64,000 nt of DNA from Candidatus Poribacteria bacterium (GCA_963665235.2 CAXXLX010000001.1:576001-640000), one strand, 5' to 3'. Positions 1 to 64,000 are shown, counted from the stretch's first letter. Translations and numbers: made by a program. The notes: generated from the letters alone by a model not told the origin.

Positions 1-73
1 GAATCCGGAGGACTCTGATATTAAGGGGTTCATCATCAACGATGAGGATTTTTGCTAAGGCTTCACCCTTCAT
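1..73 (-). CDS. Response regulator, N-terminal receiver fragment (runs off window edge)
   Basis: ATG at 73 gives MKGEALAKILIVDDEPLNIRVLRI, a typical receiver start; overlaps the stop of 63..449. Confidence 0.75.
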   Translation of the reverse strand, partial: MKGEALAKILIVDDEPLNIRVLRI

Positions 74-449
74 TTTTATGTCCTTTGAGGGAACGTTCAA
101 CGCGTTCTACAAGTATTTGGATATCAATCGGCTTGCTCAGATAATCATCACATCCCGCTTTAAGGAATCGTTCCCGGTCGCCTGTCATTGCGGCGGCTGT
201 TAATGCGATAACTGGAATATTTTTCCAGGCGGGATTGGCTTTAATCTGTCGGGTGAGTGCTTCGCCGCTCTGTCCTGGCAGTGCGATGTCCATTAGGATA
301 AGCGCGGGAATTTCAGTTTTTAGATGGTCGAGGGCTTCTTCTGCGTCGCTTGCTTCTATGACCTCATACCCGTTGGATTGTAAGACGATGCGAACCACTT
401 TTCGGTTCAACGCCTGGTCCTCTATGACTAAAATCTGTTGTGATTTCAC
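63..449 (-). CDS. Single-domain response regulator (DivK/CheY-like)
   Basis: ILVIED, LILMDIALP, ALTA, YLSKP receiver motifs. Confidence 0.93.
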   Translation of the reverse strand: MKSQQILVIEDQALNRKVVRIVLQSNGYEVIEASDAEEALDHLKTEIPALILMDIALPGQSGEALTRQIKANPAWKNIPVIALTAAAMTGDRERFLKAGCDDYLSKPIDIQILVERVERSLKGHKNEG

Positions 450-2719
450 TGTTTCTGCTTTATTGGAATGCTGATTGAGAAATTACTTCCCTTCCCCTCT
501 TCGCTAGTGACTCGAATGGCTCCGCCGTGCAATTCAATCAAACGTTGTGTGAGTGCTAATCCGAGGCCGGTGCCGCCGTAGCGTCTTGATTTGGACGTAT
601 CAATTTGAGTAAAGGGGGCAAAGAGTTTCATCTGGTCCTCTTCAGCTATCCCTATTCCTGTATCAATGACTTGTGCGTGCAGTGCTGTGGGTGTGACCTC
701 AAGGTGCGTTGTCACTTTGCCGCCTTCTGGTGTAAATTTGATAGCATTTGAAAGTAGATTGTAAAAGATTTGCTTAACCTTGACACGGTCGGCTTCAATA
801 GTGCTATTTTGCTGGTATTGCAATGTAAGGGTGATGTTCTTTTGAAGAGCGAGGGCCTTTATAATTGCGTTGACCTCCTGAACGGCATCAACAATAGGGA
901 AAGACTCTAGGTGTAGTACCATTTTGCCGGCTTCGATTTTTGAGAGGTCGAGGATGTCGTTAATCATCTCGAGGAGGTGTTGTCCGCTGACGCGAATGTC
1001 GTTTGCACACTCCTTCTGTTCAGGGTTAAGGGTGCCGACCAGTTCATCTCTGAGAATTTCGGCGAACCCGATGATGGCATTTAAGGGTGTCCGCAATTCG
1101 TGGCTCATGTTTGCAAGAAAATCGCTTTTGGCTCTGCTGGCATATTCTGCGGTTTCCTTTGCATTTTGCATTGCGCGTTGTGCCCTTATCCGTTCGGTGA
1201 TGTCAAGTGCCATGCTAATCACGAGCTGCCTGCCATCTGGCAGTGCGCCGAGTGAGGATGAGCTGAATTCCCATATCTGTTTTTTGCCCGCTTTGGTTAT
1301 AACTACGTATTGTCCTTCAGTAATTCGTTCCTTTGTTTGGTGAACGTGTGCAAGGTATTCCTGAATCTGTTTGCTTTTTTCACTGTTAGCGTGTTCTAAC
1401 CATTTGGAGACCGTTTGCATATCCTCCGGGGTGTAGCCTGTCAGTTCGGTCCAGGTTCGGCTGATGAGTATGACTTCTCCATCTTCAGCGTGAATCATAA
1501 TGGGTAGGGGGGCGTTAAGGACAGCGCGTCGGAGCCGTTCTTCGCTTTTTTGGAGTTGGGTTTCCGCCTGTTTTCGGTCGGTGATGTCTGTTGAGGTTAA
1601 GACAAATCCAACAATCTCATTATCGGGTTTGATGGGTCCGATGCAGGAGGCGTACCAGTTTCCACTGATGCGTCCTTGTATTTCATAACTCGCGGCTCCG
1701 CCTGTTTCAGTGACCTTTTGACATGCCTGCCGAAATCGGTCGTGATGCTCGGGTGTCAAGAAATCAAAGACGCTTTTTCCGATAATATCTTTTATTTGAA
1801 TGTCGACACTTGATGGGAGTCGATTGACGAACGTCAATCGGTGGTTGAGGTCAAGTGTAGCAATAATATCTGGTGCACTTTCAACGAGGGAACGCCATTT
1901 TGCTTCGGAGTCGTGTAAGGCTTGAACTGCGCGATGGTACTCGGTAATATCTCGCGAGATACCGCACGTACCTTTTATACGTCCACTTCTATCCCGGATG
2001 GGGACTTTGGTGGTAGACACCCAGGTGTCTTGTCCATCGGGCCATGTCTCTTTTTCCTGTTTTCCCTCAAGCGGTTTTCCGGTTTCAATAACTGTGCGTT
2101 CGTCTTGGTATGCCTGTTGGGCGTGTTCGCGCGTAAAAAAATCGAAGTCACTTTTTCCAACGGCTTCTGCTGGATTTTGCAGGTTGAATCGCGCTGCTAA
2201 AGACCGGTTGATTCGGATAAACTGACTCTCTATGTCCTTAAAATAAATCTGGTCAGTCGTGTTGTCCATGAGGGTGTGAAGCAGGTTGCTTTCTTGGGTG
2301 TGCGTTTGTGCTAACTGCTGGAACCGTGTTTCACTTTCCCGGATTTTCGTTTCCAATTCCTTTTGCCGCGTGACATCGCGGGCTACAGCGGTATAGGTTG
2401 AATTGTCGGGGCCCACATTCACTACCCAGGCAAGCCATTTATACGTTCCATCTTTGCAAAGATACCGATTCTCGAAAGAGATGGGGCCCCCCATTTCTGT
2501 GCTCAGTTTTTCGAGTTTTGTTAGGGTAGCTTGCCTATCGTCTGGATGGACAAGTTCAAGCCACTGCCGGTTTTGGAGTTCTTCTTGGGTGAAACCGAGG
2601 GTTTGCTCCCAGGCAGGATTGAGCGGTACAAAATCGCCTGCTACCTGAATATAGGCGAACATATCCGAGGCTATCTCAAAAAAAGCGAAATCCTTGAAGG
2701 TTTCATAACCAAAAGACAT
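446..2719 (-). CDS. Multi-PAS sensor histidine kinase
   Basis: About four PAS/PAC repeats; H-box MSHELRTPLN; N-box NLLSNAIKF; G boxes DTGIG and GGTGLGL. Confidence 0.95.
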   Translation of the reverse strand: MSFGYETFKDFAFFEIASDMFAYIQVAGDFVPLNPAWEQTLGFTQEELQNRQWLELVHPDDRQATLTKLEKLSTEMGGPISFENRYLCKDGTYKWLAWVVNVGPDNSTYTAVARDVTRQKELETKIRESETRFQQLAQTHTQESNLLHTLMDNTTDQIYFKDIESQFIRINRSLAARFNLQNPAEAVGKSDFDFFTREHAQQAYQDERTVIETGKPLEGKQEKETWPDGQDTWVSTTKVPIRDRSGRIKGTCGISRDITEYHRAVQALHDSEAKWRSLVESAPDIIATLDLNHRLTFVNRLPSSVDIQIKDIIGKSVFDFLTPEHHDRFRQACQKVTETGGAASYEIQGRISGNWYASCIGPIKPDNEIVGFVLTSTDITDRKQAETQLQKSEERLRRAVLNAPLPIMIHAEDGEVILISRTWTELTGYTPEDMQTVSKWLEHANSEKSKQIQEYLAHVHQTKERITEGQYVVITKAGKKQIWEFSSSSLGALPDGRQLVISMALDITERIRAQRAMQNAKETAEYASRAKSDFLANMSHELRTPLNAIIGFAEILRDELVGTLNPEQKECANDIRVSGQHLLEMINDILDLSKIEAGKMVLHLESFPIVDAVQEVNAIIKALALQKNITLTLQYQQNSTIEADRVKVKQIFYNLLSNAIKFTPEGGKVTTHLEVTPTALHAQVIDTGIGIAEEDQMKLFAPFTQIDTSKSRRYGGTGLGLALTQRLIELHGGAIRVTSEEGKGSNFSISIPIKQKQ

Positions 2720-2811
2720 TTGATGTTTCCTTGCGGTTTGATAAGGATATAGGTGAAAAAACGTGCAAACCCATATATCCAGTCCGCCCGATGGTTGGAC
2801 TTACAGACCGA

Positions 2812-3455
2812 AAAAAAGCGGTATAATTGTAGCATAAACTTCCTAGTTTGTGCTACTATGTGGCAACTTGCACGCGAATATGTCAAGTCTTTTCGTCTAC
2901 TTTAAAAAAGCGGTATAATTGTAGCATAAACTTCCTAGTTTGTGCTACTATGTGGCAACTTGCACGCGAATATGTCAAGTCTTTTCGTCTACTTTAAAAA
3001 AGCGGTATAATTGTAGCATAAACTTCCTAGTTTGTGCTACTATGTGGCAACTTGCACGCGAATATGTCAAGTCTTTTCGTCTACTTTAAAAAAGCGGTAT
3101 AATTGTAGCATAAACTTCCTAGTTTGTGCTACTATGTGGCAACTTGCACGCGAATATGTCAAGTCTTTTCGTCTACTTTAAAAAAGCGGTATAATTGTAG
3201 CATAAACTTCCTAGTTTGTGCTACTATGTGGCAACTTGCACGCGAATATGTCAAGTCTTTTCGTCTACTTTAAAAAAGCGGTATAATTGTAGCATAAACT
3301 TCCTAGTTTGTGCTACTATGTGGCAACTTGCACGCGAATATGTCAAGTCTTTTCGTCTACTTTAAAAAAGCGGTATAATTGTAGCATAAACTTCCTAGTT
3401 TGTGCTACTATGTGGCAACTTGCACGCGAATATGTCAAGTCTTTTCGTCTACTTT
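2812..3455. repeat. Seven identical 92-bp tandem units, each with a GTAG-type REP-like hairpin
   Basis: GTATAATTG recurs at 2821, 2913, 3005, 3097, 3189, 3281, 3373; hairpin GTAGCATAAACT-TCCT-AGTTTGTGCTAC. Confidence 0.95.
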
Positions 3456-4210
3456 GTTACTAGAACGGCTCTATTTGCAAGTTTGACGACAGCCTGCGTG
3501 GTACTTTGGAAAACCATCTTATATAATTTTCCGTGATTGCTTGCACTGAGTGCGATTAGGTCACAATCATTCGCTTCAGCATTTTCCAAGATATTGGTTA
3601 CGTTAAAACCGGACGCGGTGAGAAATTCAGATGGTATCTCGTAGTATTTGAGATAATTTTTCATCTGTTGCTCAATCGCGTTCGCTTCCTGTCGTGTATT
3701 GGAAAGTGCAAGGCCGCATATTTCCGATTTTGTCCGTTCTGCAATTTCAGCAGTGAGGGTGAGGACGCTGTCAGAATAAAGGTCGCCGTGATGGACTACC
3801 AAAATTTTCCGTAATAGCTTGCACTGTTGATGTACAATAAGAATAGGTTTGGTAATATTTGCAAGGATATGGTCGATGTGGTTCTGAATAAGCTTCAGCT
3901 CTTGTGTTTCTGTTTTTTCCGGAAATCCAACGACGACTAAATCAGCGGTACGTGCTTTTTGGCAGAGCAGCTGTTGGGGATTTCCGGTGAGCGTCTCGAC
4001 GTGATAATCCAAGAAGTCATAAAGCGCGCACTCTTCTCGGGTGCGCTGCATCACTGCTTCAGCAACATCGGCATTTCCACCGTGCTGGCTGTCCTGAAAA
4101 AACACACAAGAGAGATGTGTTCCTAAAAGGACCGCAAGTTGGCCTGCGTAATAAAAGGCACTTTTCTTATAATCGGTATCGCCTATAGAAACAAGAATGT
4201 TTTTTATCAT
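3449..4210 (-). CDS. Universal stress protein (tandem USP domains)
   Basis: IKNILV start, ADLVVVG, DLIAL, STTQAVV...AVLV USP motifs. Confidence 0.85.
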   Translation of the reverse strand: MIKNILVSIGDTDYKKSAFYYAGQLAVLLGTHLSCVFFQDSQHGGNADVAEAVMQRTREECALYDFLDYHVETLTGNPQQLLCQKARTADLVVVGFPEKTETQELKLIQNHIDHILANITKPILIVHQQCKLLRKILVVHHGDLYSDSVLTLTAEIAERTKSEICGLALSNTRQEANAIEQQMKNYLKYYEIPSEFLTASGFNVTNILENAEANDCDLIALSASNHGKLYKMVFQSTTQAVVKLANRAVLVTK

Positions 4211-4451
4211 TCGGATACTCTCCAGTGAAAATTACCGCGTATTGGCTCATGTAAAGAACAAGTGCATAAGAAAATTTAACCCTTGTGGCCATTGCGTTTA
4301 TTAGAACGATCGCACACATCTTTAACATGAGCCAGTTTCTGAAGCGGGTGATGAGTTTCGCTAGGACAATCGCAGCATTAAAAATAGATGCATCGGGCTG
4401 GACAATCGTAGCGAGCGATTGCCCAAATTGCGGTCGGTTTTGCCGAAATTC

Positions 4452-4799
4452 TTATTTCTCGCTTCCCAGCCCGGCAACTGCTTCGTCTTCAGTATCGTAA
4501 TGTTCAAAAATACTGACAAGCCGACTGCGCACAATCAGGTTTTTGATATTTTTTCCGACGTTGATGACACCAATTCTGCCATCCTGCCGGGTGGCTTTAA
4601 CATGCGCTCCCATCAGGGTTCCAAGTCCTGAGCTGTCCATCATATTGACCTTCTCGAAGTTAATCAGGAGCCTCGGCGAATCGGCAGTATCTATCTGTGC
4701 GTCAAGCGCGTCACGCAAATCGACTACTGCAGCTCCCATAATTTTACCGGTGGGTTCCAAAATTGTAACCCCCTCTCTAGTTCGAACTGTTGTTGGCAT
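4452..4799 (-). CDS. STAS-domain anti-sigma factor antagonist
   Basis: INFEKVNMMDSSGLG motif, 115 aa, GAGGAG RBS. Confidence 0.92.
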   Translation of the reverse strand: MPTTVRTREGVTILEPTGKIMGAAVVDLRDALDAQIDTADSPRLLINFEKVNMMDSSGLGTLMGAHVKATRQDGRIGVINVGKNIKNLIVRSRLVSIFEHYDTEDEAVAGLGSEK

Positions 4800-4835
4800 C
4801 GTTTCCTCCTCTTTACTCTTTAATTTGCTTTTACA

Positions 4836-4986
4836 ACGTGAGCTTGATAATAAATATCCGTTTGCTCTAAACCTTTTTCACCGCGAAAAAAGCAGCATAA
4901 TTGTAGCACATACTTCCTAGTTTGTGCAGTTTTTTGCTAAAACTACCAGAGAACGCTCTAGGTCAAAACTTTTTTCAAACTCGCGT
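4836..4986. mobile_element. 151-bp MITE (family B) containing a REP-like hairpin
   Basis: TIR ACGTGAGCTTGA/TCAAACTCGCGT; 7-bp direct repeat TTTTACA on both flanks; homologous inverted copy at 28929-29234. Confidence 0.8.
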
Positions 4987-5144
4987 TTTTACACAAAAAT
5001 TAACCTAACACTTTTTAAATTATATACAATTTTGGATTAATTGTCAAGAGAAAAATTAAAAAGCACCGGGAAATTTCGCTTGTATTTATTTAAAAATTCG
5101 ATTATACTTAAAAAAATTGAACTTGGATTACTTTAGTGTCTAAC

Positions 5145-5229
5145 GGACTTACGCAAATACGTGCCAGATTGTAGGAAGATGGCTTTAGACTTTCTGATAG
5201 CGCGGAGTTGGAATAATTGCGTGAGTTCT
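5145..5229. mobile_element. Short MITE-like element (GGACTTACGCA end family)
   Basis: GGACTTACGCAA...TTGCGTGAGTTC inverted ends; same ends at 50084-50195. Confidence 0.6.
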
Positions 5230-5264
5230 GATACAAAAACTTCAGATTAATAGAAAGGAACACA

Positions 5265-6026
5265 ATGTCCGACTACAGCATTGACCCGACCCGTTTACGT
5301 ATCAAAGACCTACCGAAGGATGAACGGCCTCGGGAACGACTTTACAAACACGGGCCTGCACAATTGAAAACATCCGAGCTGCTCGCGATAATTCTCAAAA
5401 GCGGTTTCCAAGGCACCACCGCACTCCAACTTGGTGAACAAATCCTGACCGCCTACGATAATGACCTGAAACGGATGGCAGATAACCGAGCGAAGCAATT
5501 TGAATCGATTAAAGGGGTGGGTGAGGCGAAAGCTTCACAAATCGTCGCCGCTTTTGAATTAGGCAGACGACTCGCACGTTCACATGCTGAACGCGTTAAG
5601 ATTACTTCTCCTACGGATGTCGCTGATTTGATGATGCCGTTGATGCGAGACCTTCGAAAAGAGGTTGTTTGTGTCATGTGCCTCGACACTAAAGGCGGGG
5701 TGACGACACAGGGAATCGCAGGAGACGAGGATAATGAGATCCACTGGGGGAAAAAACTTATCGCCGAAGAGAAGGTATTTGAAGGAACCTTAAACGCAAG
5801 CGTTTTCCATCCGCGTGAAATCTTTCGGTTTGCCATTGAAGAATCGGCAAATTCTATCGTGCTTGCACATAATCACCCCTCCGGTGACCCGCAACCGAGC
5901 CAGGAGGATATCCGAGCGACGAAACAGCTGATTGAGGCGGGGAACTACGTCGGTATTAAGGTGCTAGACCATATTATTATCGGCGACGGCATCTTTTATA
6001 GCCTAAAAGAGGAGGGGGTTATCTAA
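5265..6026 (+). CDS. radC: RadC family JAB-domain protein
   Basis: ERPRERL, GVGEAKA, HPREIF, AHNHPSGDPQPS.ED, LDHIII motifs. Confidence 0.93.
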   Translation: MSDYSIDPTRLRIKDLPKDERPRERLYKHGPAQLKTSELLAIILKSGFQGTTALQLGEQILTAYDNDLKRMADNRAKQFESIKGVGEAKASQIVAAFELGRRLARSHAERVKITSPTDVADLMMPLMRDLRKEVVCVMCLDTKGGVTTQGIAGDEDNEIHWGKKLIAEEKVFEGTLNASVFHPREIFRFAIEESANSIVLAHNHPSGDPQPSQEDIRATKQLIEAGNYVGIKVLDHIIIGDGIFYSLKEEGVI

Positions 6027-6210
6027 CCCTGCTGTCCACTACTGTTTGGCAGAATCAAACAGATTACCGCAACATAGACAGATGCTCCCGCTTATCCGGG
6101 GTAGACACGCCTGAACTGTATAAGAAAAATCGCTGTGTTTGTCCACCAAACGCCTTATATTGCAGCACCGCAGCGATATAAGGGGTATCTCAAAACATGG
6201 AGGATTCACG

Positions 6211-7273
6211 ATGCATAGAAAATGGAATTGGGGAGTTGTTATCTTATTAACGGCCACTGTTTTCCTACTGACACAGTGTAACACCAACATAACACCGGAA
6301 GTTGCTTTTGAGCCACCGGAAGTCACGGAAAAAATTAAGGATGCCGCCAAACCGCCACCCCCCGGCGAAACCGAAACGAGCGGATTTTGGCATGGCGACC
6401 ATTGGTATAAAACAAAACCGCCTCCACTTCAAGGAAAAAAACTATCGCATATCACCGAAAAACCGGATATTACCGAAGAGGAGTTTTATGCAAGCTTTGG
6501 ACTTGTACCACCCCCTGAAGGCTTCTACTATCGCGTGCACGCTGATAATACCCCGGTATTAGACGAAAACGGCAAACCTCGTCTGTTCACCTACTATGAA
6601 CCTATCTTTGTCTTGCATTGATTTTGCCCCCACGCCCAAACAGTATGCACATTATCAAAAATTGGTGAGTGAGCTAGAGGCTGCATATAATACCATTTCT
6701 AATTGGAAATGCATAAACTTCCTGCACTTTATTGTAGCATAAACTTCCAGTTTGTGCACTTTATTGTAGCATAAACTTCCAGTTTGTGCACTTTATTGTA
6801 GCATAAACTTCCAGTTTGTGCACTTTATTGTAGCATAAACTTCCAGTTTGTTCTTTATTGTAGCATAAACTTCCAGTTTGTGCACTTTATTTTCCAGTTT
6901 GTGCACTTTATTGTAGCATAAACTTCCAGTTTGTGCACTTTATTGTAGCATAAACTTCCAGTTTGTGAGCATCATAAACTTCCAGTTTGTGTCTTCCGTT
7001 CTCCGTTTGATTTCTAACAACCGGTAATGATAGAATAATTAATAAAAATGGTATAAGAACAAGGATAACGCGGAATACGCACGTATTACCGCTAAAATTG
7101 ATGCATTCAAAGCATCAGCGCAAGGTGAAATCCCTGATTTTACATATACCGCTGCAACCCCAACCTCTGTGTATGAAACAGAGGCGTACCAAAATGAAAT
7201 AAGCCGTAGAGCCAAAGAAATGCGCGCCAAACTATACGAAGAATGGGGACTAGGACACTTACCCGCCTACTAA
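6211..7273 (+). pseudogene. Secreted hypothetical protein broken by a frameshift (~6618) and a MITE
   Basis: Signal-peptide-like N-terminus; second frame DFAPTPKQYAH...LEAAY; removing 6691-7056 joins in frame to KNKDNAEYARITAK...GHLPAY stop at 7273. Confidence 0.75.
6691..7053. mobile_element. 363-bp MITE with TAA target duplication, carrying a 32-bp REP tandem array
   Basis: TIR TACCATTT/AAATGGTA; TAA at 6688-6690 and 7054-7056; about 8-9 imperfect copies of TTGTAGCATAAACTTCCAGTTTGTGCACTTTA. Confidence 0.8.
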
Positions 7274-7369
7274 CTATGAAACTCCAGATTTATTTGCAAA
7301 AGGTGCTATCACGTCAGGAATTACGCAAATTTAGCACACAGGGACAGATGTAGAACGTTCCGTGACAAA

Positions 7370-7609
7370 TTAACCCCCCCGGACGAACTTCACATCCGGC
7401 CCACGGGGGGTAATTTTAATATCGGGGTCATCAACCTGACATTGGACGCAGGTGATGGGACCGACATTTGCTGTTTCCATCCGCGGGGCGAGTTTTCCGA
7501 GTTTAAAGGCGAATCGCAACATATCATCTGCGGAGATTGTGTTGTCGCAGTTATTGCAGGGTACGCCTTCGCCTGCTTTCAGTTGGTCTAAAAGTTCTGA
7601 TGCTTTCAT
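7370..7609 (-). CDS. Small hypothetical protein with two CxxC motifs (putative Zn-binding)
   Basis: AAGGAG RBS before ATG 7609; CNNC and CVQC. Confidence 0.7.
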   Translation of the reverse strand: MKASELLDQLKAGEGVPCNNCDNTISADDMLRFAFKLGKLAPRMETANVGPITCVQCQVDDPDIKITPRGPDVKFVRGG

Positions 7610-7688
7610 GAGATTGAGACTCCTTTGATAGTTTATGATGTTGGCGAGAGGTTTCAGGTTGCCCAATTCCGTAGGCATACCCATCTTC

Positions 7689-9554
7689 TTAAAGGAAGTA
7701 CCGCTCTTTCCGTTTCGCTTCCTGATAGTCTTGATACGCCTGCTTCGCTGTGTCTGTTTCTGACACCTCTGCAACTGGCACATCCCACCACGATTCATAT
7801 TGGGGGACATGTCCATCAAAATCCACGTCAATTTTGACGACCGTTGTCTGTGTAGACTCTCGGGCTGCCTGAAGGGCAACCTTTAAGCTCTGTGGGGTTG
7901 TCGCTTCAATGACGTTAGCGCCGAGGCTTTCCGCGTTCGCTGCAAGGTCGACCGGTAGGAGGTCGCCGCTGAGCTCTCCTGTGTTTTTGTCCCGATATCG
8001 GAATCGGGTGGCGAACCCTTGTGCACCGCTTGCCTTTGATAATCCGCCGATGCTGCTGTGTCCATCGTTATTGATAAGCACAATAATCAACTTAAAGTTT
8101 TCCTGAATAGCCGTGATAATTTCCTGTGCCAGCATGAGATATGAGCCGTCCCCGACGAGTACATACACGTCGCGTGTCGGGTCAGCCATTTTTATGCCTA
8201 AGCCGCCTGCGATTTCGTAACCCATGCAGGAGTATCCGTATTCGAGATGGTACTGTTTTGGGTTGCGTGTCCGCCACAGTTTGTGGAGGTCGCCGGGCAA
8301 ACTTCCTGCAGCACAAACGACAACATCTTCCGGGTGCGAAAATTCATTAACAACGCCAATAACCTCACTCTGACTGGGCAGCGGTTTGTGGTCGAGGTGA
8401 TAGAGCCTGTCCACTTCGGCTTCCCAGGCTTCACGGAAATTTTCGATGCGCGTTGCATACTCGGCATCAATTCGGTATGTTTCAACGGCGGCGGTAAGTT
8501 CAGTAAGCGTGACGCGAGCGTCAGCGACTAACGGCAAGGCGGCGTGTTTTGCGGCATCGAATTCGGCAATATTGATAGTGATAAACCGGACCTCCGGATT
8601 TTGGAAGGCGGTTTTAGATGCAGTGGTGAAATCGCTCAGCCGTGTGCCGATAGCAATGACGAGGTCAGCTTCGCGTGCGGCGATATTTGCACCGGGCGTG
8701 CCTGTAGCCCCAATCGCGCCCAGGTTCTGTGGATGGTCATATCGGAGCGACCCCTTGCCAGCAAAGGTTTCACCGACAGGAATACCGGTTTGCGATGCAA
8801 ACTGTGCCAACTGCTCCGTTGCCTCACTATAGATAGTGCCACCCCCAGTGATGATTAACGGCCGTTTACTTGCAGCTATCCATTCGGCAGCCCGTTTCAA
8901 TAAATTCCTATCCGCACGCGGTCTTGGAACGGTATACACCCGTTTTTCAAAAAGCTCTATAGGGTAGGGGTATGCCTCTGCTTGTACATCTTGAGGCAAT
9001 GCTATTGTCACTGTGCCTGTTTCTGCTTGAGAGGTGAGTACGCGCATCGCCTCCGGCAGTGCGGTGATTATCTGCTCCGGGCGATTGATGCGGTCCCAAT
9101 ATCGGGAAATCGGTTTGAAGCAATCGTTGACCGAAATGTCTTGTGAGCTGGGGGATTCTAATTGCTGCAAAACGGGGGCGACCAGACGCGTTGAAAAAAT
9201 ATCACCCGGCAATAGCAGCACCGGCAGTCGATTAATAGTTGCCCCTGCCGCTCCGGTAATCATGTTGGTTGCTCCCGGTCCGATAGAGGTAGTGCAGGCA
9301 AAGGTGCGGAGGCGGTTATTCATCTTTGCATAAGCCGCAGCGGTATGCACCATCGCTTGTTCATTGCGCGTCTGATAAAACCGGAATGTGTCCGAGTATT
9401 GATGCAGTGCCTGTCCGATACCTGCCACGTTTCCGTGTCCGAAGATGCCGAACATGCCAGCAAAAAACGCTGTCTCTTTCCCGTCACGTTCGACGTATTG
9501 CTGCTTCAGAAATTGAACGACTGCTTGTCCCATCGTGAGTTTTTGCGTATTCAT
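7689..9554 (-). CDS. iolD: 3D-(3,5/4)-trihydroxycyclohexane-1,2-dione acylhydrolase
   Basis: GIFGHGNVAG, TSIGPGATN, HLEYGYSCMGYE, GDGSYLM, WWDVPV. Confidence 0.95.
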   Translation of the reverse strand: MNTQKLTMGQAVVQFLKQQYVERDGKETAFFAGMFGIFGHGNVAGIGQALHQYSDTFRFYQTRNEQAMVHTAAAYAKMNNRLRTFACTTSIGPGATNMITGAAGATINRLPVLLLPGDIFSTRLVAPVLQQLESPSSQDISVNDCFKPISRYWDRINRPEQIITALPEAMRVLTSQAETGTVTIALPQDVQAEAYPYPIELFEKRVYTVPRPRADRNLLKRAAEWIAASKRPLIITGGGTIYSEATEQLAQFASQTGIPVGETFAGKGSLRYDHPQNLGAIGATGTPGANIAAREADLVIAIGTRLSDFTTASKTAFQNPEVRFITINIAEFDAAKHAALPLVADARVTLTELTAAVETYRIDAEYATRIENFREAWEAEVDRLYHLDHKPLPSQSEVIGVVNEFSHPEDVVVCAAGSLPGDLHKLWRTRNPKQYHLEYGYSCMGYEIAGGLGIKMADPTRDVYVLVGDGSYLMLAQEIITAIQENFKLIIVLINNDGHSSIGGLSKASGAQGFATRFRYRDKNTGELSGDLLPVDLAANAESLGANVIEATTPQSLKVALQAARESTQTTVVKIDVDFDGHVPQYESWWDVPVAEVSETDTAKQAYQDYQEAKRKERYFL

Positions 9555-9563
9555 TTTTCTCTC

Positions 9564-10571
9564 CTATAAATTGCCGCGTTTGGCGACAAAAGTCTCAACT
9601 TCTGCCATGGTAGGCATAAAGTTTGCACATCCGTGCCGTGTGACGACGATTGCTCCGGTGGCATTTCCGAGGCGTGCGGACTTTTGCCAATCCCACTCGT
9701 TTAAGATACCGTAGATAAAGCCGCTTGCAAATGCGTCTCCTGCCCCGAGTGTATTATAGACCTCAACAGGAAAAGGTGCGGCGTGAATCACTTCTCCCTG
9801 CTTCAAATAGATGTCTGCCCCTTCAACGCCGCGTTTGACGATTAACGCTTCAGGCCCTCTGTCCAAAATCGTATCGATTGCAAGTGCCAGGTCTCCCGCA
9901 ATGTTAGGATTTGAGACCTGAGAGTGTTCTATTGACAGATTGGCAACGTCGGTGAGGGCTGTGGCTTTGACCTCTTCTTCGGTTCCGATGGCGATGTCGA
10001 TATTGCGTAGGGCGGCTCGGACGTTTACACCGAATGCGCGCGGGTCGTGCCATTGGTCTGCGCGAAAATCCAAATCCAGAAAGACCTGTTTTCGCAATAT
10101 ATTGGCTTGTTCTGCTGCGTAGAGTGTAGCACTCCGGCTCGGTTCTTTGCTGAGCCCGGTTCCCGATATTAACACAGCCTGACTTTGTGCAATCGGGGCG
10201 GCGAGGACATCGTCAATTGTGAGCTCAATATCCGCACAGTTATCGCGGTAATAGACAAGTGGAAAGCGGTCAGGCGGTTCAATTCCGAGGACAACAGCAC
10301 TCGTTCGGTATCCGTTTTTGTGTGCGATGAACTGCGTTTCGACACCCTCTGCCTTCAGAAATCGGAGGAGGAATTCACCGACCGGGTCGTCCCCGATAGC
10401 GGTCAGGAGAGCGGAGCGGAGTCCAAGTCGGCGTGTTCCTACGCTGATATTGGTTGGACATCCCCCGACGAATGCGCCGAAGCTGGTAATTTCAGGAAAA
10501 GGACTGCCAATATCGTTGGAATATAGGTCTAATGAACTCCTGCCGATTGCAAGAATATGATATGTTTGCAT
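9564..10571 (-). CDS. iolC: 5-dehydro-2-deoxygluconokinase (PfkB family)
   Basis: IGRSSLDLY, GIEPPDRFPLVYYR, LGAGDAF; adjacent to iolD. Confidence 0.92.
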   Translation of the reverse strand: MQTYHILAIGRSSLDLYSNDIGSPFPEITSFGAFVGGCPTNISVGTRRLGLRSALLTAIGDDPVGEFLLRFLKAEGVETQFIAHKNGYRTSAVVLGIEPPDRFPLVYYRDNCADIELTIDDVLAAPIAQSQAVLISGTGLSKEPSRSATLYAAEQANILRKQVFLDLDFRADQWHDPRAFGVNVRAALRNIDIAIGTEEEVKATALTDVANLSIEHSQVSNPNIAGDLALAIDTILDRGPEALIVKRGVEGADIYLKQGEVIHAAPFPVEVYNTLGAGDAFASGFIYGILNEWDWQKSARLGNATGAIVVTRHGCANFMPTMAEVETFVAKRGNL

Positions 10572-10624
10572 TGTGTGGTCCGTTTCCGAATTTTGGATGT
10601 CCGCCAGGGCGTGTCCTATATTTT

Positions 10625-12556
10625 TTAGGGTTCTCCCTGAATTTGAGCGATTAATTCTTGTGCCTCAAGGACTGCGCTTGTTGGTGCTTTCAATGTTTCG
10701 CCAACCGTTAAAATCAACATGTAATAGTCGTGTGCGGTTTGGAGGTCACCGTTAAGGTGTGCCCCTTCGGCTGCTTTGAAATAGCAAGTGGTTGCGGCAG
10801 CTTGGTATTTTTCAAATTCGTCGTCTAATTGGGCGTATCGGTAATTGGCGGCTGAGAAGATATAGGATTTGCCTGCTTCGGGCCATTCGCGAAGCATTTC
10901 AAGTTGCCGTGCAAGGGATGCGTAGTATAGGGCCCCCTGTTTTGCGTTTTTTCTCGCTTCTCTCGGTTTATTTGCAGCCGCGTAAGCGAATCTTGCCCGT
11001 GTATAACAGTTAGCGACGAGTTCCATTTCGCCGGTTCTCATAAACCTTTTTGCATGTTTCTGATAAAATGCGCCGAGTTTCTTATATTGCGCGTAGCATC
11101 GGCGTCTATTTTCCTGTTGTATATAGATTTGTGCTTGCTGATAGATATGTGCTGCTTCCTCTTCGTGGGGATATTGGATATCTGTGTGAATTTTGTCCAA
11201 CAAAAATTCAGGGGAGGCTTCCTCAATTAGGACGCGGTAGCTACCCGCCGGTTGTACCTGTGTTCTGTGGGCAGTGGACTTGGGGACCTCTTCGGGATAT
11301 TCTTGTTGGTGGGCGAACCAATCGCGCAGATGTCTCCTCTCCATTTCGGGTAGTTTTTCTATAAGTACTGTGATTTCTTGGGCAGTCGGTGCATTTGGAC
11401 GCAGTATGTTATCCTCTATCTGCTGGAACAACGTGCCTGCTTGGTTCGCCAATTCCATGTCCGGTAAACAGAGGTTATGCGCCTCATGAAGTTCCTGAAG
11501 CATGCCTTGCACATTATTGTTGTGTGCGTACTGTGTGGCATTCACGTAGTGTTGCTTGAGCTGGGTTTTTATTTTTTCTCGGTGGATGTTTTCGTTTTTT
11601 TTCCGCTCGCTAAAGAAGAGGTTCTGATTAATTTTTTCGGCGATTTCGATTTGCAATCGGAACGCCTTTCTGCAGCGTTCGAGGGCACCGGCGAGTTCTG
11701 TCTCCGGGGAATCGGTGCTTTTCTGAATCAGGATGCTGGCTTGATATTCATATTGTCCCCGTTTGATGCTGTCTAGTTCGTCGTGCATCTCAGCGGCGGT
11801 TTGGTAACGTTTTGTTACATCTCGGTGGAGTGCCTTGAGTAAAAAGTTTCGGAATCCTTCTGGGCATTTCTCAAGGTTTTCTACTTCGCCGCCCGCTTTT
11901 TTTCTATCAATTTCATCCGCTTCGCCAGAAAATGGGAAATGCCCCGTTGCGGCTTCATATAGAATTAACCCTGTGGCATAGAGGTCCGCTCGGTAATCGT
12001 AAGCACCGTAATGTTGTTCAGGGGCCATATAGCGTTGGGTGCCGGTCATGGTTCCTGCGACTTCTGTTTTCTCGCTAAAAATCCGCGCGATACTGAAGTC
12101 GGCGATTTTTGCTTCTTTCTCTTGTGTGAGCAGGATATTTTGCGGTTTAATATCACGGTGCAGGATATTTTGGGCATGGGCAGCTTTTAACCCGTTGGAA
12201 ATATCTAAGCCGATATTGAGGACTTCCGTTAGGGCTAGCTCCCTTTTTTGCATGAGTTGATGGAGACTGGGGCCCCCAATATATTCCATGATTATCCATG
12301 CAAGATAATTATCTTCGCCTGGTTCAACGGTATGGATTGAAACGATATTAGGATGGCCACAAATCTTTGACATAGATTTAATTTCGTTAAAGAGATATTG
12401 CATTCTTCCGGGGGGGTACGCATCTTTGGTGAGCGCTTTAATCGCCACGATACGGTTCGTCATTTCTTCGCGAGCGCGAAAAACGGACGAAAAACTGCCC
12501 GAACCGAGATATTCAAGCAATCTATATTTACCTAATATCAGTTCATTAATATCCAT
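10625..12556 (-). CDS. Hanks-type Ser/Thr protein kinase with helical C-terminal domain
   Basis: LGSGSFSSV, VAIK, HRDIKPQN, DFS (for DFG), YMAPE. Confidence 0.9.
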   Translation of the reverse strand: MDINELILGKYRLLEYLGSGSFSSVFRAREEMTNRIVAIKALTKDAYPPGRMQYLFNEIKSMSKICGHPNIVSIHTVEPGEDNYLAWIIMEYIGGPSLHQLMQKRELALTEVLNIGLDISNGLKAAHAQNILHRDIKPQNILLTQEKEAKIADFSIARIFSEKTEVAGTMTGTQRYMAPEQHYGAYDYRADLYATGLILYEAATGHFPFSGEADEIDRKKAGGEVENLEKCPEGFRNFLLKALHRDVTKRYQTAAEMHDELDSIKRGQYEYQASILIQKSTDSPETELAGALERCRKAFRLQIEIAEKINQNLFFSERKKNENIHREKIKTQLKQHYVNATQYAHNNNVQGMLQELHEAHNLCLPDMELANQAGTLFQQIEDNILRPNAPTAQEITVLIEKLPEMERRHLRDWFAHQQEYPEEVPKSTAHRTQVQPAGSYRVLIEEASPEFLLDKIHTDIQYPHEEEAAHIYQQAQIYIQQENRRRCYAQYKKLGAFYQKHAKRFMRTGEMELVANCYTRARFAYAAANKPREARKNAKQGALYYASLARQLEMLREWPEAGKSYIFSAANYRYAQLDDEFEKYQAAATTCYFKAAEGAHLNGDLQTAHDYYMLILTVGETLKAPTSAVLEAQELIAQIQGEP

Positions 12557-12770
12557 AACATTCTTGATGCAGGTCTGTCGCTCGCTTGTGCCGTTGTTGC
12601 AAGCGGATTTCTGATTCTTTAAGTCAAGTCACGTCCTATAAATGAGAACAGACGCATGGTTAATACGACCGTCTTGGGGTACATTAACCGCTAATATCTA
12701 GAAGATTAGCAGAAATTGCATTAATTGTCAACACAAAGACGAGTTTTTAGGCGAATACGTGTTGATTTGC

Positions 12771-13415
12771 TTAGCCCCGGGCAGATTTAACAGCGGCGAC
12801 TAGATGTTTTGCGGCTTCTGTGAGCTGTGCAAAATCTCCAGATTCGAGGCGGCTATTGCTGACAAGTGCGCTGCCGACCCCTAATGCGGTTGCGCCCGCC
12901 TTGATGAACTCAGCAGCGTTTGCAGCATTGATTCCACCTGTCGGTACAAGTGGAATATGTGGCAGCGGTGCTTTTATGTCCTTGATATACGTGGAACCGA
13001 CTCCGCTTGAAGGAAAGACCTTCACGTAATCTGCTCCCGCTTCCCATGCCGTTAAAATCTCCGTCGGTGTAAAGGCACCCGGTATAACCACTTTGCCGTA
13101 TCGGTTGCAGATTTCGATGACATCCGGTTTTGTAACGGGACTAACAACGAACTCAGCTCCTGCTAATATAGCAGCGCGTGCTGTTTCAGCGTCCAGGACG
13201 GAACCGACACCGACCAGTATGGCATCGCCTGCCTGTGTTGACACCTCGTGAATTACGTGTAACGCGTTCGGTGTTGTCATCGTTACTTCAATAACATCAA
13301 CGCCACCATTTTGAATGGCTGTTGCTGCTTCAATAAGTTCATTTGAGCTGCTGGCACGAATTATAGCAACTATACCGCATGCCTCAATACGTTGCATCTG
13401 TTCTAGTTTAGTCAT
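12771..13415 (-). CDS. eda: KDPG/KHG aldolase
   Basis: IEVTMTTP, GAFTPTEI, VKVFP, PTGGI. Confidence 0.92.
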   Translation of the reverse strand: MTKLEQMQRIEACGIVAIIRASSSNELIEAATAIQNGGVDVIEVTMTTPNALHVIHEVSTQAGDAILVGVGSVLDAETARAAILAGAEFVVSPVTKPDVIEICNRYGKVVIPGAFTPTEILTAWEAGADYVKVFPSSGVGSTYIKDIKAPLPHIPLVPTGGINAANAAEFIKAGATALGVGSALVSNSRLESGDFAQLTEAAKHLVAAVKSARG

Positions 13416-13658
13416 TGACTGCCCTCATTTCTTTTTCGAATCGTGCTTTAGGGATGTACCGTTTGGCAGTTGAATTCCAGTTGTCTATTTCGCTGGAGTC
13501 TTCTATATTGTACAATTTTTTTTGCATTTAATTTGTGAATATGTTATGATTATACTGAAACTGCACAGAATGCTCCTGAATACCTATATTTTTAACCCCC
13601 GAAACTGAGGTTCTACAACTCGGGCGAGCGTTGGATTAGAAATCGCCCACAAAGAAGA

Positions 13659-15005
13659 ATGGAAGTTGTCCCACTATCCGCTTATCTCATCGGCTTAGCT
13701 GGTTTACTTGTCCTCTCCGGTTTTTTCTCAGGCTCTGAAACGGCCTTATGTGCTCTCACCCGGGTGCAAGTGGAGAAATTGCGTTTTGAGAAGAAAGGTG
13801 CGTCGGCAATCGTCAATTTTGTTGACAATCCGCGCAGGCTGTTTATTACTGTACTGCTCGGTAACAATCTTGTTAATGTTGCGTTTGCGATTTTGATGTT
13901 ACGACTTGCGACGCAAGTGCTCCAGCAATACAGTGAGGGGCTCCGGTTTGTCATCTCTTTAGCGGTCAGCGTGATACTGATGCTCATTTTCGGCGAGATG
14001 ACTCCGAAGGCTTACGCGCTTAAGCATGCAGAGCTTTTTGCTAAAATAACTGCCCCTCCGTTGTGGGTGTTTTCTATTGTCATTTCCCCATTGCGCGCCT
14101 TACTGCGCAGAATTATTGATGTGCTCGTCCCAATATTTGGCGGCCACTTGCCCACTGTAGAGCACTTCACAACCACAGATTTTAAGGAACTTCTTGATAC
14201 TTACCCAGAGGAGGCTCTGCCTGCCGATGAACGTGAAATTGTGAGCAATATCCTCGAATTGTATGACATTCAAGCGAGAGAAATTATGGTGCCTCGAACG
14301 GAAGTCGTCGCGGTGCCCATATCAAACACTATTCAAGCAACTTTAAAGCAGGCAAAAGACTCCGGGTTCTCACGTATACCTGTCTATAGAGAGCAAATTG
14401 ATAAAATCTGTGGTATCTTCTATGTGAAAGATATCCCTTTGTGGCCGTATACCGAAATAAATTCACTGACGATTGAGACGTTTCTAGAAAAACGAGCGAC
14501 GATTCCCGAAGTATCCGAGAATGCACCTCTGATTCGGGAGGCTATTTCGGTACTTGAAACTCGTAAAATCGGTGTGTTGCTGTTGCAATTGACCCAAGAA
14601 AAAACGAAAATGGCGATTCTCCTAGATGAATACGGTGGTACGTCCGGGATTGTCACTACCGAAGACATCATCGAGCAGGTGGTTGGGGATATCGTAGATG
14701 AATATGACCGTTTAGAAAATCTGCCCGATTTTGTTAAGCATTCCGAAAACCCCCTTATCCTTGAAACGTCAGGGCGCCTGAGTATTCGAGAACTCAATCA
14801 GCTGTTCGATTTAAAACTGAGTGAGGAAGGGACGGATACTGTCGGAGGCTATGTCCTTAGACTCCTGGGACAAATTCCATCTGTCGGCGAATCTGCTGTT
14901 GATGAAAATGGTATCGAATTTGAAATTACTGCAACAGAAGGTAACCTGATTACAAGACTGTTTCTCCGGGGCCCAGCAATTCCGGAGTCGGAAACCGAAA
15001 TCTAG
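13659..15005 (+). CDS. CNNM/CBS/CorC (hemolysin family) membrane protein
   Basis: SGFFSGSETA, FGEMTPK, MVPR, FSRIPVY, DEYGG. Confidence 0.92.
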   Translation: MEVVPLSAYLIGLAGLLVLSGFFSGSETALCALTRVQVEKLRFEKKGASAIVNFVDNPRRLFITVLLGNNLVNVAFAILMLRLATQVLQQYSEGLRFVISLAVSVILMLIFGEMTPKAYALKHAELFAKITAPPLWVFSIVISPLRALLRRIIDVLVPIFGGHLPTVEHFTTTDFKELLDTYPEEALPADEREIVSNILELYDIQAREIMVPRTEVVAVPISNTIQATLKQAKDSGFSRIPVYREQIDKICGIFYVKDIPLWPYTEINSLTIETFLEKRATIPEVSENAPLIREAISVLETRKIGVLLLQLTQEKTKMAILLDEYGGTSGIVTTEDIIEQVVGDIVDEYDRLENLPDFVKHSENPLILETSGRLSIRELNQLFDLKLSEEGTDTVGGYVLRLLGQIPSVGESAVDENGIEFEITATEGNLITRLFLRGPAIPESETEI

Positions 15006-15021
15006 TAAGAGGTCACTTACA

Positions 15022-16077
15022 TTGAAAATCCTCCTATTTTCCCTCTTTTTAATCGGTGCGGGCAGTTCAGCACATATTGCGACATTGAGCTCGTTTATAG
15101 TCGCAGTGCTTATCTGCCTCGTTTTGTCTGCTTTCTATTCCGGTTCAGAAACTGCTCTTGTCTCGGTTAATAAAATCCGCATTAATCAACTTGTTAAATC
15201 CAAGGAGCCTCGTGCAAAAATTATTCACCGTTTAGTTCAATCTCCAAATAGGATGCTTGCTTTGACCTTAGTAGGGACCAACATTGCAAATGTCCTGATT
15301 GCCCAATTCGGTGGTAAATTAACTGCACAAATTCTGCCAAACCTCACTGGGAGGGCTCAAGACGCAATCGCTACGATTTACATTACCGTGCTGCTGCTTA
15401 TCTTCGGTGAAATCTTACCGAAAACCATTTTTCGTGTCAAATCGGATACCCTCACCCTGCGATACGCATATCTTTTACGCCTCTCCGAATGGGTTTTAGC
15501 CCCCATAATTTACGTTGTACAAACGTTGACAAAATTCATTATCGGTCTTGTAGACAGAAGAGCAAGTGCACCGAGTGCTGATGAACAACGCGAAGAATTA
15601 CGGTTACTTGCAACTATGGGAGAACGTTCCGGCAATCTTTTCACCGACCAACGCAGAATGATTCACAGTCTGCTTGATATACAAAACCGAACTGTTGCGG
15701 ATGTTATGGTCCCGCTCGAGGATATTGTGGCAATTGAGAAAAGTACGAAATGTGAGGATTTTCTCAAAATTGCAGTGCACTCCGGCTTCTCACGGATTCC
15801 GGTTTACGATGAACGTATAGATAACATTGTGGGTATTGTCAATCTCCTCGATGTTATCTATGCGGAACACCCGCCGGAAACCGTAACGCCTTTTATTCGT
15901 TCAACGCTGCACTTTGTGCCTGAATACAAAAAAATTAACGCCCTCCTTAAAGAGATTCAGAATAGTCAACATACCATGGTATTCGCTGTAGATGAAAACA
16001 GAACGGTTGTTGGCCTCGTAACTGTTGAAGATTTGGTTGAAGAAATCGTGGGCGAATTTGCCGATGAGCGCGACTAA
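15022..16077 (+). CDS. CNNM/CBS membrane protein (second paralog, no CorC domain)
   Basis: SAFYSGSETA, FGEILPK, FSRIPVY, EDLVEEIVGE. Confidence 0.9.
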   Translation: MKILLFSLFLIGAGSSAHIATLSSFIVAVLICLVLSAFYSGSETALVSVNKIRINQLVKSKEPRAKIIHRLVQSPNRMLALTLVGTNIANVLIAQFGGKLTAQILPNLTGRAQDAIATIYITVLLLIFGEILPKTIFRVKSDTLTLRYAYLLRLSEWVLAPIIYVVQTLTKFIIGLVDRRASAPSADEQREELRLLATMGERSGNLFTDQRRMIHSLLDIQNRTVADVMVPLEDIVAIEKSTKCEDFLKIAVHSGFSRIPVYDERIDNIVGIVNLLDVIYAEHPPETVTPFIRSTLHFVPEYKKINALLKEIQNSQHTMVFAVDENRTVVGLVTVEDLVEEIVGEFADERD

Positions 16078-16078
16078 T

Positions 16079-16831
16079 CTATAAAATCCCAAGCGGGGGC
16101 ATCACAACAATCTCCTCCGTAACCATGCCAATCGGTTGTTGGCAGACAGACAGAACTGTTTCGGCTACATGCTCAGGTTTGAGCATTTTCTCAAAGTCGG
16201 GGTGCTCCGGAATATCATCCCAGAACGAAGTCTCAACGGACCCTGGGAGTACTGCTGTAACACGAATGTTGTCTTGTCGGACTTCAGCTGCGAGGACCTT
16301 TGTGAATGCCAAGGCACCTGCCTTTGCGGCACAATATGCACTAGACGCTGCAAAAGGCACCTTCGCGGCGATGGAAAGGACGTTAATAATCTGACCGCTG
16401 CCGCGTGCCAAGAGATGTGGCAGTGCGTACTTGGTACAGAGATAGATACCCTTCAAATTGGAATTAACGACGCTATCCCAATCAGCAAGCTCAAAATCGA
16501 CAACGTTTCCGAATCTGCCATTTCCTGCACAGTTTATCAGGATATCCAGGTGCTGATAAGCCTCTTGACTACGGCGCATGAGGTTTCTCACAGCGTCGGC
16601 ATCTGTGACATCGGTTGGGACAGCGAGTGCTTCTGCCCCTGCCGCTGTGAGTGTTGCTGCGACCGCTGCAACGTCCTTATGTGTGCGGGCGGCAAGAACA
16701 ATCTTCGCACCTACGTTAGCCAAAGCGAACGCTACGGCTTTCCCAATGCCTTTTGACGCGCCAGTAATAACGACAACTTTTCCTTCAACCCTGTTCGTTT
16801 GTGTCGCATCAAGCCGGTTTTCCGTTGACAT
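16079..16831 (-). CDS. Short-chain dehydrogenase/reductase (possible sepiapterin reductase)
   Basis: TGASKGIG and YCAAK motifs; lies downstream of folE and PTPS. Confidence 0.85.
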   Translation of the reverse strand: MSTENRLDATQTNRVEGKVVVITGASKGIGKAVAFALANVGAKIVLAARTHKDVAAVAATLTAAGAEALAVPTDVTDADAVRNLMRRSQEAYQHLDILINCAGNGRFGNVVDFELADWDSVVNSNLKGIYLCTKYALPHLLARGSGQIINVLSIAAKVPFAASSAYCAAKAGALAFTKVLAAEVRQDNIRVTAVLPGSVETSFWDDIPEHPDFEKMLKPEHVAETVLSVCQQPIGMVTEEIVVMPPLGIL

Positions 16832-16956
16832 GTTTCACCTCTATAGATTGGCTATTGGAAACCGTTGGCAAGAAGTCTCTGACGCGTGTCAAAAACCTGC
16901 CTATAATCACAACATCTTGCTAATTGATAAATAGAACACTCCGTGCGCCTACTCCC

Positions 16957-17565
16957 TTAGGAAATCTGTATACATCTGAGGAACTCTGCCCGCGTTGCAC
17001 TATCTTCACGAAATGCTCCGCGCATAACGTTTGTCGTCATTTTCGGGGATTGCTTTTCAACCCCACGGGCCATCATGCACAGATGTTGCCCTTCCATCAC
17101 GACTGCAACACCTCGCGGGTCAAGGGTCTGTTCGAGGGCTTCAGCAATCTCGCGGGTGAGCCGTTCTTGGACCTGTAAACGTCGAGAAAACATATCCACA
17201 ATGCGTGGTATCTTGCTCAGTCCGATGGTCCGGTTCCGTGAGAGGTATCCGACGTGACATTTTCCCCAGAAGGGGAGTATATGATGTTCGCAAAGGCTGT
17301 AAAATTCGATATCCTTTACAATTACCATTTCATCATAATCTTCGTCAAAGATGGCTTCGTTCAAGATTTCGTTGATATCTAGATGATAACCGCTGGTAAA
17401 AAATTCCATCGCTTTTGCTGCGCGATGCGGCGTTTTGATTAAACCTTGCCGCCCTGGGTCTTCACCTATATGTTCCAGAATCTGTGTAAACAGCGATTCT
17501 AATTCTGGGTTCGACACTTGCGATACAGATTTGCAAGTGGAGCCCTTTTCCTCTTGAGGATTCAT
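16957..17565 (-). CDS. folE: GTP cyclohydrolase I
   Basis: [35 protein letters not shown]. Confidence 0.96.
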
Positions 17566-17568
17566 AAA

Positions 17569-18405
17569 TTAAGTGGATTCTCCGTAGTAATCGAAGTGGT
17601 TTTTGGGCGTTTCTCGCAAGCGAAGTCGGTGTAAAACCACCGGCCGCAGATTCGGTTCTAGGACATCCCAGAGCACTTTAACGAAGTTTTCAGAGGTCGG
17701 ATTGCATGTCTCAAATTCGGGCGTATCTACATTCAGATGTTTGTAATCAAAGCGTGCATACACCTCTTTTTCCACTACCTCGTCAAGCAGCTGCAAACCG
17801 ACAACGAGGCCGGTTCTTTCATCCACTTCCCCCTTTACAGTAACTTCAAGGATGTAGTTATGTCCGTGTCCTGCTGGATTGTTGCATTTTCCAAAGATTT
17901 CCCGGTTTTCCACATCACTAAGCGTGTGGCTGTGCAGGCGATGCGCTGCACTGAATTCGTAGACCTTGGTGAGATAAACCATGGGCCCTTCTCCATAATA
18001 GTCAGCAAATTGCGTTGCGCTTTCATAGAGCCGAACTCTATGCAGCACACCTGCGGGCAACGCAGCGGCGACCCGGCACCAGATGTCAAGGACGATATTT
18101 TCGTTTGTCGGTAGCAAATGCGGAGCCTTCGCGAAAGTTGGATGCTGGCTGTTTAGATGCTTGTGGTCGTAATTCGCAAGCACCTCTGTTTTTAGTAATG
18201 CATTTAGCAGTACCAAATTGATGACCATGCCATCATCGGCATCCACGTCCCCTTTCACCATCACTTCAAGTATATAGTTATGACCGTGGCTACTCGGATT
18301 CGCGGCGGGGCCGAACAACGCGAAGTTCTCCGCATCGCTTAATTCAGGGATACGATTGTAATGAGATGCTTCAAAAGCGGTTTGCCGGGTTAAGTAATGC
18401 ATCAA
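17569..18405 (-). CDS. Tandem-domain 6-pyruvoyl-tetrahydropterin synthase family protein
   Basis: Two HGHNY domains; second has CNNPAGHGH (Cx5HGH). Confidence 0.9.
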   Translation of the reverse strand: MMHYLTRQTAFEASHYNRIPELSDAENFALFGPAANPSSHGHNYILEVMVKGDVDADDGMVINLVLLNALLKTEVLANYDHKHLNSQHPTFAKAPHLLPTNENIVLDIWCRVAAALPAGVLHRVRLYESATQFADYYGEGPMVYLTKVYEFSAAHRLHSHTLSDVENREIFGKCNNPAGHGHNYILEVTVKGEVDERTGLVVGLQLLDEVVEKEVYARFDYKHLNVDTPEFETCNPTSENFVKVLWDVLEPNLRPVVLHRLRLRETPKNHFDYYGEST

Positions 18406-18438
18406 TTTTTTTAGAGGGTGTGCTGAATCGATGTGCCG

Positions 18439-18726
18439 CTAGCGATTTTCAGCGGGTACTCTCAATTCATCACCAACCGACTCATATTGAACTGTCATAA
18501 CCCATTCACCTGTACCGCGTATTTGCACGTTGCACTTTTTTAACCATTCGATTAAAGTTACGCGGTCGCGTGCTTCCCATTCGCAAAGCATGCGTCCCGA
18601 TAAGGTGTCGCACAAAACTCGGATGTTGCTGACATCAGCGGTTTTTTCTTTTTGAAACCGTTTCAGCAGCCGGGCGACATCTTGCCGTGTCATACAAGCG
18701 ATAGCATGGGCAGAAACAAATCTCAT
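18439..18726 (-). CDS. Small hypothetical protein (DUF4242-like)
   Basis: GRMLCEWEA motif, 95 aa, in operon context. Confidence 0.6.
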   Translation of the reverse strand: MRFVSAHAIACMTRQDVARLLKRFQKEKTADVSNIRVLCDTLSGRMLCEWEARDRVTLIEWLKKCNVQIRGTGEWVMTVQYESVGDELRVPAENR

Positions 18727-18769
18727 CGTCTACTCTTTAGCGGTTACCGGTTATTGTGAAACTTCTTTA

Positions 18770-19618
18770 TTAATCGCGTGCAATGGGTGCCCCGACAAGG
18801 TTACCCCATTCTGTCCAACTGCCATCATAGTTTCGGACCTTCTCATAACCGAGCAGGTATTTCAACACGAACCATGTATGCGATGACCGTTCACCGATAC
18901 GGCAGTATGCAATTGTCTCTTTGTTGGAATCAACGCCTTCTCCACCATAGATAGCTTCGAGTTCGTCATGGGACTTGAAGGTGCCATCCTCGGCGACTGC
19001 GGTTGCCCACGGTATATTTGCTGCGCCGGGGATATGTCCCCCACGCTGGGCGGTTTCACTCATACCGGGGGGTGCGATGACTTCCCCAGTAAATTCTGCG
19101 GGTGACCGGACATCCACGAGGTTGATAACACCCTGTTCAAGTGTAGGGAGTATGTTGTCCTTCGTTGCGCGGACGTTGTCATCCGGAAATTTCGCCTGAT
19201 ATCCCGGGCTAGAATAGGATGGAACATCCGTGACAAGTTCTCTTCCCTCGTCTATCCATTTTTGACGGCCGCCGTTCATGACCTTCAGCAGACTCTCATC
19301 ATGTCCATAGTAGCGGAATTGCCACAACGCGTAGGTTGCGAACCAGTTATTATTATCACCGTAGAAGATTACGGTGGTATCGTTGGCGATGCCGCTGTCG
19401 TTGCAGAGTGCCTCAAATTGGTCTTTTGTGAGAATATCACGGCGGATTTGGTCACACAACTGCGTCTGCCAATTCAAGCCGACTGCCCCGGCGATATGTC
19501 CCTCCGCGTACGCTGACGTATCTACATCAACTTCGAGCAACCGGATATCTGCCTCGTCGCCGTGTTCGGCAACCCATGCTGTACTTACTAAAACATCGGG
19601 ATTTGCATATTCGGCCAT
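18770..19618 (-). CDS. Thiosulfate sulfurtransferase (double rhodanese)
   Basis: GHIAGA, GHIPGA, YCRIGERS, YDGSWTEW. Confidence 0.95.
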   Translation of the reverse strand: MAEYANPDVLVSTAWVAEHGDEADIRLLEVDVDTSAYAEGHIAGAVGLNWQTQLCDQIRRDILTKDQFEALCNDSGIANDTTVIFYGDNNNWFATYALWQFRYYGHDESLLKVMNGGRQKWIDEGRELVTDVPSYSSPGYQAKFPDDNVRATKDNILPTLEQGVINLVDVRSPAEFTGEVIAPPGMSETAQRGGHIPGAANIPWATAVAEDGTFKSHDELEAIYGGEGVDSNKETIAYCRIGERSSHTWFVLKYLLGYEKVRNYDGSWTEWGNLVGAPIARD

Positions 19619-19946
19619 TTCTGTTTTAATCCTCCTTATGTCGTTCCGGAACCTGTATTAAATCTATAGGCTGATAACTTTGCATTCACTTAATGTTCAG
19701 ATTCCCTCTCTTATATTATACATGTTTCAACGCTAGTTGTCAAGTGTAAATGCTATTTTTCTATACATATTGCCTGTTTTTACACAATTTGTCAAGCTTT
19801 TTCTTAAAAATGTGGGAAATAGGCGGGATGAAAAAGGAGAAATTGCCGGAATCTCGGCTTTTTGGAAAATTTAACGCTGGGCACGTCAAATCAACGCCAA
19901 ATGCATTTAAGAAATTTAGTGGACGAAAGGGTCCGGTTTTTCAACT

Positions 19947-20276
19947 TCACTGCAACGGTGAATATTCTGTCGGTTCAAGGATTTTGGTACTCACAACGTT
20001 AACTAATGGACCTCCGACTTCGGTAAGTCGTTTCGCCGCTTGCCATTCCGGGTCGGCGATGAAGGCATCCCAGGCGCGTTGGTAGTGCCCCAAATCTTCA
20101 AAAGCAAGCATGTAGACCAGCTCCGTTGTCGTCGCCTCACCGATGGCGGTCTCCCAAAAACCGATGACCTTCATATTGTACTTTTCAAACAACGGTAACG
20201 TGATGTTTGCAAATCTGTCGTTCAGATTTTTCATTTTCCCCGGTACAACCTGATACGTTCGCAACTCATAAATCAT
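19947..20276 (-). CDS. NIPSNAP family protein
   Basis: MIYELRTY...WDAFIADPEW...YSPLQ. Confidence 0.92.
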   Translation of the reverse strand: MIYELRTYQVVPGKMKNLNDRFANITLPLFEKYNMKVIGFWETAIGEATTTELVYMLAFEDLGHYQRAWDAFIADPEWQAAKRLTEVGGPLVNVVSTKILEPTEYSPLQ

Positions 20277-20288
20277 TCAATTGCCTCC

Positions 20289-20987
20289 TTACAAAATTCC
20301 GTATCTATCATAAACCTCTCTAAGGGTTGCGCCCTCAAGAAGTGCGTCCCGGGTACGGTTTTCACCCTTAACCTTCTCCAGCGCAGCCTGAATTACCGCT
20401 GTTTCCACGGTGTGTGGTATCACAACCACGCCATCAGCATCGCCGAAGACGATATCGCCAGGGTTAACCGTGACCCCCGCACATTCTATCGGGACGTTAT
20501 ACGCGACAACCTCTCCGCGGCCGTTAGAGTCTACAGGTGACAGGCCGGTTGTAAAGATAGGAAACTGCATCGCCATGATTTTGCGTGCGTCCCGGATGAA
20601 TCCATCAATAATTGCCCCGCGTGCTCCGCGCGCCCGCGCTGCCGTTGAAAGCAATTCACCCCAAAAGCAGATACGGGTGCTGCCGTTGGTAGAGCAGACT
20701 AGGACATCGTCCTGTTTAAGGCTGTCTACCGCTGCGATTTCCTGTTGATACGGTTCATCAGGAATTTCGTAGACCTCCAAGCAGAGGACAGGCATTGCAC
20801 GACCGACAACGATTGTCTCTGGCAGCAACGGCCGGAGTGTGTGTTTCAGTGCCTGCTTGCGGAACCCTGCTGCATCTAGGGCATCCGAAATTACGGCAGC
20901 ATATAACTGCGACTCCATCATATCAAACAGCTCTGTATCGTTTTCCCACGCTCTATTTTCTTCGGTTTCTGTGATGGTTTGAATCAT
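20289..20987 (-). CDS. RraA/HMG aldolase family protein
   Basis: ISDALD, WGELLS, IDGFIRD, PGDIVFGDADGVV; GGAGG RBS before ATG 20987. Confidence 0.9.
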   Translation of the reverse strand: MIQTITETEENRAWENDTELFDMMESQLYAAVISDALDAAGFRKQALKHTLRPLLPETIVVGRAMPVLCLEVYEIPDEPYQQEIAAVDSLKQDDVLVCSTNGSTRICFWGELLSTAARARGARGAIIDGFIRDARKIMAMQFPIFTTGLSPVDSNGRGEVVAYNVPIECAGVTVNPGDIVFGDADGVVVIPHTVETAVIQAALEKVKGENRTRDALLEGATLREVYDRYGIL

Positions 20988-21027
20988 GGGACCTCCGTAT
21001 CTGTCCATAACGAACCGTGAGGCAATA

Positions 21028-21555
21028 CTAATAATTTTGATAACCGACCTCTTGGAGTCGTGCTGCTTTCTCCGCAACGCCGTCACTTAATTTCTTTTTA
21101 TAGGCGAGCAGTTTCGCTTCGAGTTCGGGGTCTTGAAGTGCCAAAATTTGGACAGCAAATAGACCCGCGTTCCTTGCACCGCCTGACCCGATGGCCATTG
21201 TCCCGACAGGAATGCCCGGGGGCATCTGTACTGTCGCGTAAAGTGCATCAACACCGTTGAGGGGCCCGCCATCAATTGGTACACCGATAACCGGCAACGT
21301 TGTGTGTGCGGCGATAACGCCTGCAAGATGTGCAGCGCGTCCCGCACCGGCGATGATTACCTGCCCACCCTCTGCTTTAATCTTTTCTGTCCACGCCAAC
21401 GTTCGTTCCGGGGAACGGTGTGCTGAAGATACGGTTATCTCAAACGGGACCTCAAATTCCTCTAAAACCTTCGCGGCTTCTGCCATCTTCTCTAAATCGG
21501 AATCACTCCCCATGACAATACCAACTATGGGGGTTTTCTGTTCTTGAACGGACAT
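21028..21555 (-). CDS. purE: N5-carboxyaminoimidazole ribonucleotide mutase
   Basis: MGSDSD, SAHRSP, AAHLAG, PVIGVP, VQMPPGIPV. Confidence 0.95.
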   Translation of the reverse strand: MSVQEQKTPIVGIVMGSDSDLEKMAEAAKVLEEFEVPFEITVSSAHRSPERTLAWTEKIKAEGGQVIIAGAGRAAHLAGVIAAHTTLPVIGVPIDGGPLNGVDALYATVQMPPGIPVGTMAIGSGGARNAGLFAVQILALQDPELEAKLLAYKKKLSDGVAEKAARLQEVGYQNY

Positions 21556-21647
21556 ATCTGTACTGGACCTCTTACGTATAGGTTGTCTGTGTAGGGCGCG
21601 TTTTATAAGCACGCGCCTCGGTTGAATTCGTGCTCCAGAGAGCACGT

Positions 21648-22442
21648 CTATTGTGGATAAACAATATGTGAATTTCTTTCAATGATAAGCGGTTTGGGAC
21701 CATCCGCTGGAAATTGGGATGCCCACTCGTTCGGATTATAATCACGGGTGACGAAACATGCACGATGTACTGGCACCGCGTGCTTCAAACCGATACGCGT
21801 CGCCATTTTGACACAACCCGCGTAGAACGGAAATTCTCCCTCCGTCGGGTGATTTGTCAAGAAACCTATATCCGGTTGATGCGCTGCGACTGCTGAAATC
21901 AGGCTGTCATGGTCAGCAAAATTATTTATCGGGTCGCCGCTGAAGTAGAGCGTGACCCCATCGCAAGCGATGACATATCCCAGGTGTGTAACATCTGGAG
22001 GAGCTATATCAGCGGATGCGTCGCCTTCGGGCGGTTTTGCATAGACAGCGTGCACGGTAAATCCATCTAGTGTTGTAGAGTCGCCCGCGCGAATCTCTGA
22101 AACGTTAGCCGCGGCAACATCTGTTGCAGACGAAATCTGATGCACACTCTCCTCCGGCCCGATAAATTGCGTTGACGTGGAGGTTTCCCAAATTCGGGAT
22201 ATAGATTCCGGGCACGTATGGTCGCCGTGTGCATGTGTCAACAGCACGAAATCGGTCGGGAGGTCGGCCTCATCGAGCGGCGGTTCGGTGTGGATAAAGC
22301 GGTCCGATGGACGGTTCCGCGGGAAATACGGGTCAATTTGGACAATAGTGCCAGCCGAATTTTTCAGGGCAAAGCTGCTCTGTTCAAACCAATGAACAGC
22401 GATAATCCCTTCCGGCACCTTCAATTTAACAAGTGGATGCAT
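21648..22442 (-). CDS. Metallo-beta-lactamase fold hydrolase (UlaG-like)
   Basis: THAHGDH, YFSGD, PVH motifs. Confidence 0.88.
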   Translation of the reverse strand: MHPLVKLKVPEGIIAVHWFEQSSFALKNSAGTIVQIDPYFPRNRPSDRFIHTEPPLDEADLPTDFVLLTHAHGDHTCPESISRIWETSTSTQFIGPEESVHQISSATDVAAANVSEIRAGDSTTLDGFTVHAVYAKPPEGDASADIAPPDVTHLGYVIACDGVTLYFSGDPINNFADHDSLISAVAAHQPDIGFLTNHPTEGEFPFYAGCVKMATRIGLKHAVPVHRACFVTRDYNPNEWASQFPADGPKPLIIERNSHIVYPQ

Positions 22443-22443
22443 A

Positions 22444-22830
22444 TTATTTCTTTTTCCTTCTGTTTCGATAATAGAGATAAACCGTTAGCACACCGACAAT
22501 TGCTCCTACGACATCGGCAACCCAATCTGCAAGGGTGGCGAATCTACCGGGGACGAAGGTCTGATGCCATTCATCGCTTGCCCCGTAGAGAATTGAGATG
22601 AGTGCAGCGGTAATCCATATCCAATTTGCGGGTAACCATCTCGGTGGCGCGTTCACAAACGCAATCGCCAGCAATCCGCCGAGTATACCGTATTCAATAA
22701 TGTGGTAGATTTTGTCAATCGTGAGCCACTCCAATTTCGGCATCGGCAGCGGTGGCTGCTTCAAGGACGAGCCAACAAAAATCAGTACCATGTAGAGCAC
22801 GGGTGGTGCCCAATATTTAAGAGAGCGCAT
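22444..22830 (-). CDS. VanZ family membrane protein
   Basis: [26 protein letters not shown]. Confidence 0.88.
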
Positions 22831-24781
22831 TGAGAATTGCATCCACGTCGTAGACACAGCCGCCCCAGGTGCCGCCGCCGACCGCTTGGAGAGCTGCCCA
22901 CAATCTTGTATCATCTGGCAACGCTGCGTCAGATGCAAGGTCGGGGCGCGGCTGTCGTTCTGCTAATACCTGTTCCCCTGCTTTAGCTCCAAAGTGTTCG
23001 CTGCCGTGTCCGACAAGGTCGATGCTTCCTAACAGCTGCCGCGTGTCAATCTGAATCTGGATGATGTCGCCATCGAGCACCTTTCCGATGGGACCGCCCG
23101 CAAGTGCCTCCGGGCCGACATGTCCAATACACGCGCCGGTTGAAACACCCGAGAAACGGGCATCTGTAATCAGGGCGATGTGTTTGCCGAACGAGAGGTG
23201 TTTGAGGGCGGAGGTCAGTTGATAAACCTCCTCCATGCCTGTGCCCAGTGGTCCACGGCAACACAACACCATAATATCGCCCGGCTTGATGTTTACTGTG
23301 CCTTGTCCTTTAAGCGTCTGTATTGCATCAGATTCCCGAACGAAGACACGCGCGGGGCCTGTCATTCGATATACACCGTCGGCATCGACGACGCTTGGGT
23401 CAATGGCGGTGCTTTTAATGACCGAGCCCTCTGGTGCAAGATTGCCGCGCGGAAATGTGACGGTGCTTGTTAATCCCGCTGCCTTCGCGGCATCCGGGTT
23501 CAAAATAACCTCATCTGGGGCAACCCCATCCCTTTCTGTTAGCAATTCTCGGACGCGTGCGCGCCGTTCAGAGGTTTCCCACCAATCCAAGTTTCTACCG
23601 AGAGGTTCACCTGTTGCTGTCAGCACGTCTTCGTTGAGGAGCCCGCCCAATTGCCGTAGGTGTAGCATGACTTCAGGCACACCGCCCGCAAGAAAAACAC
23701 GGATTGTCGGATGCCCTATCGGTCCGTTCGGTAGGACATCGACGAGACGCGGCACGCGCTGATTGACTTCAGTCCACTCATCTACCGTTGGACGTTGGAG
23801 CCCCGCAGCGTGAGCAATGGCAGGAATATGCAGCAGGAGATTCGTAGAACCACCAAACGCTGCATGCACGACCATGGCGTTCCGAATCGCTGCCGATGTG
23901 ACGATATCCGCCATCGTTAACCCCTTCGCTGCCAGATTGACGACTGCCCTTGCAGAACGCAGGCCCATATCCGACCAGATGTTCTGTCCTGATGGGGCTA
24001 ACGCTGTATGTGTTAAACTCATCCCTAACGCCTCGCCGACAACCTGTGACGTTGCGGCGGTTCCGAGAAATTGACAGCCGCCGCCGGGGGTTGCACAGGC
24101 TCGGCATCCCATATCGGCTGCGTCTTGTAGACTTATTTCACCGTGTGCGAACCGTGCCCCGATGGTCTGAATTTTTCCTGCATCCTCACCCGTAGTGGGC
24201 GGCAGCGTTACGCCGCCAGGGACGAGAACTGCCGGTAATTCACGCATTGAGGCGAGTGCCATCATCATTGCGGGCAACCCTTTATCGCAGGTGGCAACAC
24301 CGACTACCCCTTTTCGGGTCGGAAGGGAACGGATGAGTCTTCTGAAAATCTGGGCTGCATCGTTACGATAGGCGAGGCTATCCATCATGCCGACGGTGCC
24401 TTGTGTTCTGCCGTCACACGGGTCGGAGCAGTAGCCAGCAAACGGAATTGCTGCCTTTTTGAGTTCATGGGCGACCGCTTGCATGAGAAGACCGACCTCC
24501 CAATGGCCGGTGTGATACCCCAATGCAATGGGGCTGCCATCCGGTGCGCGGATACCGCCCTGTGTGCTGAGAATCAGGAATTCTTCTCTACGCAGTTCTG
24601 TCGGTGCCCATCCCATTGCGGTGTTGTGGCTCAATCCGAAGATATCGCCACTCGGTCGCGTCAGGAGCATCTCTGCTGTGAGGGGTAGACTGCCTTCGGG
24701 TCCAGCGGCGTGGGTTTGGATGTCATAGATGTCGCTGTCGCCGGTTTCTAAAATGTCGGTGTAGTTAATCGATTTTGCCAT
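22817..24781 (-). CDS. YjhG/YagF-family D-xylonate dehydratase (IlvD/Edd family)
   Basis: [37 protein letters not shown]. Confidence 0.92.
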
Positions 24782-24836
24782 GATGTGTTCTCTTTTCTAT
24801 CTATAGGATTTTCAACCGCTGAGTCGCTTTTATCCA

Positions 24837-25250
24837 TCAATTTAACCATTCCCAAAGTGTTAGATAATCATCGCGCCTGAGAAAATCTTCGCGCATCTCT
24901 GTGTCAATATTTATGCCCCAGACCTGGATGTACTCAGATTCATTTTCCCCAATCTGAATATGCAACCTCCGTTTTTCTTCGGACCATTCTACAGTTACAT
25001 AACCACTTTCATCACTAGAGATAAATGGCGTAAGCCAAGAATGTCCGGCAGAAATGATTGAATCAAAAAAATCTTCTATGAGAGATTTAGCATGGACTAG
25101 GGTTAACTCGGTCGGCTTTTTGGAGTCGTATCCATCCCAATTGTCTTCCCGTTGCGCTAGGACATCAAATCGCTCCGATAGCTTACGTTTTTGATGAGAT
25201 AGGAGCGTTGCCCCTAAGAATTCGGCGCGGTTTCTATTTGGAGTAGTCAA
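24837..25250 (-). CDS. NWDGY-domain protein, paralog of the C-terminal domain of 27285..28016; original 5' end (ATG 26733) separated by an IS
   Basis: Identical 27-aa block SERFDVLAQREDNWDGYDSKKPTELTL; removing the IS restores MSKPEKIT(T)PNRN. Confidence 0.8.
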   Translation of the reverse strand: MTTPNRNRAEFLGATLLSHQKRKLSERFDVLAQREDNWDGYDSKKPTELTLVHAKSLIEDFFDSIISAGHSWLTPFISSDESGYVTVEWSEEKRRLHIQIGENESEYIQVWGINIDTEMREDFLRRDDYLTLWEWLN

Positions 25251-25400
25251 CTACCCAAGCCTAAAGACTTGTGCCTATTAAGAGCATCGAACAGCGTTAA
25301 CTGTACCGCGTCTATTAAACCTTTGTCTCGTGCTTCGTTCTTGTTTCTCGCTTCATAGAGGGTGGTAACCCACCGCTCTCCACGAAAGGCAGCAGCTGCC
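25226..25400 (-). ncRNA. Predicted omegaRNA overlapping the tnpB 3' end; guide from flank UACUCCAAAUAGAAACCGCG
   Basis: Known TnpB architecture applied to the right-end position; 5' boundary approximate. Confidence 0.55.
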
Positions 25401-26509
25401 TTAAAAAGAATGTTTAATGCAGCGTTGTGGTCTCGGTCTAAAGACGTGCCACAGAAACTGCAATTAAAGGTCCGTATCGCCAGAGAGAGTTTCTTTGGCG
25501 ATTTCTGACCGCAACTTGAGCAGATTTGCGAAGTGTTTCTTGGATCAACTTGGTGGAAATGGAAACCGTCTCTTTCGGCTATATTTCCGCACCACTCAAA
25601 GAAGGTTGCCCAAGATGCATCGCTAATACTCTTGCTGAGGTGTTTGTTCTTGACCATGTTAGAAACGCTTAAGGCCTCTGCCACTAATACACTGTTTTTC
25701 TTGTGGTGGTAGAGTTTGTAGATGAGTTTACCAATAAAGTCTTTGCGTCTGTTCGCGGTTCGCTCATGGTGTAATGATAGTTTGTGTTGTTGTTTCTTTG
25801 AACGGTTGCTACCTTTTTTCTTTCGAGAAAGGTCTTTGGAATGTTTTTGGGTTAAACCTTCTGCTTGACGATACCAGCGTGGGTTGTTCTCTTTTTCGCC
25901 TTCGGATGTTGTCAGATAATGCATCGTTCCCATATCAACAGCTATAGCAGTTGTTGGGTCAACCTTCGGTGTGTCCGTGAGTTCACAGGTAATATGAGCA
26001 TACCAGCCACTTGCTTTTTTTACCAGCGTAACGCCTTTAGCATCGCCTTGAAGCGGGCGGTGCATATAGATTTTGACTTCGCCAAGTTTGGGGACTTTCA
26101 AACGGTCGTGTTTCCATGCTGTTTCGCGTATCGGATGCTCGCGAATACCTTTGGACTTGCGGAGTTTCCACGACATAGACTTTATGCTTTTTCTGTGCCT
26201 TGGATACCCTTTTTTCGCAGTGCCTTCTTTGCAGCGTCTATAGAAACCGTCGAAGGCTTTATCGTTACGTTCCAAAGCACAGACTTGCATATCTTGTGGG
26301 ACTTCGCGAAAGTCTTCGTATTTTTTACGCGCAACCGTCAACTTCCGTTGTTGGTCGTAGCAAGAAACTTTTTCGCGTTCCGTTTCCCAAGCGACCTTGC
26401 GATCATGGCGAGCAGAGTTCTGAAGTTCACACAAATGGGCAAGCCAGTCTAATAATGTTGTTTCCTGTGTTTTCGTAGGATACACAGGGTATCTGAAAGT
26501 TAGTTTCAT
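25247..26509 (-). CDS. tnpB: RNA-guided endonuclease TnpB
   Basis: FRYPVYPT N-terminus; RuvC D (AVDMG), E (LVAE), D (DRDHNAA); CSSC/CSFC Zn finger. Confidence 0.95.
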   Translation of the reverse strand: MKLTFRYPVYPTKTQETTLLDWLAHLCELQNSARHDRKVAWETEREKVSCYDQQRKLTVARKKYEDFREVPQDMQVCALERNDKAFDGFYRRCKEGTAKKGYPRHRKSIKSMSWKLRKSKGIREHPIRETAWKHDRLKVPKLGEVKIYMHRPLQGDAKGVTLVKKASGWYAHITCELTDTPKVDPTTAIAVDMGTMHYLTTSEGEKENNPRWYRQAEGLTQKHSKDLSRKKKGSNRSKKQQHKLSLHHERTANRRKDFIGKLIYKLYHHKKNSVLVAEALSVSNMVKNKHLSKSISDASWATFFEWCGNIAERDGFHFHQVDPRNTSQICSSCGQKSPKKLSLAIRTFNCSFCGTSLDRDHNAALNILFKAAAAFRGERWVTTLYEARNKNEARDKGLIDAVQLTLFDALNRHKSLGLGS

Positions 26510-26605
26510 GGTATATCAAGTATCAAGCGTTTATCCCCTTCTTAGTGGGAAGCGGACACATTACCAAGCGGTAACGCTAAGAATGTCCGCCAACTTGACA
26601 CTCTA

Positions 26606-26634
26606 ATTATACCATGTTTTGGGGTCAATGTCAA
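26606..26634 (-). promoter_or_regulatory. Sigma70-type promoter of tnpB
   Basis: TTGACA-17 nt-TATAAT on the minus strand. Confidence 0.75.
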
Positions 26635-26830
26635 GTTAAAAACGATGTACCAACGGGGTTAGCGGGCTTTCCTCCCAAAGCTAAAGCATTGGGCTTCTCG
26701 CCCGAAGAAGGTGATTTTTTCCGGTTTGCTCATAACGGCATACTCTCAAATTTTTGAGGTTGTAGGTCAGGGCCATCTTCAATAGAGACAGCCCGTATAT
26801 TTAGAGGTACAAACTAGCGGAGTGCTTGTT

Positions 26831-27295
26831 TCACCTTGTCCCGGGTTCTAATGTCCATCCGTTTTTAGTAGCTAGCTTAGCAAGTGCAACCCGAAGCTTT
26901 CTAAATGTCTTACCTTTCTTGCTATCTGTGCCAAGAAATTCGGGATTCACAATAATTTGTGAGTGGGCGGAATTTTCAGGAGTAGGAGCATAGATAATGT
27001 CTACAGTGTGAACCGTATTTTTATCCTCATTTTTTGTTTCCACCTCTTTTATTGCGCGAACATCATGAGCTATAAGACTAACAATACCATCCGTTTCTTG
27101 TAACCTAGAGAGAGAAGGATCGAATCCTCTTAGTTTCGCTCTATCTACGGACGGTTCTTTATTCCTATCATTAAAAGCTGCGGACCGAATTATAAGTTTT
27201 CCTCTGTCAAAAAAGTACTCTTCAGCTACTGATTCGCCTCGGACACTTCGGTATAGCACCTCATTGTCCTGTACGGGGTCGTTTTTATCCATCAA
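26831..27295 (-). CDS. Putative ADP-ribosyltransferase-fold toxin (CmdT-like motif pattern)
   Basis: VLYRSV, SAAF, PSVDR, GIVSL, PENSAHSQI; 154 aa; start overlaps the stop of the upstream gene. Confidence 0.6.
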   Translation of the reverse strand: MMDKNDPVQDNEVLYRSVRGESVAEEYFFDRGKLIIRSAAFNDRNKEPSVDRAKLRGFDPSLSRLQETDGIVSLIAHDVRAIKEVETKNEDKNTVHTVDIIYAPTPENSAHSQIIVNPEFLGTDSKKGKTFRKLRVALAKLATKNGWTLEPGTR

Positions 27296-28016
27296 GTAAC
27301 CATCCCCAAAGTGTTAAATAATCATCGCGCCTGAGAGAATCTTCGCGCATCTCTGTGTCAATATTCGTTCCCCATACTTGGAGATATTCCGCCACATTTT
27401 CTCCTATCTGAAGATGTAATTCTCTTTCTCCTTCATACCATTCTACAATTACATTACCATCTTCATCGCTAGAAATGAAAGGCACAACCCACGGATATCC
27501 AGCTACAACGATAGCCTCTAATATTCCTTCAATAAGAAGTTTTGCACGCGCTAGAGTTAGCTCGGTTGGCTTTTTGGAGTCATATCCATCCCAGTTATCC
27601 TCCCGTTGCGCTAGGACATCAAATCGCTCCGATATTTTATGTCTTTGCAAGTATAGGATAATTTTCTTCCTGAATTGCTCTTCGACTACATCATTAGTTG
27701 TGGATTCTCGCGACTGAGGAAATGCGAATGTATCCAATCGCATAGTTGTTACAGTTCTGTCGATAAGTTTATACGACTCTACTGCTTTAATATCTGCAGC
27801 CGCCGATTCTCTTCGATGAGAAATTTGGGAGGACTTTTCCTCAATAGTCAGCCGAGCAATTGTTTCAGCAAGGAAGAATAGATTTGGTATCCCCAGAGGA
27901 ATATTAGTACCTTCATGACTTCGATCCTGCAAGGGCTCCCCGTAAGCTATCGGTGATACTCCACTGGAAGATATTCCAGCAGTGATTCCTGAATATATCG
28001 CATTTTGTAAGGACAT
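27285..28016 (-). CDS. Hypothetical protein: low-complexity N-terminus plus NWDGY domain (putative antitoxin); start uncertain
   Basis: NWDGYDSKKP...PFISSDEDG.V.VEW; lies between the TIGR04255-like and toxin genes. Confidence 0.7.
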   Translation of the reverse strand: MSLQNAIYSGITAGISSSGVSPIAYGEPLQDRSHEGTNIPLGIPNLFFLAETIARLTIEEKSSQISHRRESAAADIKAVESYKLIDRTVTTMRLDTFAFPQSRESTTNDVVEEQFRKKIILYLQRHKISERFDVLAQREDNWDGYDSKKPTELTLARAKLLIEGILEAIVVAGYPWVVPFISSDEDGNVIVEWYEGERELHLQIGENVAEYLQVWGTNIDTEMREDSLRRDDYLTLWGWLLDG

Positions 28017-28704
28017 CCTCTATTTCCTTCGTGTTGCTTTCAGAGTAGCAATCTACATCGATTATATACGATTTCTCATTAGCTAAGTGTTTGTGTCCGA
28101 AATTTCCAGATACTTCAGCCAGAGCATGAGCCACATTTGCTTTTACGTCTCCATCTCTGAATAAAGATACTTTTTGTAAAATATCGATATTTCTTGCTAT
28201 AGGTGTTGTTAATTCCGGAAAGATATGTTCCGGAACAAAAACCTCAACCTCTTGTTCCACGCGGGGCAGAAAGGTTTTATTGGCTATATCTCGATACCTA
28301 AGACCGAGGCGAGTAAAATAGGAAGGTTCATAGATTTCACTAAATAACCGTAAAACCTTTTCCAATCTTTCTCTAAAATCCGCATAATTTCTGTAATTTC
28401 CGCTACAAGTAAGAGCAATAAAATTCTTTGCTAAGGAGACTTTCCAATCTTTTTTTTCTGAAAAAAAATGGAACACTTTAGTTGTAGAAACTAGTTCCTC
28501 TAGCTCTTTAGGCACATTAGATGCTAAAATAGGCATATCTATATCTGAGGCAAGTTCTGGGTACCCTTCCTTCCGTAAAATATCCTGAAATTTGACTGGC
28601 CTCTCCTCGGAAATTCTCATGATTTCAGGAAAGCGGGCCTGAAATAAAACGTCAAATAGGATATTATGTTCATATTCTACCTTTTCGAATTCCTTAAAAT
28701 GCAT
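27913..28704 (-). CDS. TIGR04255 family protein
   Basis: DVLFQARFP, WKVSL..NFIAL, Y..F.ERLEKVL, RLGLRYRD, YIIDVD, FQWSIT pattern. Confidence 0.75.
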   Translation of the reverse strand: MHFKEFEKVEYEHNILFDVLFQARFPEIMRISEERPVKFQDILRKEGYPELASDIDMPILASNVPKELEELVSTTKVFHFFSEKKDWKVSLAKNFIALTCSGNYRNYADFRERLEKVLRLFSEIYEPSYFTRLGLRYRDIANKTFLPRVEQEVEVFVPEHIFPELTTPIARNIDILQKVSLFRDGDVKANVAHALAEVSGNFGHKHLANEKSYIIDVDCYSESNTKEIEDVLTKCDIFRNHCWNIFQWSITDSLRGALAGSKS

Positions 28705-28928
28705 GGGTTAAAAACCTCAGTTAACTGAATGTTAATAGAAACAAACGTTTCTCACGGATATTTTGAGGGTGTTACCTAAAAAATAATATTGCACGGCCGA
28801 ACGCAACCGTTTGCGCACAGACCTGACGTAAAATTAGGAACTCGCGTAAAATCGGACATGAAACCGTTCACAAAACCGACCGCGACCGTGTACACCGGCC
28901 CCTCCCATAAATTAACGAAAATATTATA

Positions 28929-29234
28929 ACGTGAGTTTAAAAAAAGTTTTCGCCCTCAACGTTCTCTGGTAGTTTTAGCAAAAAACAGCACAAACTAAAT
29001 GAAGATTAATTTTTAAAATCGGTAATTTCGGAACGGGTGATAAATCACCCTATTACAAACGCGTTCAGTATTCGGGCAAACAGTTTCCCGCTCCTCTGGG
29101 CAATTCATTGCCCATCGAATACCAAAATATTTATTTAAACTTCATAAAATTTATGCTACAATTATACCGCTTTTTTCGTCTTTTCGCCATCAAAAGTGTT
29201 TAGTACCAACGAATATTTATTGTCAAGCTCACGT
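28929..29234. mobile_element. Family B MITE (inverted relative to 4836-4986) with a nested element
   Basis: TIR ACGTGAGTTT/CAAGCTCACGT; internal sequence is the reverse complement of the 4836 copy. Confidence 0.75.
29000..29144. mobile_element. Nested ~145-bp MITE inserted in the REP hairpin loop of the host MITE
   Basis: Ends TGAAGATTAA/TTAAACTTCA flanked by TAAA on both sides. Confidence 0.65.
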
Positions 29235-29282
29235 TAATTATAATTATAGTATATTTTACAAAAAAAGTCAAACTTTTTTTCT

Positions 29283-30118
29283 GGGTGTGTAAAGTTTTTG
29301 TACAAAACCGGTGTAAATGTTACACTTTCGACACAAAGTGTAACATTTGGCTCTCGGTTCTGAATGTGTCTGAACGCACGCCACGCATAGCTTTGTAAGC
29401 CGTTTTGTCCTCTCTCTTTCGCAACACAAAAAAAACAAAGTGTGTCATTTCAAACGCCCATTTCGGGTATCTGTTCTGACAACTTTTCTTACCGTTCCAC
29501 CGCCTACTTTTTGACACCGGGGCCGGTGAAAATGTTACACTTTCGACACAAAGTGTAACATTTGGTTCTCGGTGTTGCATGTGCCTGAACGCCCGCCCTG
29601 TCTATGTTTGTAAGCGTTTTTGTCCTCTCTTTTTCGCAACAGAAAAAAACGCGTTGTGTCATTTCGACCGCCGATTTCGGGTATCAGTTCATCGGAGTTT
29701 TCTTATCGTTCTGCCGCCTACTTTTTTGTGCGGTTTGTGTGTAAATGTTACACTTTTGACACAAAGTGTAACATTTGGTTTTGGGTGTTTCCTGTGTGTG
29801 AACGCCCGCCCCGTCTATGTTTGTAAGCGTTTTTGTCCTCTCTTTTTCGCAACAGAAAAAAACGCGTTGTGTCATTTCAACTGCCGATTTCGGGTATCTG
29901 TCCTGACCACTTTTCTTACTGTTTTGCCTCCTACTTTTTGACACCGTTCCGGTGCCAATGTTACACTTTTGACACACGCTATCGATGTCTGGTCAGGTGA
30001 GTTGCAAAACACACCGCTTGCCTCCCAAAAATGTTTTGGGGTGCTGTTATATTAGTTGCGAACTGTTCTATTTTTCTTCAGAAAAAATATCGCAGCCGTA
30101 CAAAAACTTTACACACCC
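29283..30118. mobile_element. 836-bp non-coding element with 21-bp perfect TIRs and internal ~214-bp tandem units
   Basis: GGGTGTGTAAAGTTTTTGTAC at 29283 and its exact reverse complement at 30098-30118; palindromes at 29315, 29530, 29743 and a half copy at 29957. Confidence 0.8.
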
Positions 30119-30119
30119 C

Positions 30120-30148
30120 TTGACAATTCCAGAAAAATACGGTAAAAT
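30120..30148 (+). promoter_or_regulatory. Sigma70-type promoter
   Basis: TTGACA-17 nt-TAAAAT. Confidence 0.65.
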
Positions 30149-30239
30149 ACAAACAGAATAAGAGATTAAAGCGCGTTCTACGATTTAACGCGGACCACAC
30201 TTACGAAACCACTTCATCTATTTGACTACGGAGGATTTC

Positions 30240-31199
30240 ATGAAACTATTTTCTAGAACACTCATCCTAATCACAGCTGCCCTGTTTACAGTTTACATGG
30301 TCGGTTGTGGAGCTGATGAGGATGCTGACACAGCACTGTTTATGAGTGCTACGCCAGCTGATGGAGAGATTGAAGCAAACGGAAGCATCACGGTGACCTT
30401 CGACAAAACCCCCGCAAATTTTAAAGCAAGTGCCGGGAAAAAGGTCACTGTTAGCGGCCAAATTGCCACTATTGAGGGGCCCTTCACACCGGGCGAGCTT
30501 GAACTCACTATCACCTGGGAAAATGGCGAACAAACGCTCAAATACACTGTCCTTGATGGAGATATTGACCGTCCTAAAGTCATAGGCGGGACTATCAGAA
30601 ATGGGGATGACGCAGTTGAATCTAAACAGATTAACGCTGATGGCCGAATCGAAATTGAGTTTGACGAGAACGTAACCGGACAGGTTGCACTGCAAACCGC
30701 AGTAGGTGAACCCCTCGGATGGTTCGGTAAAGTTGAAGGCAATAAAGCTGTCCTTGAATTTATCGACGGTGAAGAACTTGATACTGGGACCGATTACATC
30801 ATCAAGGGACGAGTCACAGATGCTGATGGTAATACAGCAAGCTTCACTGTTAACTTTTTAACCGCGGGACCCCCGCGCAGCCCGTTTGTTGTGACCGATA
30901 CGTCGTTTGACCGCCTTGTGCTGCGAGCTGAACTACCGGTAGTGGTTGCATTTGGAGCGGTCTGGTGAGCAATCTGCCAACAAATGGAGCCAGTTGTCTC
31001 CAAAGTTGCAACAGAATACCGGGATAGATTCTCTATCGCGAATATGGACATTGATAAGAGCTCGAAGACATATCCTAAATATGGCATTAATGCAATTCCA
31101 ACATACCTCGTATTTAAAGAGGGGAAGCTAGTGCTACGTTTCAGAGGTTTAACTCCAGAGGCCGATTTCGTAAAGAAAGTTCTTGGAGCGATAAGATAG
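30240..31199 (+). CDS. Lipoprotein with Ig-like domains and C-terminal thioredoxin; probable selenoprotein (UGA at 30966-30968)
   Basis: Lipobox MVGC; ORFs 30222..30968 and 30984..31199 share a frame; AFGAVW-TGA-AIC gives WUAIC; cis-Pro motif AIPT. Confidence 0.85.
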
Positions 31200-31364
31200 C
31201 GATAAGCTTATAAATTGGCAGGCGTGCTGCCCTTTGTAGATACCGATGCAAAACGCACATTCAGCGTTGAGTGGAGGCTTTGTTGGCACGCCTATTTCTT
31301 CATATTGAAAACGGTAATTGCTACTAAAGGACAAAAAGATGTCTAATCAAACCGCTAAACCGAT

Positions 31365-31426
31365 AAAGGAGGCGGGCATTCGTCCCCGCGCTAAAGCCTC
31401 GGGGTCTCCTGCCCGAACGTTTTGAT
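31365..31426 (-). mobile_element. 62-bp solo IS200/IS605 end-like insertion in the 5' end of the methyltransferase gene
   Basis: Aligns with the tnpB element left end (ATCA...TTCGGGC...GCTTTAGC...GGGA.GAA.GCCCGC); removal fuses ATG 31339 in frame. Confidence 0.65.
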
Positions 31427-32456
31427 GACAGGTCGAGAACGTGTGCTTGCTGCGCTCCGCAATGAGCCAACCGACCGTACGCCTGTTTGCAACCCGACCT
31501 CAGTCGCCACCGTTGAACTCATGGATCTGGTCGATGCGCCGTTTCCGCAGGCAAATCGCGAACCGGAACTTATGGCGAGACTCGCCGCTACAGGCTATAC
31601 CGAACTCGGTTTCGATACCATTATGCCGGTTTTCACGATTATCCAAGAATCCAGTGCCCTCGGATGTAAAATTCAGTGGGAACAGAAGGATAATTGGCCG
31701 ACTGTCAAAATGCGTGAACCTATCTGGGAAGATGTTGACGACATTACTATTCCTAGCGATTTTTTGACGCACCCAGACACACAATGTGTCCTTGAAGCTA
31801 TTAAAATCCTAAAGCGGGAGTATGGCGATGAAGTCGCCGTCATCGGAAAAACGATGGGCCCCTGGTCGCTTGGCTATCACTGTTTCGGTGTAGAGCCGTT
31901 CCTACTGCTTTCTCTCGATGACCCGGGTAAAACGAAGCTTGCACTGGATAGAATGAAGGAAGCGACTGTGCAATTCGGTCTTGCACAAATTGATGCGGGG
32001 GCGGATGCACTCACGCTCCCCGACCATGCCACCGGTGACCTCGTCAGTGGGGAATACTACCAACGTTATCTCCGCGACCTACATATTGAATTCGTGGAAC
32101 GGATTCCAATACCGCTTATCTTGCATATCTGCGGACGTACCGTCGATAGGATGGAATATATCGCTCAAACGGGCATGGCCGCCTTCCATTACGACTCCAA
32201 AAATGAACCGCAAGAATCCATGGATATCGTTCAGAAACGAATCGCACTGGTTGGCAATATCAATAATCCTGAAACGTTGTTTTCTAAAGACCCGGAGGAT
32301 GTTCAGGCGGAAGTGGTGAAAAACCTTGAGGCGGGTGTACCGCTAATCGGGCCGGAGTGTGCTATTCCACTTCAAACGACTATTGAAAACCTCCAAACAA
32401 TTCCCAAGGCTGTGCAGGAATGGCATAAAATGAACACGTCTGTTGAAAAATCTTGA
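31425..32456 (+). CDS. MtaA/CmuA-like methyltransferase (uroporphyrinogen decarboxylase family)
   Basis: MTGRERV, GPWSL, LHICG, GNI, PECAIP. Confidence 0.88.
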   Translation: MTGRERVLAALRNEPTDRTPVCNPTSVATVELMDLVDAPFPQANREPELMARLAATGYTELGFDTIMPVFTIIQESSALGCKIQWEQKDNWPTVKMREPIWEDVDDITIPSDFLTHPDTQCVLEAIKILKREYGDEVAVIGKTMGPWSLGYHCFGVEPFLLLSLDDPGKTKLALDRMKEATVQFGLAQIDAGADALTLPDHATGDLVSGEYYQRYLRDLHIEFVERIPIPLILHICGRTVDRMEYIAQTGMAAFHYDSKNEPQESMDIVQKRIALVGNINNPETLFSKDPEDVQAEVVKNLEAGVPLIGPECAIPLQTTIENLQTIPKAVQEWHKMNTSVEKS

Positions 32457-32470
32457 AAGGAGGAATTCCG

Positions 32471-35143
32471 ATGAAAACGAAAGGACTGTTTTCCCTTGTT
32501 TTGACAGGGCTTTTGGTTTGCTCTGTCCTCTTACCGATTGCTTCCGCCCAAGACTACACAACGTTGAATTTACCCGAAGATGCCAAAGCGCGTCTCGGTA
32601 AAGGGCACATAAACGATATTGTGTATTCCCGCGATGGTACCCGTTTGGCGGTTGCAGGGAGTATAGGTATTTGGCTCTATGATACGGAAACATATCAAGT
32701 GTTATCCCTAATCGGGAACGATGATGTCACGAGTGTAGCGTTCAGTCCGGATGGGCAGACACTCGCAAGTGCAAGTCGGAGCACCCTCTATTTATGGGAT
32801 GTGTCAACAGGTGAAAATCAGCACACACTCACAGGGCATACGAATTGGATTAATATCGTAGCGTTCAATCCGGATGGGCAGACACTCGCAAGTAGCGGTT
32901 GGGACCGCACCATCCGTTTATGGGATGTGTCAACAGGTGAACACAAGAAAACACTCACGGGGCATAAAAGTGAGATTTGGGGTATAGCGTTCAGTCCGGA
33001 TGGGCAAACACTCGCAAGTAGCAGTGCAGACAAAACAGTCCGTTTATGGGATGCGGAAACTGGCGAACACAAGAAAACACTCAAAGGACATACGCGTTCG
33101 GTTAGAAGTGTAGCGTTCAATCCGGATGGACAAACAATAGCAAGTGGCAGTTATGACAAAACAGTCCGTTTATGGGATACGGAAACTGGCGAACACAAGA
33201 AAATACTCAAAGGACATCTGGGGGGTATCGTTAGTCTATCGTTCAGTCCGGATGGGCAGACACTCGCAAGTGGCGATTTAAGTATCGATTTAGGAGACAC
33301 TATTCGTTTATGGGATACCGCAACAGGTCAACACAAACACACACTCATAGGACATAGGTCTTATATCCATAGCCTATCGTTCAGTCCGGATGGACAGACA
33401 CTCGCAAGTGCAAGTCGGAGCACCCTCTATTTATGGGATGCGGAAACTGGTGAATACAAACACACACTCACGTGGCATACGTCTTATAGCAATAGCGTAG
33501 CGTTCAGTCCGGATGGACAGACACTCGCAAGTGCATATGATGATGGCCCCATCCGTTTATGGGATGCGGAAACTGGCGGACATAAGAAAACACTCACGGG
33601 GCATCGAGATTATGTCCGTAGCGTAGCGTTCAGTCCGGATGGACAGACACTCGCAAGTGCGGGGAGTTATGACAAAACAGTCCGTTTATGGGATGCGGAA
33701 ACTGGTGAACATAAACATACACTCAAAGGGCATACAGGTCCTGTCTATAGCGTAGCGTTCAGTCCAGATGGACAGACACTCGCAAGTGGAAGTGGGCGCT
33801 TTGACGACACCATCCGTTTATGGGATGCGGAAACTGGTGAACACAAACACACACTCAGAAAGCATGCGGGTGAGGTCTGGAGCGTAGCGTTCAGTCCAGA
33901 TGGTTTAACACTCGCAAGTGGAAGTTCAGACAACACCATCCGTTTATGGGATGCAGCAACGGGCGAACACAAACACACACTCAGAGGACATTTGGAGCCT
34001 GTCTGGAGCGTAGCGTTCAGTCCAGATGGTTTGACGCTTGCAAGTGGAAGTTTAGACAATACCATCCGTTTATGGGATGCAGCAACGGGCGAACACAAGA
34101 AAACACTCTGGGGGCATGCGGATAAGGTCTACACCGTAGCGTTCAGTCCGGATGGACAAACAATAGCAAGTGGCGATTTAGACGACACCATCCGTTTATG
34201 GGATGCAGCAACGGGCGAACATAAGCGGACACTCACGGGGCATAAAGATTATATTACTAGCGTAACGTTTAGTCCGGATGGACAGACAGTAGCAAGTGGG
34301 AGTGGGGATAGTACAGTGCTGCTATGGTACACCACACCCCCTGCCACCGAGAATACAACACCTCCTACCACCGAGAATACAACACCTCCTACCACCGAGA
34401 ATGCTATAGTACGCATTTCGGCACCCCCACAGCAATTGACTCATGTTAAAGACCGGCTAACGTTTCCTTTAAAAATCATAGGCGGAGAAAACGTTGCAGG
34501 CTATCAGGCAACTGTGTCGTACGACAGGGATGTGTTCCGCTATGTTGAAAGTGCTAACGGGGATTATTTACCGGACGATGCAATCTTTGCGGAACCAATT
34601 GTTAGCGGGAATAAGGTGCAGCTCTCCGCAACGTCTCCGACAGGTAAAAGTAGTGGCGATGGAACGCTTGCCACACTCACGTTTAAAGTCATCGCTGTCA
34701 AACCCACAACCTTGGAGTTATTTGCGGTTAGTCTAGTTGATTCAGCGGGTGCGCGTTCCTTACCGCAGGTTGAGAATACAGAGATTGTCCTACTCGACCG
34801 GCACACAATTGATACAACAGGGAAACATTTCACAACCTGGGGCAAGCTAAAAACGACGGATGTTTTTCAAAACTATCCGAACCCATCTAATCCGGAGACG
34901 TGGTTTCCGTATTATCTGGCGGCAGCTTCGGATGTGAGGTTGCGTATCTACTCAATAGATGGGGACTTAGTTCGGACGTTAAGGTTAGGAAACCGGGCGG
35001 CAGGTCTGTATGTGGACAAGAGTCGTGCAGCGTATTGGGATGGCAGAAATGAACGGGGTGAACCCGTAGCAAGTGGTCTCTATTTCTATACGTTCAGTGC
35101 CGGAGATTTCACGTCGACACGGCGGATGCTGCTGCGCAAATAG
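32471..35143 (+). CDS. Secreted WD40-repeat protein with cohesin-like and C-terminal FlgD-like domain
   Basis: Signal peptide; about 14 SVAFSPDGQTLAS repeats; TTPPTTEN linker x3; QNYPNPSNPETW...YWDGRN. Confidence 0.92.
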   Translation: MKTKGLFSLVLTGLLVCSVLLPIASAQDYTTLNLPEDAKARLGKGHINDIVYSRDGTRLAVAGSIGIWLYDTETYQVLSLIGNDDVTSVAFSPDGQTLASASRSTLYLWDVSTGENQHTLTGHTNWINIVAFNPDGQTLASSGWDRTIRLWDVSTGEHKKTLTGHKSEIWGIAFSPDGQTLASSSADKTVRLWDAETGEHKKTLKGHTRSVRSVAFNPDGQTIASGSYDKTVRLWDTETGEHKKILKGHLGGIVSLSFSPDGQTLASGDLSIDLGDTIRLWDTATGQHKHTLIGHRSYIHSLSFSPDGQTLASASRSTLYLWDAETGEYKHTLTWHTSYSNSVAFSPDGQTLASAYDDGPIRLWDAETGGHKKTLTGHRDYVRSVAFSPDGQTLASAGSYDKTVRLWDAETGEHKHTLKGHTGPVYSVAFSPDGQTLASGSGRFDDTIRLWDAETGEHKHTLRKHAGEVWSVAFSPDGLTLASGSSDNTIRLWDAATGEHKHTLRGHLEPVWSVAFSPDGLTLASGSLDNTIRLWDAATGEHKKTLWGHADKVYTVAFSPDGQTIASGDLDDTIRLWDAATGEHKRTLTGHKDYITSVTFSPDGQTVASGSGDSTVLLWYTTPPATENTTPPTTENTTPPTTENAIVRISAPPQQLTHVKDRLTFPLKIIGGENVAGYQATVSYDRDVFRYVESANGDYLPDDAIFAEPIVSGNKVQLSATSPTGKSSGDGTLATLTFKVIAVKPTTLELFAVSLVDSAGARSLPQVENTEIVLLDRHTIDTTGKHFTTWGKLKTTDVFQNYPNPSNPETWFPYYLAAASDVRLRIYSIDGDLVRTLRLGNRAAGLYVDKSRAAYWDGRNERGEPVASGLYFYTFSAGDFTSTRRMLLRK

Positions 35144-35210
35144 ATTTGGCGCGGGTTACAGCATCATCGCCATGCCATACGCGTTTGACATGCTTCAAGA
35201 GCCTGCTCTT

Positions 35211-36257
35211 TTACACTGCAAGTTCAGACAGCTTAACAGTCTGTCCGCCTGCTTCAGCGGAACGGTCCGCAGCAAAGACGACGCGGTGCGTTTCAAAAGC
35301 GGTATCAAAATCGGTCAGCGGCATCGGTTCGTTGCGACTGATGCTATCTATGAACGCCTGAAACTGCGGTTCATACGGATGGTCACTGACATCACCGGAG
35401 TCAATCAGCGAGGTTTCAAGGGTGCTCCACCTGCTTTTGTCCATGCCTTTAATTTTCGCAGAATAGATACGATTGTCAAGTAAACTCCCTTCACTTCCGA
35501 CGAGGTGGATGTGGAAGTAGTACGGTTGTAGACAATCGACACAGGAGGTAACCTTACCAATCTTCTGACCGCCTTCAAACTTCAGGAGACTCACGCTTGT
35601 CGTCTTATACTCGTAGGGTTGAAAAGCGTCCCCTGCGGATTGGGTGTGATAACTCGTGACCTCTTCAACGGTGCCATCCATAAAAAAGAGCAACGCGTCA
35701 AGGGCATGACACCCAGCAGTGAGCAGGGTGCTACCGCCAAAATCTTTTTTAATGTTCCACTCGTACTGTCCGTACCAAGGGCCGATGCCGTGGTAATAGT
35801 CAACCTCTGCATAGTGAAGTTCACCGAGCAGGCCATTGTCAATGACAGACCTAATCATCGTGAAATGTGCGCTGTAACGACACTCAAAACAGACGCAGAC
35901 GTTGACTCCTGTTGTTTTCACTGCATCTCGGATAGCGATTGCATCTTCGTAGGTGAGGCAAATCGGTTTTTCGATGATGAGATGTTTCCCAGCCTTTGCG
36001 GCGGCGATAGCTTGTTCCGCGTGAAACGGGTGCGGTGTGCAAATATCTATGATGTGAATATCCGGGTCGGCGAGCATCTTTTCGTAATCGGTATAGGCTT
36101 TGAGGGGTGTTCCGTAAGTGTCCGCTAACACTGCTTCATCGTGTTCGCGGCGTGAGCAGATAGCGGTGACATCCGCCCCTGTAACGGCTTTAAAGGCTTC
36201 AATATGGGCCCCAGCGACCCAACCGAGCCCGACAATTCCAACGTTTCGTTTATCCAT
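35211..36257 (-). CDS. Gfo/Idh/MocA family oxidoreductase
   Basis: GIVGLG, CTPH, EKP, GCHALD. Confidence 0.92.
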
Positions 36258-36408
36258 TTTCAAGCTCCTTTTTCGAACGGTTTTAGATATTTTAGCACAG
36301 ATTCAAATTTTTTGGTAAAAAAGATTTGCTATAATTTTAAATTTTGTGTATAATTTCAACATCGGTCGTTTGGACAATTTTGTTGGTTTTTATCGCCGAC
36401 AACTTTTT

Positions 36409-36437
36409 TTGACAAGGAAAAGAAAACATGCTATAAT
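36409..36437 (+). promoter_or_regulatory. Consensus sigma70 promoter upstream of the guaB-like gene
   Basis: TTGACA-17 nt-TATAAT with extended TG. Confidence 0.75.
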
Positions 36438-36438
36438 A

Positions 36439-36590
36439 ACCTAAGTTGCCACATAGTAGCATAATCTTCCAGATTGTGCATATTTGTGTGCAAACTAAAA
36501 GTGGACGCTACAAATATTACCTAATTATCAGCATATTTTCATTAAAGCCGGTGTTTCTAGGTCTAAAAACTTATAAGTAGCAACTTGGGT
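36439..36590. mobile_element. 152-bp MITE (family A, IS982-like ends)
   Basis: TIR ACCTAAGTTGC/GCAACTTGGGT; 7-bp TSD TATAATA. Confidence 0.88.
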
Positions 36591-36664
36591 TATAATACGT
36601 TAAATTGGTAAGGAACGTTTTTTTTTAAACATTTTCGAGCCTACCTCAATATGCCTTAAAGGAG

Positions 36665-38176
36665 ATGTTTCCGATGGACACCAAAATTTCCGATGCTTTC
36701 CCCCCGAAGTTTGCAAAAGAAGGGTTAACTTTTGACGATGTTTTGCTGATTCCAGCAGAATCCAATGTGCTACCGGATGAAGTAGATACAGGTACGCAAT
36801 TGACGCGTAACCTACGGCTCAATATACCTATCTGTAGCGCGCCAATGGATACCGTCACTGAGGCGACCCTGGCGATAGCAATTGCACGTGAGGGGGGTAT
36901 CGGAATAATCCATTATAACTGTACGATTGCCGAACAGGTGTCTGAAGTTGACCGCGTCAAACGTTCAGAAAGCGGTATGATTACTGCACCGATTACGCTA
37001 ACTGAAGATAAGACAATTCGCGACGCACTGGAGATAACGGAGCGTTACCATATCGGCGGGGTGCCTATCGTGACACCGGATGGATTGCTGGTCGGCTTGA
37101 TTACAAATCGTGACCTCAAATATGAGGAAAACCTGAATCTGCCTGTAACGGCTCGGATGACCCCGAAGGAGCAGCTAATTACCGCGTCGCCGGGGGTTAC
37201 GCTTGATAAAGCGAAGCAGGTGCTGCACCAATCTCGGAAAGAAAAGCTGCCGATTGTAGATAGCGATTATCGGCTCTGTGGATTGATTACCATCAAGGAT
37301 ATTGACAAGGTTCAGATGTTCCCGAATGCATGTAAGGATGAGGCGGGTCGGTTGCGTGTAGGTGCAGCGATTGTGCCCTCAACGCCTTTGGAAAACGTTG
37401 CGTCACTCGTCGCGGCGGGTGTAGACGTGCTTGTCTTAGATACGGCCCATGGCCATTCCAAAAATGTGGTTCGGTCAACAGAATATATAAAATCGGAATT
37501 TCCGGACGTTGAGCTCGTCGCGGGAAACGTTGTTACCCCGGAGGGCACTCGGAGTTTAATTGATGCTGGCGCGGATGCGGTAAAAGTAGGTGTGGGCCCC
37601 GGCTCTATTTGTACGACGCGTGTTATTGCAGGCGTGAGCATTCCGCAAATTACCGCAATTTACGATTGCGCACAAGAGGCAGATAAATCGGACGTACCGA
37701 TTATAGCTGATGGTGGTATCCGCTATTCCGGTGATATTGCGAAGGCTATCGGTGCTGGGGCAAGCTCTGTCATGATTGGCAGTCTACTCGCTGGCACTGA
37801 CGAGAGCCCAGGGTCAACAGTTATCTATCAAGGCAGAACTTACAAAATTCACCGGGGCATGGGGTCGCTGAGTGCGATGCGCAAACGGACTGCTGCCCTT
37901 GGTGCACAGTTGAACGAGGCGGAGGTCTCGAAGCTTGTGCCGCGCGGTATTGAAGGCCGCGTCCCGCACAAAGGTAAATTGAGCAATTTTGTTTATCAGT
38001 TAGTGGGCGGTATCCGCTCCGCTATGGGATACTGCGGTACACCGGACATTGAAACATTGCGAAAGAATAGTCAATTCGTCCGAATGTCAAGCAGCGGCTA
38101 CCGAGAAAGTCATCCGCACGATATTGATATTACCGAGGAAGCCCCAAATTATACGGTTGCTAATCTGAACACATAA
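36665..38176 (+). CDS. guaB: IMP dehydrogenase family protein with CBS domains (atypical flap)
   Basis: [40 protein letters not shown]. Confidence 0.8.
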
Positions 38177-38220
38177 ACAATTTTGGCAAGAACTATCACT
38201 TTTTAGAAAGGAACACTTTT

Positions 38221-38769
38221 ATGAAAGTTAACGAAGAAATGTCGTTTTGGGATAGGTTGTACCTGCCCGCTTTAATTAAGGGACTGTTTACAACGTTGAG
38301 ACATATCCCGAAGAAGAAGTTAACGTATCAATACCCCGAAGACCCGAGAAGTGTGAATGAACGCAACGAACGGTATCGCGGCATTCATAAACTGACCACA
38401 ACAGAAAAAGATGAAATTAAATGTGTCGCCTGTTTCTTATGCGCAACAGCCTGCCCAGCGGACTGCATCACGATACAGGCAGCACCCGCACCAGAGGGCT
38501 GGACCACCAAAGAGGGATACCAACGTGAGAAGTATCCAGACGTGTTCGAGATTAACATGCTCCGGTGCATCTTTTGCGGATATTGCGTTGAGGCATGCCC
38601 CGAAGATGCTATTCGAATGACCGGGCTGACGTTACCACAATACTTCCGAGAACGCCAAGCAGAAGGTGAAAACCTTGGAAGTACACGCAGCGATTTCATC
38701 TTCACACGCGACATGTTGGTAGCAAATAATGACATCCCACAAGAAGGACTTAGCGTTGAAGCGCAGTAG
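38221..38769 (+). CDS. nuoI: NADH-quinone oxidoreductase subunit I (outside a nuo operon)
   Basis: QYPE, RYRGIH, CVACFLCATACP, RCIFCGYCVEACP. Confidence 0.9.
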   Translation: MKVNEEMSFWDRLYLPALIKGLFTTLRHIPKKKLTYQYPEDPRSVNERNERYRGIHKLTTTEKDEIKCVACFLCATACPADCITIQAAPAPEGWTTKEGYQREKYPDVFEINMLRCIFCGYCVEACPEDAIRMTGLTLPQYFRERQAEGENLGSTRSDFIFTRDMLVANNDIPQEGLSVEAQ

Positions 38770-38892
38770 GATGCGAACGAAGTAGGTCGTCCTCCAAAGC
38801 GAACGTCTACAGACTGAAGCGCAGGACTATTTAGTTTGCCGAGCTGACGTGTCCCTCGCGTAAGACCCAAAGGCACTGCCGATAAGGGAGCT

Positions 38893-39453
38893 ATGGTATC
38901 ACATCCCCCGTTTCCAAACAAGCAGTATGATATTCTTTACGCCGATCCGCCCTGGGATTACAAGGGGCAGCTCCAGCACACCGGGGCTAGCGGCAAAGAT
39001 AGCGGTGGCGCGATTCGCCATTATCCCACTATCCCCTTGGCAGAGATGATGACCTGGGATATCGCTTCTATTAGCTGTCCAGATTGTCTCCTGTTTATGT
39101 GGAGCTCGTCCCCGCATCTCGATCAGGCTATTGTGCTCGGGAAGGCGTGGGGATTTCAGTGGGCAACGGTTGCGTTTGTGTGGGATAAATGCCGTGTGAA
39201 CCCGGGTTTTTACACACTGAGCCAATGTGAGTTATGCCTCGTTTTCAAACGCGGTAAAATTCCAAAACCGAGAGGCGCACGGAATATCAGGCAATTGGTC
39301 AGGGCAGAACGGACACGCCATTCTGAAAAACCGGAAGAGGTACAACGGCGCATTGAAGCGATGTTTCCGGAGCAGAGCAAATTGGAGCTCTTCGCACGCA
39401 AGGTAGTTCAAGGTTGGGACGCGTGGGGACTTGAAATTCAGAAAGCTGTGTAA
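38893..39453 (+). CDS. MT-A70 family N6-adenine methyltransferase
   Basis: ILYADPPW, HYPT, LFMW, HSEKP, LELFAR, GWDAWG. Confidence 0.92.
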   Translation: MVSHPPFPNKQYDILYADPPWDYKGQLQHTGASGKDSGGAIRHYPTIPLAEMMTWDIASISCPDCLLFMWSSSPHLDQAIVLGKAWGFQWATVAFVWDKCRVNPGFYTLSQCELCLVFKRGKIPKPRGARNIRQLVRAERTRHSEKPEEVQRRIEAMFPEQSKLELFARKVVQGWDAWGLEIQKAV

Positions 39454-39490
39454 TCAACACAGCAGATGTTTTGGAGATGCTTGTCTATTC

Positions 39491-39514
39491 TTAACCCTTA
39501 ACCCTTAACCCTTA
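39491..39514. repeat. Heptamer microsatellite (TTAACCC)x3+
   Basis: TTAACCCTTAACCCTTAACCCTTAA. Confidence 0.8.
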
Positions 39515-39532
39515 ATTTTAATTATTGACCCA

Positions 39533-42298
39533 ATGCAAGATATATCACTTAATTTTCACACCGATTCACTTTTCGCGTTAGCAGATAAAATCAAATCTAG
39601 TGTTGAGGGCCGGATAAGCTGGGGAGATACATTTGGCACTGCACTTGATTTGGAGGGTACGAAACACTTGATTGTCTGGACCCCAAAGCAGACTTCCGAG
39701 GGGCAGTTTCTCCCTGGCTTTGACTCGGCGGATGGACAGCTCGCCTTAAAAATGAAACCACGGCCGGGGGCTTGGGTGTCCTGGATTGATGAGGCGAAAG
39801 TTCACGATGAAGCCCTTGACGATTACGACCGCGTTCACAAAAGCGTTCAGGAGCTCGAACGGAACACACGGCAGATTACCGATTTTGCCGATGGCGTACT
39901 GGCAAATATAACGATTCAACACCTCGGAAAATCGCTGACACTCCCGGAATTGGCTGAAGAGGTCTTAACCGTCCGCTTGCGGATTCCGAATAACATGAAA
40001 GCCGGCGGTTACATACTCGCAAAAACAGCGGATAACGCACGTTCCCGAGCGAAAGTCATTATTCCGGAACAGACCCATATTCACCAGGTACGTTTTAACG
40101 AAGATGTCATGCTTGCTGAAATTGAGAAAGCTGAGTACGATACAGTTTTTGTCGTGCTGCGGACACATATTAGAACGTACCCTGACCTCATCGATTTGGG
40201 ATATAGTTTAAAGCTTCGGGACCGGCTATCCGAAAATAAAACCTCGGAAACAGTACCACCTGTGAGGGTGTTAGCCACTACAGCTATTTACAATCCGCTT
40301 GAGCCGAAGACACTCCGACTCGTCCCCATAGAATTTACGGCACCGATGTCGGACATTGAAGCGGCGATTTCTGAAAGCTTAATCAAAATTGAAACCTATA
40401 TGCTTAAAGCCGGGCAGCATGCCCACCGGTTGATAGAGCAATTTCGACTGGGCGTTGAAAGTCGACTGAGAGTGCTTATGCTGAATCGACAGCAACGCGT
40501 TCACAATAAGGTGTGGGATGACCTCGCTCTACGCGAATTGCGCAATACGGTGGATGCGTTTGTAGATTTCTATGTCCAATATCTGAACGAGCATTTTGAC
40601 GCAGAAGCCACACAGACAACTATAGATGCCCTTAAACAGAGCATCGACCCGATTATAGAACTTTGGCAATTACAGCAGAATCAACAGTTCACCCTTAATC
40701 ACGTCATTCAATCCAGTTATACCTTAGCGAATCAGGTATTAGACAAGGCTTCTGCGCTTTTTCATGACCTCGTTTTTGAAACCGATTTCATCGCAACGGG
40801 GCTCGTCAAGAAGGTTGATTTGGAAATCTATGAGAATGATACCGCCTTAGACGCGCTATATCTGCCGGAGTGGACATCCGGTACCGTGCGAGAAAGGATG
40901 GAACGTATCGGGCTACGTTCAACTTTGCATGCGATGCAAATTGAACGGCTGCGTGCTATTTGGCTGGCTTTTCTTGAAATTGCGAACTTTGCCAGTCAGC
41001 ACAATCAGGATTTCGAAAAGGTTATCCAACCGCTCGTCGAGATACTGTTAGCCGTGAAACCGGCAGTTGCATCTTCCCGAAATAGACAGGCGAACCGTCA
41101 AACGCCACCCAAATTCCCCGGCTTTGAGGTCTCGGAAACGGAGTTTGAAGAACTTTTGACGCACGTCGAACAGAATTACGGGACCGTAAAACAGTGGATT
41201 GAACAAGCCTCGCAAGGGGTTGCCGATAAACTCCAGCCGTATTACACAACGTTGTGGACCTTAGTTTTCAATGGCAAATTGCGAGAGAAGCTCCTTGCTA
41301 ACTTTCAACCGACTTGTGACATCAATCTCAGCGTTCCCGAACAGACGAAACGGTTGATAACCCTTACGTTGGAAAGCCAGCTTGTGGTTGAGTGCGAAAA
41401 GGACCGCAAAACTTTGGAACGCAATTTGAACCGCGCCTTACTAGCGAAAACAGGGTATAGCCTCCGCGAAGTCAACACAGCCGAGATGCTTGCTATTCAC
41501 AGCGATGTTACGCTCGCTTTACTTCGTGAGGAATTGTTACGTTACGATGAAATGTTAACCAAACGTGCGAACCGGCTCGCCAATCCGACACGGAAGGGAA
41601 AAAAGCGGAACCGCTCCCAAACAACAGAAAATGAGAGGGTTAACCCGGAATCCATGCAAGCGGCACAGACGAAGGTGAAAGAGATGATTGCATTCCTGGA
41701 ACCTTATGGACAAACGGAGGTGATTACCACACTTGCCAACGCAGGACTCGCTCACCGTGGAACGGAACTTGAGGAAATTCGCAAACAGCAGGTATTGAGC
41801 TTTGATATCAGTGAGCTCCCAGCGATAGGTGAAACGTGGCTCACCGATGTGAAAACGCTAGCTGATTACCCGAATCTCCGCATGTTTCTACTTCAAAATA
41901 GCCTTCCGATATCAACAACCGGGCGCATTTTGATGGAACTGCGCGGTATTTTGTCCGACTCGCTTTTTGACCAGGTCTTAGCTTTAATTCAGGAGGTCCA
42001 AGCACTTCAGGATAGCGATTATAAGGGCGAACCGCTAGCGCAGTTTGTCGCCTATATATCTGAAAAGTTGTGGCGTTGGGAATTAACGCAGATTACCTCT
42101 GAAGAACTGCCGACTATCGTCAAAGAGAAGGTTTTAGCATCCGTAATCTGTTATGAAAAAGAGGTGGAAACCTTGATGGAGTACGTTGAACGTTATGAAG
42201 AACTGCTACAAACCAAACTGGAGGCTGATTCGGAGATGCGCGGACAACGGGAAACGCTTGAGAACCGATTTCAGGAAATCGTTGAAACCCTTTTATAG
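39533..42298 (+). CDS. Large, mostly helical hypothetical protein (921 aa)
   Basis: Long ORF; no motif recognised. Confidence 0.85.
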   Translation: MQDISLNFHTDSLFALADKIKSSVEGRISWGDTFGTALDLEGTKHLIVWTPKQTSEGQFLPGFDSADGQLALKMKPRPGAWVSWIDEAKVHDEALDDYDRVHKSVQELERNTRQITDFADGVLANITIQHLGKSLTLPELAEEVLTVRLRIPNNMKAGGYILAKTADNARSRAKVIIPEQTHIHQVRFNEDVMLAEIEKAEYDTVFVVLRTHIRTYPDLIDLGYSLKLRDRLSENKTSETVPPVRVLATTAIYNPLEPKTLRLVPIEFTAPMSDIEAAISESLIKIETYMLKAGQHAHRLIEQFRLGVESRLRVLMLNRQQRVHNKVWDDLALRELRNTVDAFVDFYVQYLNEHFDAEATQTTIDALKQSIDPIIELWQLQQNQQFTLNHVIQSSYTLANQVLDKASALFHDLVFETDFIATGLVKKVDLEIYENDTALDALYLPEWTSGTVRERMERIGLRSTLHAMQIERLRAIWLAFLEIANFASQHNQDFEKVIQPLVEILLAVKPAVASSRNRQANRQTPPKFPGFEVSETEFEELLTHVEQNYGTVKQWIEQASQGVADKLQPYYTTLWTLVFNGKLREKLLANFQPTCDINLSVPEQTKRLITLTLESQLVVECEKDRKTLERNLNRALLAKTGYSLREVNTAEMLAIHSDVTLALLREELLRYDEMLTKRANRLANPTRKGKKRNRSQTTENERVNPESMQAAQTKVKEMIAFLEPYGQTEVITTLANAGLAHRGTELEEIRKQQVLSFDISELPAIGETWLTDVKTLADYPNLRMFLLQNSLPISTTGRILMELRGILSDSLFDQVLALIQEVQALQDSDYKGEPLAQFVAYISEKLWRWELTQITSEELPTIVKEKVLASVICYEKEVETLMEYVERYEELLQTKLEADSEMRGQRETLENRFQEIVETLL

Positions 42299-42306
42299 GA
42301 GATAAT

Positions 42307-43197
42307 ATGAAAATAGCATTATTCGGGTCTGGTCAGTTAGCACGGACGGTTGCGTGGAACCTTTGTCATTTAGAGGTGGTCCGGGAGGTTGTCTACTACA
42401 CGGGGACGCAGTCCAACGTAAACTTTGCCAACCGGGTTGAAGATATTACCTTAGCGACAGCCTTAAGCGCGGATGATACTACGGTTTCAGTCACCAACAC
42501 CAGCGAAGGGCTAGCCGATTCGGACGTTGTTGTGCTGCTACCGACCGGCGGTCCCGCTGGTTTCCGTTCAAAACAGGTATTGCAAACAACGACGCTTGCA
42601 AGTGTTCGCCGGGTTGTGCCGAGTCTTCAAGAATATGCGGCTGATGCGAAAATCCTAGTTGCAACACCGCGCGCGAACGCTGTTGCAGCATGGATACATC
42701 AAAACCTTGAGACAGCGAAGGTTATCGGACTTTCAAATAGCGGTGCGACAGCGTATCTGAAATCTGAAATTGCACGGCAGCTCGGACTTTCAGTGAAAGA
42801 TGTCGCCGCGTTGACAATCGGAAATGATGAGGTCATGCATCCGTTACCGCAATATTGTCGGGTTAACGGCATTCCGCTGACGCAACTGATGTCGGAATCT
42901 GACATCCAAAGCCTCTCTGAAGCGGTCGTGGCGCGATGCTCAAATAGGACAGAAATAGGCGAATATACGTTGGCGACTCATATCCACCAAGTTGTATCCG
43001 CAATCGGTTTTGATAAAAAGCGGGTGATGAGCGTAGGGGCACGTGTTTCAACGGATACCGCATCGGTTTTTCTGAACGTCCCATCAAAAATCGGCAGCGA
43101 TGGGGTAGAGAGCATCGTGCCGTTAGAATTGACAGCAGCGCAACGTGAACAGTTTACGCAGCTTGTCGCCCAAAGTGCTGTCGAGCAAACTCTATGA
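42307..43197 (+). CDS. Malate/lactate dehydrogenase-fold protein with degenerate active site
   Basis: MKIALFGSG, DSDVVV, VNGIPL, DKKRVMS, VPSKIG.DGVE. Confidence 0.8.
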   Translation: MKIALFGSGQLARTVAWNLCHLEVVREVVYYTGTQSNVNFANRVEDITLATALSADDTTVSVTNTSEGLADSDVVVLLPTGGPAGFRSKQVLQTTTLASVRRVVPSLQEYAADAKILVATPRANAVAAWIHQNLETAKVIGLSNSGATAYLKSEIARQLGLSVKDVAALTIGNDEVMHPLPQYCRVNGIPLTQLMSESDIQSLSEAVVARCSNRTEIGEYTLATHIHQVVSAIGFDKKRVMSVGARVSTDTASVFLNVPSKIGSDGVESIVPLELTAAQREQFTQLVAQSAVEQTL

Positions 43198-43249
43198 TGA
43201 GCTAAGACATATCTGATAACTGACAGCACAGCGGACCGGACCTACGACT

Positions 43250-44362
43250 ATGAGAGAGATATATAGAAAAATCCCTGAATTGATTGAATCTGCTGAAGTG
43301 GGGGCGTACTGCACCGTTGTAGAAACGAAGGGCTCTACGCCGCAGAAGCCCGGTGCGAAGTTGTTAATCCTGCCGGACTTACGCAATATCGGTACGCTCG
43401 GCGGCGGTTGTGTGGAGGCGGAGGCGCGCAGACAAGCTATCGGACTGATGCAAGGCGGTATGCCGCGCCTGCTTGAGTTCCAATTGGATAGCGATTACGG
43501 CTGGGACGATGGACTTATCTGCGGTGGAAATATGAAAATCTTCATCGATTTGCCGAAAACACCCGGGGAATCGAAGATGTTCACCCGCCTCCAACAACTG
43601 AACGCCGACAAGATACCGCTTATTTGTGCTACAGTTGTCAACAGTGCACAACCCGACGTGGCGGTCGGCATGAAGATGATTTTCGCGACCAATGGAGAAC
43701 GTATCGGGACGTTGGGCAATTCGACGTTGGAAGCGGAGGTGGAAACGCAAGTGCCCGATATTCTCGCGAAAAACCGGGCACACCTATTTCGGAAGAACGA
43801 AATGACCGCTGTTTTTCTGGAACCCCTTCAACCGAGACCGACGCTGCTTATTGCTGGGGCAGGGCACGTCGGACAAGCCCTCTGCCACCTCGGCAACTGG
43901 CTAGATTTTGATATCGCTATCGTCGATGATAGGGTAGACTTTGCCTCAGCCGACCGGTTACCTGAAGCGGACGAAATTATCATCGGAGACATCGCCGAAG
44001 AACTCCGAAAATATCCCATTAACCATCTAACATACGTAGTTATTGTCACGCGGGGGCATCAGCACGATGAATCTGCGCTACATAGCGTCGTTGAATCGGA
44101 CGCACGGTACATCGGACTCATCGGGAGTCGTAGGAAAATAAAACTCATCTTTGACGATTTACTAGAGGTCGGTATCCCATTAGAGAAGCTCAAGCGGGTT
44201 TACGCACCCATCGGTTTAGATATTAATTCCAAAACCGTACCAGAGATAGCGGTCAGCATCGCTTCACAGTTGATTCAGGTACGCAACGGGACGGAAACAG
44301 TGCAATCTGATGAACAGCGTGAAACCCGACACCCCGCACAAATGCCTACTATTAAACTGTAG
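43250..44362 (+). CDS. XdhC/CoxI family molybdoenzyme accessory protein
   Basis: GSTPQKPGA, GTLGGGCVE, CGG, GAGHV, TRGH, IGLIGSRRK. Confidence 0.93.
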   Translation: MREIYRKIPELIESAEVGAYCTVVETKGSTPQKPGAKLLILPDLRNIGTLGGGCVEAEARRQAIGLMQGGMPRLLEFQLDSDYGWDDGLICGGNMKIFIDLPKTPGESKMFTRLQQLNADKIPLICATVVNSAQPDVAVGMKMIFATNGERIGTLGNSTLEAEVETQVPDILAKNRAHLFRKNEMTAVFLEPLQPRPTLLIAGAGHVGQALCHLGNWLDFDIAIVDDRVDFASADRLPEADEIIIGDIAEELRKYPINHLTYVVIVTRGHQHDESALHSVVESDARYIGLIGSRRKIKLIFDDLLEVGIPLEKLKRVYAPIGLDINSKTVPEIAVSIASQLIQVRNGTETVQSDEQRETRHPAQMPTIKL

Positions 44363-44410
44363 GTTGGTTGCCTGCAAGAAAACCCGAAAATACGTTCACG
44401 GAGGATTGAC

Positions 44411-44752
44411 ATGAACCTTATTAGTTTAGAGGAAAACAGGTCTTATACGCTTGCTGAAGTCGTCGCGCTTGTGCAGAAAACACTTGACAGTGTACAGCAA
44501 ACATCTGAGCATTGTCCCCTCCGGTACACACCGACAGATGTCTATTGGTTGTTACATGACATGCTGAGGTATGTGAATCGGAACGTCCCCGGCGAGTTTT
44601 CCCTGCGTCGACTGAAAAGAGGCACCTATCGAGTGGAATACAAGACTGAAAAGACGGGGAGACAGAAAGCGAAGCGGAAACTTAAGGCGGATGTTGAGCG
44701 AACCTCAGCGTATTTACAGGAATTGACAGGACGCAAACCCCCACGGGGCTAA
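44411..44752 (+). CDS. Hypothetical protein
   Basis: GGAGG RBS, 113-aa ORF. Confidence 0.7.
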   Translation: MNLISLEENRSYTLAEVVALVQKTLDSVQQTSEHCPLRYTPTDVYWLLHDMLRYVNRNVPGEFSLRRLKRGTYRVEYKTEKTGRQKAKRKLKADVERTSAYLQELTGRKPPRG

Positions 44753-44765
44753 AAGGAGATTTATT

Positions 44766-45662
44766 GTGAGTCAAGAATCACAGATAACAGTTGAAGATAT
44801 TGAGATGTCGGTAGACGCATTAGATGCCGAAAAGGCTGCAAGCATTTTTGAGGAACACGGATGCCTTGTCGTGCGTGGATTGATGAAACCGTATATTGCG
44901 GCACTTCACAAAGATATTGAGGCTGCCGCAGCTGAATCGCTAGCACTGCTTGACGAGGCACAACAGATTGTGGAGGGGTGGCGGACACCAAACGGTACAC
45001 TGTTCCTCCCCGCACCATCGGGTTACGAACGCGATAAGCAGATTATGGTTTTAGCAGTAAACTATCAGACGAGCGCGGCGTTTTTTCAGTCCGCTTTCGA
45101 TGAAAGGACGATTCGCATTGTGGAGGCAATATTGGGACCGAACGTTGAAATCTTCGGAAATGGCCAGTGCCTCTATAAAGAGCCGGTCGGCGGGCATCCG
45201 AAACATCTCCATCAGGATTCAGCATACTTTGAGCATCGATATCAGGGGCCGGTCGGTATCTTGAACTACGTCGTAGATACGGATCTTGTAAACGGCGCGT
45301 TACACGTCGTGCCGGGGTCGCATCGGCTCGGGCAGCTCAAGCATATTGATACGTTTTCGCACCTCGGTTTAGCAGAAGATGAGTGGCCGTGGGAAAGCTC
45401 GCTTCCAGTTATAGGCAAAGCGGGAGATTCTATCTTTTTTAATGTCAAGACAGTTCACGGGTCTAAACAGAATATGTCGGACAAACCGCGGCCTGTTTTC
45501 ATCAATCGGTACCGCCGAACAGATGACTTCGTGATAATTGGTGGCACAACGACAGCCAATCGGGCGGAGGCAGAGAAACGTGCTGCGGCAGCGGAAGAAG
45601 CGAAGAAGGCTAATAGTGACCGGGGGTTGATGGTGCGTGGGTTCCGCCCCTATTCTGCCTAA
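44766..45662 (+). CDS. Phytanoyl-CoA dioxygenase (PhyH) family protein
   Basis: HQD, NGALHVVPGSH, HGS..N. Confidence 0.92.
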   Translation: MSQESQITVEDIEMSVDALDAEKAASIFEEHGCLVVRGLMKPYIAALHKDIEAAAAESLALLDEAQQIVEGWRTPNGTLFLPAPSGYERDKQIMVLAVNYQTSAAFFQSAFDERTIRIVEAILGPNVEIFGNGQCLYKEPVGGHPKHLHQDSAYFEHRYQGPVGILNYVVDTDLVNGALHVVPGSHRLGQLKHIDTFSHLGLAEDEWPWESSLPVIGKAGDSIFFNVKTVHGSKQNMSDKPRPVFINRYRRTDDFVIIGGTTTANRAEAEKRAAAAEEAKKANSDRGLMVRGFRPYSA

Positions 45663-46247
45663 TCTTATGTAGGAGCGTGCTGTGCACGCGACCATAAGCA
45701 ATCTTATGTAGGAGGCGTGCTTCGCACGCGACCATAAGCAATCTCTTGTAGGAGCGTGCTTCGCACGCGACCATAAGCAATCTTATGTAGGAGGCGTGCT
45801 GTGCACGCGACCATAAGCAATCTCTTGTAGGAGCGTGCTTCGCACGCGACCATAAGCAATCTCTTGTAGGAGGCGTGCTGTGCACGCGACCATAAGCAAT
45901 CTCTTGTAGGAGCGTGCTTCGCACGCGACCATAAGCAATCTCTTGTAGGAGCGTGCTTCGCACGCGACCATAAGCAATCTTATGTAGGACGCGACCATAA
46001 GCGTGCTGCTTCGCACGCGACCATAAGCAATCTCTTGTAGGAGCGTGCTTCGCACGCGACCATAAGCAATCTCTTGTAGGAGCGTGCTTCGCACGCGACC
46101 ATAAGCAATCTCTTGTAGGAGCGTGCTTCGCACGCGACCATAAGCAATCTCTTGTAGGAGCGTGCTTCGCACGCGACCATAAGCAATCTCTTGTAGGAGC
46201 GTGCTTCGCACGCGACCCTCTAATTTGCCTTGTTAACACAGTAAGGT
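45662..46247. repeat. About 14 tandem 39-40-bp GTAG REP units, probably within a MITE
   Basis: Unit GTAGGAGCGTGCTTCGCACGCGACCATAAGCAATCTCTT; CTA at 45659-45661 and 46248-46250. Confidence 0.9.
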
Positions 46248-47300
46248 CTACTTATCACTCTTCAGCACTCCCCACTGCACTTTTTTTTGGTTTCCGTGTG
46301 GTTGGACGGGTAGCACATCATCACTAATCCAATCCAATATTCCATCCTTGCCCGGGTGGTTTGTGAGCCGCGTTCTCACACGTGTCCGAATATGATACTT
46401 ATAGATATTGGCCGGTGGGAACACAAAACCGCGCAAGATCGGTTCGTTCAATGGGATACCGCGATATGCACTGAAAACAACCGATTCACCATCATCCATC
46501 CAGTCAATACTGATCGGGCGCCAGTCTTTCGGTATTTGTAATTGTTTGATGTGCTCGCCGTTGCGATCACAAATCATATACCGATGCGCTTTGTATATCA
46601 GTGCAGTCCCTAGATTCGGTATCCGCTCCCAGGTATACTCATTTTGTGTAAACACAATTTTTTTACCATCCGGAGACCAACGCTGTTTCCATCGGTGAAT
46701 AACCACTGGCCCCCCAACAGGTTCCGGTATGAGTGGACGGGGGTTCTGTCCACCCGAACCCATTATCCAAATCGTATTCCCACCGCCACCTACCTCCACT
46801 GGTTTTGAGAAAATAATATGTTTACCATCCGGAGACCAATCACAGTAGCCTGCGTTAATATTCGCTATTTCTTTCATCTTCCCTGTCTCAATATTCAACA
46901 CGGTGATACCGTATTTCTCCTTGTTGTCTACCCGAACTATCCTATCAAATACGATAGATTTGCCATCCGGGGAAAATGAAACTTTACCGACATAACTATC
47001 ATCGTCTTCTGTGAGTTGCCGGATATTCGTGCCGTCCGCATTCATTAAGAAAACTACCCGTTTCCCGTTTATTCTCACGCGGCTCTTAAACGCAATCTGT
47101 TTACTGTCAGGGGACCAGCAACTGGGATATGGTTGCAAATCTTCGGATTTGGTGAGAAGCGTCTGGTTGCTACCATCATCATCCATTACATAGACCCCTC
47201 TCACACCTTCACGGGTGGAGCCAAAAACAATTTTGGCAGATGCGCTAGTTGATATAAGCAGGAGCAGCACACAAAACAAACAGGCTTTTCGTCCAAACAT
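46248..47300 (-). CDS. Secreted TolB-like (PD40/WD40) beta-propeller protein
   Basis: Signal peptide, WSPDG repeats, C-terminal LPVQP...QWGVLK. Confidence 0.88.
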   Translation of the reverse strand: MFGRKACLFCVLLLLISTSASAKIVFGSTREGVRGVYVMDDDGSNQTLLTKSEDLQPYPSCWSPDSKQIAFKSRVRINGKRVVFLMNADGTNIRQLTEDDDSYVGKVSFSPDGKSIVFDRIVRVDNKEKYGITVLNIETGKMKEIANINAGYCDWSPDGKHIIFSKPVEVGGGGNTIWIMGSGGQNPRPLIPEPVGGPVVIHRWKQRWSPDGKKIVFTQNEYTWERIPNLGTALIYKAHRYMICDRNGEHIKQLQIPKDWRPISIDWMDDGESVVFSAYRGIPLNEPILRGFVFPPANIYKYHIRTRVRTRLTNHPGKDGILDWISDDVLPVQPHGNQKKVQWGVLKSDK

Positions 47301-47354
47301 GGTTATTCTCCTCATGAGAATGGCAGGGGAATATATCCCCTGCCGTTAAACGGG

Positions 47355-47504
47355 TTATGGATTGTCCATTGAAGTAAACGTGTTTGTGCTGTCCACGTGC
47401 CTGTGGTCTAAACCCGTTAAACCCGTTTCCAGGTGGATGTGGGCATTTAACTTATACGAATCCCCACCGTCGATTGGTCCACCGACAGGAAAATTGAGAA
47501 TCAT
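47355..47504 (-). CDS. 49-aa ORF, possibly a gene remnant
   Basis: ATG abuts the DUF420 stop; MILNFPVGGP...MDNP; followed by hairpin GGCAGGGGA-TATAT-TCCCCTGCC. Confidence 0.3.
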   Translation of the reverse strand: MILNFPVGGPIDGGDSYKLNAHIHLETGLTGLDHRHVDSTNTFTSMDNP

Positions 47505-47924
47505 TTAACCTAATTGATACAACATCAGATAGATAAGCACACCTGTTACGGACACATATAACCAAATCGGAAAGGTAATCTTTGCGATACGCCGATGGGC
47601 ATCGAACCGTTCTCGCCAGGCAAGGTAGAGGGTGCGTAATGCAAGCGGCACTATCGCGAACGCCAAAATAATATGCGAAATCAGAATCGTAAAGTAGACA
47701 GGTCGCAGCCAGCCTTGCTGTGTAAACGGTTTCGAGCCTGCATTGGCGTGATAGATAACATAGCAGACGAGGAAAAGCACAGAAACAGCAAATGCGGCTA
47801 GCATGCAGTTTTTATGGGCGGCAATTTTTCGCTGCCGAATTAGCACATATCCGATTGTCAATAGGATACCGCTGATTGTGTTCAGCGTTGCATTGACAGT
47901 CGGCAGGTCTGAAATCTCAAGCAT
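47505..47924 (-). CDS. DUF420 family membrane protein
   Basis: LPTVNATLN, HKNCM, ILISHIILA, HRRIAK..FPIWLYVSVTG. Confidence 0.92.
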   Translation of the reverse strand: MLEISDLPTVNATLNTISGILLTIGYVLIRQRKIAAHKNCMLAAFAVSVLFLVCYVIYHANAGSKPFTQQGWLRPVYFTILISHIILAFAIVPLALRTLYLAWRERFDAHRRIAKITFPIWLYVSVTGVLIYLMLYQLG

Positions 47925-47940
47925 GTTTTCTCCTAATATA

Positions 47941-48092
47941 ACCTAAGTTGCCACATAGTAGCATAATCTTCCAGATTGTGCATATTTGTGTGCAAACTAA
48001 AAGTGGACGCTACAAATATTACCTAATTATCAGCATATTTTCATTAAAGCCGGTGTTTCTAGGTCTAAAAACTTATAAGCAGCAACTTGGGT
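47941..48092. mobile_element. 152-bp MITE family A
   Basis: Nearly identical to 36439-36590; 7-bp TSD TAATATA. Confidence 0.88.
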
Positions 48093-48138
48093 TAATATAG
48101 CTGCTACCAACGGGCGAGGAAACCTCGCCCCTACAAGC

Positions 48139-49049
48139 CTACCAGGGCCATCGATAGGCTTGCGCGCCTTTAGAATTTTCTAACGCAAATTCCCACCGTT
48201 TACACCATGTTTCATAATCGGTCTGACAGGCTTCTGGCCGCATACGGCTCCGCATCAGGAATGCAGGGTAGTAGGGCCTTCCTGTCGGTTGATAAACGTC
48301 GTGATACCGGAGGTCGAAACTCCATCGGACGGTCTTCGATTCGTTCGGTTTTGCGCTGTGGAGCGTGTAATTGTGGAACAGAATAACCCCACCTGCCTCT
48401 ATTGTGGAACAGAATAACCCCACCTGCCTCGTATCGGCAGTGCTTTCGGTGTGAGGTTCGGGGGTTGATGTTCAGGAGGTACCAGCAATCCTCCCTCCCC
48501 CCAAGCATGTGTGAACAATCCCATCTTATGACTGCCCGGTAGCACTTGTAAACATCCGTTCTCCAACGTTGCGTCCACAATCGGTATCCAGATAGTTAGC
48601 ATGAAATACGGGTCGGTATCGGGCCAGCAGACCCCTGCGTCCTGGTGCCACGGTGTGGGGTCTCGTTGCGATTCCTGTCTTGGCAACACCGCGCGGATAT
48701 GCTGAATCGGGTTGCACACAATCTCGGGCCCGACGAAGGATTCAGCGATGTCGAGGATTTTCGGATTTTTGAGAAAATTAAACGTCGCTTCACCGCGTGC
48801 CCGCATAATATCCAAATCTGCTGTCACCTGTGGGGCTTCAATGGCGAGGTGAAACAATCGCTCCGTGAACGGTTTATCGGCATGGATGTCGGTAACCTTT
48901 CCCTCCTTGTACAACCTTTCAGCACGTTCAGCGATAATTCCGGTGTATTCCTCAATGACGGGCCCCAAGTCATTTTCATTTAATACCTCTTCAAGCAGTA
49001 GAAACCCGTTGTCGTGGAAGCGGGAGACTTCAGATTCAGTTAACCGCAT
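48139..49049 (-). pseudogene. PhyH family dioxygenase frameshifted by a ~31-bp tandem duplication
   Basis: WHQD, NGCLQVLPGSH; duplication at 48370-48430; continuation LHSAKPN...RWSFDLRY in another frame. Confidence 0.82.
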
Positions 49050-49065
49050 AATCGTCCTCCTTGCG

Positions 49066-50037
49066 TTATGTGAGCGCGAATAACAGTGCCGCGTTTTCTC
49101 CAAAGATGCGTGTGCGCGCCGTATCCGGAATATCCATCGCCTCGATTAACCCGACAAACCTCGGCATATCGACCCATGGGTGGTCTGTCCCGAAAAGCAG
49201 CCGATGCTCGCCAATGAACTGATACGCGTAGTGCAGTGCTTGTAGGGACGGAGATACGGTGTCCAGATAGATGTGCTGTAGATACGCGCTTGGGGGTTGC
49301 GTAATGTGTTCCCGTGCTCTGCCCAACACCTCGGTTTGATGGTCAATTCTGCCGCTCATGTAGGGCAGAATCCCGCCGACGTGTGGCATTACGATTTGTA
49401 AGTTTGGGTGCCGTTCAAGGATTCCGCTCAAAATCAATCGCAAGAGTGCAAAGCTGCTATCTACCTGTAATCCCATCATACCAATCATCCAGTGGTCTTT
49501 GATTGCTGTCCCCCACGTCGGAACGGTAGGGTGCATGACAATCGGTATCCGCAGTGCTTCGGCATGAGCATAAACAGGCTCAAAGTGCGGAGCGTCGACC
49601 GGTTCACCGCCGATATGTGAATAGAGCATTATCCCACGGAATCCGAGTGTTTTCACGCGATTCATTTCGGGTATCGCCTCATCAGGATTTTGCCACGGTA
49701 GGCATGCCAATCCTGCGAATCGGTGTCGGTGCGCGTCTACCAATTCGGCAATAGCATTGTTAATCGCCTGCGCGCCTTTGAGTCCCAATTCAGGTGTGAG
49801 CATACACGGTGGCGGTATATTCGTGCTGAGCAGTGCCATATCAATTCCTGCTTCGTCCATATCCTTAAGTTTCCGCATTGGGTCGTAGGCTTCGTCCCGG
49901 AGTCGAAATTGTTGGACATCGCCGTAGGTAACAACAGCCTCACCGCCACTGCGGATTACCTGTGGTGGCTGCGGATTTTGAGCGAGGATGTCTATATAGG
50001 CGTTTGGAAATACGTGGCTTTGGCAATCAATTCGCAT
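49066..50037 (-). CDS. Amidohydrolase_2 family protein (ACMSD-like)
   Basis: IDCQSH, MHP, PHVGG, FGTDHP. Confidence 0.9.
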   Translation of the reverse strand: MRIDCQSHVFPNAYIDILAQNPQPPQVIRSGGEAVVTYGDVQQFRLRDEAYDPMRKLKDMDEAGIDMALLSTNIPPPCMLTPELGLKGAQAINNAIAELVDAHRHRFAGLACLPWQNPDEAIPEMNRVKTLGFRGIMLYSHIGGEPVDAPHFEPVYAHAEALRIPIVMHPTVPTWGTAIKDHWMIGMMGLQVDSSFALLRLILSGILERHPNLQIVMPHVGGILPYMSGRIDHQTEVLGRAREHITQPPSAYLQHIYLDTVSPSLQALHYAYQFIGEHRLLFGTDHPWVDMPRFVGLIEAMDIPDTARTRIFGENAALLFALT

Positions 50038-50083
50038 TGGACTCTCGACGGCATGCGGCGCGCGCCTACTACCTTTAAAGACC

Positions 50084-50195
50084 AGGACTTACGCAGCGCG
50101 TTGATAAACCCTAATGATAGTGGGAGCTAGAGCGAGACCTAGCGGGCGGGGAGCCCCCGCCCCTACGAGATTTCTGCTAAATTTGCGTAAGTCCT
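50084..50195. mobile_element. MITE with AGGACTTACGCA/TGCGTAAGTCCT ends carrying a GTAG REP hairpin
   Basis: 12-bp perfect TIR; AAAGAC on both flanks; internal GGGCGGGGAGCCCCCGCCCCTAC. Confidence 0.8.
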
Positions 50196-50298
50196 AAAGA
50201 CGTTTGATATATCTCTACTATTATGCCATACATTGCGTTTTTCTTCAATGTCTTTTTTTGGAACAAAAACTTTACACACCCTATTCTTAATTTTTTTC

Positions 50299-50327
50299 TT
50301 GAAAAATTTAATAATTTCTTGTATAAT
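50299..50327 (+). promoter_or_regulatory. Sigma70-type promoter
   Basis: TTGAAA-17 nt-TATAAT with extended TG. Confidence 0.6.
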
Positions 50328-50433
50328 AAATTTATAATCCTATGAAAAATGGATTTGATACTTGTATGCGGGATTGGAAAAACGGACCCGCATCTAATAT
50401 CAAGTCAACTGTATACCTAAGGAGGTATTTACG

Positions 50434-51219
50434 ATGAAATCTGTGATGTATCTGTTCATGGTGCTTCTCCTTTTAGGGGGTGTTCTATCGACCCAAGCAG
50501 ACGTTAAAGACGACGGTTTAATTCTCTACTTTAGTTTCGATAATGAGAATGGCGGAAAGATTAAGGACGAAACCGGCGGCGGAAATGACGCTGAAATTAT
50601 TGCCAGGGCGGCAATAACAACCGACGAAAAAAAGTACGGCAGAGCCGCGTTGGAAATCAGAGACCAGAACGCTGATGTCCAAGTCCAATCTTTCAAAGAA
50701 TTGGAAACTTATCAGGATAATAGTTACCTCTTCTGGCTCTACTTCATTGAGGGTCATAACGGTTCCTGGAGCCAAATCATCGCGAAGAAAGCCCCTAATT
50801 CCGACCGCTCCCCCGGTATCTGGACATGCACGGGTTCCTTGAACATTCACTGGCGGTTCGAGCCCGGAAACCAGGGTACAGGCTGCGCCGGGCCGGGTGG
50901 AGAAGGCACCCAGTTTGAGCTAAAGAGATGGTATCACGTCGCCGGGATAAAACAGGGCGGAACACTAACATTTTATGTTGATGGCGAAGAAATTCAAACT
51001 AACCCTGTGCCAGCAGATCACCGGCAAGGCGGCGGGGTGCTGTATATCGGTAAAACAAACTACAGAGCCGCGACTTTTTATCTCGATGAACTTTACGTTT
51101 ACAACAGAGCACTAAAGGAGAATGAGGTTGCAACCGTGATGAAAGGCGATCTGCTTCCCGTCGAACCGAAGGATAAGCTTGCCATTAAGTGGGGACAATT
51201 GAAAACACGTCGACACTAA
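50434..51219 (+). CDS. Secreted LamG-like (concanavalin A fold) protein
   Basis: Signal peptide; LILYFSFD, WYHVA, FYVDG, DELYVYNRAL; C-terminal LPVEPKDKLAIKWGQLK. Confidence 0.9.
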   Translation: MKSVMYLFMVLLLLGGVLSTQADVKDDGLILYFSFDNENGGKIKDETGGGNDAEIIARAAITTDEKKYGRAALEIRDQNADVQVQSFKELETYQDNSYLFWLYFIEGHNGSWSQIIAKKAPNSDRSPGIWTCTGSLNIHWRFEPGNQGTGCAGPGGEGTQFELKRWYHVAGIKQGGTLTFYVDGEEIQTNPVPADHRQGGGVLYIGKTNYRAATFYLDELYVYNRALKENEVATVMKGDLLPVEPKDKLAIKWGQLKTRRH

Positions 51220-51294
51220 TTTCACAACAGAAATGTAGGGACAGCTTCTAGACTGTCCCTCTTTTCATTTTTATCAAAACGTAGGTTGAAAAAT

Positions 51295-52083
51295 ATGAAG
51301 AAAGGAATATGTATCGGGTCATTGCCCGGGGAATCAACCGCGGCAAGGTTTAAATTGGCAAAAGCAGCCGGATTCGATGGCGTGGAAATCGGAACATTAA
51401 GAAGCGACACGGAACGCACCGACATAAAGCAGATAGCAACCGATAACGGCATTGAGCTCTGTAGTGTGATGAACGGAAAACATTGGTCACACCCGCTTTC
51501 AGATTCCGACCCTTCCGTTCGGGAAGTTTCGCGTAACGCCATGCTCGATTCTTTGGCGACCGCTGAAGTTATAGGCGCAGATACAGTGCTGCTTGTCGCA
51601 GCTGTTGTCAATCCCAAGACCACTTATGAAGAGGCGTACCAACGTTCCCAAGAAGAAATTCGTAAACTGATTCCAACTGCGAAAGAAAAAGGACTGACGA
51701 TTGCGATAGAGAACGTCTGGAATAAATTCCTGCTGAGCCCAATGGAATTTTCGCGGTACCTAGACGAATTTGAGAGCGATGCAGTCGGTGCCTATTTTGA
51801 TGTCGGCAACATCGTGGCGTACGGTTTTCCACAGCACTGGATTCGTTCGCTCGGCTCGCGAATTTCTAAGGTGCATGTCAAAGGCTTCAACGCAGGCGAA
51901 CACCGCTGGACCTATTTGATTGAGGACTGCACAATCGATTGGAATGCTGTTATGACAGCCCTTGTGGATGTCGGATATGACGACTACATGACAGCAGAGC
52001 TGCCAGTCGGTCAGGATGACCCGGAAGGTACAGTGCATCAGATTAGCGAGGATATGAGCAAAATTATCGCTGGCGAAGTTTAA
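51295..52083 (+). CDS. Sugar-phosphate isomerase/epimerase (xylose isomerase-like TIM barrel)
   Basis: AGFDGVE, IENVWNKFLLSP, YFDVGN, VHVK. Confidence 0.9.
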   Translation: MKKGICIGSLPGESTAARFKLAKAAGFDGVEIGTLRSDTERTDIKQIATDNGIELCSVMNGKHWSHPLSDSDPSVREVSRNAMLDSLATAEVIGADTVLLVAAVVNPKTTYEEAYQRSQEEIRKLIPTAKEKGLTIAIENVWNKFLLSPMEFSRYLDEFESDAVGAYFDVGNIVAYGFPQHWIRSLGSRISKVHVKGFNAGEHRWTYLIEDCTIDWNAVMTALVDVGYDDYMTAELPVGQDDPEGTVHQISEDMSKIIAGEV

Positions 52084-52098
52084 GTAAACCTGAACGCA

Positions 52099-52890
52099 AT
52101 GGAAATTATCATTCAACCCACTTATCAGCAGCTTGCAGCTATTGCAGCAGAAATCGTTAGGGACGCGCTTATCAGAAAGCCGGACCTCGTCTTAGGGCTT
52201 GCCACCGGGAGTACACCGATAGGACTTTACAACACACTCGTCCGTATGCACAAGGAGGAGGGGCTCGATTTTTCAGAGGTCATTACCTTTAACCTAGACG
52301 AGTATGTCGGCATTCCGCATGACCATCCGCAAAGTTATCACACCTTCATGGCGAAACATTTTTTCGACCATGTCAACATTCCCGTAGCGAATCAGTATAT
52401 CCCGCAGAATACGGTGGCGAACCATGAGGCGTTCTGTCAAGCGTATGAAGACGCAATTGTTTCCGCCGGGGGGATTGATATCCAGGTGCTAGGGCTTGGG
52501 CTGGATGGACATATCGGTTTTAACGAGCCGAGTTCGTCCTTAACCTCCCGGACGCGCGTTAAAACCTTGACGCAAAGTACGCTTGTAGCGAATTCGGTGC
52601 ATTTTGGTGGAGACATCGCCGCGGTACCGAAGATGGCAATTACGATAGGAATCGGCACGATTATGGAGGCACGGCAGTGTCTGCTCCTGGCTTATGGTGA
52701 TTCCAAAGCAGGACCAATTGCACAAGCTGTGGAGGGGCCGATAACAGCATCGGTGCCAGCGTCAATTTTGCAGATGCACCCGCAGACAGTTGTTTTAATT
52801 GACGAAGCAGCAGCTTCACAATTGAAACGTGTGGATTACTACAAACAAGCTTACGCGAATAAACTGAAGTTGTTGTCTACGTCTACATAG
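52099..52890 (+). CDS. nagB: Glucosamine-6-phosphate deaminase
   Basis: LGLATGSTP, TFNLDEY, GHIGFNEP, PASILQMH. Confidence 0.95.
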   Translation: MEIIIQPTYQQLAAIAAEIVRDALIRKPDLVLGLATGSTPIGLYNTLVRMHKEEGLDFSEVITFNLDEYVGIPHDHPQSYHTFMAKHFFDHVNIPVANQYIPQNTVANHEAFCQAYEDAIVSAGGIDIQVLGLGLDGHIGFNEPSSSLTSRTRVKTLTQSTLVANSVHFGGDIAAVPKMAITIGIGTIMEARQCLLLAYGDSKAGPIAQAVEGPITASVPASILQMHPQTVVLIDEAAASQLKRVDYYKQAYANKLKLLSTST

Positions 52891-52910
52891 AGCCAGCCGC
52901 GTATTAGCAC

Positions 52911-54359
52911 TTAAGTGACCCCACCGTTATCCTCATCGTCACACAGACCGTATTCTTTGACTTTACGTTGGATTGTTCTCCGGCTGATTTCAAGGATTTT
53001 GGCTGCTTTTGCTTTGTTATTATCCACATATTCCAACGTAGCGCGGAGAACTTCCCGGTTAACCTCATCAAGCGACATGCCGATTGCAATGTTGAGCTGC
53101 GGTTCGCCCGGGGCCATGGAGTCAAGTGTCCGAAGGGTTGGAACTGAAGATATATTAGTATTCACTGCATCCGTTGTTTTAAGGATGCGCTCGGGAAGAG
53201 CAGCTAATTCTAAGCTAGGTTGCGTTGACATAACGACGAGCCCCTCAATGCAGTTTTTCAGTTCACGCACATTTCCGGGCCAATCGTATTTCATTAAGGC
53301 CCGTATCGCTTCAGGCGGAAGCGTTCTCAAGGATTTTCCATTCTCCTTACAAAATTCTTCAAGAAAATCTTTGACCAGCAGCGGGATGTCCTCAATACGC
53401 TCCTGAAGTGTCGGGAGGTTAATAGAAACAACGTTCAGCCGGTCGTAAAGGTCCGGTAGGAATGCCCCGTTGCTGCAGGCGGCTTCCAGGTCATGATTGG
53501 TTGCACAGACGATGCGTACGTCGACCTGAATCGTCTTATCTCCGCCGACGCGCTCAAATTCGCGTTCCTCAAGGACGCGCAGGAGCCGGGCTTGATTGGC
53601 GAGGCTGAGCTGCGAGACTTCATCCAGGAAGAGCGTCCCGCCGTGAGCAAGTTCAAATCTCCCTTTGCGTTGATAATAGGCACCACTGAATGCACCACGC
53701 TCATGCCCGAAGAGTTCCGATTCAGCGAGGTTTTCATTGAGTGTGGCACAATTAAACGCAATTAGACTCCCCTGCCGGAGACTCCGATGGTGAATAGCAC
53801 GGGCAACTAACTCTTTGCCGGTCCCCCGGGCACCGTAAATCATAACTGTTGCCTTCGTCGGTGCAATCTGGGTAATCATCTCCCGTATATGCATGAGTTG
53901 CGGCGATTTACCGGTTAGGCGACAGAGCCCCTCATTTGCATCAATTTGGGATTGGAGTTGACGATTCTCAAGCGTCAACCGTTGGCTCTGAAGCGTTTTC
54001 TGTAGAAGTGCTTTCAGGTGAACAGGATTCAGCGGTTTCGGAAGAAAATAGGTGCCTTCATGGGCGAACATCGCCTTGATACCGATATCCGTTTCCAAAA
54101 CGTTCAGCTCCGTAATGAAAATAATCCCAGCATCCGGATGGTGTCGGGTAGCAACTTCTAATAGGGCTAACCCATCAATCCGGTCGGCTTTCAGCGGTGC
54201 AATCAGGATGTCCATCTTCAGATGCTCAATCTGATGGAACGCTTGATACATGTTGCGTATGGCAATCAGATTATGTCCCTCCGCGCTAAGGGCGTGGCAG
54301 ATAATTTCGCATTGCCGCGGGTCAGAATGTACAATCATCACGTTTTTCTGCATATCCAT
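52911..54359 (-). CDS. Sigma54-dependent (NtrC/Fis family) activator with atypical receiver
   Basis: GTGKELVARAIH, ESELFGHERGAFSGA, LFLDEV, WPGNVREL, HTH. Confidence 0.92.
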   Translation of the reverse strand: MDMQKNVMIVHSDPRQCEIICHALSAEGHNLIAIRNMYQAFHQIEHLKMDILIAPLKADRIDGLALLEVATRHHPDAGIIFITELNVLETDIGIKAMFAHEGTYFLPKPLNPVHLKALLQKTLQSQRLTLENRQLQSQIDANEGLCRLTGKSPQLMHIREMITQIAPTKATVMIYGARGTGKELVARAIHHRSLRQGSLIAFNCATLNENLAESELFGHERGAFSGAYYQRKGRFELAHGGTLFLDEVSQLSLANQARLLRVLEEREFERVGGDKTIQVDVRIVCATNHDLEAACSNGAFLPDLYDRLNVVSINLPTLQERIEDIPLLVKDFLEEFCKENGKSLRTLPPEAIRALMKYDWPGNVRELKNCIEGLVVMSTQPSLELAALPERILKTTDAVNTNISSVPTLRTLDSMAPGEPQLNIAIGMSLDEVNREVLRATLEYVDNNKAKAAKILEISRRTIQRKVKEYGLCDDEDNGGVT

Positions 54360-54367
54360 GTATATCC

Positions 54368-54829
54368 TTAAGAAATAAATTCTAACTGCTTCCGAACAAT
54401 CTGACTAACTAAACCGTTATCCGCCTTGCCACGCACCTGCGGAATCAGTTTACCCATCACCTTTCCCATATCCCGTATTGAGGTGGCACCTAACTCGTTA
54501 ATGACGTTGGTCGCCAGTTCTGTGATTTCTGGCTCGGAGAGTTGCGGTGGGAGAAACTGTGCCAACACCTCAATTTGCTGAGATTCCATCTCAATGAGTT
54601 CCGTGCGGTCGCTGTCTTTTAATTGGGCGATAACCTCTCTCCGCTTTTTTATCTGGTTCGCGATGATTTCTAGCACACCCGCATCATCTAACGGTTTCCG
54701 TAGCTCAATTTCTTTATCCCGAATTGCACTGCGGACCATCCGAATTGCTGCCAATCGGGATTTGTCTCGCGCCTTCATTGCCTGTTTCATTGCGTTTGTT
54801 AATTGCTCTTGAAGTGTTGCTATTGCCAT
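54368..54829 (-). CDS. GatB/YqeY domain protein
   Basis: MKQAMKARDK, FLPPQLSE, DMGKVMG. Confidence 0.92.
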   Translation of the reverse strand: MAIATLQEQLTNAMKQAMKARDKSRLAAIRMVRSAIRDKEIELRKPLDDAGVLEIIANQIKKRREVIAQLKDSDRTELIEMESQQIEVLAQFLPPQLSEPEITELATNVINELGATSIRDMGKVMGKLIPQVRGKADNGLVSQIVRKQLEFIS

Positions 54830-54856
54830 AAGATTTTCCTTTTTTTCTCTAGATTT

Positions 54857-55324
54857 ACCTAAGTTGCCACATAGTAGCATAATCTTCCAGATTGTGCATA
54901 TTTGTGTGCGAATTGGAAGGGAACGGGACAAATATTACCTAATTATCAGCATATTTTCAGTAAAGACGGTGTTTCCAAGTCTAAAAACTTATAAGTAGCA
55001 ACTTGGGTAGATTTACCTAAGTTGCCACATAGTAGCATAATCTTCCAGATTGTGCATATTTGTGTGCGAATTGGAAGGGAACGGGACAAATATTACCTAA
55101 TTATCAGCATATTTTCAGTAAAGACGGTGTTTCCAAGTCTAAAAACTTATAAGTAGCAACTTGGGTAGATTTACCTAAGTTGCCACATAGTAGCATAATC
55201 TTCCAGATTGTGCATATTTGTGTGCGAATTGGAAGGGAACGGGACAAATATTACCTAATTATCAGCATATTTTCAGTAAAGACGGTGTTTCCAAGTCTAA
55301 AAACTTATAAGTAGCAACTTGGGT
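54857..55324. mobile_element. Head-to-tail triple of the 152-bp family A MITE (period 158)
   Basis: Copies start at 54857, 55015 and 55173; TSD TAGATTT on both flanks. Confidence 0.9.
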
Positions 55325-55500
55325 TAGATTTGCTCAATGTTCCTTCCAATAGATTATAACCTATACGATTGTAATTTGTCAATCGGAATTAATTCTGGAA
55401 ATAAATGTGGATTAAAATAGTGAACGGTGGTATAATACTATACATGTAAAATTGTCTGGTCAAAATTATTCAACTGTTTTTGGGAGAGATTTTTATCAAA

Positions 55501-56094
55501 ATGGACGATAACAATTTAAAAAAACTATATATAGCTGGCGGCATAACCGGAATTATAAGTGGTGTCCTTATGGCATTCACAAGTTATTGGTTTGCTTTCC
55601 AGGAGGGGCACTATGGCATTGTACACGGTATCGGGGTGCCGATGCTTATCTTACTTGTCCCGACGCTCCTCGCTTTGTCCAAATTACTCATCGGAGAAGC
55701 GAGAACGAGAACGCTCTTAGGCGCAACGTTTGCAGCACTCTGGATTGTGTTGGAACTGATAGCGCGCTGCGCTCAGACAGCCCCAATGGCGACGTTCTAT
55801 AATCTTGCAGATGAAATAGGGGCGATTGAGCAGGTATGGAAGGAATGGATAGAGGCACTGATGTACCTTAGCGCGTTCCTCTTTGCCGTTATGGCGTTCT
55901 GTTACGGGCTTGCTCTCCGTTCCTGGGGAAATGCCATTTCTGGCTACCTGTTCCTATTTGCTGCTATCGTTTTTCCAGTTACATTTTATCATAGCGCCCT
56001 GCATCTTGCGATTCGGAGCCTTGCATTCCTATTTCTCGGCGGGGTACTGATACAGCGGGCTAGTACAACAGAGGAGGATGAGTGGCCAACCTGA
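55501..56094 (+). CDS. Hypothetical integral membrane protein
   Basis: About six hydrophobic segments. Confidence 0.75.
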   Translation: MDDNNLKKLYIAGGITGIISGVLMAFTSYWFAFQEGHYGIVHGIGVPMLILLVPTLLALSKLLIGEARTRTLLGATFAALWIVLELIARCAQTAPMATFYNLADEIGAIEQVWKEWIEALMYLSAFLFAVMAFCYGLALRSWGNAISGYLFLFAAIVFPVTFYHSALHLAIRSLAFLFLGGVLIQRASTTEEDEWPT

Positions 56095-56162
56095 CATCAG
56101 GAAACCCTATTGCAGTAAAACCCCCAGTGTGATTGCTATGACCTCCGCCATTAATGGATGCG

Positions 56163-56990
56163 CTACGGCATGTTTATCTCGTCAGAGGGTTCTGTCCGCT
56201 CTTCCGACATGTCGTCATCATTTAGCAACCGCTCCAACTCTGCTAATAGGTCTGTGTCCTCCTCTTCATCCGCCTCTTCATCGATGTGTGCGTCGGGTTC
56301 GGTGCCGAGTGAAGCCAAATCGGCGCGGAATTCTATGAGGTTGCTGAGATAACGTTCCCGGGTGATATTTTCCGCTTCCTCCTGTTCCTCGCGTAAACAT
56401 TCGCCACAGAACGCGCCAATCTGCTGTATGCCCGCGTCAATTTGTTGTAAGGCTGCGGCTGTGTCATTCTCTTCTAAACGCAACTTCGCTTTGGCAATGC
56501 TGTTCATCATAAGCATATAACCTTTATATTGATAGCTCTGCCAAGCGATTTCTGCGGGCGCGCATTCGTACGCAAAATCGGTTACAGCAAGATTCATGTC
56601 CGTATCCCGGGCGACATCTGCCCACCTTTTAATCCCCGCGAACAGAAGATACCGGGTATATCGATGGAAAGATTCGTCAAACATGAGCTCCCATTCGTCA
56701 ACACTCAATTCAAACCCTTCGCGGGTACCATGCTGCTCCTGATATGTTTCCAGCTTTCCGAAAAAATAATCGAAATAGGAATCCATACCGTGCGGACGCG
56801 CCCCATCGGGCCGGCCCGTGGCATAAATACGTGAGACAGTAAAAACATTCGGTTGCAAGATAATTACTTCCCTGCCATCCTCAATTTCTAAAACCCGAAC
56901 GGGATGCTCCATGTCAATATTTAGAACCTGAAAGATTCTATCGAGGGCTTGCACCCAGCGGGTATTTCTTTCAATAGACTGATGTGCCAT
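56163..56990 (-). CDS. Conserved hypothetical protein with acidic tail
   Basis: GRPDGARPHG and RDT..NL motifs; AAAGGA RBS. Confidence 0.75.
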   Translation of the reverse strand: MAHQSIERNTRWVQALDRIFQVLNIDMEHPVRVLEIEDGREVIILQPNVFTVSRIYATGRPDGARPHGMDSYFDYFFGKLETYQEQHGTREGFELSVDEWELMFDESFHRYTRYLLFAGIKRWADVARDTDMNLAVTDFAYECAPAEIAWQSYQYKGYMLMMNSIAKAKLRLEENDTAAALQQIDAGIQQIGAFCGECLREEQEEAENITRERYLSNLIEFRADLASLGTEPDAHIDEEADEEEDTDLLAELERLLNDDDMSEERTEPSDEINMP

Positions 56991-57078
56991 TTTTTATCCT
57001 TTTCTATGGTATATTTACCACATTATACCAAAGGTGTCTTCTTTCTACAATACTTTTGTTTATAGTAAAGCTTTGGTA

Positions 57079-60000
57079 TTAATTGTAGTAATCTTGAAGC
57101 GGTTTGACAGAAATCTCTCCGCTCTGTAACGCGTCAATAGCACTAACCGCTGCCGCAGCACCGGGAATAGTTGAGAAGATGGGAATATCATGCTCTATTG
57201 CCATTTGACGGATGAGCAGCTCGTTGGGCCGGTGCAAATCCCCTGTTGGTGTATTGATAATAAGGTCGACAGCGTGATTTTTGATATAGTCATGAATCGT
57301 CGGTCTCCCTTTTCCGATGCTATAGACAAGTTCAACATCCATGCCGTTACGGAGCAGGACTTTCGCAGTACCGTGGGTAGCGATAAGCTTGAACCCCATG
57401 TCGATGAGTTTTTTGGCAATGAAAATCACCGCACGCTTATCTTTGTTGCGTACACTGATAAAGGCGTTGCCGGTGAGCGGTAACGTATAACCGCACGCTT
57501 TTTGCGCCTTGGCAAACGCCCGCGAGACATCATCATCTATTCCCATAACTTCGCCTGTGGATTTCATTTCAGGCCCGAGCCGGGAGTTCGCCCCAGGAAA
57601 TCGATTGAATGGGAAGACAGGTGCTTTGACGTTGAAATAGGCGGGTATAATTTCGTCAGTAAACCCAAGTTCCGGAAGCGTTTTACCTGCCATCACGCGA
57701 GCCGCCAATTTTGCCAGAGGCACACCGATAGCCTTGCTCACAAATGGAATCGTCCGAGATGCACGCGGATTCACCTCTAAGACGTAAATGTCATCGTTCT
57801 TAATTGCGTATTGCACGTTCATCAACCCCCGAACCCGCAGAGCATTCGCAAGGGAGTAGGTATATTCCTTAAGACGTTCAATCTGCTCATCTACCAATGT
57901 ATAGGGCGGAAGCACACAGTCGCTGTCCCCAGAGTGCACACCTGCTTCCTCAATGTGTTCCATGATACCGCCGATGACAGTAAGCGTTCCATCGGAGATG
58001 GCATCAACATCGACCTCAATTGCCTCCTCAAGGTATTTGTCAATAAGCACTGGGTGTTCAGGTGATGCTTGGACAGCGGAGTGCATATATTCTTGGAGAC
58101 GTTCCCGGTCGTAAACGATTTGCATGGCGCGTCCGCCTAGAACGTAGGAGGGACGGACAATCACGGGGTAGCCGAGTGCCTCAGCAATAGGTGCCGCTTC
58201 ATCAGTAGAGGTTGCAGTACCGTTTGGCGGTTGCATCAGTCCGATATCATCCAGCACCTCTTTGAAAAGTCGCCGGTCTTCGGAGCGGGCGATATCTTCA
58301 GGACTTGTGCCAATAATCGGTACACCCGCCGCTTTTAGCGGTAGCGCAAGGTTTAGCGGAGTCTGCCCACCGAACTGAACGATAACCCCAGAGGGCCGCT
58401 CCTTGTCGAAGATATTCAGAACATCTTCACACGTCAACGGTTCAAAATAGAGCCTATCAGATGTGTCGTAATCGGTGCTCACCGTTTCAGGGTTGCTATT
58501 TACCATGATGGTTTCATAACCATCTGCCTTGAGTGCCATGGCGGCGTGTACGCAACAGTAATCAAATTCTATGCCTTGCCCGATTCGGTTGGGCCCGCCG
58601 CCCAATATCATGATTTTCTCTCTATCTGTTTGGCGGACTTCATCCTCGGTGGAACAGGTTGAATAGTAGTAAGGGGTCTCCGCTTCAAATTCCGCTGCAC
58701 AGGTATCGACAGTTTTGAAGGTTGCCTCAATACCGAGGGTTTTGCGTGTGGCTCGTATGACATCTTCTGGCATGTCATAAATTTCAGCGAGCTGCCGGTC
58801 TGAAAATCCCAGCTGTTTTGCCTGCCGAAGGAGTGGCGAAATAGTAGGCGGAAAGACAGACGGTTCAGCCTGTTTTTCCTCTGCCCCCCCTTTATCCTCG
58901 CGCAGGCGGGGGGGACAGGCTTTGACAGTTTCTGCTATTAATTGCTTTGTGTCCGGTGTGGACAATACCTTTTCAAAATTAACAATCTCTTGGAGATTGT
59001 ACAGAAAAAACGGGTCGATTTGTGTATAGCCGTAAATCTCCTCAATGCTCATCCCACGTTTGAGCGCGGATTTGATGTAAAAGAGACGTTCAACGTTCGG
59101 TATTCTTAATTTACTTGGAAGCTCGGAGCGCGGCAAATCTTGGAGCGGGTGGTTATCGAAACCGAACCAGCCGGTTTCTAAGGAACGCAAACCTTTCTGA
59201 AGTGCCTCCTTAAATGTTCTGCCGATAGACATCGCCTCCCCTACCGATTTCATCTGTGTTGTCAGTGTTTCATCGGTGCCCTGAAACTTTTCAAACGCCC
59301 ACCTCGGTATTTTGACGACAACGTAATCTATAGTCGGTTCGAAGCAGGCAGGGGTTTCCGCGGTAATATCGTTCGGAATTTCGTCCAAGTTATAACCGAC
59401 CGCTAACTTCGCTGCAATTTTCGCGATTGGAAACCCTGTCGCTTTTGAGGCGAGCGCGGAGCTGCGGGAGACACGCGGGTTCATCTCTATCACAACCTGC
59501 TCACCTGTCTGCGGATGCACAGCAAACTGGATATTGGAACCACCTGTATCTACACCGATTTCACGAATAATTTTTATGGCGGAATCGCGCATCAACTGAT
59601 ATTCTTTGTCTGTTAATGTTTGGATAGGCGCAACGGTAATACTGTCCCCAGTGTGAACGCCCATCGGGTCTACGTTTTCAATGGAGCAGATAATCACGAC
59701 GTTGTCTGCCCCGTCACGCATCACCTCTAACTCAAATTCTTTCCAACCGATGACAGATTCTTCGATAAGCAATTCGCTGATTGGGCTTAAGGCGAGGCCA
59801 GCCGTGACCATCCTCCGGTATTCCTCAATATTGTAGGCAATGCCGCCGCCTGTCCCACCCAGTGTGAACGCAGGACGGATGATTGCGGGAAAACCGATTT
59901 CATCAACAAGGGCAACCGCCTCCTCTACCGAATGTGCAATGCCACTCTTGGGCACCGCCAAACCGATTTTCTGCATCGCCTGTTTGAAGAGCGCGCGGTC

Positions 60001-60390
60001 CTCCGCCTTCTGAATAGCGGGCAGTTTGGCACCAATCAGTTCAACCCCGTATCTATCCAGGACACCGGACTCCGCCAATTCAACCGAAACGTTTAGAGCG
60101 GTTTGACCGCCTAATGTAGGTAATAACGCTTGGGGTCGCTCTTTTTCTATAACCAACGTAACGGTATCCGCTGTAATCGGTTCTATGTATGTCCGGTCGG
60201 CGAAATCGGGGTCGGTCATAATTGTCGCAGGGTTGCTGTTGACAAGTACAATCTGATACCCCTCCTCTTTGAGGGCTTTGCATGCTTGTGTTCCGGAGTA
60301 ATCAAACTCGCATGCCTGCCCGATGATAATCGCACCGGAACCGATAATTAAGATTTTTTGTATATCTGTTCGTTTTGGCAATTGAATCAC
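57079..60390 (-). CDS. carB: Carbamoyl-phosphate synthase large subunit
   Basis: [33 protein letters not shown]. Confidence 0.97.
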
Positions 60391-60456
60391 TAGCCTCCGC
60401 TCGCCTACTGCCCATTGTTACAGGCGGGTTTGTGTCTAATTTGATAGATTACGCTT

Positions 60457-61605
60457 CTACTTAAGTGCCTCATAATCGTCCATCAGCTGCGTGAATTGTG
60501 AAAACAGATAGCTCGCATCGTGCGGGCCGGGCGATGCCTCCGGGTGATACTGTACAGAAAAAATGGGATACTCCCGATGTTGTATCCCTTCAAGTGTGTC
60601 GTCATTCAAGTTGATATGCGTAACGTCTACGGTGTTTGGAAGTGCGTCGATATCGACGCAGAACCCATGGTTTTGAGAGGTAATCTCAACTTTGTCGTTT
60701 TGTAAGTGTTTTACAGGTTGATTCGCGCCCCGATGCCCAAACTTGAGTTTATAGGTTTTCCCGCCGAGTGCAAGTCCTAAGAGTTGGTGTCCCAAACAGA
60801 TACCAAAAAGCGGTTTTTTACCCATCAGTTCTTGGATTGTCCGAATCGCATAGTGTAGCGGCATTGGGTCTCCCGGGCCGTTTGAGAGGAACACCCCATC
60901 CGGTGCTGCGGCAAGGATTTCCTCAGCGGTTGTCGTAGCAGGGACAACCTGTACTTCGCACCCGTGTGCTGTTAATTGACGTAAGATATTATATTTGATG
61001 CCGAAATCCATCGCCACCACGCGGTACTTTCCAGCTTCGGTAGGAGCAAGCTCCCGATTGTGACCCTCTATCCACTCGACATCTCGCTCGCGCCATGCAT
61101 AAGGATTCGGACAGGTAACCCGTTTCACAAGGTCCCTGCCGACTAACCCGTGCCATGCTTGTGCCTTAGCAACGAGGCTCGCTGCGTCAAGGTTTCCCCC
61201 CGCATCTGCTGTGGCAAGACAACCGTTCATCACACCGTGTACGCGAAGGCGACGCGTTAGTGCCCGGGTATCAATCTGCTGAATACCGATAATCCCATGG
61301 TCGGCGAGATAGGTGTCTAAACTCCATTTTGAACGGTAGTTGCTATAATACGCGCTATATTCCCGCACAACAAAACCTTCTACTTGCGGCCCAATGGATT
61401 CAACATCCAATTCGTTACAACCGTAGTTGCCAATTAACGGATACGTCATTGTGACGATTTGCGCTTTATAAGATGGGTCCGTTAAAACCTCCTGGTAGCC
61501 TGTCATACTTGTGTTGAAGACCACCTCACCGACAGTTTCGCCTGTTGCACCGAACTGTTCTCCCTCAAAAACTGTACCATCCGCTAACGCGAGCATTGCT
61601 TTCAT
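60457..61605 (-). CDS. carA: Carbamoyl-phosphate synthase small subunit
   Basis: GEVVFNTSMTGYQE, SNGPGDP, GICLGHQ, QYHPEASPGP. Confidence 0.96.
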   Translation of the reverse strand: MKAMLALADGTVFEGEQFGATGETVGEVVFNTSMTGYQEVLTDPSYKAQIVTMTYPLIGNYGCNELDVESIGPQVEGFVVREYSAYYSNYRSKWSLDTYLADHGIIGIQQIDTRALTRRLRVHGVMNGCLATADAGGNLDAASLVAKAQAWHGLVGRDLVKRVTCPNPYAWRERDVEWIEGHNRELAPTEAGKYRVVAMDFGIKYNILRQLTAHGCEVQVVPATTTAEEILAAAPDGVFLSNGPGDPMPLHYAIRTIQELMGKKPLFGICLGHQLLGLALGGKTYKLKFGHRGANQPVKHLQNDKVEITSQNHGFCVDIDALPNTVDVTHINLNDDTLEGIQHREYPIFSVQYHPEASPGPHDASYLFSQFTQLMDDYEALK

Positions 61606-61659
61606 CTTTGATATTTCCTTGCGGTTTGATATTTTTAAGATTTCCTTGCGGTTTGATAA

Positions 61660-62400
61660 GGCAGGTCTCATAAACCACCCGCCTCGCCATATATCCAGCC
61701 CTTCACGTTGTTCGGGCTTACCCAAACGCTTAACTTCACGCCTTCCCCCCGCTCGCGGGGGATAAAGGGGGGTAAAACACCGAAAAAAATCATGCACACC
61801 TAATGAACTTTGACGTTCAAGTTAGGTATTCGTAGGGCCGGGGTCTCCACGCCCGAGCTACAGAAACTCACAAACCAAGCGGGTTGGGGAGCCCAACCCC
61901 TACGTATTCAACTACCGATTTTGATTGTCAAATTTGATTAGATAAACCGCTCGTAGTAGGGAAACCATTCATTGCCCATCGATTGCACGGACATTTATTA
62001 TCAAGCTCCCGTTATGTTACCAATTTGCCTCTGTCCTATTCGGTATTAGCCCCATCGGGGCGATATGTTTATAGAATGTTGGCTTATGGCGATTGGCTTA
62101 TGGAAACCAATGGCAAGAGGTTGTAATTCTAATCAACGCTTTGACGCGCGTCAGAGGGTTCGGAATACTCTCTTGCTAATTGCTAATTGCTAATTGCTAA
62201 TTGCCAAATCCGTGTAATCCGCGATTCTGACAAAAAGAACGACATCCTAACCTCTAATCACAAAACGTGGAGTGTTACGCACCTTAAAATCCGCGCAATC
62301 CGAGATTCAGAGAACACCCGCGAAATCCACGCTTCCACCCTTCCACCCTTCCATCCTTCCATCTATCCCTTTGACAAAACTTTGTGCCCCCCTAAAATTG
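61660..62400. repeat. Intergenic mosaic of REP hairpins, MITE ends and short tandem repeats
   Basis: GTAG REP doublet 61831-61903; CCCCCGCTCGCGGGGGATAAAGGGGGG; (TTGCTAA)x4; CTTCCACC repeats; family B end near 61995-62012. Confidence 0.7.
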
Positions 62401-62408
62401 TCCAAAGT

Positions 62409-64000
<1,592 letters not shown>

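Follow-up and report, generated by a model that had tools for sequence, protein, structure and literature searches.

The window, which is the whole 64,000-nucleotide stretch of Candidatus Poribacteria DNA that was analysed, contains a cassette of three intact genes. ORF calling finds them as three overlapping minus-strand ORFs (28704–27913, 28016–27285, and 27295–26831), in agreement with the preliminary description. They make up a complete module (module 1), which is followed downstream by the remains of a second one (module 2). The features are listed below.

29283–30118, no strand: MITE-like element upstream of the cassette (inverted repeat I6, direct repeats D1/D3)
29243–29271, minus strand: promoter-like site (11 of 12), approximately 540 nt upstream of gene 1 (consensus match only)
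27913–28704, minus strand: gene 1, TIGR04255 family protein of 263 aa at the head of the cassette (NCBIfam TIGR04255 match)
27285–28016, minus strand: gene 2, NWDGY-domain protein, proposed antitoxin (ORF of 243 aa; probable start at 27932, giving 215 aa)
26831–27295, minus strand: gene 3, ART-fold protein of 154 aa, proposed toxin (structure model and homologues)
25247–26509, minus strand: TnpB, an IS200/IS605-type RNA-guided nuclease gene between modules 1 and 2 (NF040570, Pfam)
24837–25250, minus strand: second, short-form NWDGY gene of 137 aa, orphan of the degraded module 2 (67% identity to gene 2)
24823–24840, minus strand: 18-nt remnant from the start of another gene-3 copy (repeat D4)

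Genes 2 and 3 overlap by 11 nt. The database gene call for gene 2 (P0121) has 215 aa, corresponding to 27932–27285, and in the 104-nt ORF overlap of gene 2 the entropy at third positions is not clearly lowered. The operon is AT-richer than its surroundings, as had been noticed, with a GC content of 0.36–0.43 over 26750–29250 versus 0.50–0.57 in the flanks. The metabolic setting is also borne out, since the neighbors encode IlvD/Edd dehydratase, MBL-fold, VanZ, and URO-D proteins of metabolic or housekeeping nature. The position next to the dehydratase gene appears to be syntenic in Poribacteria, judging from ORF layouts.

The cassette had been described as flanked by MITEs, which holds for the upstream side only. 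The element there has perfect 21-nt inverted ends enclosing three 213-nt tandem units. The ends occur 223 times in the genome (two or fewer mismatches), while a control pattern does not occur, and the 213-nt unit gives 77 genome matches. The downstream side (24815–26830) is occupied by TnpB, the second NWDGY gene, and the gene-3 remnant. Promoter-like sites found by consensus matching number 11, versus 8.6 expected in shuffled sequences, so the match at 29243–29271 is weak by itself; it is a possible promoter of the operon. A 12-of-12 site (26634–26606) is located by the TnpB gene.

The short NWDGY gene is 67% identical to residues 106–240, the C-terminal half, of gene 2 (77% at the DNA level, repeat D2), and its 137-aa form is the usual one at loci without TIGR04255. 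The remnant at 24840–24823 is 94% identical to 27278–27295. The remainder of this second gene 3 is deleted, and a 30-codon frame reads from the remnant into the dehydratase gene. Module 2 has lost its toxin gene, and it is separated from module 1 by the insertion of TnpB (NF040570, E = 7.9e-72; Pfam OrfB_IS605 and Cas12f1-like_TNB), which is not part of the three-gene system.

Protein families and the fold of gene 3

Gene 1 is a TIGR04255 protein, as had been proposed (NCBIfam E = 4.2e-32; 111.9 bits, cut-off 30), with the match spanning positions 2–248 of the 252 in the profile. It matches no model in Pfam or PADLOC, and its homologues bear only the name "TIGR04255 family protein". A PADLOC search with seven TIGR04255 proteins gave only two weak unrelated matches (E = 0.035 and 0.0044). 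The family members are 250–270 aa long with well-conserved blocks over the full length. The idea that they resemble SecB found no profile similarity behind it; in a sequence-profile comparison of a 30-sequence TIGR04255 alignment with three SecB sequences, the hhalign probability was 0.8%.

In gene 2, with 182 homologues found by homology search, the N-terminal extension varies and the C-terminal domain of approximately 135 aa is conserved; for the latter, the Pfam search found neither a family nor a DNA-binding domain. The extension had been called low-complexity, but by eye it is not notably so in the window's copy.

Gene 3 has 198 homologues in one search and 688 clusters at E ≤ 1e-3 in another. 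None of 121 family members matches Pfam, and no solved structure matches the gene 3 sequence. The predicted structure is of high confidence (pLDDT 95.8, pTM 0.90). In a wide structural search, the top match is KptA (9ld3_A, Z 7.8, rmsd 2.9, 89 residues), and six KptA/Tpt1 entries score Z 7.4–7.6 in a second comparison. In the wide search, KptA is followed by AvrPphF ORF2 (6.0), mouse Tpt1 (5.7), TreX (5.2), and diphtheria toxin (4.9), and at lower scores by Tse2 (4.6), Scabin (4.4), and DarT (4.3). All Z scores are below 8, a range where, as the tool warns, a match may reflect merely a common arrangement. Approximately 29 of the first 36 matches belong to the ART superfamily, 23 by entry title and six by our own assignment. 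Foldseek found nothing at E ≤ 0.001 with the model. The ART-like fold foreseen for the last gene is supported by the confident model, the KptA/Tpt1 matches, and the ART toxins that make up most of the subsequent ones.

The LYR...SV...NxAH pattern pointed out earlier lies on conserved columns of the family (L14-Y15-R16, S49-V50, and N108-x-A110-H111). Seven positions (L14, Y15, S49, V50, N108, A110, and H111) do not vary among 38 close homologues, with R16 conserved in at least 90%. In 121 diverse ones, the invariant residues are F41 and H111, with R16, S49, V50, and N108 conserved in at least 90%. The conserved residues as a whole are E12, R16, F41, D43, S49, R52, R80, N108, and H111. In the model, R16 belongs to the strand 13–18, S49 to a strand with a helix after it, and H111 to the start of the strand 111–117, suggesting that R16, S49, and H111 occur in the same order as the three motifs of ARTs. 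The active-site signatures described for ARTs are H-H-h, H-Y-[EDQ], and R-S-E (PMC9503650). The alignment of the 121 homologues contains no conserved Glu at the third motif, where N108 and the invariant H111 are found instead, and gene 3 therefore fits none of the three published triads fully. Toxicity and NAD+ use of the gene 3 protein are inferred.

The positions of KptA and Tpt1 at the top of the structural matches should be noted, since KptA is an RNA-repair enzyme, not a toxin, and its H-H-h clade is reported to have roles in RNA repair and with soluble ADP-ribose products (PMC9503650). The three genes could accordingly encode a non-toxic NAD+-dependent enzyme of two or three subunits, in which a KptA/Tpt1-like gene 3 protein would process RNA ends or make a soluble ADP-ribose derivative, with NWDGY as a substrate-binding or regulatory subunit and TIGR04255 as an accessory. 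The housekeeping flanks and the seemingly syntenic position suit such an enzyme. Contrarily, the RNA-binding lobe at the N terminus of Tpt1 has no counterpart in gene 3, the match covering only residues 85–180 of the chain, and the flanks scanned contain no 2H, macro, or ligase partner.

Linkage, decay, and distribution of the cassette

In 41 of 42 related loci, an NWDGY ORF immediately precedes the gene-3 match, and in 21 of the 42 an intact TIGR04255 gene comes directly before the pair. The gene linkage is thus conserved in other genomes. NWDGY and gene 3 are kept across the loci as a small, adjacent, co-directional pair, the layout of type II toxin-antitoxin systems. Among the 11 loci not labelled Poribacteria, the upstream TIGR04255 gene is intact in ten and truncated in the other, L031. 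The two-gene form without TIGR04255 is found in 19 loci. Viewed from TIGR04255, a long NWDGY gene is located downstream in 23 of the 30 best loci of the phylum, and each of 18 further loci has two co-directional genes downstream, which belong to at least five unrelated pair types. The third genes of TIGR04255-headed cassettes are mutually unrelated, and include the ART-like gene 3 as well as families with an "SQSCD" or a "GLTC(S/A)T" motif.

Related cassettes are present on one phage and two plasmids. In the Burkholderia phage, TIGR04255 and two genes lie between those for integrase and portal, next to a further pair annotated as toxin and antidote. The same layout of TIGR04255 and two genes is found on conjugative plasmids of Rhizobium and Chroococcidiopsis, the middle gene of the latter being annotated as a transcriptional regulator. 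The downstream pair varies among these three and the 18 further loci. A Ralstonia phage record carries TIGR04255, NWDGY, and gene 3 together. No plasmid in PLSDB has a gene-3 homologue, and the gene-3 family is absent from 400 other sampled Pseudomonadota. Proximity to defence islands, which had been proposed as a check, was not seen; the 55 flanking ORFs of the examined loci are housekeeping genes with no defence genes among them. The relatives on phages and plasmids suggest that the cassette may be a module of bacterial self-defence or addiction.

The two genes of the pair decay unequally. In seven modules (module 2 of the window, L017b, L030b, L033, L035, L038, and L042a), the NWDGY gene is intact while gene 3 next to it is disrupted or missing. 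This is decay of a toxin-like kind and, like the NWDGY–gene 3 fusions described below, an indirect sign of a toxin with its neutralizing partner. The opposite is found in three loci: an IS3-type insertion removed the NWDGY gene in L031, leaving gene 3 apparently intact, and the NWDGY genes of L034 and L037 are damaged beside a near-full gene 3. These patterns bear on the enzyme interpretation from both sides. Retention of gene 3 without NWDGY in L031 is as expected of an enzyme, and P0251 and P0252, which are single-chain NWDGY–gene 3 fusions, also suit two subunits of one enzyme. However, the patchy distribution, the tandem paralogous modules, the orphan NWDGY gene, the lower GC content, the frequent decay of gene 3 next to intact NWDGY, and the carriage at accessory sites of phages and plasmids are habits of a selfish or defence module rather than of a repair enzyme. 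We consider the enzyme quite improbable.

Tandem arrays with orphan NWDGY genes (the window, L005, L017, L030, L038, and L042) could also be read as a polymorphic-toxin/immunity array for contact-dependent competition. Gene 3 would then encode a toxin module for export, and immunity would come from the NWDGY genes, the orphan among them. The Rhs or T6SS ART toxins among the structural neighbors (TreX, TreTu, Tse2, and Tne2) and the T6SS-type, Tla1-like chaperone gene near the Ralstonia cassette point in this direction. Such an array is nevertheless highly improbable in our estimation, since the immunity-like gene precedes the toxin, the 55 flanking ORFs contain no Rhs, CdiA, PAAR, or VgrG genes, and almost all of the 150 listed representatives of gene 3 are independent proteins of approximately 150 aa that have their own start and lack a delivery domain at the N terminus.

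The length of the NWDGY extension should also be noted, since it is linked to the presence of TIGR04255, in keeping with the joint role earlier suggested for the two. In the 42-locus set, the residues before the NWD tryptophan number 70–197 (median 112, n = 20) with TIGR04255 and 23–89 (median 35, n = 22) without it, though the loci are mutually related and this correlation represents far fewer independent events than loci. TIGR04255 is the proposed partner of the N-terminal extension of the antitoxin. Genes 2 and 3 might instead be a toxin-antitoxin pair from which TIGR04255 is functionally separate, as an enzyme reversing or completing the chemistry of the effector, an operon regulator, or another effector. 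Its size, above that of a typical small chaperone, its conservation throughout, its lack of SecB likeness, and the 19 loci that manage without it are compatible with such independence. The unrelated third genes across cassettes, however, are more readily explained by an adaptor of general use than by an enzyme that reverses a single chemistry, and TIGR04255 follows the extension of the middle protein. We regard a separate TIGR04255 as unlikely.

The interpretation that we prefer, giving it about even credence, is a tripartite toxin-antitoxin-like cassette composed of an ART-fold toxin, an NWDGY antidote, and TIGR04255 acting on the extension of the antidote. The gene 3 product would be a small toxin, probably using NAD+ to modify an essential target, or consuming NAD+ at that target's expense; the target may be nucleic acid or the translation apparatus. 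The C-terminal NWDGY domain of gene 2 would bind the toxin directly and keep it inactive, while TIGR04255 would work on the variable extension, as its stabilizer or as the sensor of a trigger. The toxin would then be set free when TIGR04255 is lost or diverted. This would follow the logic by which TAC systems are addicted to their chaperone, here with unrelated proteins and an N-terminal addiction segment. The cassette family is widespread yet unstudied, and is a candidate self-defence or addiction module.

Comparison with known systems

The cassette resembles CmdTAC in having three genes, and the toxin of CmdTAC is also an ART-fold enzyme. It further resembles TAC systems in that one conserved third component accompanies varied toxin-antitoxin pairs and in that an antitoxin extension goes with this component. 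The chaperone of CmdTAC, CmdC, is described as a SecB homologue (Vassallo et al. 2024, PMC11618068), whereas TIGR04255 is not SecB-like by profile comparison and is encoded first in the cassette. The extension is N-terminal in a protein that ends in the NWDGY domain, whereas TAC antitoxins have a C-terminal ChAD. CmdT had been cited as an R-S type toxin, but it is reported to be a diphtheria-type ART with an H-Y-[EDQ] triad (PMC11618068), which differs from the conserved R16, S49, and H111 of gene 3. Since TIGR04255 has no sequence likeness to SecB, the cassette falls outside the classical TAC and CmdTAC systems. Membership in CmdTAC was rejected for the lack of a conserved His-Tyr-acid triad in the gene-3 alignment and of a PADLOC match to a named system, and membership in TAC for the SecB result and the absence of a C-terminal ChAD extension.

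The NAD+-binding C-terminal lobe of KptA/Tpt1 is the best structural match (seven entries, Z 7.4–7.8, rmsd 2.8–3.1, 86–93 residues), with 9–12% sequence identity to gene 3. KptA belongs to the H-H-h clade as described in PMC9503650, while gene 3 would have R and S at the first two motif positions. The RNA-binding lobe is, as noted, missing from gene 3.

DarTG, ParST, and MbcTA likewise encode a small ART-fold toxin beside a neutralizing partner, and DarT structures are among the matches of gene 3 (Z 4.1–4.3). Their partners differ from NWDGY, which belongs to no Pfam family; DarG is a macrodomain protein, and ParS and MbcA are Xre/DUF2384-type proteins. To our knowledge, none of the three systems has a TIGR04255 gene.

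The preliminary description knew of no characterised system of this exact composition. The NWDGY/gene 3 pair is not entirely without precedent. Searches of the window's cassette proteins with PADLOC returned only PDC-M32A and a weak HEC-01B match, with no named system. PDC-M32 is a two-gene candidate of PADLOC-DB v2, counted among "145 untested phage defence candidates" (Payne et al., preprint 10.1101/2024.01.29.577857) that are described as lying within BREX, DISARM, or type I RM systems. NWDGY matches the C-terminal part of PDC-M32A in gene 2 (E = 1.3e-5), the orphan copy (1.6e-5), and the fusion P0252 (5.3e-9), the domain covering only approximately 80–100 of the 375 model positions. PDC-M32B is matched by 15 of 121 gene-3 family members (best E = 1.6e-6), the window's own gene 3 not being one of them, and the Ralstonia cassette matches both A and B. 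These matches place the NWDGY/gene 3 pair in the same broad superfamily as PDC-M32, of which it appears, on profile evidence, to be a distant relative rather than a member by PADLOC's models.

Architecture of the window cassette

The three-gene cassette is real. The overlapping, AT-richer operon of the preliminary description was recovered as minus-strand ORFs at the same coordinates, and its GC content (0.36–0.43) is below that of the flanks (0.50–0.57). Gene 1, which had been named as a TIGR04255 family protein, scores 111.9 bits against the NCBIfam model (cut-off 30). The features of the region are listed below; the TnpB gene, the second NWDGY gene, and the 18-nt remnant are additions to that description.

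Features of the cassette region (positions in the window)
28704–27913, minus strand, gene 1, TIGR04255, ORF of 263 aa
28016–27285, minus strand, gene 2, NWDGY, ORF of 243 aa (public gene call P0121, 215 aa, start at 27932)
27295–26831, minus strand, gene 3, ORF of 154 aa
25247–26830, TnpB-only IS200/IS605-type element separating the two modules
26509–25247, TnpB gene downstream of the cassette (NF040570, E 7.9e-72)
26634–26606, sigma-70-like promoter upstream of tnpB, 12-of-12 with a TG extension
25250–24837, second, short NWDGY gene of 137 aa, sharing 67% identity with the C-terminal half of gene 2
24840–24823, 18-nt remnant of the gene-3 start in the second copy
29283–30118, MITE-like element upstream of the cassette with perfect 21-nt inverted ends

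Module 1, the cassette itself, is intact, with genes 2 and 3 overlapping by 11 nt. Module 2, the second NWDGY copy with the gene-3 remnant, has lost the proposed toxin gene, and the TnpB element separates it from module 1. The 18-nt remnant passes straight into an IlvD/Edd-family dehydratase gene, and the orphan NWDGY gene overlaps at its start with the tnpB stop. The genome contains gene 3 once, TIGR04255 once, and NWDGY twice, both copies being in the window. In the related locus L013, a short NWDGY gene likewise has a TnpB gene (3878–4990), only distantly similar, just upstream.

The ends of the MITE-like element have 223 matches in the 5.3-Mb genome at two or fewer mismatches, versus none for a control pattern. 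Inside it are three 213-nt tandem units, each with a 34-nt palindrome; the unit has 77 genome matches over three contigs. No Rfam RNA family was found in window 24000–30500. Further along, a 71-aa ORF (30984–31199) comes after a 248-aa Big_5/CopC-like ORF (30222–30968) in a different frame; the 71-aa ORF matches only positions 36–100 of the thioredoxin profile and may belong to a thioredoxin-domain gene that is frameshifted or split.

The 104-nt overlap between the gene 1 and gene 2 ORFs should be noted. In every subfamily-1 cassette (L004–L042), those of other phyla included, the NWDGY frame is open over the TIGR04255 end, with a start codon 101–125 nt before the TIGR04255 stop; subfamily-2 cassettes overlap by just 13–19 nt. 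Third-position entropy in the overlap (1.05–1.34, versus 0.88–1.41 elsewhere) gives no support to dual coding, and therefore the later gene 2 start was adopted. Third-position conservation likewise gives no clear sign of translation across the long overlap.

Gene linkage, the N-terminal extension, and decay of gene 3

We compared 42 related loci, 31 labelled Poribacteria and 11 with the labels Nitrospirales/Nitrospirae (5), Nitrospinota, Methylococcales/Methyloglobulus (2), Thermodesulfobacteriota, Betaproteobacteria, or uncultured bacterium. The linkage in the proposed system is conserved across these genomes: in 41 of 42 loci the gene-3 match is immediately preceded by an NWDGY ORF (truncated in L034 and frameshifted in L037), and an intact TIGR04255 gene, as judged from an HMM of both TIGR04255 subfamilies, lies directly upstream in 21 of 42, with truncated copies in two more. 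In the exception, L031, an IS3-type element replaces the NWDGY ORF. TIGR04255 is present in 11 of 11 loci without the Poribacteria label, the L031 copy being truncated, and among the 42 loci the two-gene form was seen in Poribacteria alone.

The length of NWDGY ahead of its NWD tryptophan goes with TIGR04255. After subtraction of the ORF overlap, 70–197 residues (median 112, n = 20, since the NWD motif was not found in L040) precede the tryptophan where TIGR04255 is intact, versus 23–89 (median 35, n = 22, only three values above 47) where it is not. Long extensions accompany three TIGR04255 lineages, namely subfamily 1, subfamily 2 (L008/L082/L083), and the distant L040; since the loci are kin, the independent events behind this association are few. 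By eye, the extensions of the long NWDGY proteins P0144, P0223, and L091 3650–4912 (388–420 aa) resemble two to four tandem units of ~60 aa, and in P0122 and P0144 part of the NWDGY domain appears to be repeated at the C-terminus.

Most Poribacteria cassettes apparently occupy the same chromosomal place, judging from ORF sizes and one Pfam scan, in the order ~890-aa ORF, ~188-aa Uma2-type gene, cassette, and ~655-aa dehydratase-sized ORF. Two-gene, three-gene, tandem, or decayed modules are found there, and because of this variation the site behaves like a local hotspot. Around the 42 chromosomal loci, the 55 flanking ORFs comprise housekeeping genes (MutL, Maf, Mrp/ParA, AdoHcy hydrolase, TruD, MTHFR) and a Uma2 gene.

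Seven modules keep an intact NWDGY gene next to a gene 3 that is disrupted or missing.

Modules with damaged gene 3 and intact NWDGY
Window module 2, gene 3 deleted
L017b, frameshift
L030b, stop codon
L033, internal deletion
L035, residues 1–121 only
L038, insertion of ~950 nt
L042a, residues 1–91 only

Such a bias, together with the orphan NWDGY genes, is consistent with a toxin and its antidote. The opposite pattern, in which NWDGY is damaged or lost, occurs in L031, L034, and L037, and these three counter-examples weaken the argument.

Sequence conservation and predicted fold of gene 3

Gene 3 matches nothing in Pfam or NCBIfam and nothing significantly in PADLOC; gene 1 lacks matches in Pfam and PADLOC, and gene 2 in Pfam and NCBIfam. 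Sequence and profile searches of the PDB with the three proteins returned no significant match. The C-terminal domain of gene 2 matches the C-terminal part of PADLOC PDC-M32A (E 1.3e-5). In the ESM Atlas, a TIGR04255 homologue falls in TIGR04255 clusters only, and gene 3 in unnamed clusters, DUF6098 at 0.92 being the nearest named one and a weak lead. No internal repeat was detected in TIGR04255.

The gene-3 family is large: 198 homologues at 55–76% identity are all annotated "hypothetical", and a profile search reached 688 clusters at E ≤ 1e-3. A Pfam scan of 121 diverse members returned no match. In the alignment of these 121 sequences, F41 and H111 are invariant, and E12, R16, A40, D43, P48, S49, V50, R52, G70, R80, P104, and N108 are at least 90% conserved; the window gene 3 has every one of them. 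In two homologues, NWDGY and gene 3 are fused in a single chain.

The gene-3 model reached pLDDT 48 with 38 close homologues, and pLDDT 95.8 and pTM 0.90 with the 121 diverse sequences. For this model, Foldseek found no PDB match at E ≤ 0.001. An exhaustive structural search gave the following.

Structural matches of the gene-3 model (all Z values are below 8, which, as the tool warns, may mean a common arrangement only)
KptA 9ld3_A (best match), Z 7.8, rmsd 2.9 over 89 residues
AvrPphF ORF2, Z 6.0
Mouse Tpt1, Z 5.7
TreX, Z 5.2
Diphtheria toxin, Z 4.9
Runella Tpt1, Z 4.8
Tse2, Z 4.6
Scabin, Z 4.4
DarT, Z 4.3

About 29 of the 36 best rows belong to the ART superfamily: 23 say so in their titles, and six more are assigned to it by us. 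In a second look, six KptA/Tpt1 entries matched at Z 7.4–7.6 (rmsd 2.8–3.1 over 86–93 residues), in each case on the NAD+-binding C-terminal lobe. The ART-like fold proposed for the last gene is thus upheld in the model, on the uniform make-up of the match list headed by KptA/Tpt1 rather than on any single score.

The first strand of the model carries R16, another strand that leads into a helix carries S49, and N108/H111 mark the beginning of strand 111–117. This order is that of the three ART motifs, and no conserved Glu follows. PMC9503650 gives H-H-h, H-Y-[EDQ], and R-S-E as the three ART signatures; gene 3 fully matches none of them. Its fold is therefore ART-like and its chemistry putative.

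TIGR04255 beyond the window and comparison with known systems

Across the phylum, TIGR04255 matches occur in 73 of 151 genomes and gene-3 family matches, often as several fragments, in 66 of 151. A long NWDGY gene adjoins 23 of the best 30 TIGR04255 loci of the phylum. In 18 of 18 further TIGR04255 loci, two tightly packed same-strand genes follow. These pairs are of at least five types unlinked by BLAST (A, B, NWDGY/gene 3, D, and the singles L077 and L089), and no Pfam family was found for any of their genes. In profile comparison no middle-gene type matches NWDGY. Compared with gene 3 by hhalign, the third genes give a probability of 53% (E 1.4e-4) for type B, 8% for type D, 5% for L089, and no match for type A or L077; these results back their by-eye motif likeness only weakly.

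Cassettes on phages and plasmids
Burkholderia phage vB_FKKS3, cassette layout between integrase and portal genes, adjoining an annotated toxin/antidote pair
Rhizobium conjugative plasmid pCB3060_2 (L099 174–2471), TIGR04255 cassette
Chroococcidiopsis conjugative plasmid, cassette after an integrase gene, middle gene annotated as transcriptional regulator
Ralstonia phage record (labelled UNVERIFIED_ORG), TIGR04255, NWDGY, and gene 3 at the very end of the record

Six sister phage records of vB_FKKS3 match TIGR04255 at the gene match level. The P2 defence-gene hotspot is the cos-proximal region from replication to portal genes (PMC9122126). The vB_FKKS3 site is probably its equivalent, and would be the kind of accessory site that hosts phage-carried defence systems. 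The pCB3060_2 cassette adjoins a multiubiquitin/ThiF-type adenylyltransferase/DUF6527 cluster and an IS110 transposase gene, and the Chroococcidiopsis third gene has a type A-like "TQTCD" motif. Because of its terminal position, the Ralstonia cassette may be flanking host DNA. No gene-3 homologue was found on PLSDB plasmids, and the family had 0 matches in 400 other sampled Pseudomonadota.

The likeliest reading of the cassette is a tripartite toxin-antitoxin-like module, in which NWDGY is the antidote of an ART-fold toxin and TIGR04255 is a partner linked to the N-terminal extension of that antidote. The toxicity, the NAD+ chemistry, the binding, and an anti-phage role, if any, are putative; complex prediction of TIGR04255 with full NWDGY scored 0.01 in two runs (mark 0.32), which counts neither for nor against. 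TIGR04255, a named family without a function, is the constant head gene in several phyla, conjugative plasmids, and a temperate phage, and the other two genes are swappable. A bolder reading, which we hold only tentatively and consider rather doubtful, is that TIGR04255 is a new, widespread, promiscuous class of third component, and the cassettes an abortive-infection family on phages, plasmids, and chromosomes. TIGR04255 would then be the functional counterpart, from an unrelated protein, of the SecB-like chaperones of toxin-antitoxin-chaperone (TAC) systems. Each would recognise the N-terminal segment of its antitoxin, coupling unrelated antitoxin-effector pairs (ART-like, "SQSCD"-type, "GLTC"-motif, and others) to a single common trigger, presumably a phage protein. 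If true, this would be a second, independent solution to the "chaperone addiction" of antitoxins, gene 3 would represent a new family of ART-fold toxins marked by an uncommon R/S/H signature, and TIGR04255 would be a handle for finding many new effector families.

A full-text literature search found no paper naming TIGR04255, and the one paper naming PDC-M32 just lists PADLOC matches. The main text of NetFlax (PMC10440598) mentions no tripartite, three-gene, or ADP-ribosyltransferase modules; its supplements could list such clusters. Judging from profile matches, the closest catalogued relative is PDC-M32, a two-gene PADLOC candidate: NWDGY matches model A, 15 of 121 gene-3 relatives match model B, and the Ralstonia cassette matches both. 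Seven scanned TIGR04255 proteins had no PADLOC match except two weak unrelated ones (E 0.035 and 0.0044). PDC systems are described as untested candidates that sit inside BREX, DISARM, or type I RM systems (10.1101/2024.01.29.577857).

The likening of the cassette to CmdTAC did not hold as membership. [quoted passage not shown] What the cassette shares with TAC systems is their logic: among three genes, one component is constant, and an extension of the antitoxin accompanies it.
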